Positions 1-64,000 of a stretch of DNA of 64,000 nt are shown piece after piece; the stretch's first letter is position 1; every line of letters begins with the position of its first letter. The position numbers and the translations under genes were made by a program. The stretch covers positions 67,458,001 through 67,522,000 of the forward strand of contig NC_086108.1 of NCBI RefSeq assembly GCF_963921235.1. Reading direction: 5' to 3'. This stretch comes from Mobula hypostoma. Lineage: Eukaryota. Under the pieces are notes generated by a model. It made no database searches, had not been told where the DNA came from, and was given only the letters and a program-made list of their open reading frames with translations.

Positions 1-385
1 CTCCACCCACAAGGATTCTACATCTTTTGACCTTTCTTCACCTCTTTCTAAGGAATTGATTTCATTCTTTACCAACAGAGCCACCCCACCCCCTCTGCCT
101 ACCTGCCTGTCCTTAACAATGTGTTAAGCTTCCAACTATGACCTTCTATCAGCCACAACTTAGTGATGCCCGCATTATACCTGCCAATCTAAATGTGCTG
201 CATGATCATCTACCTTATTCCATATACTGCGTGCTTGCATTCAAATACAGCACCTTCAGCCCTGTATCCATCACTTTTTTTCAATTTTGCCTCCATGTTA
301 TGAGAAGTTAAATTCTTATCCCTTTCTAAACTACACACTGCACCTGCTTGTATACAAACTGCCCTATCGCTCCAGTTCCCAACCC
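1..385 (-). mobile_element. CR1-clade LINE fragment (ORF2 APE endonuclease N-terminal region), degenerate
   Basis: Minus strand reads VESLWVE and DRQVGRGGGVALLV-like motifs, matching the same region of the CR1 copy at 5.3-5.7 kb. Confidence 0.8.
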
Positions 386-439
386 CCTGCGAATTTCACC
401 ATCTTCTCAGACAGAAATACCAAAGTACCTTCATTTTAA

Positions 440-1035
440 ATGAACTCCCTGGACCTATAGCAACGTTCCCTCTTTGGAGAATTTCCTATTGGCGGAAACA
501 TCTCAAATTTACCCTGTCTTTCCATTTAAGATTTTCAATAAGATTATCCCCTCATTCTTCTAAAATCCAAAGGATCTAGGTCTATCTTTTTTAGATGATC
601 ATGATAGAACAATTTTTCATCCCAGATATTAATCCAGTGATTTTTTTCTGGACTACCTCCAATGCTAGTGTGTCAATTATTAAATAAAGGGAAAAGTTGT
701 ACATGGTGCACCAGGTGTGGTCACATTGTACAATAGTACCTCCTTATTTTTCTATTTTTAAACTCTAGTCCTGGCAATGAAGGCCAATATGACATATAAC
801 TGTTTAATTTTATGCTGCATACAGAAGAAGATGAAAAAATCTTCTGTACTCCAGTGCAATGGCAAAATTTAAGAGGAATTTAGACAATCCCACTGAATGG
901 GCTGGGAATGCAGGGATGTAGACCATATCAAGCGGATGGGATCAGTTTAAATTGGCATCATAGTTGGCACAGATATTGTCAGCCAAAGTGTCTGTTCCTG
1001 TGCTGTCCTGTTCTATATTCTATACTCTATGCACC
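440..1035. mobile_element. Old CR1 3' fragments (minus about 440-820, plus-strand tail about 860-1035)
   Basis: Weak similarity to CR1 3' ends elsewhere in the window; ends in a tgtgctgt..gttctata tail. Confidence 0.45.
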
Positions 1036-1134
1036 CTCTCTCCACTTAAATGATAGTCAGCCTTTTGATTGCACCTTCTGTGCTGTAATGTTCTAATGTT
1101 CTCAAGAATACGACCTCACAATTTTCTACATTAA

Positions 1135-3450
1135 TAAGAGCATAAGACATAGGGGCAGAATTAGGCCATTCAGCCCATCAAGTCTGCTCCACCATTCCAT
1201 CATGGCTGATTCCGGATCCCATTCAACACCATACACCTGCCTTCTCACCATATCCTTTGATGCCCTAACCTATCAGGAAACTATCAACTTCCGCCTTAAA
1301 TATACACACTGACTGGGCCTCCACCACAGTCTGTGGCAGAGCATTCCACAGATTTACTACACTCTGGCTAAAAAAGTTCCTCCTTACTTCTGTTCTAACT
1401 GGCTGCCTCTCAATTTTGAGGCTGTGCCCTCTAGTTTTGGGTATCCCCACCATAAGAAATAATCCTCTCCACATCCACCCTACCTAGTCTTTTCAACATT
1501 CGGTAGATTCCAATGAAACCATGACCCCCCCGCCCCAGGCCAAAAGCTGCCAAATGCTCCTCATGTGTTAACCCCTTCATACTGGGAATCATCCTTGTAA
1601 ACCTGCCCTGGACTCTCTCCAATGACACACCCTTTCTGAGATATGGGGTCCAAAACTGTTGACAATACTCAAAGTTTGGCCTGACTAGTGTCTTATAAAG
1701 GCTCATCATTATCTCCTTGCTTTTATATTCTCAGGACTCTGGGATGTAGTCTATCTGGTCCAGGTGACCTATCCACTTTAAGACCTTTCAGTTTATCTGG
1801 TACTTTTTCCTTTGTAATACCAATGGCATTCACTCCTGACACTCATGGGCCTCTGGCACACTCCTAGTGTCTTTCACAGTGAAGACAGATGCAAAGTACC
1901 AATTAAATTCATCCGCAATTGTCCCCCATTACTACCTCACCAGCACCATTTTCCAGTGGTTCAATACCAATACTCACCTCCCTTTTATTCTTCATATAAC
2001 TGAAAAAAACTTTTGGTATCCTGCTTTATATTATTGGCAAGTTTGCCCTCATATTTCATCTTTTCCCTTCTTATAGCTTGTTTAGTTGCCTCTTGTTTTC
2101 TAAAAGCATCCCAATCATCCAACTTCCCACTCACTTTTGTTACATTATATGCCCTTTCCTTGGCTTTTATGCAGTCCTTAACTTCCTTTGTCAAGCACAG
2201 TTGCCTACCCCTGCCATCTGAGAACTTCTTCCTCTGTGGGACATATCTATCCTGCACCTTGTGAACTATTCCCAGAAACTTCAGCCACCTCTGCTCTGCC
2301 ATCATCCCTGCCACTATCCCCCTCCAATCCACCTGGGCAAGCTCTTCTGTCATGCCTCTGTAATTCCCTTTATTCCATTGCAATACCTATACATGTGATT
2401 TATGCTTCTCCCTCTGAAATTATCAGTATGAAGTCAGTCATATTATGATCACTGCCTCCTAAGGGTTTCTTTACACTTACCTTCTCAATAAGATCTGGGT
2501 TATTACACAACACCCAATCTAAGCTTTGCCAAGTAGGCTCAAGCACAAGCTGCTCTAGAAGGCCATCTTGTAGTCATTCAACAAATTCCTTCTCTTCCGA
2601 CCTGACACCAACCTGATTTTCCCAATCCCCTTGCATATTGAAGTCTGCCATTACAATTGTGTCATTACCCTAATTACATGCCCTTTCCAACTCCCTTTGT
2701 AATCTCAACCCCACATCATGGCTACTATTTGGAGGCCTATATATGATTCCCATAATGTTTTATTTTACCCTTGCAATTTCTTAACTCCACCACAAAGATT
2801 CAACATTCTCTGACCTTATGTCACCTCTTTCTAAAGATGTAATTCCATCTCTTACCAACAAAGCCACACCACCACCTATGCCTTCCTGCCTGTCCTTTCC
2901 AGACAAAGTCTATCCTCAGCTGTTAAGCTCCCAACAATGGCATTCTTTCAGCCACGACATAGTGATGCCCACAATGTCATACCGACCAAACTCTAATTGT
3001 GCCACAGGTTTGTCCACCTTATTCTGAATGCTACGTGCATTTAAACACATTCCTGCATTCTTTGCCCTTTTGAATTTTGCCTCTGTGGTATAATTTAACT
3101 ATTTCTCTGTCTGCATTTGTACCCAATCATTGGCTTGACCTTTCTTACATTCATGTTACACCCATTATCTAATTGTAAGCTGCTGGCTTCTCCTCAGCTC
3201 TGTCATCCTGGTTCCCATTCCCCAGCCATATTAGTTTAAACCACTCCCAATAGCTCTAGTAAGTATGCCTGCAAGAATATTGATCCCCCTCAGATTCAAG
3301 TTCAACCAGTCCCTTTTGTACAGGTCCCACCTGCCTCAGAAAAGGTCCCAATTATCGAGGAATCTGAATCCCTGACTCCTGCTCAATTCTTCAGCCACGC
3401 ACTTATCTGCCACCTCATTCCATTCTTACCTTCACTGTCACGTGATACAG
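1135..3450 (-). mobile_element. CR1 LINE with most of the RT core deleted (ORF1 esterase end, APE, 3' end)
   Basis: 3' tail at 1135; ORFs TRGHSLK..NFFSQ.VVNLWN and LYKTLVRP.EYC; junction near 1730 jumps to the KSPGPD region; WNKGNY and PQRKK motifs; ORF1 end GFRFLDNWDLF..WDLYKRD at about 3240-3420. Confidence 0.9.
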
Positions 3451-3451
3451 G

Positions 3452-3851
3452 TTCAGCAGCGCAGCAGATATGGCAATTGTGCTCGTGAATATGCACATGT
3501 TAGCTAATTATTATTTCATTGTGATAGCACTTAACTCCATTCTGTCGTAGTATTTGTTGAGACTTGGACACAGCAACGCTTGGTTGCCTGTATTCCTCCT
3601 TGCCTGAGAAATTGGACTGTTGAGTCAACTGGCTCTGAAGATTAGCGGTATTAGTTTTATTCTTAGTTGTTCTTTTCAGCTGCAGTGTAGGCTTCATTTT
3701 CCATTTGACTGTTTTAGTCAACGGCCCTGTTTGGCCTAGCATTTATTGTTTTCTTCTCCTTTTAACATTGTTCGCATTAAAGTCTGTGAACTATCGACCT
3801 GCATCAGTGATTCTCACTCCACACTTGGGCCATATCCGAACCATGGTGACA
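3452..3851 (+). mobile_element. Possible LTR-like repeat fragment
   Basis: Ends GTGACA with an ATTAAA about 70 nt upstream; abuts the CR1 break; no clear TSD or 5' TG end. Confidence 0.3.
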
Positions 3852-4321
3852 GCAAGTCTCGACCACACAGATGGACCCAGGACAGAGACTGCAACTGACC
3901 TTGGCCATGAGATCCATTGGTCAGAATGATTTGCAGAGGCAACAATGTTCCATTGGAATTCCTATGTAGAAACTGTTTCTGTCTCCACCATGACAGAAAG
4001 ATCTTGCCAAGTAATGGACCCAGCAAAGTTTGAACAGTGACATTTTGACATTGGTGGCTTGAGGAGAGGGTGACTTCTATTCTCAGTGCATGTCCTGACC
4101 ATATTCCGAGAGTCCCGAGTCCCGAGTCCCGAGTCTAAATACCGAGGTTCTCTAGTCTACATTGAGTTTCTCTGATATCCATTCCAAGCTTTTCAAGTCA
4201 CAAGTACCCAGGTTCCCAGCTTTGTGGTCCCCTGACTCAGATCTGCGTAACAAATGAGCGCTTCAAGCAAGCTTTTCAATTGATTCAACAAATCATCACT
4301 TAAATCAATAGTGTAAATTCT

Positions 4322-5009
4322 AGAACGTTAGTCTGCCTCCGTTTCTGTTGCGTATTTATTTTATGACGCAGTTTCATTTTTAAAACAGAGTGTTACATTC
4401 TGTTGCAAGGTACAATAGTGCTGGACTGGCAACTTTTGCCAGACGTGTTGATATACCTTTTTCAAGCAGTATTAGAGAGTGAAGACTTTATCGAAGTACA
4501 GAATATGAAGGATTAAGAGAAGTCTGGAATGTTCGGCAGTTTAATAAAGGATTGACCTTATTGAGTCTTCGTTGAAGAAGTAGCGACCTGCACTGTGGAT
4601 AACTCTTGCCGAAAGAGCAAGGTTGTCTCTAGAAGAAATTAAGGTCAGTTGTGTTAAGCCGTTTATTTCCTGCATTGTGAATCCTTTGGACAGAACCAAC
4701 AGGAAAGTCACGTCTATGAAGAAATCCTTCTCCAGAGAAGTCTCTCCCAATTGAACGTATAAATGTGTTGGACTTTCGAATTTACCATTTTAAGAACTAA
4801 ATCTGACTTTACCGCTTTAAGAACCGGTTTCGCATTTAACGCTTTAAGAACCAGTGCCGAGTGACGATTTGTTGAACGGCTGCATAGCGGTTAACTTTCG
4901 GTTAAGGTTTTCGTTTGTTTTTTTTATTGTTTATCCGTGTTTAATAAATGCTTGGTTGTTTTTATATAACCTGTCTCATTTGATATTCACTGCTGCCGGT
5001 TACGTAACA
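4322..5009 (+). mobile_element. Solo-LTR-like element, probably 5'-truncated
   Basis: Ends CGTAACA with AATAAA upstream; shows patchy similarity to the reverse complement of 30353-31114. Confidence 0.55.
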
Positions 5010-5166
5010 CAAGTCAATAGTGTAAATTCTCCAAAAGCTGATTCCTGGCTGGTGTGCAAATACACAAGTAAAATAACCCTATCAAGAGTATTTTTAACCT
5101 CCTGATGAAAGTCATGGTACAGACTGGAAAAATTGAACTTTCATGTAGCAAATTAAACAGATCTAC

Positions 5167-8100
5167 AGAGTTTAAACTAAGAAGTGGGGGGCGGGGGAGG
5201 AGACGAACTGAAATTACAAGGATGGAGTTAAAGGGAAAGAGAGAATAAGAAAAGTTAAGAAAGACAACAGAATTAACAGGGCAGAAAGCTCAGGAAGGGA
5301 TCGGAGAGTATGGCCAAGTGCAATAGGGATCAATGTGAAAGGTGAGGGGAGTAATGGATTAAAAGTCTTAAATATGAATGCACGAAGTATAAGAAATAAA
5401 GTGGATGAGCTTGAGGCTCAGTTGGAAATTGGCAAGTATGATGTTGTAGGAATAATAGAGACATGGCTGCAAGAGGACCAGGGCTGGGAAATGAATATTC
5501 AAGGATATACATCCTATTGAAAGGACAGACAGGTGGGCAGAGGGGGTGGGTTGGCTCTGTTGGTGAGGAATGAAATTCAGTCCCTTGCGAGCGGCAACAT
5601 AGAATCAGGAGATGTAGAGTCAGTATGGATAGAACTGAGAAATTGTAAGGGCAAAAAGTCCCTAATGGGAGTTATCTACAGGCCCCCAAACAGTAGCCTG
5701 GATATAGGGTGCAAGTTGAATCAAGAGTTAAAATTGGCATGTCGCAAAGGTAATGCTACGGTTGTTATGGGGGATTTCAACATGTATGTAGACTGGGAAA
5801 ATCAGGTTGGTACTGGACCCCAAGAAAGGGAGTTTGTGGAGTGCCTCCGAGATGGATTCTTAGAGCAGCTTGTACTGGAGCCTACCAGGGAGAAGGCAAT
5901 TCTAGATTTAGTGTTGTGTAATGAACCGGATTTGATAAGGGAACTCGAGGTAAAGGAGCCATTAGGAGATAGTGACCAAAATATGATAAGTTTTAATCTA
6001 CAATTTGAGAGGGAGAAGGGAAAATCGGAAGGGTCAGTATTACAGTTGAACAAAGGGGACTATGGAGCCATGAGGGAGGAGCTGGCCAAAGTTGACTGGA
6101 AAGATACCCTAGCAGGGATGACAGTGAAACAACAATGGCAGGTATTTCTGGGAATAATACAGAAGGTGCAGGATCAGTTCATTCCAAAGAGGAAGAAAGA
6201 TTCTAAGGGGAGTAAGGGGCGACCGTGGCTGACAAGAGAAGTCAAGGACAGTATAAAAATGAAAGAGAAGAAGTACAGCATAGCAAAGATAAGCGGGAAG
6301 CCAGAGGATTGGGAAACTTTTAAAGAGCAACAGAAGATAACTAAAAAGGCAATACGGGGAGAGAAGATGAGGCATGAAAGTAAGCTAGCCAAGAACATAA
6401 AGGAGGATAGTAAAAGCTTCTTTAGGTATGTGAAGAGGAAGAAATTAGTTAAGACCAAGGTTGGGCCCTTGAAGACAGAAACGGGTGAATTTATTATGGG
6501 GAACAAAGAAATGGCAGAGGTATTGAACAGGTATTTTGAATCTGTCTTCACTAGGGAAGACACAAACAATCTCCCAGATGTAATAGTGGCCGGAGGAACT
6601 GAATGAAATTCACATTAGGCAGAAAATGGTGTTGGATAGACTGATGGGACTGGAGGCTGATAAATCCCCAGGGCCTGATGGTCTGCATCCCAAGGTACTT
6701 AAGGAGGAGGCTCTAGAAATCATGGACACATTGGTAATCATTTTCCAATGTTCTATAGATTCAGGATCAGTTCCTGTGGATTGGAGGGTAGCTAATGTTA
6801 TCCCACTTTTTAAGAAAGGAGGGAGAGAGAAAACAGGGAATTATAGACCAGTTAGTCTGACATCAAGTGGCGGGGAAGATGCTGGAGTCAATTGTAAAAG
6901 ATGAAATAGCGGCACATTTGGATAGCAGTAACAGGATCGGTCCGAGTCAGCATGGATTTATGAAGGGGAAATCATGCTTGACTAATCTTCTGGAAATTTT
7001 TGAGGATGTAACTATGAAAATGGACAAGGGAGAGCCAGTAGATGTAGTGCACCTGGACTTTCAGAAAGCCTTTGATAGGGTCCCACATAGGAGATTAGTG
7101 GACACAATTGGAGCACATGGTATTGGGGTAGGATACTGACATGGATAGAAAATTGGTTGGCAGACAGGAAACAAAGAGTAGGGATTAACAGGTCCCTTTC
7201 AGAATGGTAGGCAGTGACTAGTGGGGTACCACAAGGCTCAGTGCTAGGACCGCAGCTATTTACAATATACATTAATAATTTAGATGAAGAGATTAAAAGT
7301 AACATTAGCAAATTTGCAGAATACACAAAGCTGGGTAGCAGTGTGAAATGTGAGGAGGATGTTATGAGAATGCAGAGTGACTTGGACGGGTCAGGTGAGT
7401 GGGCAGATGCAGTTTAATGTGGATAAATGTGAGGATATCCACTTTGGTGGCAAGAATAGGAAGGCAGATTACTATCTGAATGGTGTCAAGTTAGGAAAAG
7501 GGGAAGGACAATGAGATCTAGGTCTCCTTGTTCATCAGTCACTGAAAGTAAGCATGCAGGTACAGCAGGCAGTAAAGAAAGCTAATGGCATGTTGGCCTT
7601 CATAACAAGGGGAGTTGAGTATGGGAGCAAAGAGGTCTTTCTGCAATTGTACAGGGCCCTGGTGAGACCACGCCTGGAGTACTGTGTGCAGTTTTCGTCT
7701 CCAAATTTGAGGAAGCACATTTTTGCTATTGAGGGAGTGCAGCGTAAGTTCACGAGGTTAATTCCGGGGATGGCGGGACTGTCATATGTTGAAAGATTGG
7801 AGCGACTGGGCTTGTATACACTGGAATTTAGAAGGATGAGAGGGGATATGATTGAAACATATAAGATCATTAAGGGATTGGATACGCTAGAGGCAGGAAA
7901 CATATTCGCGATGTTGGGGGAGTCCAGAACCAGAGACCACAGTTTAAGAATAAGGGGTAGGCCATTTACAACAGAGTTGAGGAAAAACTTTTTCACCCAG
8001 AGAGTTGTAGATCTGTGGAATGCTCTGCCTCAGAAGGTAGTAGAGGCCAATTCTCTGGATTCTTTCAAGAAAGAGTTAGATAGAGCTCTTAAAGATAGTG

Positions 8101-8230
8101 GAGTCACGGGACATGGGAAGAAGGCAGGAATGGGGTACTGATTGTGGATGATCAGCCATGATCACAGTGAATGGCAGTGCTGGCTCAAAGGGCCGAATGG
8201 CCTACTCCTGCACCTATTGTCTATTATCTA
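5167..8230 (+). mobile_element. CR1 LINE with near-complete but disrupted ORF2 (APE + RT)
   Basis: NARSIRNK, ETWL, YRPP, MGDFN, KSPGPDG, NYRPVSLTS, DFQKAFD and [10 protein letters not shown] motifs; catalytic FADD mutated to FAEY; several stops and frameshifts; 3' tail ctattgtctattatcta. Confidence 0.95.
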
Positions 8231-8371
8231 TATAACCAACTAGCTTAGCGATGAAAGAAACCTGTCTATGCTGTCTTGATCTGTAAAATTGACGGTATAT
8301 GCTAATTGCCTCTGGAAAAAGTTGTGAAAGATAAAATACTGAGCAAGATTTGAAAAGGTTCCTTCTCTAGG

Positions 8372-9900
8372 TTGCAAATTTCAAGTTTTCAAGGTTTCCC
8401 AAGGACTTTTCTCTATGTTCCCAAGGTTTTTATTTTTCCAATTGTTTCCAAGGCTTATTCAATGTTTAGGATTTTCAATGTTCTCTCCACCTCGAGGACT
8501 CCCAAGCCTCCCTCTTGGCCCCGCCCAAGGTTTCTTGATTTCATACAAGGCTCCCTGGTCTCACAGTCCGTTGGGGTTCCAAGGTCTCTCAATCCCTCCG
8601 GATCTCCAAATCTCCCTGCCTCTCAAGTTCCCCATGCCTCCTTCTCAGGTTCCCCAGGTCACTTGAGTCATCCCTGGATCTTGAGTTTTCAGGTCTCCCT
8701 GGGCCATCAGGTGCCAGCTATAGTGAGGGGGGTCCTGTAGTGACTCCTTCAGGCCTGTTCAGGGCATCAGAGCATTGGGCTCTGAAGTTTTTAGAGCACC
8801 TGAATTGGTTAATTGTTGTTTAACAACAGTTTGTCATGGTCCTGATCGGTTATTCCCTGGGTCCCTTTAAGTTTACTTTGTGTCATGATCAGGACCATTG
8901 ACTCCTTGTTTTCCTTAACTCATTGTTTCCCCATGTTTCTTGGGCTCTGTAATTAAAGACACTTGAGTTTCAGCTGAATGAGCAGTATTTAGTGTCAGGC
9001 TTACAGATGCTTGGGGCTAGATCATCACTGGATGCACTGAAGTAAGTGTGAGCAAGTTACCCTACTGAAATAAGCCAAGTTACATCTCTGGAGCTACTTA
9101 AGTCTTCTCTCTGAAGTGAGTGCCAGTAGGTTGCCTCTCCTTGCTGGAGCTAGCCTGTTAAGTACCTTACCTGATCATGCCACTAAGCTACCTTGCTGGA
9201 GCAGGTCTGTCAAGTTAACCTGCCAGAGTGAGACTAGAGCTGCTGTTTGTAGTTCCTGGGCTGTGTCAAGGGCTTGCCACTACTTGGAGCCATTTTGTGT
9301 CAAGGTATGAACTGCCTCTCATTGTGTGGTACTGTCTCTTTGTGTCCCCATCTCTGTTGGGTAGGTCTAGCTGTTTGCTGCTACACTGAGTTGGGGAATC
9401 CTGTCTGTGTCCTGCATCCTGTGTCTAAAAGAAGAGTCCTGGCTCTATGTCCTGCACCCAGGGAGGAGTGCTGGCTCAGTGTTCTGTGTCCTGTGTCAAA
9501 GAAAGGTCTAGGTTTCTGATGTTCTGAGTTCCATGTCCAAGTCTGAGTCTAGCCTTGCTTATTTCTGCTTCTGCTTTGCTCACTCCTTGATCTCTGAACA
9601 ATCCTTGCTTTCCTAGTAATGATTAATAAACTCTATTCTTGTTAAGGCTACAAAATGTGTTTGTGTCCTGCTTTTGGGTCCACCTGTGCTCCACACTTGT
9701 GACACAGTTATTAATGGTTTAAGAGTTCCTTGTGTTTTCCTTGAGTGACTCCATCTTTGTGATGTGGTTTCCTAGTGTTCTCTGTTCAAGGTTGTTTTGA
9801 TGGGCTACCTGATTAGCTCCACTCAGAGGGTCCTCATTTTGAGAATGATTTGTCTTGGTGTCACTTGATCAAACTACCTTTGTATAAGCTCTTGTTTCTG
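8372..9900 (+). mobile_element. Remnant of a non-autonomous Gypsy-type element (internal region, PPT 8725-8732, LTR from 8736), interrupted by solo LTR 8832-9704
   Basis: 8702-8740 ggccatcaggtgccagctatagtgaggggggtcctgt resembles the PPT/3'LTR junction of the Gypsy at 21021-21057; outer boundaries uncertain. Confidence 0.4.
8832..9704 (+). mobile_element. Solo LTR (same family as the LTRs at 60799 and 63740)
   Basis: TGTCA...TGACA termini; perfect 5-bp TSD CAGTT (8827-8831 and 9705-9709); AATAAA near 9625; colinear similarity to 60799-63439. Confidence 0.92.
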
Positions 9901-9954
9901 CCTCTACATGGAAGTCTTTGGCACAGATAATGGCAGTGCAGACCATGGCACTTA

Positions 9955-10700
9955 TCTACCAGCATCCCTTTTTCTTCCTATGCCATTGGTACCAATATGT
10001 ATCACAACTCCTAGCTGCTCATCTGCTTTTTTGAGATGTAATGGACATGTCCAGAAACATCTCAGACCTTGGCACGTGGGAGGCAAGCTACCATCTGTGT
10101 TCCCTCATAGTGCCCACAAAATGGCCTATCTGTCCCCCTGACTATAGAGTCCCCTATTACTGCTGCCATTCTCTTCAGTTCCCTACCCTTCTGAGCTACA
10201 GGGCCAGACTCAGTGCCAGAAGCACGGCTGCTGTTGCTTCCCCAAGATAGGTCATCCCTCTCAACAGTACTCAAAATGGAGTACTTGTTGAGGAGGATTG
10301 CTACAGGGGTGCTCTTCACTACCTAATGTTCTCCCTTCCCTTTCCTGACAGTTATCCATTTATCAGTTTTCTGTAGCCTTAGGCTGACTATTTGTCTATC
10401 ATCTCTTCACTTTCCCTAACAAGCCAAAGGTCATCGGGCTGCAGCTCCAATTGCCTAACACGGTCTCTAAGGAGCTGCATCTCGATGCATCTGGTGTAGA
10501 TGTGGCCACTGGGGAGGCTGGAAGTCTCCTGGAAATCCCACATCTGACAGCCAGAACAGAACACTGGCTCTGTAGATATGTCTCCTAATCTCTCAAGATT
10601 TAAATAAGAAATAAGGAATGAATTTACCTACTTACCTTGCCTCCACCTATCTCACAGAAGCCCTGTTGAGCCAAAGCCTTACTACTCTGCCTTAGGCTAA
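9955..10700 (-). mobile_element. CR1 ORF1 fragment (Cys-rich/coiled region and SGNH esterase start)
   Basis: ORF 10062-10319 has NKYSIL..VIGDSIVRGTDRPFCG..MVACLP; upstream RCIEMQLLRDRVRQLE-like segment. Confidence 0.85.
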
Positions 10701-10859
10701 TCTTTTTCCCTTTTTTTTTCCCCACTGTCTGAACTCTACTATTTCCTGTTCTCGAGTCCATTTACAGGCTGAACTCAAGTCATGAATGTACTGCATTTTT
10801 ACAGACTTCCGTTAGTCCATTTTGTCCAGAAACTGGAAAATACACAAAAATTACTCTAT

Positions 10860-12504
10860 GGTAACCACACCTCCATAGTATTGCAATGGCAGCCTCCCCC
10901 CCTGCCCCCATCCTCCCCACATTCTACAGAGGATGGATTAAGAGCATCTTGAGCAGCTGCATCACTGCCTGGTTTGGGAATTGCACCGTCTTGGATCACA
11001 AGACCCTGCAGTGGATAGTGAGGTCAGCTGAGAACATCATCAGGGTCTCTCTTCCTGCCATTACAGACATTTACACTATATGCTGTACCTGTAAAGCCAA
11101 CAGTATTGTGAAGGACCTCAAGCACCTCTCATACAAACTCTTCTCCCTCCTGCCATCTGGCAAAAGGTGCTGAAGCATTCAGGCTCTCATGATCAGACTG
11201 TGCAACAGTTTCTTCCCCCAAGCCATCAGACCTCTTAATATCCAGAGTCTAGACTGACATCTACATTTATTATTATATTGTAATTTGTCCTCTACTGTGC
11301 CTATTGTCTTGTTTATTATTTATTGTACTGCACTGTTTTGTGCATTTTTTGTAGTCCTGTGTAGGTCTGTAGTCTAGTGTAGTTTTTGTGTTTTACATAG
11401 TCTAGTGTAGCCTTGTGTTGTCTCACTCAGGCTACGTCCACACTATGCTGGATAATTTTGAAAACACTGGTTTCGAGTAAAAACGACAGGCATCCACACT
11501 AAGCATTTTTCAAAATATCTTTGTCCACATTAGGTGGATATTTGGGCAAATCTCCTCCTACTGGGCATGCGCAGGACACGCAGAAAACTAGTGGGCATGT
11601 GCAGGACACACAGAAAACTAGTGAAGAGGAAACGATACACTTAGTGCGCATTTATCCAGTTACAGTAGAAAAACTTTAAAGGAATTGCTCTTGGCTGTTG
11701 CGCAGGAGGACTTAAAACTTTAAATAAAAAAAACTGGAGCATATGGAGGCAACCAACAGGGAGTTCACACAGTATGACCCAGCTGATGACTAACATTGAA
11801 AAACTGACTAACTATGTTGCATTAATAAAGCACCTTGCTAAATGTACAAAATGTCTGCATCAGTGTTATCTTGTATTTCCATACAATGTTACATTAGGCT
11901 CTTACACATCTATTGTCAGAGAAGTACTTGCATAAATAGGTAAACCACCTTCATACAAGCAAGGACAGAAAACAGGGCAAAGTGAGTATACTTATTCACT
12001 TCACTTCATTGTTAAAACAACGAACATCTGTTCCAGCACGTCATGACAGCATTTTTAAATGGTCAAAAAAGCTCACTTTACAATTTAACTCTCACGCCGT
12101 TCACACTGACTGCATGTTATAACAGCCGTACAGCAGTGCTTGCACAGTACCAAGCAAAAGCAGAAAAAAAGCATTGTTGTGTTGTCATGACAATGTTTTT
12201 AAATCTCTCCGGTTATCCTGTACACACTACGCTGGATATTAAGCATTTTCAGATTTATTCACTCTGGAGAGTTTTTGAAAATCTCCGTTTTTGGGGGCTG
12301 AAAATGCTGGCTCAGTGTGGACGGGAGGGCAAAACGAAGAGAAAAAGCTTCGTTTTCAAAATTATCCAGTGTAGTGTGGACGTACCCTTAGTCTAGTGTA
12401 GTTTTGTTTCATGTAGCACCATGGTCCTGGAGGAACGTTGTGTTTTTACTGTGTACTGTACCAGCAGTTTATGGTCAATGACAATAAAAAGTGACTTGAC
12501 TTGA
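10860..12504 (+). mobile_element. Rex1/Babar-like LINE 3' fragment, split by a DNA transposon
   Basis: FYRG.IKSILSSCITAWFGN..LQWIVRSAE motif; tail ACAATAAAAAGTGACTTGACTTGA; 3' UTR repeats resume after 12390. Confidence 0.8.
11430..12387. mobile_element. Non-autonomous DNA transposon (PIF/Harbinger-like MITE)
   Basis: 36-bp TIR GGCTACGTCCACACTATGCTGGATAATTTTGAAAAC (33/36 match between ends); 3-bp flanks TCA/TTA; no transposase ORF; internal 30-bp tandem duplication at about 11562-11622. Confidence 0.8.
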
Positions 12505-12934
12505 TCAGAAGTACAAGAGACAAAAAAAGACAATTACTGAAAGTGGGGAGGGAAAGAAGAAACTAGTCCTGCTGTAGTAGGAACAAACAAACATTAGGTA
12601 TGTGTTGGACTCATTCATATTTGGCATTTGTAACCTGGGAATGGCCTGTACTCTCATCACAACATTCCCTCCCACTTTTGTGACATCAGTTGAATTCCTC
12701 ATATTCTACTCCCTTTTTTAAGGTATTAATGTAGATAGTAAGAGGTCAAAGACTGATCCTTATGGGACTCTCCACTGGCTATCCCATTTGTTGGGTACTG
12801 TCTTTGATATCCAGATGAACAATCCTTGTACACCGCTGAATTTTTATGCATACATACAAAAAGGCATCTGCCAATTGATTTTCCAGCTGTTACCAAATAT
12901 TTATCTCAATACAATGGGTAGCAATGTCAAAGCT

Positions 12935-13090
12935 AGTAGAGGTCCTGCCTTACAGCTCTATCAACCCAACTTCAATTCTGTGCTGTCAGCGTGGAGTTTG
13001 CATGGCCTTGCTGTGACCATGTGGGTTTCTTATTCCTACACTTGTATGAACTCTCTCCAGGTTCTGCCGCTGTTTGATTAGTGTAGCATT
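12935..13090 (+). mobile_element. Degenerate tRNA-derived SINE (V-SINE-like)
   Basis: gtggagtttgcatg..gtgaccatgtgggttt central motif, shared with 23905-24140 and 59910-60180. Confidence 0.45.
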
Positions 13091-14329
13091 AGTGACAATT
13101 GAGATCTGGAAGGCCATGAGACTCATTAAGCTGAAGGGCTGCTTTCTGTATAATAAATCAGCCACAGTTGAATGGCAGTGCAGACTCAATGGGCCAAAGG
13201 GCATCATTCTGATGCTATACATTATGGGCTTATGATGATCCTGTCTTTCTGCGCAAACTGCAAGTTGTGCATAAATACAAATGAGTGCTAATACTTTAAT
13301 GGCATTATTATGTAATTAAAACAGTGATTATAAACATAAGAAGCTGCATCATTCATTTTGGTTCCTGCGATAGAATCACTCTGCAAAACATGCAAAGAAC
13401 TCCTTACTAAATCCTCGTTCTAACCTGAGTCAGCAAACCATTCAGGTGTTTATTGAGCACTTCAAAAGATTAGAATCTGCTGACCCAGGTGGTAGGCTAA
13501 TAGCCTCTTTATGCTCACAAAGCGCTCCACTGATCCCAACCTTATTACTATTAAAACCAAACTGTTTACTTTACTCTATGGATTTAGCAGCAGTCAGGAT
13601 GGAATAGGTAGTAAAAGACCTTTGGCAGTGTAAATAACTGAAGCACTAGCATTCTCTAGGGACTGAAACAATTGCTGAGTCACATAACTATACAGTCATC
13701 TGAGGACAGGTTGGGGGATGAAGCTGGAACACAGTGGAAGGAATACTCTGCAAGGTTAGACTGATAAAAAGGAAAGTGACATTTTTCAGGTGAGCCATTA
13801 AACAAACTGACTTATTTATTGAAGTGAAAATAAAAGTTGTCATTAATCTTTTGTTTTGAAGAACATGGAATTTCCCAATTTCTTGGTTAGTATTGGTCTT
13901 CAACCAAATATCTGCCAAGGCAGATCACACTTTTGCTTGTGTAATCTTATTAGGTGAAATCTGTCTGTCACTTCTGCTTTCAGTGAATACATGTCAATGT
14001 GATTCATTAGCTGTGAAGCATTTGCATAACTTGAAGATGCTAGGGACAATATACTAGTATAAATATTTTGTTTAATACATTTATCTATATCCTACTACCA
14101 GAGGTGTGGGTTATATCCATCAAATTTGGCAGCTGATTTCAAAGTTCTAATGGATTAGAAACTTACATAAATTATCCTGCATTTCCACTGCTTTGAACCA
14201 GATTTAGAAGCAGAAAATGCTGTTCTGTTCTGATGAAATGTCTTTAACCAGAAGTGTTAACTTTCCTTTTTCCACAGATGCTGCTTGACTTGCTGACTGT
14301 TTCTAGCATTTTCTGTTCTATTTCAGATT

Positions 14330-14930
14330 CAAAGTTCAAAATTCAGAGTGAATTGACTATCAAAGTACATACATGTCACCATATACTACCCTGAATTCTC
14401 AGCAAATACAAAACACAATAGAATCAATGAAAAATCACACAAAGCATGAGCAAACAACTAAAGTGAAAAAGACAATGAAATGTGCAAATACAAAAAGAAA
14501 AAATAAATAAATAAACTATAAATATTGAGAACATGAGATAATGATTCCTTAAAGTGAGTCCATAGTTTGTGGGAACAATTCAGTGTTTGGGTGAGTGAAG
14601 TTGAGTGAAGCTATTCCCTTGGAGATGGCTGATGAGTGTTACTAAATCTGGTGATGTGGGGCTCAAGACTCCTGTACCTCTTTCCTAATGGCTGCAGTGA
14701 GAAAGCATAGCCTGGTTGGTACGGGTCCTAGATGATGGATGTGGCTTTCCTGCAACAGTGCTCCTTGTAGATGTACTCAATGGTGGGAAGTCTTTACTGA
14801 TGATGGACTGGGCTGTGTCAACTACTTTTTGGATACAAACTTCATAAACATCAAAGACAGTGGAGGCACTGCCAGCTTTCTTTGTAATGGCACTTATATG
14901 ATGGACTTGGGACAGATCCTCTGAAATGAG
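14330..14930 (-). mobile_element. Rex1/Babar-like LINE 3' fragment
   Basis: AITKKA and QKVVDTAQSI motifs; tail reading ..tttgaacttt on the minus strand. Confidence 0.7.
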
Positions 14931-17060
14931 ATGATGGTGCAGTTCCCAGCAGTCTGTAGACAAACATATGCATACAATCCAGCTTGATCCACTGATCAAG
15001 CACTGGAGGGCAGCAACAACAGGGGAGGCCAGTCCCTAACCATGCATAGATGCCATGTTACACCACTTATCTGCTTATCTTCTGGACTGTAACAGTAGAC
15101 AAACTCGTAGCTTGAGGTCTAGTCTTCACCACAACAGAGTCCATGCAGCTCCCTGCTGTCTGTCATGGCGCCAGACAAGGGAAACATGCCTGTGGCATCT
15201 TACATTACCAATGTCCCAAAGGCTCTTGTGATCATAAGAGAAATGTCCAAGACAATCACCCTGGACTACACTACACACTACCTCTGTGGACTAACTCTGA
15301 TGCTTTCGATGCCTTCTTGTAGCAGGCAGCAACACGGTCTGCACCAAGTCCAGTTCTACTGCCAATGAGCAGCTCACTGATTGGGTAGACCTGCAGTACC
15401 CATGGTTCTTGGAGTCCACCATTGTCTTGCTATTGTAAAAATGACATTTAAAAAAGAAAAAAAAACACCTTTGGTTCATGCCCAAGAACCACCATCATAC
15501 CAGAAGATATGATGCAACTGAACAAAGTCAAGGCAAAGAAAGGCAGTGAAAGATTACACCTTCAGAAAGTGAGCCCAATGGAACCAGCATGAACCAAGTT
15601 TGAATTAATCAGAAAAGTATGCTTCTTCAACTTCCATTCGTTTGGAGGTGCCCTTCAAGTGTATTCCTGCATTTTCACCATTGACACCACCAGTGCTGCT
15701 GATGCAAGCTGTTATAGACCATAGAAGTCATAGCACACCACAGCACAGAAACAGGCCCTTCAGCCCCTCTAGTCCATGCCAAAGCATTAATCTGCCTAAT
15801 TCTATCAACCTGCTCCTAAACCACAGCCCTCCTGACCCTTCCCATCCATGTACCTATACAAATTTCTCTTAAATGTTGATATCAAACCCGCATTCACCAC
15901 TTCCATTTGCAGTTCATTCCACACTCAACAACCTCTTAGTGAAGACATTGTCCCTCATGTTCATCTTAAACATTTCACCTTTCACCCTTAACCCATACCT
16001 CTAACTTTAGTCTCACTCAGCCTCAGTGTAAAAAGCTAGTTTGCATTTAATTTTTTCTATAGCCCTTGTAATTTTGAATACCTCTATCAAATCACCCCTC
16101 GTTAACCTTTCCCAATAACTCAAGCCATCAAGTCCTGGCAACATCCTTCTACATTTTTTTTTTCTGCACTGTCTCAACTTATAGATATCTTTCCTGTAGG
16201 TAGGTGACCAGAACCGAACACAATATTTCAAACTAGACCTCAATATAACATCCCATTTCCTGTACTCAATATTTTGATTTATGAAAGCCAATGTGCCAAA
16301 AGCTTTCTTTACGACCCTATCTACCTGTGACGCCACTTTCAAGAAATCATGGATCTGTATTCCCAGATCCCTCTGTTCTACTGCACTCTTCTGTGCCCTA
16401 TTTGTCAGCACGCAAGTCCTACCCTGATTTATCTTCACAAAGTGCAACACCTTGCACTTGTCTGCTTTAAATTCCTTCTGCCATTTTTCAGCATATTTTT
16501 TCCAGCTGGTCACTCCTTGTCAGTAACCCTCCAGTCTTGGTGTGATCTACAAATGTGTTGATCCACATTATCATCCAGATCGTTGATATAGATGACAAAC
16601 AACACCGGACCCAGCACCATTTCCTGTGGCACACAACTAGTCCTAGGCTTCCAGTCAGAGACAACCTTCTCTCTGGCTTCTCCCATGAAACCAATGCCTA
16701 ATCTAATTTACTACCTCACCTTGAATGCAAGTGACTGAACCTTCTTGACCAACCTCCCATGCGGGACTTTGTCAAAGTGTTATGACACGTCCCCAACTGC
16801 ACCAGCTTCTGTTCAGGACCGTCCCATTAATTGGCAATCATGTTTTGGGTGCCAAGAATTGAGTAGTTAAAGAGCAACTGAACTGCGGCTCGATGCTCAG
16901 TCATAAGCCTAACTAGAGATCTAGTTAGGATCTAGTGTTTTGCTTTTGCACAGTTTTTATTCCAGCTTATACCATATCTCAATCCCAGCCTCGAATACTC
17001 CAGCACTTGGGTCCAAACCACCCCTGTCAGGGTTTCTTCTTACAGTACGATTGAGCCAAC

Positions 17061-18004
17061 ATGGATCCAGCAGGGTATCAGAGTCTCTCAGCCGCTGTGG
17101 CCAGCTAAAGCCAGAGGATTTCCAGACAGAATCTGGAGATACACGACTTCCAGGCCGCCGTGTACCAGCTGTCTCAGGGAGGATGCCAGAGTCGCTCGGA
17201 TGAGGCTGTGGAGCCAGTATGTCTTCCAACCCTGGAGAAATTCATCGGAGAACCAGGTTCTTGCCACAGTTTTTTTCACTCAGTGCTCGTTGGTGTTCGA
17301 ACTACAGCCATCCCAGCTCCCTTCAGAGCACAGAAAAGTCCCCTTCATGATCTCTCTCCAGACCAGGAGGGCTCTTGCTTGGGGCACAGTGCAATGAGAA
17401 CGAAGGTTGGAGATTTGTGCGGAGTCAGAGGAATTGTTGGCCACCATGAGAAAGGTATTTTATCATCCTACCGGTGCAAACTGAGCTATGGATGTCCTGA
17501 TGAAGCTGCATCAGGGAAGTTTGTCAGCGGCCAACTACATGATTGACTTCCAAACTTTGGCGCAAGAGAGTGGTTGGAATAGGGAAGCCATGGCCACTCT
17601 GTACAGCCACACTATCTGGGACAGATTAAAGGATGCCCTTGCCTTGGGAGAGCCAACAGGGGGCTTAAGGGTCCGCATCAGCCAGTCCATCAGCCTAGCC
17701 AATCATCTGGCAAAGCATACAAGAGATTACATTACAAGGCCAGGCTTGGGCTAGCCCTCTTCAGCCTCAATCCATTGCAGTTCCACCCCCTGATCCCAGA
17801 CCATGATCAGTACTCTATTGATCCCTTGCAGATCAGTTACACAAGGATCTCCACCGTTGAGTGGCCCTGGCATCGGAGTCAAGGCTGCGGCTATTACAGC
17901 TGGGTAGTAGGTCACCTGTGGGCTAAATGTCTGAAGCTGCAGCTGCCTGGAGAACAGCTGAGGCTGTCCAGTATTGGGAGGACTGTGATAGTAGCAGCCA
18001 CTAC
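17061..18004 (+). pseudogene. Gypsy gag pseudogene
   Basis: MDPA start; EKFIGEPGSCHSFF / QCSLVFELQP..RKVPFMISL..ALAW; LHQG..YMIDFQTLAQESGWN; degenerate zinc knuckle near 17885-17930; frameshifted. Confidence 0.85.
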
Positions 18005-19075
18005 TCCAGAACTGGCTTGCCCATAGAAGGCAAAGAGTGGTTGTAGACAGGTCATATTCTACATGGAGGTCGATCACCAGTGGTGTGCCTCAGGGATCTG
18101 TTCTGGGACCCTTACTCTTTGTGATTTTTATAAATGACCTGGATGAGGAAGTAGAGGGATGGGTTAGTAAATTTGCTGATGACACAAAGGTTGGGGGTGT
18201 TGTGGATAGTGAGGTGGGCTGTTAGAGGTTACAGCGGGACATTGATAGGATGCAAAACTGGGCTGAGAAGTGGCAGATGGAGTTCAACCCAGATAAGTGT
18301 GAGGTGGTTCACTTTGGTAGGTCAAATATGATGGCATAATATAGTATTAACAGTAAGACTCTTGGCAGTGTGGAGGATCAGAGGGATCTTGGGATCCGAG
18401 TCCATAGGACAGTTAAAGCTGCTATGCAGGTTGACTCTGTGGTTAAGAAGGCAGAGGGTGCATTGGCCTTCATCAATCGTGGTATTGAGTTTAAGAGCCG
18501 AGAGGTAATGTTGTAGCTATATAGGACTCTGGTCAGACCCCACCTGGAGTACTGTGCTCAGATCTGGTCGCCTCACTACAGGAAGGATGTGGAAACCATA
18601 GAAAGGGTGCAGAGGAGTTTACAAGGATGTTGCCTGGATTGGGGAGCATGCCTTATGAGAATAGGTTGAGTGAACTTGGCCTTTTCTCCTTGGAGCAACA
18701 GAGGTTGAGAGGTGACCTGATAGAGGTGTACAAGATAAAAAGAGGTATTGATCGTATGGATAGTCGGAGGCTTTTTACCAGGGCTGAAATAGCTAACACG
18801 AGAGGGCACAGTTTGAAGGTGCTTGGAAGTAGGTACAGAGGAGATGTCAGGGGTAGGTTTTTTTTTTACACAGAGTGGTGAGTGCGTGGAATGGGCTGCC
18901 GGCGATGGTGGTGGAGGCAGGTACAATAGGGTCTTTTAAGAGGCTCCTGGATAGGTATATGGAGCTTAGAAAAATAGAGGGCTATGGGTAACCCCAGGTA
19001 ATTTATAAAGTAAGGACATGTTCAGCACAGCTTTGTGGGCTGAAGGGCCTGTATTGTGCTGTAGGCTTTCTATGT
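18005..19075 (+). mobile_element. 5'-truncated CR1 inserted in the Gypsy
   Basis: [20 protein letters not shown] and TRGHSLK motifs; tail tttctatg. Confidence 0.95.
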
Positions 19076-21020
19076 ACTTCCAGTCCCATGGATTCTGCTT
19101 TTGACCTGGAGGTGGAGTTCACCTGGAGTAAGTAGTTGAGGCAGGTGAAGGCTTTTCTGGACTCTGGGATAGCAGGTAAGTTTCTGGATTTAGGAACCGC
19201 CCGTCAGCTTAACATACTGCTGTGAGAGTTGAGTCTGTCCATGATCACAATTGTCTTGGACAGATATCCACTAGGTGCTGGGCAGATCATGGAAGTGGTG
19301 CCTCGAACATCAGAGTGGGTGCAGTGTTGTCTCAACGATCATCATCTGAGTTTAAACTGCACATGTGTGCCTTCTTCTCAAAGGCAGCTATCCCTGGCAG
19401 ACAGAAATGATGACATCGAAAATTGGGAGCTATTAACAGTTACATTGGCATTGGAGGAATGGTGTCATTGGCTTGAGTGGGCCAAGAACCCTTTTACTTT
19501 CTGGATAGATCAGAAGAACTTAGCTTGTATTCAGGAGGCCAAGATACTGAATTCCAGGCAGGCCAGTCTCCTTCCTTCAACCCATCGATCAGCTGTCAAA
19601 GAATCAAAAACTAGATGTCTTATCTCATCAGTTCAATGAGAGGAGAAACTTACCAGCACTTTGCCCCAATGAAAGTGGTAGCACCAATCTGCCGGGGAAT
19701 CAGCCAGCTTGTTTGCAAGGCCCAGGCAGAAGGGGAGGTGCCTAAGGATGATCCTACAGGTTGATTGTTTGTCCCAAGCTCCACCTGGTCACAGGTTCTC
19801 CAGTGGGGAACTCATCAAGAATAATGGCTCACCCAGTGATTGCCAGGATCATTGAGTTCATCAAGGGAAAGTATTGGTGACCCAGAAAGGCAAGAGGTTC
19901 GACAACGCGAGCAGGCATGCAAGGTGTGCACCTGGAACAAGTATCCCCATACCCACCCTCAAGGGCTTCTCCATCCTCTAATTGTTCCAGACCGACCATG
20001 GCACACATCTCCATGAACTTTGTCATGGGTCTTCTGCCTTCCAGGAGGAAGACCGTCATCATGGCCATTTTTGATCGATTTTCAAAGACTTGCATATTCA
20101 TTGCCTTGGACAAGTTACCATCTGTGGCACAGACAGCTGAAATTGTCCCGGACCACGTCTTCAGATTCCAGGGCTTTCCAGTGGATAGAGTCCACAATTC
20201 ACATCATGTTTCTGGAGGGCATTTTCCAAGCTGATTGTGGCATCAGTGAGTCTTTTCTCTGGGTTTCACCTGCAGCCCAACGATCAAATGGAGCGGGTGA
20301 ACTAAGATATGGAACGTGCTTTAAGATGCATGGCCTCTGAAAGACCAGATGAGTGGAGCGAGTATTTGATGTGGACAGAGGTCACCCACAGCACTTTATG
20401 GCATTCAACGCATGAGATGTCCCCTCTCAAATACCAATTTGGACATTCTCCGCCACTCTTCCCTGAACTGGAGACCAAGGTAGGGATTCCTGCAGCTGAA
20501 CATCTCATCTGATGCTGCAAGGAGAAATAGACTAGGGCAAGGGAGATTTTGTTAGTCTCTACCCGGAAGGCTTAAATAAAGGCTAACCACAAGAGAAGGC
20601 AGAGACCTGTCTTGCAGCCTGTGCAACAGGTCTAGCTGTCAACTCAGGATTTGCCTCTCTGGGTGGAGTCTAAGAAATTGGCGCCTTCAAGGTTATCAAA
20701 AAGTAAACACAGTGACTTGCACCTTGCAGCTCCCCAAGACCCTCAAGATCAATCCCACTTTCCATATTTGCAAGTTGAAAGCTGTGAGTAGTGGTCCTTT
20801 AGCCCCGCCACCATCATCCCCACAGCCACCCACATTTGTTGATGGGGAACAGCTTTTCAATGTAAAAAGAATTCTGGATTCATGAACTGTTTGGGGTGCT
20901 TTTCAGTTCCTCATGGACAGGGAAGGATTTGGAGCTGAGGAATGGTGCTGGGTTCCTGAAAGGGATATCTTGGAACCGATCTCATTCATGACTACCAGCA
21001 TTGTCTCTTCGAACAGCCAG
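19076..21020 (+). pseudogene. Gypsy pol pseudogene: protease, RNase H, integrase, chromodomain (RT absent)
   Basis: VKAFLDSG at about 19145; [79 protein letters not shown]. Confidence 0.9.
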
Positions 21021-22014
21021 GGACATCAGGAGTTGGCGGTAGGGGAAGGGGTCCTGTTAGGACAGGCACCCAACCACGCCAGCCTTCGATGTTTAGACGC
21101 TCAAACTCTCCAGAATGTGGATGGCTGGCCTGGCCCCTTTAAGGGTTCAGGACCATCCCGCTAATTGGCAATCATGTTTTGGGTGTCAAGAATTAAGCAG
21201 TTAAAGAGCACCTGAACTGAGGTTCTATGCTCAATCATAAGCCTAACTAGAGATATCATCTAGTGTTTTTGTTTTTGCTCAGTTTTCATTCCAGATTTAT
21301 AACCATGTCTTGATTCCAGCCTCGGATACTCCAGTACTTGAGTCCAAACCATTCTCGTCAAGGTGTCTCATCACACAAAGTCTTTGCTAAAGTCTATATA
21401 GACAACATCCATTGTGCTGACTTAATTAACTTTCCTGGTAACTTCTTCCAACACCCATCATGCACAAAGCCCTGTTGACTACCCCTAATCAGTCCCCGTC
21501 TATCCAAACACTTAATACATCCAGTCCCTTAGACTGGATAATGTTTCTGCTCATCTTATGTTTCATACTGAAGAGTCTCCTCATGTAACTGTAAAATCGC
21601 TACCAGTTCAAAACAGATAGAAACTACTGAGTAATAGATCATATTGTTTAATTAATCTGAAAAGTTCATGTAGAACAGCAATAGTTCCTTGCTGAACATC
21701 AGTATATTTCAGCATGCAACATGTTGAGGTTTCCTGTGCAATTGCACACTTCATAACATTTCCCTCAAGGCAATCCAATGTGCTGGATTCCTCATGGAGT
21801 GGAGAAAGGCTTTATCCAATTCCTTTGCACTTAAACTGGATAATTTACCTGTTAGACTGGTGCAAGAGCAGCATGTATTTTTTTTTAATGGAGAAGAATG
21901 GCTGCAGGAAGCCTCGCTAAGGGTGATAATTTGCAATTATTTTTTAAAAACTAATCATTTTTTCATAAACACTACTAATCATTTAGATGGTTTAAAACAC
22001 CACAACATTTTACA

Positions 22015-22150
22015 AACACGAGATTCTGTGGATGCTGGAAATCTTGAGCAATATACACAAAATGCTGGAGGGACTCGGCAAGTTCGGCTGCATCTATGGA
22101 GGGAAATAAACAGTCAACATTTCTGGCTGAGACGCTTCAAAAGGGCTGCT
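22015..22150 (-). mobile_element. Penelope-like 3' terminal fragment, degenerate
   Basis: acacgagattctgtggatgctggaaatc.. matches the termini at 34384, 43848 and 51906. Confidence 0.6.
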
Positions 22151-23904
22151 GATAACATTTTACAAATTTTTAGTTGATTGTTCAGGCTTCATTGAATGTT
22201 TTTGAACATCTAGGTTATTCACAGGCATTAACTGCAAATATTAGCCAGCTATCAAAGGTCTTACTCTGCAGTTTGACAAGTGGGGCTTGCTCTGGCCCAC
22301 CCACATAATGGCATTGCATTGCGTGACAGCCTTCTGCACTCGGGGCTGCCTCACTTCACACAGGACAGTTTCCTGCAACAAGTCAATGCTGGCAAATGTA
22401 GAAAAGGTAAAACAACTCTGACCACATAGGTCATGTTCTTTTTTCACTGTACGAAGAAAAATCAGCTGTAAGAACCAAAATCCTCAAATAGTCATTATTC
22501 CTATTGAGCTTTTATCTCTGGTTAGGACTGTAAGAAAATCTGTTTAAACTCACTGGCTACAAAGCAGCTGAATTAATAGTGGGTTCACAACCAGTCTTTA
22601 ATCTCTGGTCCATACTAAATTCCTTGTGTTTTCAGAAGCATGTTTTAAAAAGTAGATTTAAGCTCCAATACTAAATTATGCAAAGAATGTTTTCCCCTTT
22701 ATACAAGTAAATGGTGGTACTATTTGGCCTTTAGCCAAAGCTAACATCTCCACAGACTTTCTAATGCCTGTATGTTCCTCTTACCTCAGTGCAGTGATCC
22801 TGCCATATAGTTCCAGAAAGGCTTTTCCTGATATCAACTGTCCCCTCTGCCTTTTAAAAATCTCATAGCTATAATAGCAAAGGGCTGTTCATGTTCAAAA
22901 CTTACAAGCATAATAGTTTCTCCAGCAATCTAAAGTGCATCTATTTCTGCTTTAAGTGTTACTTCTTCTGCATGTCAGGCAACAACAAAATGTACTGCAA
23001 TTGGTGGTACTTTCCTTGATGTAAGTAAAACGACTGCTTATTTTGTTTGTCGTGTTAAATCCCAATTTTTTGTCTTATTCAATACAATTCTAGAACAAGC
23101 AGGTACTCTAGGAGTGCATCACTCAAACTAAATTAGCCAGGTGGTCTAAATGAATATAAAATAAATTGTTTTATAAGTAGATGAACATGGAAAGGTAGAA
23201 TTGGAAGACCATTTTACTCTGAGACTCTGAAGCCTGTGAAGATAAGAAACAAATGTGGCTTAAAGGTATTGTGAAATATTTTGTTATTCTGAGTTCAGAC
23301 AGATTTTTTTCATATTTTAGGTACAAGATGCCATTGCAGAGAAAAGTAAATACTTTGTCTTTATTCATGCATGAGTAAATAAAGTGTTTCAGCCACTTTT
23401 GTATTATCCCAATGATACGATATCCCACTGTTTTATTAACCCTCAACAAAATTTACCCTTTTATGGAAGGAGTTTCTTATAGAATGTACCTTTAGTCAGA
23501 CTGTTAATTAATTACACATCTTTAGCCCTCTGCTGTTTGGCCAAAATGTTAAAATCAACTTCTTCAGTTCTACAACATAAAGAGATGGCGTTCAGTTCCG
23601 TTCCCATTGAAAAGTCTTCTTGGAGCCAGGTTTCTGTTGAGAAAAAGAGCACCTCTTTTATGACTCTGCACTGAAACAAGCCCACACCTTTATTTGGAGA
23701 TATAAGTGGAAATCCCCAATGTTCCATGATATCTTTCTACGTGTCCACAACTTTCTTTCCAAGCTTCAGGTACACAGCAAAGGGAAACTTCATTTAAGCT
23801 TCCATAGGCACAGAAACTCAAGGTGCACTTCTAAATAGGAAAGCTCTCTATATATTTGTGCTTCACTATCTTGCATATTCTTTTCAGATGTAATACTTGA
23901 TTAA

Positions 23905-24140
23905 CTGATTGACTGAGATACAGCATGGCACAGCTCTTTCAATCCTTTGAGCCCTGCTGCCTAGCAACCCTAGCCTAATCAAAGGACAATTTACAATGAT
24001 CAATTAACCTACCAAATGGTACGTCTTTGGACTTCGGGAGAAAACCAGAGCACCAGGAGGAAACCCATGAGGTCATGGAGGGTATGTACACACTCCTTGC
24101 AGGCAGTGGTTGGAAATGAACCTGGGTCGCTAACCACAAT
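23905..24140 (-). mobile_element. tRNA-derived SINE (V-SINE-like), degenerate
   Basis: caatttacaatgatcaattaacctac..ggagaaaaccagagcac..gaaaccca; homologous to 59910-60180. Confidence 0.6.
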
Positions 24141-24306
24141 GCTACAATGTTTGTTGGCAAGTGCAATTTTGCAAGTTATTCTACGAACTAATAATTATCT
24201 ATTTATTTATTTCATATCTATAGTGCACAACAGATAGCCCCATTGTACCTCGATTACCAAAGTAAAAAAAAAAGTTAAATAGAGTAATTAATTTTCTTAC
24301 CTTTTA

Positions 24307-24569
24307 GGCCGGCTGGTGGCGCAATGGCATCAGCACCAGACGCTGGAGCGAAGGCTCCCAAGTTCGAATCCAAGTTAGGCCAGTCCCCGAGCACGCCTTC
24401 TATCCGTGCCGGGTTGAGTGGCGAGCTAGCCACTCGGCCTCGTAACAAAAAAAACAGGTTGGATCAGGAACGTTCATACTGTGACCCAGTTAATCCGAAA
24501 GGAGACAAATCCTGACACCACGCACCAGACAAGTATGGCTGACTGTCTGGTGCGACACGTTAAAAAGAA
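24307..24569 (+). mobile_element. Young tRNA-derived SINE
   Basis: Box A TGGCGCAATGG 24317-24327; box B GTTCGAATCC 24362-24371; A-rich tail; flanking duplication ACCTTTTAGG (24299-24308, 24570-24579). Confidence 0.85.
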
Positions 24570-25629
24570 ACCTTTTAGGTTTTCTAAACATTTCTAGATT
24601 ACATTGGGGGAACATCTAGGGGTAATATCCATTGGCCAAATTATCTCCCAATGCATGGCTAGAGGAAAATGGAACTAACCTGAGAGTCCAGGGTAAACTA
24701 TGTCATCACAAATAGTCAAGTCTGAGAACATAATTTTTAAAAAATGATAGCTGACCTTTCCCATACTATCTTAGAAAACACTTCTCTGTCAACACAAATG
24801 TTCTGGTGGTTGGGACTGAATACGTGGGTGTTTTTAGAGATGCTCTGGTATTCTCATAATTTAAAAGAGGTGCCATTTCTATATGTCACTTGAATTTGGA
24901 ATAGTGCACATGCATAAAAAAATAAATAAAATAGTCAGAAATTTGAAATTTTCTAAAAGGAAATGGTAAAAGCAGGTAGGGAGACAAGGCAAGAGCAACA
25001 AAGGATTTTTGGTAAGTAATCCATATGTAAAAAATGAGCTCTTTTTCTTATAAAGTGCTGTCAAACCTGACATGTTCCACTCATATGATTAAGCAGGATG
25101 ATGCTGCCATCTACTGATTAATAATACATAATAGCACATTTAACAATAACCACTGTCAAAGATAAGGCTGCATTTCAGAAGTTATGTTTTGATACCCCCA
25201 GTTGTGACTCCCAGGGTTGTTATGATGTGGGAAAAGCACAAATGTCACATAAGGCAGTTGGAGCTTAACAGAACACCCACAAAATTTTGGGGCTCAAATT
25301 TTTTTTACAAAAATCCTAGAATGGCTTTATAATGTTGAAAGCTAAAAGAAAACATAACTATCTTTTCATCTCTGCCCTGATTTCTCAAAGTTCTGCCTGC
25401 TTGTTCCATGCAATTACTGGGTTTCTAGCCTTAATCATTTGCATACAAACAAATTTTGTGAATTACCCATCTATCAGCATAATATCGATCCTGGCTCATT
25501 ACTTTTATCATTTAGATGTCTGTGACCTCCATTTCCACTTTTGTTTTATTTCCTATGATGAGAGGTCGTTTGGCCCATCAAGAACCTGAGAGTAATCCAT
25601 CAATGTATTCCTCTACTTATTTGCATATA

Positions 25630-26075
25630 ATTTATGATAGGAAGGGTATAGAAGCTTTAGAGAGGGTGCAGAGGAGATTTACCAGGATGGTGCCCGGACC
25701 AGAGAGCATGTCTTATGAGGATAGTTGAGCAAGCTAGGGCTTTTTTCTTCAGAGTGAAGAATAATGATAGGGGCGTACAAGATGATCAGAGTCATAGACC
25801 TTTTCCCAGGAAGGAAATGGCTAATACAAGGGAGCATAATTCTAAGGTGATTAGAAGAAAGTACAGGAATGATGTCAAAAGTAAGTTTTTTCCAGAGAGT
25901 AGTTAGTGTGTGGGAAGCTCTGCCAGGGATGGTGGAAGAGGCAGATGCATCAGGGACATTTAAGGAACTCCTAGCTAGGCACAAGGATGATAGATACATG
26001 GAGGATTATGTAGGAGAAAGGGCTAGATTGATCTTAGACTGGGTTAAACAGCCTGTACTGTGCTATGTTCTATGC
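25630..26075 (+). mobile_element. CR1 3' fragment
   Basis: EALERVQRRFTRM and FFQRVVSVW motifs; tgttctatg tail. Confidence 0.85.
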
Positions 26076-27599
26076 TCTACTTTTTCAGTATAGTATATTA
26101 ACAATGTTTGGATTCTTCTACCACCCACGTAAGCTAGAAGCAATTTACAGTAGCAAGTTAACTGAACAACTGGCATGTGGGAAGAAGCCAGAGAACCCTG
26201 AGAAAGTGGAGCAGATCACAAGGGGAATGTGGAAACTCCACACTGACTCCCCTGAAGGTCTGGAGCAAACCTGTATCCCTGGAGTGATGAGCACTGTCTG
26301 CACAGCCACTCCAATTGTTCTTCACCTCACTTATCTTCTCAGTGCTACAGAAAGTTCAGTTCATCCAAACCCTGTAACAAGTCTCATTCTCCTTTCATTT
26401 ACTACACTTACTGTCTATTTTGTACCCTGCTTTTCAAATGCATTCAGTTTAAAATTGTCTTCCTTGTTCAAACTCCTTCATGACTTGCCCATTTGTATCT
26501 GAGCCTCTTTCCTCTGATTTCCCGACGATATGTAGGTTAGTAGGTTAATTGTCCTAGTGTGCAGCACAATGGAAAAATATGGGAGGAGATGATGAGAAAT
26601 AAATATAAGTTTAGTGTAGAATTAATGTAAAATGGGGTGGTTTATGGTCTGCGCAGATCCTGCTCTATAACCTGGTCACAGGAAGTTTCAGGCTGGTTAT
26701 AATACTACAGAAACATTAAAGCTTCCTACCACAAAACAGGAATTGCTGGAAATACTCGGCAGATCAGGCAGCACCTGTGGAACAGAAGAGCAATGTTTCA
26801 GATATGTCAATATTAAAAATATAACTCTAAAATTTGTTTCCTCTTCCTTTTTTTTTAAATAATACTCTCTGAATGCAATGAGACCTAGGATCCATACTGA
26901 ATCTGAGGTGATTCTCAGGCATAATCACGTGTAAGTTCTGCAATTACATTCCAAATAGAATAATTGAAATGACTGGCAATAATTCTCCTGATCAATAAAA
27001 AGGAAAAGCTGATTAAATTAATAGGATCAGAAGCCAATCTATCCTTTAGATCTGATATTGTAATAAAAAGGACAGCTCAGTGATAATAGATACTTAAACA
27101 ATCTTCCAAAATTTCCTAGACTCCAGTTTGGTCCTAATGATTTGGAAGGAAAAGTTGTGGACACAGCTCGGCACATCACAGAAAACACCATCCCCTCCTT
27201 GGGCTCTTTGGTCTATACTTCTTGCTGCCTCAGTAAAGCAACCAGCCTAATTGAAGACATCGTCCACCCTGGACATTCTCTCTTCTCCCCCTCCCATTGG
27301 ACAAAACTTTCTAGGCTGTGCCTTGGGATATTGAAAAATGACTGGTTGGTGTGCCTCAGGAGCGGGACCCATTGCCATGAGAAACTGCAGTTTGAGTGCA
27401 GTTGCACGTCAAGGGCACAGACAGAACCCCATCCACTTTGAAAAGGGAAAAAAGAGACATTAAGGATAGATAAGAAAGATGTTTCCATAGATGAGCTCGA
27501 AGAAGCTGCTGTCTAGTGCCGTTGTAGCTCTACCATACAGTCACAAAACAATATTAGCACTATTCTCTGAGTGCTGTGGCCTGAAGATTAACAGGTTGG

Positions 27600-28240
27600 A
27601 ACGGAAAAGTTTTCTTTTAAACACAGGTTAGTTAAAGGTGAACCAGTGAACTTAATGAGTCTGGATTTTCAAAAACATTTGATAAAAACCCACACAAAAA
27701 ATTCCTACAATGTTGAATTTCTCAGGATTACAAACATGAGACAATTAACAAAGCTTTGGTTAAAAATAGAAAACAGCAAGAGTAAATTGACCATTTTCAC
27801 GCTGCTGCTAATAGGATGCTCCGGGGATCAGTCTTGGACCTTCAGTTGTTCACAACATACATGATAGAGTGGAGTGTAAGATTTACTGTTGCTACAGAAT
27901 TGACTGGTGATACAGTGAGCTATGAAAAGGATGCAGAGAGATAACAAAAGGATATAGACAGTTAAAGGAGAGGACAAGAAGTTGGGAAGTGGTAGAGCAA
28001 AACAAAATATTTTGAAGTAGTGAGAGATGAGGAAAAGTCAACGAACAGCAAGGCCTAAATATGCTTGTTTACAAAATGTGAAATTTGATTGCTTTTACAG
28101 TTTGAAGTACATGGGCAAAAAAGGAGTACAGAAACGTGTACCAAAATGTACAAGAAACCACACGTGGAACATTATGTGGAACTTCAGTGCTCATCACCAA
28201 AGACATATAAACTTCTGTTGGGAGCCGTACAGCACTGGTA
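27600..28240 (+). mobile_element. Old CR1 RT fragment
   Basis: LDFQK-like and G.PQGSVL-like remnants, heavily degraded. Confidence 0.55.
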
Positions 28241-28244
28241 TGTG

Positions 28245-31200
28245 ATAGAAACATTGAAACATTGAAAAACTACAGAACAATACAGGGCCTTCGGCCCACA
28301 ATGCTGTGCCAAACATGTACTTACTTTAGAAAGTACCTAGGGTTACACATAGCTCTCTATTTTTCTAAACTCCATGTAACTGTCCAAGAATCTCTTAAAA
28401 GACCCTGTCGTATCCACCTCCACCACCATCGCCAGCAGCCCATTCCACACACTCACCACTCTGCATGAAAAACTTGCCCCCTGACATCTCCTCTGTACCT
28501 ACTTCCAAGCACCTTAAAACTGTGCCCTCTCGTGCTAGCCAATTCAGCCCTGGGAAAAAGCCTTTGATTATCCACACGATCAATGCCTCTCATTATCTTA
28601 TACACCTCTATCAGGTCACCTCTCATTCTCCGTCTCTCCAAGGAGAAAAGGTCAAGTTCATTCATCCTGTTCTCATAAGGCATGCTCCCCAATCCAGGCA
28701 ACATCCTTGTAAATCTCCTCCGCACCCTTTCTATAGTTTCCACATCCTTCCTGTCGTGAGGCGACCAGAACTGAGCACAGTACTCCAAGTGGGTCGACCA
28801 GGGTCCTACATAGCTGTCGCATTACTTCTTGGCTCTTGAACTCAGTTCATCGGTTGATGAAGGCCAATACACTGTATGACTTCTTAACCACACAGTCAAC
28901 CCGCGCAGCAGCTTTGAATGTCCGATTGGCTCGGACCCAAAGATCCCTCTGATCCTCCACACTGCCAAGTATCTTACCATTAATACTATATTTTGTCATC
29001 ATTTGACCTAACAAAATGAACCAACTCACACTTATCCGGGTTGAACTCCATCTGCCACTTCTCAGCCCAGTTTTGCAACCTATCGATGTCCTTCATAACC
29101 TCTGACTCTGACAGCCCTTCACACTATCCACAACACTCCCAACCTTTGTGTCATCAGCAGATTTACTAACCCATCTCTCCACTTCCTCATCCAGGTCATT
29201 TATAAAAATCAGGTAGAGAAGGGGTCCTGGAACAGATCCCTGAGGCACTCCGCCGGTTACCAAACTCCATGCAGAATATGACCAGTCTACAACCACTCTT
29301 TGCCTTCTGTGGGCAAGCCAATTCTAATCCACAAAGCAAGGTCCCCTTGAATCGCATGCCTCCTTACTTCTTCAATAAATCTCACGGGGGGTACCTTATC
29401 AAATGCCTTGCTGAAATGCATATACACTACATCTACTACTCTACCTTCATCAATGTGTTTAGTCAGATCCTCAAAAAATTCAATCAGGCTCGAAAGGCAA
29501 GATCTGCCTTTGACAAAGCTATGCTGATTATTCTTAATCATATTAGGCCTCTCCAAATATTCATAAATCCTACCTCTCAGGGTCTCCTCCATCAACTTAC
29601 CAACTACTAAAGTAAGACTCACTGGTCTATAATTTCCTGGGCTATCCCTACTCCCTTTCCTGAATAAGGAAACAACGTCTGCAACCCTCCGATCTTCCGG
29701 AACTTCTCCCATCCCCATTGATGATGCAAAGATCATTGCCAGAGGCTCAGCAATCTCCTCCCTCACCTCCCACAGTAGCCTGGGGTATATCTCGTTCGAT
29801 CCCAGTGACCTATCCAACTTGATGCTTTCCAAAAGCTCCAGCAAATCCTCTTACTTGCTGTCTATATGCGCCAGCTCTTCAATCCACTGTAATTCATCCC
29901 TACAGTTGCCAAGATCCTTTTCCGTAGTGAATTGCGAAGCAAAGTATTCATTAAGTACCTCCACTACCTCCTTTGGTTCCATACACATTTTTCCACTGTC
30001 ACACCTGATTGGTCCTATTCTCTCACATCTTATCCATTTGCTCTTCATATATTTGTAGAAAGCCTTGCGGGTTTCCTTAATCCTGCTCACCAAGGCTTTC
30101 TCATGGCCCCTTCTGGCTCTTGTAATTTCATTCTTAAGCTCCATCCTGCTAGCCTTACAAATTTCTAGATCTCTATCATTCCCTAGTTTTTTGAACCTTT
30201 TGTAAGCTTTTCTTTTCTTCTTGACGAGACTTTGTACGGCATGGTTCCTGTACCCAACCATCCTTTCCCTGTCTCACTGGAATGTAATCTATGCAGTACG
30301 CCATGCAAATATTCCTTGAATATTTGCCACACTTCTGCTATACATTTCCCCGTGTCACGATTTTGTAACGTACCAGCAGCAAGAGATGACATATTGAGTC
30401 GGGTTTTAATATAAAAACCATTGTATTTATTTACATCTACACAAAAATATAGAAAATTAAATAAACTACTTTCTTAAACAGAAGTTAACTGTGTTATGCG
30501 TCTATAGCTCCCAAACAGTCAAACTTAGAACCCGTTCTTAACAAATCTTACTGAAGCACAGTCTTAAAGTGGCAGTTTGGAGAGTCCCAGTAATTCACGA
30601 AATAGGTGAGAGGAGAGAGTTGTGCATTCACGATGCAGCGGTGAGGCGATCACGATGAATTCCAAATATTCCACGGCCAGCGAACAAAGAAAAGGTTACC
30701 AAAGATCCCAGCCGAGGGATACTGTTCCGAAGTCCACAACGAGCGATTTTACAAAGTGACTGTCACGAAACCCACACCCATGGATCATACGAAGGACAGA
30801 CACGTCTCCACAATGCACAGTGTGCTGCTGATTAACCCAGTCCTTTGGGTTTGGGTAAGCATTAGACTTTACCCTTCTCAATCATGAGCTGTTCCCAGAT
30901 AGCTCGAAACCTGCGATCTTCACTCCCTCTCTCTTTCTTTCGACTCTCTTCTCAGCAAAATGTCCACATTTCTTTTAAACCATCAGCATGTCATAAGGTA
31001 ACGCTCACAGAAACGAAATTGTGGACTCAAATTAAAACGGAACTGGGGACATGTGACGCCCACAAGAAACAAAACTATTGACTCCCAGGAAAACAAAACT
31101 GTGGACACGTAACACCTGAGAACATCTGTTCCCAACTTATGCTTCCAAGTTCCTGCCTAATAGCTTCATATTTCCCCTTACTCCAATTAAATGTATTCCT

Positions 31201-31430
31201 AACTTGTCTGTTCCAATCCCTCTTCAATGCTGTGGTAAAGGTGATAGAACTGTGATCACTATATCCAAAATGCTGTCCCACTGAGAGACCTGACACCTGA
31301 CCAGGTTCATTTCCCAATACCAGATCAAGAACAGCCTCACCTCTTCTAGGCTTATCGACATATTATGTCAGGAAACCTTCCTGGACACACCTAACAAACT
31401 CCACCCCATCTCAACCCCTTGCTCTAGGGG
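28245..31430 (-). mobile_element. 5'-truncated CR1 (APE end, RT, 3' tail), split by a solo LTR
   Basis: GNEPGQV, NYRPVSLT, FSKAFDKVP, GVPQGSV, KSADDTK and EYCAQFWSPH motifs; tail at 28245. Confidence 0.95.
30353..31114 (-). mobile_element. Solo LTR inserted in CR1
   Basis: TGTCACG...CGTAACA termini; 4-bp TSD CCCG/CCTG (one CpG-type change); CR1 sequence resumes exactly; AATAAA on the minus strand near 30425. Confidence 0.8.
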
Positions 31431-31479
31431 TCTATGCAACATTGATATGTGAAATGAGTGGGTTCGTCTAAATTGAGAG

Positions 31480-31850
31480 ATCAAGCAAGATGGACAAAAT
31501 GCATTGGAATTTGGAATAATAACATATCACCTCATTTATATAATTTAGTTTTCTGAGAAACTTGGACAAATTTGAAAGGCCACTTCCTCCAGCAGGTGGG
31601 TCCAGAACCAGGAGTTTTGAATTAGAGACTGATCTCAGAAGAGAAAATCAGTCATTAGGCCTGAGAAGAAATATTTTCACTCAGAGAGTTGTGAATGTTT
31701 GGAACTCTATACTTTGGATGCTTAGATCAATATATGTTTTAGAAAGATATAGACTTGGGCTAGAAAGTGGATCAATAATGATATCATGGAATAGCAGCCC
31801 AATTCAAACCATTTTTTGACCTATTCCTGGTTTTATTTCTTATGTTGTTA
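31480..31850 (+). mobile_element. Old CR1 3' fragment
   Basis: RRNIFTQRVVNVWN motif; tcttatgtt tail. Confidence 0.55.
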
Positions 31851-32934
31851 TGTTGCCCTTTGGTCACTATTCCATTGATAAACGTGTCGATATCTGTTTA
31901 GGTTTCAAACATTAATATTTCTTTCCTACATTCCATTTTCTTCTCCATAACCTCTGGAACGTTTTGCTGTAACAACAGATTGTAATTACTCTCCTACTAT
32001 CTCCTTTGGCAGAAATATTACTTTTTACTGTTTATACATTTGTATAAACAAATGATAAGACTTGATAAGTCTATGTCAAAGGTGATCTTGTATGTAAATA
32101 CAAATTACTTTTATTAATAAAATATTATGAATATTTTTTGTTGTCAACAATAATCTTAGGTTAACTCTCACAAAGTACATTCATGTTCCTGCCTATTTAT
32201 ACACAATGTTATTCAAATTAGATTTATGACAGAGATTCGATCTGCAGTCTAATATGTACATACCAGTACTTTCACAGATCTTTTGAAAGTGGTTTACATT
32301 AAACACAATAAAGAAGCATAAACTGATCATACTTTTCTTTTCTACTGTGCAGACATCAATGGCTTCATTATAAATGTTTTCACAGAACAACCAGTTTATC
32401 TGCCCCATTCAAAATTAATTCATTATCCCACGGTCTAAATTGAAGTCTTTTCTGAACTTTGAATGTTCTACCCCTCCCACCCTCCCACCCTCCCCCCCCC
32501 CACCACCACCCAAGAACATGGCTCTTGTGGGAATGAAATGATTAAAATTTTGCTCTTTCCCCATTTCAAAGCATTCATCAGTGTCAGGGAACTATTGTAA
32601 ATATTGATTTTGGATCTCTTAAGGAAGAATGGTCCCTTCTATATATCCTGGAAATATGACAATAGTTGCAGATAAAAAATGAGGGGAAGAACAAGAGTAG
32701 AGTAAACAGCATGGTGTCCTCCCTTACCCTAAGTATCTCACACCAAGATGCAACACATGCTACAAACAAACTAACATATTTTGACGTTGGTAATTTCACA
32801 AGATAAAGTATAAGTGAACTGTCTGATATGCTCACAACAAACTTTTCTTTCAGGACTTATCATAATCCTGTTAAGCAAAAAGAGAATTCTTTACTATAAT
32901 TTAGACTGCATGTGGCTGGTGGGGGAAAACACCA

Positions 32935-33115
32935 CAGTGTCATTTAAGAGGCTCTTAGATGGCATGTGAATGTGCGGCTAATGGACGGACATGGACATTG
33001 TGTGGGCACAAGGGGTTTGTTTAGCTAGGCATTTAATTACTAGTTTAATTACTTTGGCAAATCATTGTGGGCTGAACTTTGTTCTTGTGTTGTACAGTTC
33101 TATGTTCTATGTTTT
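32935..33115 (+). mobile_element. CR1 3' tail
   Basis: catttaagaggctcttagat.. start and gttctatgttctatg tail. Confidence 0.6.
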
Positions 33116-34477
33116 GAACAATAAAGCATGTCATTAGGCCCACAGTAAAATATTAAAAAGGATGATGGTAGTCATGGAGTTTGAAATAACTACCTTCTTA
33201 GAAAGAAAAAGAAACACTGAAAGGAGCAAGAATTACAATAGCTTGAGGAGAGGATTAAGCAATTGTAAGAAGCAGAGAAGATTCTCCTTATTCACACAAT
33301 TTATTTCCTTATTCCCATACCGCTCCCTCCCCTACTCAAGCAGTATCACTTTCAAAAATGATGGAAATATACAGACCCCAAAATCAGTAACTTCAAGGGA
33401 TTATTAATTCCAATCACAACTACCATGAATCACACCTTGTCTGCTCACCACATCAGGTGTTTGGTAGATTTTCCATTTCTCAGCTCCACTTCCTGCAGTT
33501 TCCAGTGGCTATGGAGGAAGAGGTCATTGTGGAACTCTCCTTCCACTCTTATTCATCACAAGTATTGCCTGCTGAAGACCGTGGTTTTCTCCAAGGACTT
33601 TGCTGGGCGTTTATTTCTGAGCTTTGGGAAACATTTTCTTTTTCTGTGATTTTCCCAATGAGGCAGCACCACGATTGTCTGCCTTTACATGGGTGAATTT
33701 CTATTTAATGGGAGTGTTTCTGTCAGAAACACATGAATTTTCATTGAGCCTCACTGCAGGAGAATAGGTTGAGACTCCGTAGGATGAAGTAAGGACAGAA
33801 AGCTCAACACAGCAGAAACTTATCCCAAAGAGGAGTGTTGTGTATTTAATATGGATCTCAAGAAAGTGAGATTGTTGAATGCCTAAGAGATGGCTTTCTA
33901 GAGCAGTTTGTTGTTGAGCCTACTAGGGGATCAGCAATATTGGATTGGGCGTTATATAATGAACTGGAGGCGATTAGGGAGCTTAAGGTAAAAAAAAACT
34001 TTTAGGAACCTGTGATCACAACATGATTGTGATCAACTTGAAATTTCATAGGGAGAAAGCAAAGTCTGATGTAGCAGTATTTCAGTGGAGTAAGGCAAAT
34101 TACAGTTGTATGAGAGAGGAGTTGGCCAAAGTAAACTGGAAGGAGCTGCTGGTAGGGATGTCAGCAGAGCAGCAATGGTGTGCATTTCTGGGAAAAAATG
34201 AGGAAGGTGCAGGACATGTGTATTCCAAAAATGAAGTACTCAAATGGTAAAATAGTACAACCATGGCTGATAAGGGAAGTCAAAGCTATTGTAAAAGCAA
34301 AAGAAACGACATACAACAAAGCAAAAATTAGTGGGAAGATAGAGGATAGGGAAGTTTTTAAAAACGTATAGAGAGCAACTAAACAACAGGAATTCTGCAG
34401 ATGCTGGAAATTCAAGCAACATACATCAAAGTTGCTGGTGAACGCAGCAGGCCAGGCAGCATCTCTAGGAAGAGGTA

Positions 34478-34515
34478 CAGTCGACGTTTCAGGCCGAGAC
34501 CCTTCGTCAGGACTA
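34478..34515 (-). ncRNA. Minimal type I hammerhead ribozyme motif
   Basis: Minus strand reads UAGUC-CUGACGA-AGGGUCUCGGCCU-GAAA-C-GUC-GACUG. Confidence 0.75.
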
Positions 34516-34536
34516 ACTGAAGGAACTAACGTCAGT

Positions 34537-34574
34537 TAGTCCTGACGAAGGGTTTCGGCCTGAAACGTCGACTG
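34537..34574 (+). ncRNA. Minimal type I hammerhead ribozyme motif
   Basis: Stem I UAGUC/GACUG; core CUGACGA 34542-34548; stem II AGG..CCU; GAAA 34562-34565; GUC triplet 34567-34569. Confidence 0.75.
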
Positions 34575-37262
34575 TACCTCTTCCTAGAGATGCTGCCTGG
34601 CCTGCTGCGTTCACCAGCAACTTTGATGTAGAGAGCAACTAAAAATCATCAGAAAGGAGAAAATGAAATATGAAAGCAAGCTAGCAAATAATATCAATGT
34701 GGATAGCAAAAGTTTTTTCAAGTATGTTAAAAATTAAAGAGAAATGAGGGTGGATATAGGACTGCTAGAAAATGAGGCAGGAGAAATAATAACGGGGGAC
34801 AAGGAGATGGCTGCTGAAATAAATGAATATTTTGCATCAGTCTTCACTGTGGAAGATACTAACAGTATGCCTGATGCTGTAGTGTGTGAAGGAAGAGAAG
34901 TGGGTGCAGTTATAGTTACAAGAGAGAAGGTGCTCAAAAAGCTGAAAGACGTAAAGGTACATAAGTCACCCAGACTAGATGAACTGAACCCTAGGGTTCT
35001 GAAAAAGCTAGTGTTAGAGGTTATGGTGGCATTAGAAATGATCTTTCAAAAATCACTGGACTCTGACATGGTGCCAGAAGACTAGAAAATTGCAAATGTC
35101 ACTCCACTCTTTAAGAAAGGAGGAAGGCAGCAGAAAGGAAATTATAGACCAGTTAGCCTGACCTCAGTAGTTGGGAAAATGTTAGAGTCAATTGTTAAGG
35201 ATGAGGTGATGGAGTACTTTGTGACACAGGACAAGATAGTACAAAGTCAACAGGGAAAATCCTGCCTGACAAACTGTTGGAGTTCTTTGAGGAGATTACA
35301 AGTAGGATAGATAAAGGGGATGCAGTGGATGTTGTATATTTGGACTTTCAGAAGACCTTTGACAGGTTGTCACACATGAGGCTGCTTATCAAGTTAGGAG
35401 CCCATAGTATTACAGGAAAGTTACTAACATGGTTAGAGCATTGGCTGATTAGTAGGAGGCAGCAAGTGGGAATAAAAGGATCCTCTATTGGTTGGCTGCC
35501 AGTGACTAGTGGTGTTCCCCAGGGTTCGGTGTTGGGACCACTTCTTTTTATGCTGTATGTAAACGATTTAGATGACGGAATAGATGGCTTTGTTGGCAAG
35601 TTTGCAGATGATATGAAGATTGGTGGAGGGGCAGGTTGTGTTAAGCAAACAGGTAGGATGCAGAAGACTTGGATGGATTAGGAGAATGGGCAAGAAAGTG
35701 GCAAATGAAATACAATGTTGGAAAATGCATGGTCATGCACTTCAGTAGTAGAAATAAATGTGCAGATTATTTTCTAAACAGGGAGAAAATCCAGGAATCT
35801 GAGATGCAGAGGGACTTGGAAGTCGATGTGCAGAACACCCTGAAAGTTAACTTGCAGGTCGAGTCGGTGGTGAGGAAGGCAAATGCCATGTTGGCATTAA
35901 TTTCAAGAGGTCTAGAATACAAAAGCAAGGATGTGAAGCTGAGGCTTTATAAGGTACTAGTGAGGCCTCACCTCGAATATTGTGAACAGTTTTGAGCCCC
36001 TTATCTTAGAAAAGATGTGCTGGCATTGGAGAGGCTCCAGAGGAGGTTCACAAGGATGATTCCAGGAATGAAAAGGTTATCATACAAGGAACGTTTGACG
36101 GCTCTGGGTCTGTACTCGCTGGAATTCAGAAGGATGAAGAGGGATCTCATTGAAACATTTTGAATGTTGAAAGGCCTAGACAGAGTAGATGTGGTAAGGA
36201 TGTTTCCCATGGTGGGACAGTCTAGGACAAGAGGACACAGCCTCAGGATAGAAGGGCGCCCTTTCAAAACAGAGATGGAAGAAATTTCTTTAGCCAAAGA
36301 TGGTGAAATTGTGGAATTTGTTGCCATATGCAGCTGTGGAGGCCAGGTGTATTTAAGGCAGAGATTGACAGGCTCTTGATTGGACACGGCATCTAAGGTT
36401 ACAGGGAGAAGGCCAGGAACTGGGGCTGAGGAGGAGAAAAAAAGGGAACAGCAATGATTGAATGGCAGAGCAGACTCGATGAGTCAGATGTTCTAATTCT
36501 ACTCCTATGTTTTATGGTCTTATGGTCTAATATTTCAGTAATATTTGAGTAATATTGTAAATATATTGTTTGATTAAGCATTCTTTGTTGTTTACATGAT
36601 TCATTACAGGTTGTATGTCAAAGTATGTAAATAGCATATGTCATTACATCACCACATCATATGTGAGCCCCTCACTAAAGTAAAATGAAGAAGACAAGCT
36701 TTTGCGGGCTCCTATGTCTTTCTCTCGATTGATTTCTGGAAAACGTAACAAGGGGGAACCCTCAAAGTGACTTGATAATTTCATCACAGAGGAGCAAAGA
36801 GAAACTGGTGAAAATAAAGCTCAGGATGATCACAAGAATTTCAAAAAAGCAAAATAAAGTAGATAAAATTGAAGGGGAAAAGAAATGTAGCAGTGCAGTG
36901 GAGATTAGGAAATACAAGATCTATAGACACTCACAGATAGTATCTTTTTCCATTTTAGTTATTTTGCAGGCAAAAAATTCTGCTGCTCTAAGGATTTCTA
37001 CAGTGTTTTCTTCTTCCCATTTTTGCCTGCTCCTTTCTACATCCATACAAACTTCAGGAAAATCATCGACAATGTATTTTATCAGCTTTGTATATGCAAG
37101 TCAAAGAGGTATAACCTCACAGAAAACCTTACATAAAGAAAATTTGCATTTCACTTCTTGACAGATCGTTGCAGATGGAAAGGACTGCAGGAGTATATAG
37201 TACCATCACTTCAAAGTCCTTCTATACAGTATATCCTTTACCATTCTGTTATTAGTTTTTAT

Positions 37263-37579
37263 GTGGGCACGTGGCCAAGTGGTTAAGGCATTGGACTAGC
37301 GACCTGAAGGTCATGAATTCGAGCCCCAGCCGAGGCAACGTGTGTTGTGTCCTTGAGCAAGGCACTTAATCAAACATTGTTCTGCGACGACACTGGTGCC
37401 AAGCTGTATGGGTCCTAATGCCCTTCCCTTGGACAACATCGGTGTCATGGAGAGGGGAGACTTGCAGCATGGGCAACTGCTGGTCTTCCATACAACTTTG
37501 CCCAGGCCTGCACCCTGGAGAGTGAAGACTTTCCAGGTGCAGATCCATGGACTCGCAAGACTAACAGATGCCTTTACTT
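37263..37579 (+). mobile_element. tRNA-derived SINE with a CORE-like central block
   Basis: Box A TGGCCAAGTGG; box B-like ATTCGAGCCC; TGTGTCCTTGAGCAAGGCACTTAA block; perfect 14-bp TSD TTATTAGTTTTTAT (37249-37262, 37580-37593). Confidence 0.85.
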
Positions 37580-37593
37580 TTATTAGTTTTTAT

Positions 37594-38053
37594 AGAACAT
37601 AGAACATAAAACATAGAATAGTACAGCACATTGCAGGCCCTTCGGCTCACAATGTTGTGCCGACCCTCAAACCCTGCCTCCCATATAACCCCCCACCTTA
37701 AATTCCTCCATATATCTGTCTAGTAGTCTCTTAAACTTCACAAGTGTATCTGCCTCCACCACTGACTCAGACAGTGCATTCCATGCACCAACCACTCTCT
37801 GAATAAAAAATCTTCCTCTAATATCCCCCTTGAACTTCCCACCCCTTACCTTAAAGCCATGTCCTCTTGTATTGAGCAGTGGTGCCCTAGGGAAGAGGCG
37901 CTGGCTGTCCACTCTATCTAGTCCTCCTATTATCTTGTACAACTCTATCATGTCTCCTCTCATCCTCCTCCTCTCCAAAGAGTAAAGCCCTAGCTCCCTT
38001 AATCTCTGATCATAATTCATACTCTCTAAACCAGGCAGCATCCTGGTAAATCT
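37594..38053 (-). mobile_element. CR1 3'-terminal about 460 nt
   Basis: ORF 37667-38041 is nearly identical to the C-terminus of ORF 38493-39503. Confidence 0.95.
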
Positions 38054-39567
38054 GGCTGCTCAATGAGGCGAGGGAGGAGATTGCTGATCCTCTGGCTAGG
38101 ATCTTTATGTCCTCGTTGTCCACGGGAATGGTACCGGAGGATTGCAGGGAGGTGAATGTTGTCCCCTTGTTCAAAAGAGGTAGTAGGGATAGTCCGGGTA
38201 ATTATAGACCAGTGAGCCTTACATCTGTGGTGGGAAAGCTGTTGTAAAAGATTCTTAGAGATAGGATCTCTGGGCATTTAGAGAATCATGGTCTGATCAG
38301 GGACAGTCAGCATGGCTTTATGAAGGGCAGATCGTGTCTAACAAGCCTGATAGATTTCTTTGAGGAGGTGACCAGGCATATAGATGAGGGTAGTGCAGTG
38401 GATGTGATCTACATGGATATTAGTAAGGTATTTGACAAGGTTCCACACGGTAGGCTTATTCAGAAAGTCAGAAGGCATGGGACCAGGGAAGTTTGGCCAG
38501 GTGGATTCAGAATTGGCTTGCCTGCAGAAAGCAGAGGGTTGTGGTGGAGGGAGTACATACAGATTGGAGGATTGTGACTAGTGGTGTCCCACAAGGATCT
38601 GTTCTGGGACCTCTACTTTTCGTGATTTTTATTAACGACCTGGATGTGGGGGTAGAGGGGTGGGTTGGCAAGTTTGCAGACGACACGAAGGTTGGTGGTG
38701 TTGTAGGTAGTATAGAGGATAGTCGAAGATTGCAGAGAGACATTGATAGAATGCAGAAGTGGGCTGAGAAGTGGCAGATCGAGTTCAACCCGGAGAAGTG
38801 TGAGGTGGTACACTTTGGAAGGACAAACTCCAAGGCAGAGTACAAACTAAATGGCAGGACACTTGGTAGTGTGGAGGAGCAGAGGAATCTGGGGGTACAT
38901 GTCCACAGATCCCTGAAAGTTGCCTCACAGGTAGATAGGGTAGATAAGAAAGCTTACGGGGTGTTAGCTTTCATAAGTCGAGGGATAGAGTTTAAGAGTC
39001 GCGATGTAATGATGCAGCTCTATAAAACTCTGGTTCGGTCACAATTGGAGTACCGTGTCCAGTTCTGGTCACCTCACTATAGGAAGGATGTGGAAGCATT
39101 GGAAAGGGTACAGAGGACATTTACCAGGATGCTGCCTGGTTTAGAGAGTATGCATGATGATCAGAGATTAAGGGAGCTAGGGCTTTACTCTTTGGAGAGA
39201 AGGAGGATGAGAGGAGACATGATAGAGATATACAAGATACTAAGAGGAATAGATAGAGTGGATAGCCAGCACCTCTTCCCCAGGGCACCACTGCTCAATA
39301 CAAGAGGACATGGCTTTAAGGGAAGGGGTGGAAAGTTCAAGGGGGATATTAGAGGAAGGTTTTTTACTCAGAGAGTGGTTCGTGTATGGAATGCACTGCC
39401 TGAGTCAGTAGTGGAGGCAGATATACTCGTGAAGTTTAAGAGACTACTAGACAGGCATATGGAGGAATTTAAGGTGGGGGGTTATATTGGAGGTAGGGTT
39501 TGAGGGTCGGCACAATATTGTGGGCTGAAGGGCCTGTACTGTGCTGTACTGTTCTATATGCTATATG
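38054..39567 (+). mobile_element. CR1 RT and 3' end (inverted relative to its 5' half)
   Basis: EAREEIA, NYRPVSLTS, KVFDKVPH; 336-aa open stretch with [10 protein letters not shown] and KFADDTK; tail at about 39550. Confidence 0.95.
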
Positions 39568-41460
39568 CTAATGTATTTTAACAACTCCAACACCTCCTCT
39601 CCCTTAATATCAACATGCTCCAGAACATCAACCTCACTCATATTGTCCTCACCATCATCAAGTTCCCTCTCATTGGTGAATACCAAAGAGGAGTACTCAT
39701 TGAGGACCTCACTCACTTCCACAGCCTCCAGGCACATCTTCCCACCTTTATCTCTAATCGGTCCTACCTTCACTCCTGTCATCCTTCTTCACATAATTGA
39801 AGAATGCCTTGGGGTTTTCCTTTACCCTATTCGCCAAGGCCTTCTCATGCCCCCTTCTTGCTCTTCTCAGCCCCTTCTTAAGCTCCTTTCTTGCTTCCCT
39901 ATATTCCTCAATAGACCCATCTGATCCTTACTTCCTAAACCTCATGTATGCTGCCTTCTTCCACCTGACTAGATTTTCCACCTCACTTGTCACCCATGGT
40001 TCTTTCAACCTACCATTCTTTATCTTCCTCACCGGGACAAATTTATCCCTAACATCCTGCAAGAGATCTCTAAACATCAACCACATGTCCATAGTACATT
40101 TCCCTGCAAAAACATCATCCCAATTCACATCCACAAGTTCTAGCCTTATAGCCTCATAATTTGCCCTTCCCCAATTAAAAATTTTCCTGTCCTCTCTGAT
40201 TCTATCCTTTTCCATGATAATGCTAAAGGCCAGGGAGCAGTGGTCACTGTCCCCCAGGTGCTCACCCACTGAGAGATCTGTGACCTGACCCGGTTCATTA
40301 CCTAGTACTAGATCTAGTATGGCATTCCCCCTAGTCGGCCTGTCAACATACTCTGACAGGAATCCGTCCTGGACACACTTAACAAACTCTGCCCCATCTA
40401 AACCCTTGGAAGTAATCAGGTACCAATCAATATTAGGGAAGTTAAAGTCACCCATGATAGTAACCCTGTTATTTTTGCACCTTTCCAAAATCTGCCTCCC
40501 AATCTGCCCCTCTGTATCTCTGCTGCTGCCAGGGGGCCTATGGAATACCCCCATGGAGTAACTTCTCCCTTCCTGTTCCTGACTTCCACCCATATTGACT
40601 CAAAAGAGGATCCTGCTACATTACCAACCTTTCTGTAGCTGTAATAGTATCCCTGACCAGTAATGCCACCCCTCCTCCTTATTTTTCCCCCTCTCTATCC
40701 CCTTTAAAGCACTGAAATCCAGGAATATTGAGAATCCATTCCTGCCCTGGTGCCAGCCAAGTCTCTGTAATGGCCACTACATCATAATTCCATGTATGTA
40801 TCCAAGCTCTCAGTTCTTCACCTTTGTTCCTGATGCTTCTTGCATTGAGGTACACACACTTTAGCCCTTCTATCTTACTACCTTTACACAGTTTATTCTG
40901 CTTCTCTTTCCTCAAGGCCTCTCTATATCTTAGATCTGGCTTTACTCCATGCACTTCTTTCACTGCTCTATCGCTCCGGGTCCCATCCCCCTTGCAAATT
41001 AGTTTAAACCCTCCCGAACCATGCTAGCAAACCTACCTGCAAGGATATTGCTCCCCGTCAAGTTCAGGTGCAACCCATCCAATCTGTACAGGTCCCACCT
41101 TCCCCAGAAGAAATCCCAATGGTCCCAAAATCTAAAACCCTGCTCCCTGCACCAACTCCTCAGCCATGCATTCAACTGCCTTCTCCTCCAATTCTTACCG
41201 TCACTCACGTAGCACTGGCAGCAATCCTGAGAACGCCACCCTTGAGGTCCTGTTCTTCAGCCTTCTGCCTAGTTCCTGAAACTCACACTTCAGGACCTTA
41301 TCCCTCTTCCTGCCTATGTCGTTGGTACCAACATGTATCACGACTTCTGATTGCTTTCCCTCTCGTACCAGGATGTCGTGCACCCGGTCAGGGACATCGT
41401 GGACCCTGGCACCCGGGAGGCAACAAACCATGTGGGTATCCTTCTCACGTCCACATTTTC
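39568..41460 (-). mobile_element. CR1 5' half (ORF1 SGNH esterase, ORF2 APE)
   Basis: MVCCLPGARV..VVIHVGTND; YRLDGLHLN; YLNARSIRNK..ETWL; MGDFNFP..GDSDH; ends at EEVLELLKYI. Confidence 0.95.
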
Positions 41461-42187
41461 TGAAACAATACATTCCCTAATCAAAAGCATTGTGAAAATA
41501 TTTTAAATATCCACACCCTACTCTGCTCGACTTTCAGAAAAAAAAATAAACTGGTAAATCGTTTTATCATTGTCAACTGTACAGAGATACAGTAAACAAA
41601 ATTATGGGATAGAGAATATTAAAATAAGATCCAGTCTTCAGGAAATAAAACCTGTTCCCTATTTAACTTTCAATGATACTCTGGGATCTTCCAAACCAAT
41701 CATTGCATATGGGATATTCTGGCTGCGTAACAAAGAAACCATGCAGTGGAAGACGACAGCAGAATGCTCATATTAACTGGAGGTCATTGAAAACTTCAAG
41801 ATGAGATCAGGTAAGGCATTAAGGGGCTGTGCCCTGTATTCACACATTGTACCTCTGCCACTTACTGCATAGTTCAGGAAAGATCTGTTTAATCCCATAA
41901 TATTCTAGCTAGTTGTATATTTAGGCAGCCACCCCTCAACACTGAAACGAAGGAAGTAGATATTATGTATCTGGAGTGTGTGCTCAGAAGCCTTGGGACC
42001 AACCACCAGTAATGGATATTCAAGGGATTTCTGCTAGTTGAGCTGTGCTGCCATTGTAAATATGTAATTCTGCAGTTACATGATCGCATTGAAAGTAAAT
42101 GAAGTAGGTTAAAGTAGGTGATTATACCTATTGAAATTGTAGTTAATTTTTTTATTGTCCTCTTTGAGCTTAGAAAGTATAAAACAT

Positions 42188-42985
42188 TGGGGGTGGTGAT
42201 ACAATGGTGCTTAGCAGTGACTCCTTTGAGCTCTTCTGTGGAAACAGCTTAATTTCTATCTTTAATGTCTCTCTTTTTCCTTTTTTAAGTGGATAGGGTT
42301 CTGTTGGAGACCCTGACCTAGAGGTACACTCAGTCTTCAGTTCTTTCTGGTGGTGGGAGCTGTTCCTGGGGGCTAACAACCAGCCATTTCTGGATATCCC
42401 AAGGACATGGCCTAGAAGACAAGAATGGCTTCATGGCCCTGTGGACCAGTTGACTCAAAGCTGGTGTTACCGACTGAAGCAGGAGAAAATGGAACTTTGG
42501 GAACAGCGGATTGTCTGTCAGGGGCTCTGTACTCGGTGAATCGCACATTCTTACTCTCTCCCTTTTAGTGGTGGAGAGTTTGTTGTCAATTCTTGAGTTA
42601 AGAATGTGGGGAAAAAAAGTGTCACAGCAGACTTTGTCATCATAAATCAGCAAGCTGTTTTACTTATGTCTCCCCTCTCTCGGTGAAAGGGTGACACCTC
42701 ACTGTCCCTTTATTGGGGAGAGACACAGCCTGTGGTATGTCGAATTGTCGGGGTGAACAATTAGTTCTTGTTGTGTCACAGATCATGGCCTTTCTTGGGG
42801 GAGGGTCGTTGCTTTGCTGCTGCTTGTGTGTGAGAGTTGGGGCGTAGGGGGCTTTGGGTTCTAATGCTTTTACAGTCACTCAATCTTTAGAACACACTGG
42901 TGTATTTATGGATGTCTGCGAAAAACAAGAATTTCAGGTTGTATAATGTATACATTTCTCTGATATTAAATGAAACTATTGAACA
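42188..42985 (+). repeat. Unclassified non-coding interspersed repeat, possibly a non-autonomous retroelement
   Basis: Distinct composition with a LINE-like 3' tail (gaatttcaggttgtat..attaaatgaaac); no ORF motifs. Confidence 0.4.
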
Positions 42986-43084
42986 TGTGGCAAGATTGGT
43001 GAGATAGATTTTCTCCAAAAGATATGTTGTGCTTAATAATGACTTTTATAACTCCCAGTTACAGCTTCTGTGTGACTCAGTTCA

Positions 43085-43675
43085 GTCAGTCATACTGTCC
43101 ATATGGATCATTTCGTTACAACAGTGCATTGGGATAGCACCAGGTAAAACAACAACAACAGAATGCAGAATGAAATGTCACACTAACAGAGAACGTGCAA
43201 TGCAGGGAGGCAATAACGTGCAAGGTCATATCAAGGTAGATTGTGAGGTCAATAGTCTATTTTATTGTACTAAAGGACTGTTCAAAAGTCTTATAACAGT
43301 AGGATAGAAACTGTCCTTCAGTGTGGTAGTGTGTGCTTTTAAGCTTTTGTAGCATCTGTCTGATGGTGGGTGAGAGGAGGGAATGTTTTGGGTGGCTGGG
43401 GACCTGGTGTTGTGTGCTTTACCAAGGCAGCGAGAAGTGTAGACAGAGTCCACAGAAGGGAGGCTGATTTCCAGGATGTGCTGAGCTGTGTCCATAAATC
43501 TCTGTAGTTTCTTGGAATCTTCGGCAGTTACTGTGCCAAATCGTGATGCATTCAAATAGATGCTTTCTATGGTGCATCAGTAAAAATTGGTAAGGGACAT
43601 TCCAAATTTCTTTAGTTTTCTGAGGAAGTTGAGGCACTGGTGAACTTTCTTGGCCTATGTGGTTGTACCAGGGCT
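43085..43675 (-). mobile_element. Rex1/Babar-like LINE 3' fragment
   Basis: KKLQRFMDTAQHI..SLPS..YTSRCLGKA and KDSFYPTVIRLLN motifs. Confidence 0.8.
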
Positions 43676-43847
43676 AGCTAACGATCATGGTAAATAAACA
43701 TTGGTCTTATCAATAGTGACCATATTCTGAGTACGTTGCTTAGGCAGGTGTCAGCCTTGGCTTAGAATAAGTAGCATTATGTCTGTCTAAGTACACAGCA
43801 CAATCAAATCTGATATTAGAGACGTAAGCTGACATCCAAATGGATGT

Positions 43848-44541
43848 CACAAACAAGAGAAAATCTGCAGATGCTGGAAATCCAAGCAACACACACAAAA
43901 TGCTGGAGGAACTCAGCAGGCTAGGCAGCATCCATGAAAAAGCACAGTCGACGTTTCGAGCCAAAACCCTTCGGTGGGACCGGAGAAGAAAAGCTGAGGA
44001 GTGGATTTGAAAGGTGGGGGGAGAGGAGAGAGAAATGCCAGGCGATAGGTGAAACTTGGAAGGGGAGGGATGAAGCAAAGAGCTAGGAAGTTGATTGGTG
44101 AAAGAGACAGAAGGCCATGGGTGGGCAAGGAGATAACATGAGGGAGGGATAAGGGGATGGGGGAGGCATTACTGGAAATTTGAGAAATCGATGTTCATGC
44201 CATCAGGTTGGAGGCTACCCAAACAGAATATAAGGTGTTGTTCCTCCAACCTAAGTGTGGCCTCATCACGACAGTGGAGGCCATAGATGGACGTATTGGA
44301 ATGGAAATGGGAAGCGGAATTAAAATGGGTGGCTACAGGGGGATTCTGCTTGTTCTGGCAGACAGAGCATAGATGCTCGGTGAAGCAGTCTCTCAATCTA
44401 CATCGAGTCTCACCGATATACAAGAGGCCACACCAGGAGCACCAAGCACAGTATATGACCCCAGCAGACTCACAGGTGAAGTGTCCCCTCACCTGGAGGG
44501 ACTGTTTGGGACCCTGAATGGTAGTGAGGGAGGAGGTGCAG
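43848..44541 (-). mobile_element. Penelope-like element 3' fragment with GIY-YIG endonuclease
   Basis: FTCESAGVIYCAWCSWCGLLYIGET..RL..FTEH..VATHFN..EQHLIF.LG.LQPDGMN; 3' UTR carries a decayed hammerhead (core CCACCGA). Confidence 0.9.
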
Positions 44542-45994
44542 GCATCTGAGCGGCTGTGCCACACCATTAGATGAGCCCTTCAAATTACATCTTAAGACAA
44601 AGAGCATGGACAGATGCAAAATATACCATGATTCTATTTGAAAATTAATTGCTGAACTGTTTATCAACCACTTTTCAACAACAAATATCATTAATTAAGC
44701 ATGAGACTCTGGTTAGTGGAATATGTGGAGCAGAAGTAGCAAAGGCATAGTACAAATCTGCAGCTTAAAAAAGGAAAACTGATTCTGTTTCCCTCACCAC
44801 ACATCGGGCTGTATCTTTCTGTTTCATTTTGTGTTCCCTTCTTTTCTCGTCTGCATCTAACTGCTGGTTTTTAAAGTAATTGTCACCTTGACAACTTTGG
44901 TCTTCACCCTATCACAAACATTCCTTCTGCTCTTCTCTCCTCTCTGCAACAGAACACACTTACATTCTCACTTTTCCAACTTCCATGAAGAGTCCTTGAC
45001 CTGTAATGTAACTGTATCTCTCCGCTTGAATGCTGCCTAACACAAAGTTAGCAGGTCCATACATGCGTAAATCAAAGAACACTTGCCATTTAATTTCCAG
45101 TAGCTCTACATATTTTCATTTCAGAGGAAAATCCAAGGAAAATATACACTCATTTGAGGACAGTAATACTATGCTTCACATCAGCTTTACATATGTTCTT
45201 GACCTTTAATCTGCAGCATTAGGAGAAATTTGAATTTCCCAGTTTTCAGACACGAAGTACAAGTTCAAACACTTTTGTGTGACTTTAATTTGCTTCCTGA
45301 CAATGACATAGGTGGGGACTCATCTTCTCATTGCCACACCACTGTATACACATTGCTTTAATTACCTGCCGTGGTTACTTGAATGATATATCAGTGTTGT
45401 CTTTGAACTTGCTTGTCTAGTTGTAATTTATGTACTGTATAAAGTTTAGAAGTAACTGTAAAACAAGCCTTGAATTTTTGCAGGTTTCATCCAAGTTTAT
45501 GATGCTCATGCTGATTCACCAATAGGATACTGGTAGACCTCCTCTTGAATTACAGGTCAATATGCCAGCGTTTTTATTTACCTAAACCAAACAAGAGAGA
45601 ACTTAAATAGTAGTTGTAACAATGTTACATGCATCTATATATCCACAAGGTGGTGCTATAAATAGCTAACTACTGACATGCTTTAAAACAATCAATTTTA
45701 CTTATTTTTCTATTTAATATTTTTGACATAAACACAAAAGTGCATTAAAAATTACCATTACTAATAAATCTTCAGGTTTCCACTGCATTTCCTACACATA
45801 TTTTTGAACTTGTGCTTTAGCATTGTTGACCAATTTCCCCTTTTCACTTCAACTTCTCATTCATGAATTGCCATGCCTTGTCAACTGATCCAGACATCTG
45901 TAAGTGAGGGGAATATTCTAGGAAAGATGTGATTGAGCTAGAGAAAGTGCAGAAAGAATCACAAGGATGTTGCTGTGTCTGAATGGCTTGAATT

Positions 45995-48900
45995 AAAAGA
46001 TATAGGAACAGATACTTGGACCATTGAGTCTGCTCCTCCATTTTATCATGGCTGATCCATTTCCCTCTGAGCTCCAATTTCCTTTCTTGTAGTGGCCCTG
46101 ACCTCACACGTCATGAAGACTATAGAGAGGATGTTCCTAGCTCACCTCCGACCCATGGTCAGATCAGCACTCGATCTCCTGCAGTTTCCCTACCAGGAGC
46201 ATATTGGAGTCGACAATGTTGTCATCTACCTGCTGAACCGAACCTACTCCCATTTAGATAAGCAGGACAGCACTGTGAGGGTCATGTTTTTTGATTTCTC
46301 AAGTGCCTTCAATACCATACAGCCCTCATTGCTGGGCGGAGGGGGCGGGGAGCTCCATTCAATGCACTTCTATTATATTCTAGTTAATGGACTACCTGAC
46401 TGGTAGACCACAGTATGTGTGGCTTCAGAGCTGTGTGTCAGATATGGTTATAAGCAGCACTGGAATCCCACAGGGGACTATATTTGCTCCCTTCCTGTTC
46501 ACTCTGTATACCTCAGACTTTAGATACAACACTGAGTCATTTCATCAGCAGAAATTCTCTGATGACTCAGCAATAGTTGGGTGTATAAAGGGAGGACGGA
46601 AGGATGAATACAGGGCCCTGGTGGAGGACTTTGTCAAATGCTGCAAGCTCAATTACCTGCAGTTTAACATCAGTAAGACAAAGGAGATGGTGATGGACTT
46701 TAGGAAGACCAAGCCTGCATTGCTCCCTATGACTATTGATGGTGAGGATGTGGATTTGCAGAGGACTTGCAGGTGTCTCGGGGTGCACCTGGAGGACAGA
46801 CAGGAGTGGAGCACCAACACAGAGGCTGTGTACAAGAAGGGCCAGAATCGCCTCTACTTCCTGAGGAGACTGAGGTCCTTTGGAGTATGCAGGCCTCTCC
46901 TTCACAAGTTCTACCAGTCTGTTGTCGCCAGTACCTTCTTCTATGCGGTGGTGTGCTGGGGCATTGGCATCAATGCAGGTGATGCCAACAGTCTCAATAA
47001 ACTGATCAGAAAGGCTGGCTCTGTTATCTGTCAAACTGGACACACTGGAGGCTGTGGTAGAACACGGAAATCCTGGTAATTCCAGACAGTTTCTCATGCT
47101 CTGCATGCCACCTTGGCTGAACAGAGAAGCACTTTTAGGAATAGACTAAGACAACCACACTGCTCCGAAGAGCGCTATATGAGGTTATTCTTGCCCTTGG
47201 CCATTAGGCTCTATAATGAGTCAAACAAGAGCAGGAGAAATGATTACCCCCCTCCTGTTTTTTGGTTCGTGGCAAATTATTTTTTCATTCTTTCTACTTT
47301 TCTTCTAATATTTATATCTGTGCACTTGAAATACTACTATGACATTGTAATTTCCTTAGGGATCAATTAAGTATCTGTCTATCTATCTCTACTTCCCCAT
47401 ATCCCTTCATGCCCTGACTAATCAAGAACATATCAACCTCTGCCTTAAATATACCCAATGACTTTGCCTCCACAGCCAACTGTGGCAATGAATCCCACAG
47501 ATTTACCACTCTCAGGGTAAAGAAATTCCTCCTCATCTCCGTTCTAAATAGACGTTCCTCTATTCTGAAGCTGTGTCCTCTGTTCTTAGACTCCCCAATT
47601 ATAGGAATAAGTATCCTCTCCACATCCACTCTGTTGAGCCTTTTCAACATTTAATAGGTGTCAATGAGTTCACCCCTCATTCTTCTGAATTCCAGTAAAT
47701 ACAGGCCCAGACCCGTCAAACGTTCCTCATATCCAGAATAATTTTTGTGAACCTCCTTTGAATCCTCTCCAATGTCAGCATAACCTTTCTTAGATAAGGG
47801 GCCCAAAACTGCTCACAATACTCCAAGTGAGAACTCACCAGTGCTTTACCAAGTATCAACATTACATCCTTGCTTTTATATTCTAGTCCTCTTGAAATGA
47901 ATACTAACATTGCATTCGCCTTCCTCACCACAGATTCAACTTCCTCACCGCAAATTAACCTTTAGTGAATCCTGCATGAGGACTCCCAAGTCCTTTTGCA
48001 CCTCAGATTTTTGAATTTTCTCTCCATCTAGAAAATAGTTTATGCTTTTATTTCTTCTACCAAAGTGCATGACCATACACTTCCCGACACTGCATTCCAT
48101 CTGCCACTTCTTTGCTCAATCTTCTGATCTTTCTAAGTACTTCTGTAGCCCCTCTACTTCCTCAAAATTACCTGCCTTTCCACCTATCTTTGTATCTTCT
48201 GCAAACATGGCACAAAGCCATCAATTCCATCAACGAAATCATTAACTTATCATGCAAAAAGAAACGGTCCAACACAGACCCCTGTGGAATATCACTAGTC
48301 ACTGGCAGCCAACAAAATGTCTCCCTCTGTTTCCACATTTTGACTCGCCAGTCAGCCAATACTCTATCCATGCTAGTATTTTTCTTATAATACCACGGGC
48401 TTATAGCTTATTAAGCAGCCTCATGTGTGGCGCCTTGTCAAAAGCATTCCGAAAATCAAAGTACACAACATCCACCAATTCTCCTTTGTCTATCCTGCTT
48501 GTTATTTCTTCAATTAATTCCAACAGATTTGCCAGGCAAGACTTTCCCTTAAGGAAACCATGGCCTATTTTATCATGTGCCCCCACATACTCCAAAACGT
48601 CATCCTTAATAATTGACTCCAACATCTTCCCAACCACTGAGGTCAGACTAACTGGCTTATAATTTCCTTTCTTCTCCCCCTCTCCCTTCTTGAAGAGTGC
48701 AGTGACATTTGCAATTTTCCAGTCCCCTGGAACTATGCCACAGTCAATTGATTTTTGAAAGATCATTACTAATGCCTCCATAATCTCTTCAGTCACTTCC
48801 TTCAGAACACCCGGGTGTACACCACCTGGTCCAGGTGACTTATTTACCTTCAGACCTTAAAATTTCCCAAGAACCTTCTCCCTAGTAATGGCGACTTCAC

Positions 48901-49160
48901 TCACTTCTGCCCCCTGACACTTTTAAACTTCTGGCATACTGCTAGTGTCTTCCATAGTGAAAACTGATGCAAAATACTTATTCAGCTTGTCTGCCATTTT
49001 CTTGTCCTCCATTACCACCTCTTCAGCATAATTTTCCAGCAGTCCCATATCTATTCTTGCCTCTCTTTTACACTTTATACATCTGAAGAAACTTCTGGTA
49101 CCTCTTTAATATTACTGGTTAGCTTTGTATTCCATCATTTCCTTCTTAATCACTTTTTTA
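45995..49160 (-). mobile_element. CR1 3' half, split near its tail by a Rex1-like LINE
   Basis: Tail 45995-46088 continues at 47392; NYKPVSLTS, DFRNAFDK and KANAML motifs. Confidence 0.9.
46089..47390 (+). mobile_element. Rex1/Babar-like LINE, 5'-truncated RT pseudogene
   Basis: ALTSHVMK, VRVMFFDFSSAFNTIQP, GIPQG..PFLFTLYTSD, KFSDD, NISKTKEMVMDFRK and RLYFLRRL motifs; (TATC)n tail. Confidence 0.9.
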
Positions 49161-49169
49161 TCAGGAGGT

Positions 49170-49570
49170 TCTAGAAAGTCTTGGACTGTTTTCCCTGGAT
49201 CGAAGGATGCTGATGTGTGACTGGATAGAGATTTATAAAAATACGAGGGGCATAGACAAGATAGTTATAGTCTTTTTCCCAAGGTAGAAGTCTAAAACAA
49301 GAGGATGTATGTTTAAGGTGACAGGGGAAAATTTTAAAGAGAACCTGATGGGGCAAGATATTCACCCAGAGAGGGTGGTGGATGTATGGGACAAACCCCC
49401 AGAGGAAGTAGTAGAACTGGGTACAATTAACATGTTTAAATATCATTTGGTCAGATTCATGGACAGGAAACATTTGGAGGGGAATGGGCCAAATGCAGAT
49501 GAGACTAATTTAGCAATACACCTTGGCTGGCATGTACAATTTTGGTCAAATGGCCTGTTTCTATACTATA
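49170..49570 (+). mobile_element. Old CR1 3' fragment
   Basis: FKVTGENFK..RVVDVW-like remnant. Confidence 0.7.
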
Positions 49571-51905
49571 AAATTTACAACTCTATATAAAGTGGAAATA
49601 CTATATTGTGGAAAAGGACTGCAGATGCTTTGAATAAGAAAAAAATGAATTTGCTGTAGACCCTCAGCAGGACAGATACCAGACATGTAGAGAGAAACGG
49701 AGTTAATGTTTCAGGCCCATAATTTTGTATTAGCCCCCACAGCTGCTGCCTGACATGATGAAGTCTAGTAATTTCTGATTTTATATCAGTTATCATTGCT
49801 ATTGTGGAGTTAAAATGCAATTTGAATGCTGTCTCTACAATAGATTTACAGGGCAATGTTGTAAGGGTTGTTATCTCTTCTATAGACTTATCCGAGTGAT
49901 AACGCATTGGGTGATGTTTTAGATGCTATGATATTCCTCTTCCATTTGGTGCTGTCATATTTAATCCAGCATTGACTGTGAATAAAAGACATGGATTGTT
50001 TACCTTTAATGGAAAATATCACAATATCATAACATTTTAGATTGGCACTCTCAGTCCAGGTTCCAACAGGTACAAATCTGTACAATAAAATTTTACAAGT
50101 AATTGGGAAACACATCATTGAATAGGCAAGTTATCCTTTCCAAGGTTTGATGGTTTGATGATTTGATAGAGAAAAAAGTGAAAGAACTGGAGAGAAAGTG
50201 TATGTCATGACTCTGACCCAAATCTTCCACCCACAACTGTTGTACTAGTTAGGAAGGTAGGAATGGGCCAGAGATGACTGGCTAGGTTGTCACTCCTGCT
50301 TCTATTCCAACTGCAGCTTCAACTTCCATTTTGTAATCAAGGGCATTCAAGGTCTCATAGATTCTATTCTACTAATAATACAACCAGTTTCCCTCCTGCA
50401 TCAAGTTTGCCTTTATTTTATATCAATGCCAGAGGCCCAATTGTTAAGACTTAGATGCAATGATTTTGTGCATTAGTGTGGGCAAATTCAGCGTTTTGCC
50501 TCACAGTAAATAGGTTCCATACCAAATTGGATTAATGCTATTTTAGTTATTAAAGAGTTTATTAATTTTTATGTACAATAATAAAGAACTAGATGAATGA
50601 AATAAACTATTGAAGCATAAAACAATTTTAAACTGTATAAATTAGATTCAAGTGGAAGCTATCAACCGAAAACTGAATGTATCAAATATTAGAATGCTTC
50701 ATTAAATTTCTGTTGCTGAGTAGGATTGTAATTTGTTTTTACTGATGTTTTTTTGTGACCTAAGGTAATATTATAAACATTCTGATTTAGAATATGCAAG
50801 CATGTAGGAACTAAATAAACACTAGTTTTCCTGGAGAATTGTTAATGTGCATGATGCTCAAAATAATCACTCTGATTGTTTCAAGTGTCATTATAGATAA
50901 TTGCAAACTTTTATTTAGTACATTGAGAATTTGTTTTTGTTTTACTTTGCAAGTAACAACATAACAATCAGGCATTTATAATGCTATAATTTTGCTTCTG
51001 GTCCAAAAGGTTTCTCTAGACAATAGAACTAGAATATGATACTACCTCCAGACATCTACATACATTCTATCTGTGCAAGCAAAAATTATTAGGAAAACAT
51101 TCAGATATTCCACACTAGCCCATTAGAGATCAAATACTGCTCTGCTTTAACCAGAAATCCATGAAGAGGGCATAAAAACAATTCTGACAGAGGGCCCAAA
51201 GCTGAAACTGTTAACTGTTTCTTGTTCCATAGAAGCTGTTTGATCTGCCAAGTGTTAGCAGATTAATTAAGCATAGAACATAAATAGTACAACAGAGGAA
51301 TAGACCCTTTGGCCCACAATGCCTGTGCCAACTATGATGCCGTATTAAGCCAAATCTCTTCTGCCTGTATATGATCCATTTCCTGCATATCCATGTATTT
51401 ATCTAAAAGCCTCTTAAACGCCACTATCATATTTGCTTCCACCACTACCTCTAGCAGTCCATTCCAGGGAACCACCACTCCCTGTGCAATAAAAAATGCA
51501 TCGCATACTTCTTTTAAACTTTACACCTCGCACTTGAAATTCACCTCCTCTAGTATTTGACATTTAACTTGAGAAAAAAGAAAGATCCTGACCATATCTA
51601 TGCCTTATAAATTTATTAACTTATATCAGATCTCCCCTTTGCCTCCAACTCTAGAGAAAACAATTAAAATTTGTTCAACTTCTTGTAGGTCATAGCCTTC
51701 AATCCAGGCTGCAGCCTGGTAAACAATTTCTTCATCATTTTCAAAGCCTCCATATTCTGTCTATAATGGGGCAACCAGAACAGCACACAATACACCAAGT
51801 ACAGTCTAACCAAAGTTTTATATACCTGCACTGTGACTTCCTTAATCTTATACTCAGGGTCCTGACAAGAGGACCATGTGCCTTTTTTAACATCTTATCT
51901 CCTGG

Positions 51906-52849
51906 CAAACACGAGGAAATCTGCAGATGCTGGAATTTCAAGCTACACACATAAAAGTTGCTGGTGAATGCAGCAGGCCAGGCAGCATCTCTAGGAAGAG
52001 GTACAGTCGACGTTTTGGGCCGAGACCCTTCGTCAGGACTAACGGAAAGAAGAGCTAGTAAGAGATTTGAAAATGGGAGGGGGAGGCGGAGATCCAAAAG
52101 GATAGGAGAAGACAGGAGGGCGAGGGATGGAGCCAAGAGCTGGACAGTTGATTGACAAAAGGGATATGAGAGGATCATGGGACAGGAGGCTTAGGGAGAA
52201 AGAAAAGGGGGGCGAACCCCAGAGGATGGGCAAGGGGTATAGTGAGAGGGACAGAGGGAGAAAAAGGAGAGAGAGAGAAAAAGAAAGTGTGTGTATATAA
52301 ATAAATAAATAACGGATGGGGTACGGGGGTACCAGGGGGAGGTGGGGCATTAGCGTGAGTTAGAGAAGTCAATGTTCATGTCACCAGGTTGGAGGCTACC
52401 CAGACGGAATATACGGTGTTGTTCCTCCAACCTGAGTGTGGCTTCATCTTTACAGTAGAGGAGGCCGTGGATAGACATAGCAGAATGGGAATGGGACGTG
52501 GAATTAAAATGTGTGGCCACTGGGAGATCCTGCTTTCTCTGGCGGACAGAGCGTACCCCTCGTACCCCATCCGTCCCCCCTCCCCCTCTTCTTTTTCCCT
52601 AGGCCTCCTGTCCTATGATCCTCTCATATCCCTTTTGCCAATCAACTGTCCAGCTCTTAGCTCCATCCCTCCCCCTCCTGTCTTCTCCTATCATTTCCGA
52701 TCTCCCCCTCCCCTCCCACTTTCATATCTCTTACTAGCTCTTCTTTCAGTTAGTCCTGACGAAGGGTCTCGGCCTGAAACGTCGACTGTACCTCTTCCTA
52801 GAGATGCTGCTTGGCCTGCTGCATTCACCAGCAACCTTTACGTGTGTGG
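51906..52849 (-). mobile_element. Penelope-like 3' fragment with an inverted pseudo-LTR
   Basis: GIY-YIG C-terminus (VATHFN..EEQH.IFRLGSLQP) at about 52350-52550; 52553-52849 is an inverted copy of its 3' UTR. Confidence 0.9.
52751..52788 (+). ncRNA. Minimal type I hammerhead ribozyme motif
   Basis: UAGUC-CUGACGA-AGGGUCUCGGCCU-GAAA-C-GUC-GACUG with an intact core. Confidence 0.75.
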
Positions 52850-53071
52850 CTTATCTACTTACATGGCCGCTTTCAGGGAGATATCAGCTTGGACCCAAGA
52901 TCCTTCTGTACATCATTGTTATTAAGGATCTAACCATTAACTGTATACTTATTCCTTACATTTGACCTCCAAAAGTGCAGCACTCACATGTGCTTAGATA
53001 TGAAAACTATCTGCCATTCTTCTGCCCATACAGTATCTATAACTAGACCACATGCTACTGCATCCTCTGAT

Positions 53072-55370
53072 AAGACCATAAAACATAGGAGCAGAATTAG
53101 GCCATTCAGCCCATTGAATCTGCTCCACCATTCCATCATAGCTGATTTATTATCCCTCTTAACCCCATTCTTCTGCCTTCTCCCCATAACTTTAGGCACT
53201 CTAATCAATAACCTATCCACTTCCACTTTAAATATATCCAATGACTTCGCCACACATCCGTCTGTGGAAATAAATTCCACAGATTCACTACCCTCAGGCT
53301 TAATAATGGACTCAAACATCTTTCCAACCACTGATGTCACGCTAACTGACCTACAATTTCCTTTCTTCTGTCTCCCTCCCTTCTTAATGAGTGAAGTGAC
53401 ATTTGTAATTTTCCAGTCCTCTGGAACTATTCCAGAATCTAGTGATTCATGAAAGATTATTACTAATGCATCCACAATCTCATCAACTACCTCTTTCAGA
53501 ACCTTGGAGTGTAGTTTATCTGGTCCAGGTGATTTATCTACCTTCAGACCTTTCAGGTTTCCAAGCACTCTACTCATTAGTAATAGCAGCTATATTCACC
53601 TCTGCCCCTGGCACTCTCACATTTCTGGCATACTGCTTAGTCTGATGCCATTTACTCTTTATATATCTGAAAAAAACTTTTGATATTCTCTTTCATATTA
53701 TTGGGTAGCTCACCTTCATACTTCATGTTTTCTCTATTTACATCTTTTAAGTTGCCATCTGTGATTTAAAATGTTTCCCAAACCTTTAACTCCACAGTAT
53801 TATTTGCTATATTTTATGTCCTCTTGTTTGCTTTTATGCTGCCTTTGACTTTATCAGCCACAGTTGTGTCATCCCCCCTTTAGAATGCTTTTTCGTCTTT
53901 GGGATATATCTATCCTGAGCACTCTGAATTGTTCCCACAAACTCTAGGTATTGCTCTTCTGCCATAATGCCAGCTAGTGCCCCCTTCCAATTATGTTTGG
54001 CCAGCTCCTCTTTCATGCCACTGTAATTCTCTACTCCACTGTAATACTGATACATCTGATTTTAGCTTTTTCTTCTCAAACTGCAGGATGAATCCTAGCA
54101 TATAATGATTGCTGCCTCCTAAGAGTTCCTTTACCTTAAGTTCCCTAATCAAATCTGGGTCATTACATAACCCAATCTAGAACTGCTATTCCCCTCATGG
54201 GCTCAACCACAAGCTGTTCTAAAAAGCCAACTCACAGACATTATACAATTCCCCCACTTGGGATCCAGCACCAACCTGACTTTCCCAATCTACCTGCATA
54301 TTGAAATCCCCCATGACTATCACAACATTTCCCTCTTTATATGCCTTTCCTATCTCCCATTGTAATTTGTAGCCTACATCCTGGCTACTGTCCAGAGTCC
54401 TGTTTTTAACTCCAATCGAGGTATTTTTAACCTTGCAGTTTCTGAAATCTATCCACAAGGATTCTACATCTTCTGATTGCACAGCTCTTTCCAAGAATTT
54501 CAATTAATTTTGTTACCAACAGAGCCACTCCACCCTCTCTGCCTACAAGCCTGTCATTTTGATACAATGTGTATCCTTGGATGTTAAGCTCCCAACTATG
54601 AACTTTTTTTTAGATTATGAGAACACTCAGTCCTTATATTGCCATTTAGAAATGCATACATGCATTAAGAAATGATAAAATGTTTCTCTGGAGTGATATC
54701 ACAGAAAACAGGACAAACCAAAGACTAACACTGACAGAACCACATAATTATAACATATAGTTTCAGCAATGCAGAGCAATACCATAATTTGATGAAGAAC
54801 AAAGCATAGGCACAGTAAAAAAAGTCTCAAAGTCCCCGAGTCGATTGACTCCCGAGTCCCCGATAGCAGGCAGCAAAAGGGAGAAACTCCCTGCCATAAA
54901 CCTCCAGGCACCGTCAACTTGCTGTTGCCTTGGAAAAAGCTGACCACAGCCAACACTGAGTCCGTCTGTCCGTCCAAAAACTTCGAACCTCCAACCAGCC
55001 CTTCTGATACAGCCTCCCGAGCGCCATCTCTGCTGAGCGCCTTCAACTTAGCCCCGGCAGCAGAAACAAGCAAAGCCGAGGATTCGGGGCCTTCTGCTCT
55101 GGAGATTCTGGTTACCACACAGTAACAGCAGCAGCGAAGCAGGCATTTCAGAAGTTTTCCAGATGTTCCTCCATACTCTCACATCCATCTCCATCAAATC
55201 AGGATTGTGCACGGTCCCCTACTTGACAAATTGCAGATATCATTCACCGGAGAGGCCGCGTGCACTGCCATCACGTCGCCATCTTCTCCTTTTTCAGCCA
55301 TGACTCAGTGATACCCACAACGTCATACTTGCTCATCTCTAACTGCACTACAAGATCATTTATCTTAACA
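53072..55370 (-). mobile_element. CR1 with internal deletions, split by insertion 54604-55290
   Basis: VDKSPGPD..ESII joined directly to the 3' end near 53297; VESLWI, VMGDFN and YDVVGITESWL motifs. Confidence 0.85.
54604..55290 (-). mobile_element. Non-coding, non-autonomous retroelement inserted in CR1
   Basis: Interrupts CR1 cleanly; minus strand starts GGAGAAGATGGCG and ends in an A-run; no box A/B seen. Confidence 0.6.
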
Positions 55371-55599
55371 TGGGTTACAGATCTTTTCAAACACGTTGTT
55401 TGTAAATAGAATTCTAAAATATATTCCTTCTTTAAGAATATGATTCTTCTTATGTTCCAAAACCTTTTCAAAGCTTAGCAAGTTGCATATTCAACTTATT
55501 GAGAACATTTACCCAATATAGATTTTGGTGATTATTAATCAAAATAGAAAGGATCTAGTAGGTATGCTTAATTTATGGGCTCAAGCTACTGAACAGCAG

Positions 55600-56100
55600 C
55601 AAAGCAGGCTGGGGAACTGCAGGTCAGTAAGCCTGATGTTAGTGGTGGACAAGTTACATAAGGGGATTCGGAGGGACAAGGTCTATCTGCATTTATATGT
55701 ACAAGGACTGATAAGGGATAATCAGCACGGGGGAAATCATGTCTCACAAATCTGTTAAGAGTTTTTTGAAGAAGTCACCCAGAAGATTAATGAGGGCAGG
55801 GCAATAGACAAGGTCCAGCATAGAAGATTACTGTAGATGGGAGCCAGGGAGCTAGTTAAATTGATATATAATTGGCATGATCAAAGGAAGCAGAGAGTAA
55901 TGCATTTTTGGACTGAAAGTCTGTGACTGTAGGTGTGTTTCACAGGGATCGTTGCTGACCCCATTGTTGTTCATTATTTATATAAATGATTTGGATAAAG
56001 ATGTACAAGACATGGTTAGTAGGTCGGTTGATGACACTTAAATAGGTGGTATAGTGAACAGTGAAGAAGATTATCTAAGATCACAATGGTATCTTGATGA
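55600..56100 (+). mobile_element. Old CR1 RT fragment
   Basis: GNCRSVSL and GLIRDNQHG motifs; QGSLL.PLLF-like remnant. Confidence 0.65.
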
Positions 56101-57475
56101 ATCATGAAAGGGATCAGATTTCTGAACTTCATTGAAGACTGTGTTTGATCAACCAGACACATCAGTCAAATGCACTTTCAAATGGAAAAGGACCTGCTCA
56201 ATTGACACATATTAATACATTGTCAAACAGTGCTTTGGAGAGAACGCTGTGCACAAACTGGCAGCCATATATTATACAATATTGACTACAATTCTAAGAG
56301 TAATTTATTGTCTATGAGTCTTACTTTTTCTTTGTATTATGGGTAATCCAACTTACCTGTTCAAGTTCCTCAAAGTTCCTAATAGTGTGATTTTCTCATG
56401 TCAGTCCAATGAGATTCTGATAATTAGGAGTTACTAATAATTAATATTACACTGGAAATAGAAGAACAGTTGGAGCAATAGCTTAAACTGAAAAGTTCAA
56501 GCTTTCCTCTTTGTAAATATGATTCAATACAAGGTGAGGCAACCACCTCCTCTCCTGTTCTTTTATTTATTTCCTTCTCCTCTTTTGCTTAGTGTGAGAC
56601 TCCAGGCTTTGGTCGTTGAACTTGATTAACAATATGTAAAATAGATAGATAGATACTTTATTGATCTCAAAGTGTCACAGTAGCATTACAACCACACAGA
56701 TATACAAATATTAGAAGAGAAATATGGAAGAATAATAGAAGTTGCCTTAAAACTAATGTGTAGAAGATTTACAAGTCAAAGATTACAAGATTTCCAAGTT
56801 CACACTAATAAGATGGTAGTGCAAGAATTACCATAATATTATACAGAAATGGGTGCACATTCACATTGTCCAGATAATAAGTGATGGTAGTATTACAAAA
56901 GGTATCCGCAATAGCAGGGCATGGTAAACAGAGTCAAACAGAACTGAGGAACATCAATTACAGTCCAGAGTGTCATGGATGTCACTTGCAGATGAATTTA
57001 TAATAGATTGTAAATTGATAATAGATTCCAAGTAGTTAGTCATTTGTTCATGTGCCTACTAAATTACCCAAGCCTGCCACCGTCTATGTCAAACTAATAA
57101 AAAGCAAAACATTTGCCTATGAAAATCCATTGCCTCACCCATTTTTCCAATTGCTTAAGGACTAGATATCCAGGGACTCTTTCAGAAAATATCAAGGTCA
57201 ACAAATTATAACAGACCCAATGAATCTAGGGAACAAAATTCATCAGTGTGCAATTCCAGCTGTTAATGTAAGACAGCTTCATATCTTGATCATGTCTGCA
57301 ATTTTAATGCATTTCATTCTTATGATTAATAGTAATTACTCAGAGTACTCGTTAATTGATAATGACCTTCCCCATCTGTTCAGCTATGCTGAAATCATGT
57401 TGACATCTTGAACAAAATTATTCTAAAGCTAAGAGGCGTGGTGAAATTGCAAAGTCTGATTTGTTTTAGTGTGTA

Positions 57476-59825
57476 CAGCGTCTTGTAAAAGTATTCAGCC
57501 CCCAACCCTTTGTTCACATAAATAAGTATTACAACCATGGATTTTGATCAATTTAACTGAGAATTTTTATTTACGAATTACGTGCCCTGTTTATCATATC
57601 ACTGTTTAGCCCCAAAACAGGGAAAATTGTAAAGTATGAAAAACTAAAAATTCAAAACCAAAAATATCAGCAGTTGAAAATTATTCATCCCCCCTTTGCT
57701 CAGTATTGAGCTGAACCAGCTCTCACAGCTGATGTGTGTTGCTATTACAGCCAGTAGTCTTTTTGGGCAAGTCTCTATTAGATTTGTGCAACTTGATGGA
57801 ACAAAATTTGCTCATTCCCCTTGCAAAATTGCTAAAGCTGTTCCAGGTTAATTGAGGAGTAGTTGTGGCCAGCAGTTTTGAGGTCTTGCCAGAGATGTTC
57901 AATCGGGTTAAGGTCGGGACTCTAACTGGGCCACTCAAGGACACTAATTTTCTTCATTTGAAGCCACTCCATGGTTGCTCTGGCATTGTGCTTTGGGTCG
58001 TTGTCCTGCTGAAAGACCAACTTCTTCCCTAGTTTAATCTTTCCAGCAGAGGCTAGCAGATTTTTATCCTAGATCTCTCTGCATTTAGCAGTATTCACCT
58101 GCCCATCAATCCTTACCAGATTTCCAGTCCCCACTCTGAAAGATATCCCCATAGTATGATGCTACATCCACCATACTTTACATTAGGGATGGTATTATCT
58201 GGCTGATGCATAGTATTAGATTTGCGCCACATGTACTGTTTTGTGTTGAAGTCAAAAAGTTCCAGTTCAGTCTCAACCAACCAAGACCTTCTTGCACATC
58301 TTTAGTTTCTTCTAAGTGACACTTTACAAAATCTTTACTAGTCATAGTCATACTTTATTGATCCTGGGGGAAATTGGATTTCGTTACAGTTGCACCATAA
58401 ATAATAAATAGTAATAGAAATAGTAATAGTAATATTACTATTAGTAAATAGTACATAGTAATAGTCATAGAAATAATAAATAGTAATAGAATAGTAATAG
58501 AAAATAGTAATAAATAGTTAAATAGTGATATGTAAATTATGCCAGTAAATTATGAAATAAGTCCAGGACCAGCCTATCGGCTCAGGGTGTCTAACCCTCC
58601 AAGGGAGGAGTTGTAAAGTTTGATGACCACAGGCGGGAATGACTTCCTATGACGCTCTGTGCTGCATCTCGGAGGAATGAGTCTCCGGCTGAATGTACTC
58701 CTGTGCCCACCCAGTACATTATGTAGTGGATGGGAGACATTGACCACAATGGCATGCAACTTAGACAGCATCCTCTTTTCAGACACAACCGTGAGAGAGT
58801 CCAGTTCCATCCCTACAACATCACTGGCCTTACGAATGAGTTTGTTGATTCTGTTGGTGTCTGCTTCCCTCAGCCTGCTGCCCCAGCACACAACAGCAAA
58901 CATGATAGCACTGGCCACCACGGACTTGTAGAACATCCTCAGCATCGTCCGGCAGATGTTAAAGGACCTCAGTCTCCTCAGGAAATAGAGATAGCTCTGA
59001 CCCTTCTTGTAGACAGCCTCAGTGTTCTTAGATCAGTCCAGTTTATTGTCAAGCAAGGATATGCATTTTTTTTTAGCTGGGGCTTCTTCCTTGCCATTCT
59101 TCCATAAATACCCTTTTTGTGCAAAGCCTTAGAGTGTAGCGCATGAACTTCAACTCCACTTGCAGCCATTGACTTCTGCAGCTCACTCAAAGTGACTGTT
59201 GACGTCACAGTAGCCTCCCTTATAAGTGCCATACCTCTCTGGTGACAAAGTTTAGAAGGGTGGCCTGACCTAGGCAGTGTGGCTGTGGTTTCATATTTTT
59301 ACCATTTTTTCATGATGGACTGCACTGAGTTCTGATACATGTTCAATGCCTTTAAGCTGGTCTCGTACCACTTCCCAAATTTGTGCTTCTTTATTATCAT
59401 TTCCCTGACTTGCCTTGAATGCTCTTTTGACTTCATTTTGGTTTAGTCTATTGAAAATCTACCATACTGTTGGACCTCACAGAGAGAAGGGGTATTTATT
59501 CTTACAAATTCACTGAAAACAGATGATCCTTCAATCCTTCTATATCAACAAATTTGGTGAGTTAGTAAGGTAATATTTAGTATTGCACTTGAGGAAAGTT
59601 AGCATAGTAATTACAAAGGGGATAAATATTGTTTCAGCCTCACAATTTTGTTTTTCAATTTTTTGTAAATTGCAGGTTTTGGAATTTTTCTTTTGATTTG
59701 ACATGATGTACAATGTTTTGTAGGAAAGCTCAAAAAATCCTACTTCAATATAATTTAAGTTTAGAATATGAGTCAATAAAATGTGAAAATAGTTGTGGGG
59801 GCTGAGTACTTTTTCAAGGCACTCT
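57476..59825 (-). mobile_element. Tc1-like DNA transposon (IR/DR type) with transposase pseudogene, split by a Rex1-like LINE
   Basis: TA then CAGCGTCTTGTAAAAGTATTCAGCCCCC, with a matching inverted end at about 59797-59825; inner repeats near 57675 and 59620; [31 protein letters not shown] and SPDLNPIEHLW motifs. Confidence 0.9.
58340..59052 (-). mobile_element. Rex1/Babar-like LINE 3' fragment
   Basis: MFYKSVVASAIMFAVVCWGS..NKLIRKAS motif; AT-rich (AATAGT)n 3' UTR; (ATGACT)n tail. Confidence 0.9.
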
Positions 59826-59909
59826 GACTGGAACGATACGTTCAAATTAATAATATACTCTTTCAAAATTGAATGAATTTGTTTTCAGAAACATTTGTTA
59901 ATTACATAT

Positions 59910-60180
59910 TGTTATTTATTTAGAGATGCAGCTGGGAACAGACTCTTCCAGTCCAACAATCCACAACACCCAGCAGCCAATTATTCCAGGACAATTTACA
60001 ATAACCAATTAACCTACTAGTCAATACATCTTTGGACTAAGGGAGGAAACTGGAACACCCAGAGAAAACCCACAGAGTTCATGGGGAGGACATATAAATT
60101 CTTTACAGATGCATCAGAATTGAACACTGAACTTCGGAACTGCCCCAAGCTGTAGTATCTTTGCACTAACCACTATGCAA
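59910..60180 (-). mobile_element. tRNA-derived SINE (V-SINE-like)
   Basis: Minus strand starts gcatagtggttagtgcaa (box A) and has gttcaattc (box B); homologous to 23905-24140. Confidence 0.65.
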
Positions 60181-60249
60181 CTTTATATATAATATATATT
60201 TTATCACATAGAGGATCTATCCCGCAATCAGCACATAACTACAGTTACA

Positions 60250-60762
60250 AAGAAGGCACGGCAGTGCCTCTATTTTCTTAGACATTTGCACAAATCCGGC
60301 ATGTTATTTAAAACATTGACAAACTTGTATAGATGCACAGTGTAGAGTATCCTGACTGGTTGTATCACAGCCTGGTATGAAACATCAATGCCCATGAACA
60401 GAAAAGCCTACAAAGAAGTAGTGGATACAGCCCAGTCCATCTCAGGAAAAGCCCAAAGAGGGCTCCAAAGATACGTGATCCCCTAAGAGAAAAGAACATT
60501 CTTTGCCTGTCGACTACAACTCTAAACCGTAGAATTCAATGCCTAAAACTATAAGTGATACAGACTCAGTGACACTTTTAAACATCAGTTCAAAACCTAT
60601 TTATTTAAGCTTGCTTTTAACTAATATCTTCTTGTCTTTTATTTTCATGTTTATTTTTATTTTTTTAATTTTATTTTCATGTTTGCACTTTATCACATTG
60701 TAAAGCACTTTGAACTACACTGCCTATATAAAAAGTGCTCTTTAACTAAGTTATGATTATTA
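60250..60762 (+). mobile_element. Rex1-like fragment (60250-60454) followed by an L2-like 3' end (60455-60762)
   Basis: YRCTV.SILTGCITAWY remnant; TGTAAAGCACTTTGA..AAAGTGCT..TTATGATTATTA tail typical of L2. Confidence 0.6.
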
Positions 60763-61309
60763 TAATGGGCAAGCCACATCATTTGCATGCCCAGCATCTG
60801 TCACGGTCCCAATCGGTTATTCTCTGGTTCCCTTTAAATTTCCTTTGTGTCACGATCGGGACCGTTGACTCCTTGTTTTCCTTTAATTCATTGTTTCCCC
60901 GTGTTTCTTAGGCTCTGTAATTAAAGGCACTTGATTCTCAACTGAGCAGTCAGTGTATAGTGTCGGGCTTACAGCTGCTCGGCGCTAGACCGTCACCTCA
61001 CGTCACCAAACCAAGTGCCAGCAAGTCACCTTGCCGGAGTGCGACAAGTTACATCGCCGGAGCAAGACTAGTCTCCTCTCCGAAGCGAGGGCCAGTAAGT
61101 CACCTCTCCTCGCCGGAGCGAGCCCGTCAAGTTACCATGCCTGAGCGACCCTGCTACGCTAACTCGCCAGTGCGGGTCCGTCAAGTTAACCCGTCGGAGC
61201 GAGTCAAGAGCCGTTGTCTGTAGTTCCAGGGCTGCGTCGAGCGCTCGCCGCTACTTGGAGCCACTTCACGACAAGATAAAGAACTGTCTATTGTAGTATG
61301 GTTTTGTCT

Positions 61310-61950
61310 CTTTGTGTCCTCGCCTCCGCTGGGTAGGTCTGGCCATTTGCTGCTACCCTGAGTTGGAAACTGTCTCATGTCCTCGCCTCTGCTGGGTAGA
61401 TCAGCCATTTGCTACTATCCTGAGTTGGGAACTCTCTCTTTGTGTCCTCGCCTCCGCTGGGTAGGTCCGGCTGGTTGCCACTACCCTAAGTGGGGAACTG
61501 TCTCTTCATGTTCTGTGTTCTGTGTTCTGTGTTCTGTATCCAAGGAAGAGTCCCGGCTCTGTGCCCTGCGTCCAAGGAGAGTCTCGGCTCTGTGTCCTGT
61601 ATCCAAGGAAGAGTCCCGGCTCTGTGTCCTGTGTCCAAGGAGGAGTCCCGGCTCTGTGTCCTGTGTCCAAAAAGAGTCCCGGTTCTGTGTCCTGCGTCAA
61701 AAAGGGTCCCGGTTCTGTGTCCTGTATCCAAGGGAGAGTCCCGGCTCTGTGTTCCGATGTCCCAAGTACCAAGTCCAGCCTCCGATGTTCCGAATTCCAA
61801 GTTGAGGCTCCGATGTTCCAAGTTCCAAGTCCCAGTCCAAGTCCCGAGTTCCCAGACCAAGCCCAAACCCAAGTCCAAGTCCGGGTCCCAAGTTCCCAGG
61901 CCAAGCCCAGGCCCTGAGTCCCAGTCTAAGTCCAGGGTCCAAGCCCAACT
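61310..61950. repeat. Compound minisatellite inside the LTR
   Basis: About three 60-65-nt units (TGTCCTCGCCTCCGCTGGGTAGGTC..), about seven 30-32-nt units (CTCTGTGTCCTGTATCCAAGGAAGAGTCCCGG), then CCAAGT-like 6-7-mers. Confidence 0.9.
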
Positions 61951-62029
61951 CCAGCCAGGCATATTCCCGCTTCAGCCTCATTCACTCCTTGATGTCTCTC
62001 TGTACAATCTTTGTTTCTCTGCTTTACCA

Positions 62030-63345
62030 GTTGTGGTTCATCCATCGTCGTCGATGAAGACCTCAACACCATTAGTCACATTGAGACTGGATGCGGTGTG
62101 TCCAAAGATGACTGGTCAGGCCAATTCAGGCACGGAATGTCCTGGCACATGTTGGGCAGACATGTGTAGGTACTGCAGTTTTTGCGCAGGTGGCTCTGGA
62201 CTTGCGCAGTTTGTGCTTATGTTGTGCTTCAGCAATGCGCCTTGCTTCGAAAGCTTGACAGGCCTTGTGGATGAGGCCACGCCAGGTAGGGCCGTTTTGT
62301 GCCAGCATTTCCCAAGAGGTCATGTCTATGTCAAATGACTTCAGGGAGGCCTTTAGTGGGTCTTTGTAACATTTCTTCTGTCCTCCATGCGAGCATCTCC
62401 AAGCAGAGAGTTCCCCAAAAAGGAGCTGCTTGGGTAGGCACTCATCCGACATGCGGATGACATGATCTGCCCACCGGGTCTGTGCTCTCATCAGCAGTGT
62501 GTATGTGGACTGATGGCAGACTTGCTCTAGAGGGGAGTTCAGTGTCTGATACTTTACTTTGCCATCTGATGCCTAATATTCTGCAAAGACAAGTCATGTG
62601 GAAATGGTGAGCTGTCTTGCATGTCTTCCATACACAGTCCACATTTCACAGGCATACAGGAGGGTAGTGAGTACCACAGCTCTGTAGACCTTCAGTTTTG
62701 TTGCTGCACTGATTCCACAGCCTTCCCATACAGTGGAGCGCAGTCTACCGAAAGCAGAACTTGCCTTTGCTATTCTGCAGTTAATTTCTGTATCAATAGT
62801 CACTGCTCAGGAGAGGGTGCTGCCAAGGTAAGTAAACTGGTCCACTGCCTGTAGTTTCTGTCCTTTGATTGTTATTTTGAGTTCTGTGTATGGTGCATGA
62901 GGAGCAGGCTGGTGCATGACTTTGGTCTTTTTGATGTTGATGGTGAGTCCAAAGTTGTCACAAGCCGTGGAGAATTTGTCCATATTGACTTGCATCCCTG
63001 GCTCCGAGCCAGCATACAGGGCACAGTCATTGGCAAAGAGTAAGTCTCTCAGAACAGTCTCCTTCACTTTGGTAATAGCTTGAAGTCTCCTCAGGTTGAA
63101 GAGCTTCCTATCCACTCTGTTCTTGAGGCTGATTCCAGCATCACTGTCCTGGAAGGCATTATTCAGCATGGCAGTAAACATCATGCTGAACAGTGTGGGT
63201 GTGAGCACACAGCCCTGTTTGACACTATTGGTGACTGGGAATGCCTCAGAGGATTCTCCGCCATCCAGCACTCTGGCCATCATGGAACTGGCGTACCATC
63301 TAAATGAATTTGGCAGGGCAGCCGAACTTTGACATGATCCTTCGG
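62030..63345 (-). mobile_element. RTE-clade LINE, 5'-truncated RT pseudogene
   Basis: VKQGCVLTPTLF, LFNLRRLQA, LLFAND, FTYLGS, LLYACEMW and RW.DHVIRM..LPKQLLFGEL..GGQKK motifs. Confidence 0.9.
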
Positions 63346-64000
63346 AGGTCTTGACTATTAATAAACTCCATTTTTGTTAATGCTACAAAATGTGTTTGTG
63401 TCCTGAATTTGGGTCCACCTGTGCTCCGCACTTGTGACAGAACGGTCTAGCCAAACATGGACCCAGCAGAGACAACCTCTGTTTTCTAAACTCTCGTTAG
63501 CCAGAATCCCTTACTGGAATCCCACCCAGAGCGCAACTTATAGAATTCAAGAAAGTGACTCAAAGTTCCCAGGTATCAGTTTAGGAAAAATTGTGTAATT
63601 ACAGCAACAGTCACAAAAGGTCAATGTGCTGTTAGCCCGTTTTCCCCACTGGCCAAAACCCCCTCCACCCACCCGGGTCATCGATAATGCGGGCAAATCC
63701 GTTAGTTCGCCTGGAGGCTCCCATTGAGGGCAGGGTTACTGTCACAGTCCCGATCGGTTATTCCCTGGTTCCCTTTAAGTTACCCTTGTGTCACAATCAT
63801 GACAATTGACTCCTTTTTTCCTTTATTTCATTGTTTCTCCGTATTTCTTGGGCTCTGTAATTAAAGGCACTTGATTCTCAGCTGAACGGTCAATGTATAG
63901 TGTCAGGCTTACAACTGCTTGGCGCTAGACCATCACCTCACGTCACCAAAGCAAGTGCGAGCAAGTCACCTTGCCGGAGTGAGACAAGTTACATCACCGG

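Follow-up and report, generated by a model that had tools for sequence, protein, structure and literature searches.

What is the short palindromic insert at positions 34384-34628, which carries a hammerhead ribozyme motif on each strand? The preliminary description of this locus offered two answers: an extreme product of the process by which Penelope-like elements (PLEs) form inverted pseudo-LTRs, or a mobile MITE-like ribozyme unit. Analysis of the window (the whole 64,000-nucleotide stretch of Mobula hypostoma DNA) and of public runs upheld the former: the insert has the tail, the head-to-head arms and the target duplication, and its family can be tied to a PLE endonuclease. It spoke against the latter, because depth in run X1 is far lower at the centre than over the arms and the family's junctions are many and different. 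The insert is very probably a dead-on-arrival insertion of a high-copy, endonuclease-positive PLE, probably of the Neptune clade, into an already decayed ray LINE. This reading draws on the observed layout, target duplication, family link and junction spread.

The insert is 245 bp long and is bounded by an exact 15-bp direct repeat on the + strand, with its left copy at 34369-34383 and its right copy at 34629-34643 (15/15 matches). Only about 1e-5 such pairs would be expected by chance in a 40x40 box. When the insert and one copy of the repeat were removed, the flanks aligned continuously with all three of the host-LINE paralogues tested in the window, and this unbroken match identifies the repeat as a true target-site duplication. 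The inverted arms, 34422-34520 and 34532-34630, are 99 nt each and complementary at 98/99 positions; the sole mismatch, 34497/34554, falls within loop II, and the pairing reaches 34630, which is 2 nt inside the target duplication. The arms with their single mismatch, the 11-nt centre and the 15-bp duplication were all found as first described, as was the lack of an open reading frame, since each frame of the insert is interrupted by a stop and no open stretch exceeds about 63 codons. The length of 245 bp was also correct, but the end had been placed at 34630, and the last 2 nt of that span belong to the target duplication. Similarly, "almost a pure hairpin" is accurate for the arms but not for the 38 nt at 34384-34421, which lie outside the hairpin on the left only. 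Folding of the + strand gave -216.6 kcal/mol (z = -27.8), a value equaled by none of 200 shuffles. The locus falls in none of the window's 19 tandem-repeat rows.

The unpaired 38 nt are a one-sided PLE tail, the 3' end of the element on the - strand, and this tail is common to copies at 51.9, 43.85 and 22.0 kb. The last 3 nt of the left target duplication also fit the family terminus, so the tail is 41 nt when measured to the family end at 34381. The left arm (34422-34525, - strand) is the 5'-truncated end of a pseudo-LTR, and its BLAST match to a longer insertion of the same family, element 2, reaches 34525. The right arm (34532-34628, + strand) is an inverted, tail-less, 5'-truncated copy that is 96/97 identical to the left arm and has 5-6 differences per 97 nt from each arm of element 2. 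On the element itself, the two ends of the insert lie 38-41 nt apart, and short matches to the target are present at both (3 nt left, 2 nt right).

The 11-nt centre, AGGAACTAACG (34521-34531), had been treated as a single spacer, but it proved to be composite, with about 5 nt of parent sequence and 6 nt of filler. The parent sequence carries on beyond the paired part at 34521-34525, where 4/5 positions match element 2. Contigs running past 34525 numbered 142 in X1, 104 in X5 and 24 in X15, a run that is RNA by guess only and whose coverage is not read here as expression; their consensus resembles element 2. The remainder of the centre (34526-34531, no strand assigned) is the junction filler. 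Over its first 10 nt, the centre agrees with the adjoining arm at 9/10 positions, which suggests a local template switch.

The same PLE family end was found in three further copies in the window (51.9-52.85, 43.85-44.5 and 22.0 kb). Element 2 (51904-52849, - strand) is a longer insertion with the same layout, including the tail on the left. Its inverted arms are 272 bp and 92% alike, and its target duplication is 10 bp with one mismatch (51894-51903 / 52850-52859). Inside it, on the strand of its left hammerhead, lies the C-terminal, GIY-YIG endonuclease side of a PLE open reading frame (P0001; 52290-52550, - strand). Element 3 (43850-44537, - strand) is an older, non-inverted copy with the tail, a decayed hammerhead and the end of the PLE reading frame; its limits were set by BLAST, and a clear target duplication was not found. 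Element 4 (22017-22151, - strand) is an old solo end that bears the tail; its target duplication is 15 bp (22002-22016 / 22152-22166, one mismatch) and ends in AAA like that of the focal insert.

The protein evidence connects this family to a parent with a reverse transcriptase (RT) and a GIY-YIG endonuclease, and the connection runs through sister elements 2 and 3 and not through the insert itself. P0001 is 75-88% identical to all six of its matches, all from Mobula or Hypanus (36 candidates), and 88% identical to the Mobula protein P0002. A tblastn search with P0002 returned element 2 at E 3e-38 and element 3 at E 7e-60. The GIY-YIG match of P0002 has an E value of 4.6e-4, just under the Pfam cut-off. 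Among 3112 candidates, P0002 has 63 longer relatives, most with RVT_1 and some with GIY-YIG, again as matches just under the Pfam cut-off. A CX4CxxC linker is seen in P0002, and the corresponding region is absent from the window. A CX2-5CxxC-type linker between RT and endonuclease is a feature of Neptune, common to Nematis, according to the available portion of PMC8557442, and Neptune and Poseidon are the widespread PLE clades in the vertebrate sample of bioRxiv 10.64898/2026.07.22.740005, as far as its accessible text goes. The family of the insert probably belongs to the Neptune clade, an assignment made from the P0002 linker motif. None of the N-termini of 70 proteins matched the hammerhead-to-tail region by blastx, and no full-length parent element was seen in the data examined.

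The host is a decayed LINE ORF2 (about 33901-35678, + strand; ends approximate), presumably CR1/L2-like, in which the insert has in-frame stops to either side. It gave an RVT_1 match at 35205-35678 (E 1.9e-14) and has paralogues elsewhere in the window, one of which (5521-6603) carries an APE-type endonuclease domain. Among the 40 difference rows listed, 27 are flank sites at which more than 90% of the X1 depth differs, and none lies in the insert, where the sole majority difference is at 34422 (81%). With the 15/15 target duplication, the 98/99 arms and the confinement of these depth differences to the flanks, the insert is recent and younger than the host LINE.

The hammerhead core reported for each strand was confirmed. 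The left arm holds a minimal type I hammerhead at 34478-34515 (- strand; C3 = 34510, C17 = 34483), identified by descriptor and pattern match, and the right arm holds another at 34537-34574 (+ strand), identified by sequence and descriptor match, so both motifs face outwards. In the right arm, stem I is formed by 34537-41 and 34570-74, followed in the core by CUGACGA (34542-48), an extra A (34549), stem II (34550-61) and GAAA (34562-65). The ACGU palindrome that had been noted as stem III is at 34565-68, and the predicted scissile position, C17 at 34569, agrees with the motif. Our custom minimal type I descriptor matched three times in 64 kb (34542 +, 34510 - and 52756 +) and not at all in 100 dinucleotide shuffles. 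The hammerhead scan suggested in the preliminary description was thus positive with this descriptor, whereas Rfam gave no hammerhead match at E <= 1. Two Rfam microRNA precursors, mir-2766 and MIR2629, were rejected as hairpin noise (32.5 and 21.8 bits against a gathering score of 60), and a pattern scan of metagenome contigs returned 0 loci. Lunse and colleagues have reportedly published on dimer cleavage by PLE hammerheads. The sequence features of a minimal hammerhead are present at the locus: core boxes, stems I and II, an extra base after A9 and a palindromic 15.2-16.2. The closing pair of stem II is G10.1-U11.1 in both arms, and the G10.1-C11.1 pair that is highly conserved in minimal PLE hammerheads (PMC4209133, in the text available) is absent. 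In element 2, G10.1-U11.1 is found in the right arm, and C occupies 11.1 in the left arm, where G12 is lost. The same portion of PMC4209133 describes such hammerheads as having no activity as monomers and low activity as dimers, and as occurring in pairs on opposite strands 100-700 bp apart.

Next, contigs of 4 of 24 public runs were aligned to 33950-35070 at 90% likeness. Summed depth does not equal copy number, and only ratios were used. Over the left arm, summed depth was 9-10 million in X1, 6-7 million in X5 and about 0.6-0.75 million in X10; at 34530 it fell to 760, 170 and 0, respectively, a drop of about 10^4-fold from arms to centre in X1. Contigs diverging before 34381 into unrelated A-rich flanks (248 in X1 and 226 in X5) mark the position of the family terminus. 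Among the 15 joints listed (781 more exist), 13 connect the left arm with the right, no two of them using the same pair of places, and the fillers listed for other family junctions are 1-6 nt. The same class of junction was seen in runs of two other labelled organisms. A complete hammerhead was retained on either arm in 0 of the 13 junctions listed, a count to which longer arms cannot contribute as they cannot appear as joints here. The rare centre and the many arm-to-arm junctions point to separate truncation events and not one MITE-like unit, with the focal hairpin as a single case among fold-backs that were each truncated separately. Depths of 100-250 were seen at some other junctions, compared to 8-16 for the long X1 contigs listed, and several variant contigs cross 34529-34531 at depths of 46-122; these high depths and variant contigs suggest that some fold-back junction types may be multi-copy. 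No contig listed spans all of 33950-35070 and 0 of the 32 listed bridge the centre, so the locus is unconfirmed from reads. No empty insertion site was present among the 15 joints listed (781 more).

One of the 13 junctions listed starts at 34570, the first base past the predicted cut (+/-2 nt). As a single case, this was too little to claim hammerhead cleavage in vivo. Telling self-priming from two-nick priming by which way the arms are asymmetric at these 13 junctions was also considered and rejected, because a short junction contig cannot tell which arm bears the tail and because only arms shorter than the reference appear as joints.

The published layout of an endonuclease-positive (EN+) PLE insertion combines a one-sided tail with a 5'-truncated inverted copy and a target duplication, and the insert can be accounted for by the following series of events. 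The PLE endonuclease would have cut AT-rich DNA with a 15-nt stagger, and reverse transcription would then have begun at the terminal start site of the element, primed by the top-strand end with 3 nt matching. The template was probably RNA that the hammerhead had not cut, since both arms pass the predicted scissile bond by about 35-40 nt. Synthesis presumably halted at about 140 nt; an inverted second copy, its end 38 nt inward of the terminus, would have been made, and the two copies would have been joined via the 6-nt filler. The hammerheads would have come along as passengers of the pseudo-LTR. In the available part of PMC11167929, a PLE protein cleaves AT-rich DNA on both strands, cDNA starts at two neighbouring internal sites whose spacing equals the tail, and the template is mainly RNA that has not been cut. 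The accessible text of PMC3846280 describes pseudo-LTRs inverted head to head, with duplications of 8-10 bp and a tail of 31 bp, and proposes self-priming as the cause; PLE tails of 30-40 bp are described there and in the accessible text of PMC8557442. For the second copy, priming from a second nick at a second internal start site has a little better than an even chance of being correct, and self-priming by the first cDNA folding back on itself has slightly less than an even one.

Could the hammerheads still act at this locus? Forcing the hammerhead fold within the hairpin cost 75.8 kcal/mol, and all six growing transcript prefixes folded as hairpin. For a lone arm, the computed probability of the hammerhead fold was 4e-4 to 1e-3, or 6e-6 with the spacer; these values reflect the energies of secondary structure alone, leaving aside tertiary contacts and any assistance from protein. 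A dimer would need the ACGU duplex, which amounts to -3.1 kcal/mol compared to -100.7 kcal/mol for sense-antisense pairing. Since the arms face outwards, the antisense arm would be transcribed first from either flank, and its pairing with the emerging motif would keep the ribozyme off. In this model, both hammerheads are most likely switched off by the hairpin. The folding penalty supports the earlier proposal that the ribozyme is off in the hairpin, and the other proposal, cleavage via a trans dimer, appears unlikely for this copy given that both read-through directions are predicted to make the antisense arm first. The product, if the locus were transcribed, would be about 99 bp of double-stranded RNA (dsRNA). 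PLE promoters sit in the pseudo-LTR upstream of stem I, according to the available portion of PMC8557442; this part has been lost, and the insert is thus probably without a promoter of its own. A bacterial promoter and terminator scan has no meaning for a ray genome.

The fold-back might instead be a non-autonomous mobile unit, MITE- or retrozyme-like, that is re-copied in trans by the PLE protein. This is conceivable since the unit keeps the whole hammerhead-to-tail segment, where the protein binds and starts. 5'-truncated RNAs are still templates in vitro (PMC11167929, in the text available), some of the junction contigs are 10-20 times deeper than long contigs, and the depth of the centre is not zero (760 in X1 and 170 in X5). 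It is nevertheless very unlikely for this insert: its centre lies about 10^4-fold lower in depth than the arms, there are other junctions at 13 or more positions, the seat of PLE promoters upstream of stem I, as placed in the accessible literature, is lost, the hairpin buries everything except the tail, and the centre is absent from all 3 of the window's other family copies. The multi-copy-looking junction depths leave some room for a proposal about the family, that some ray PLE stubs with the tail and both start sites are re-copied as a palindromic non-autonomous class whose dsRNA silences the parent family, and we regard this as quite unlikely.

A functional locus, either an active dimer-type ribozyme or a selected hairpin giving rise to anti-PLE small RNAs, would fit the two intact hammerhead cores, and a 99-bp near-perfect hairpin identical to an abundant family could plausibly serve as a Dicer substrate. 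Such a role is extremely improbable in view of the 76 kcal/mol cost of the hammerhead fold in the hairpin, its probability of 4e-4 to 1e-3 in a lone arm and the weakness of the ACGU duplex (-3.1 kcal/mol) against sense-antisense pairing (-100.7 kcal/mol). The G10.1-U11.1 pair also departs from the conserved one, and minimal PLE hammerheads are inactive as monomers and low in activity as dimers (PMC4209133, available portion, for both points). Moreover, intact cores are expected from youth alone. Palindromes are a known class of artefact, and the hairpin could be a chimera of assembly or amplification, which would agree with the absence of a read-level bridge of the centre among the contigs listed. 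We give this next to no likelihood, as an exact 15-bp target duplication, a family tail, a filler and a mismatch between the arms are unlike a fold-back chimera, element 2 shows this layout with arms that have diverged by 8%, and the same junction class is found in the runs of two other labelled organisms. A dead-on-arrival PLE insertion is the reading that we retain.

As debris inside a dead LINE, the single locus matters little. It is, however, a clean young specimen in which both ends, the centre and the target duplication can be read, and it appears to record the copying of uncut RNA through the hammerhead. A genome with very many fold-back junctions is a natural data set on whether the inverted copy originates from a second nick or from self-priming, and the same data bear on whether the hammerhead ever cuts its template in vivo. 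In the unlikely case that stubs are re-copied and their dsRNA silences the parent family, the PLE integration mechanism would build the element's own brake.

Among known systems, the insert most directly recalls the complex insertions of EN+ PLEs. As described in the accessible portions of PMC3846280 and PMC8557442, these share the head-to-head arms, the one-sided tail, the target duplication and a parent with RT plus a C-terminal GIY-YIG endonuclease. Compared to the cases in these texts, the truncation here is extreme: the reading frame is gone, the arms end 5-10 nt upstream of stem I, and the target duplication is 15 bp instead of the 8-10 bp of rotifer PLE examples. The minimal PLE hammerheads in the available part of PMC4209133 have the same CUGANGA and GAAA boxes, the extra base between 9 and 10.1, no real helix III, the palindromic 15.2-16.2 and close pairs on opposite strands. 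They differ in having G-C where the insert has G10.1-U11.1; helix II has only 4 bp here, and the C3 positions are 32 nt apart instead of 100-700 bp. Poseidon PAc of Anolis (PMC11167929, in the text available) also has ends a tail-length apart, an AT-rich target and copies through the hammerhead cut site. It probably belongs to a different clade, judging from the CX4CxxC linker of P0002, and the core CUGACGA of the insert is without ATG; the start-site regions are GU-rich on the sense strand here and an AC-rich stem-loop there. Non-LTR retrozymes, within the accessible part of bioRxiv 10.64898/2026.07.22.740005, are likewise short, non-coding and PLE-derived with a type I hammerhead, but they are head-to-tail tandems that permit dimer cleavage and circles, whereas the insert is an inverted pair without a tandem array. 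Retrozyme identity was rejected since tandem hammerhead units are absent at the locus (0/19 tandem-repeat rows). MITEs carry terminal inverted repeats on either end, around an internal part that is fixed and common to many copies. The insert resembles them in being short, non-coding, fold-back and flanked by a target duplication, but its repeat stops short of the left terminus, its arms are the 3' end of a retroelement, and lengths and centres differ between copies of the PLE fold-back family. MITE identity was therefore rejected on the 38 nt outside the repeat, the at least 13 other junction positions and the rarity of the centre (about 10^4-fold below the arms). A literature search of limited depth returned no account of chondrichthyan PLE hairpins or of this family in rays. 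The insert is an ordinary instance of the described PLE fold-back pattern and not a new element.

Two types of exactly symmetric fold-back junction, 34451/34601 and 34464/34588, were found among the 15 joints listed from contigs of public sequencing runs. Both carry fillers of 5-6 nt at the junction, and their depths reach 190 in run X1 and 249 in run X5, far above the depth of the long contigs. These junction types are candidates for re-copied stubs or for recurrent junctions. Contigs also depart from the reference immediately after 34514 (112 in X1 and 108 in X5), with low consensus agreement beyond that point (0.36). Stem I may be a hot spot for truncation; alternatively, these contigs may belong to other subfamilies whose upstream sequence differs.

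Elsewhere in the window, an inverted pair of 468 bp (37585-38051 and 39119-39586, 91% alike) overlaps a 349-codon reverse transcriptase frame (RVT_1) and is probably an inverted LINE structure. Clustered tandem arrays at 61305-61953, with periods of 66, 32, 28 and 6, give rise to several overlapping open frames; the one frame tested had no Pfam match.

Element 2, the longer Penelope-like insertion, has inverted arms (51940-52211 and 52582-52852) that differ by 8%, more than the 5-6 differences in 97 positions separating each from the focal arms over the common core. Element 2 is an older insertion. Its left hammerhead lacks G12. Directly 5' of hammerhead stem I, element 2 reads as a branch-point-like sequence, a pyrimidine tract and CAG (52730-52750 (+), with a mirror copy at 52042-52062 (-)), a possible splice acceptor of the parent element, located at the stem's 5' end. 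If this putative acceptor is real, the template of the focal insert would have been unspliced, since both focal arms retain the CAG. In Drosophila virilis Penelope, according to PMC4209133, an intron ends at the corresponding place.
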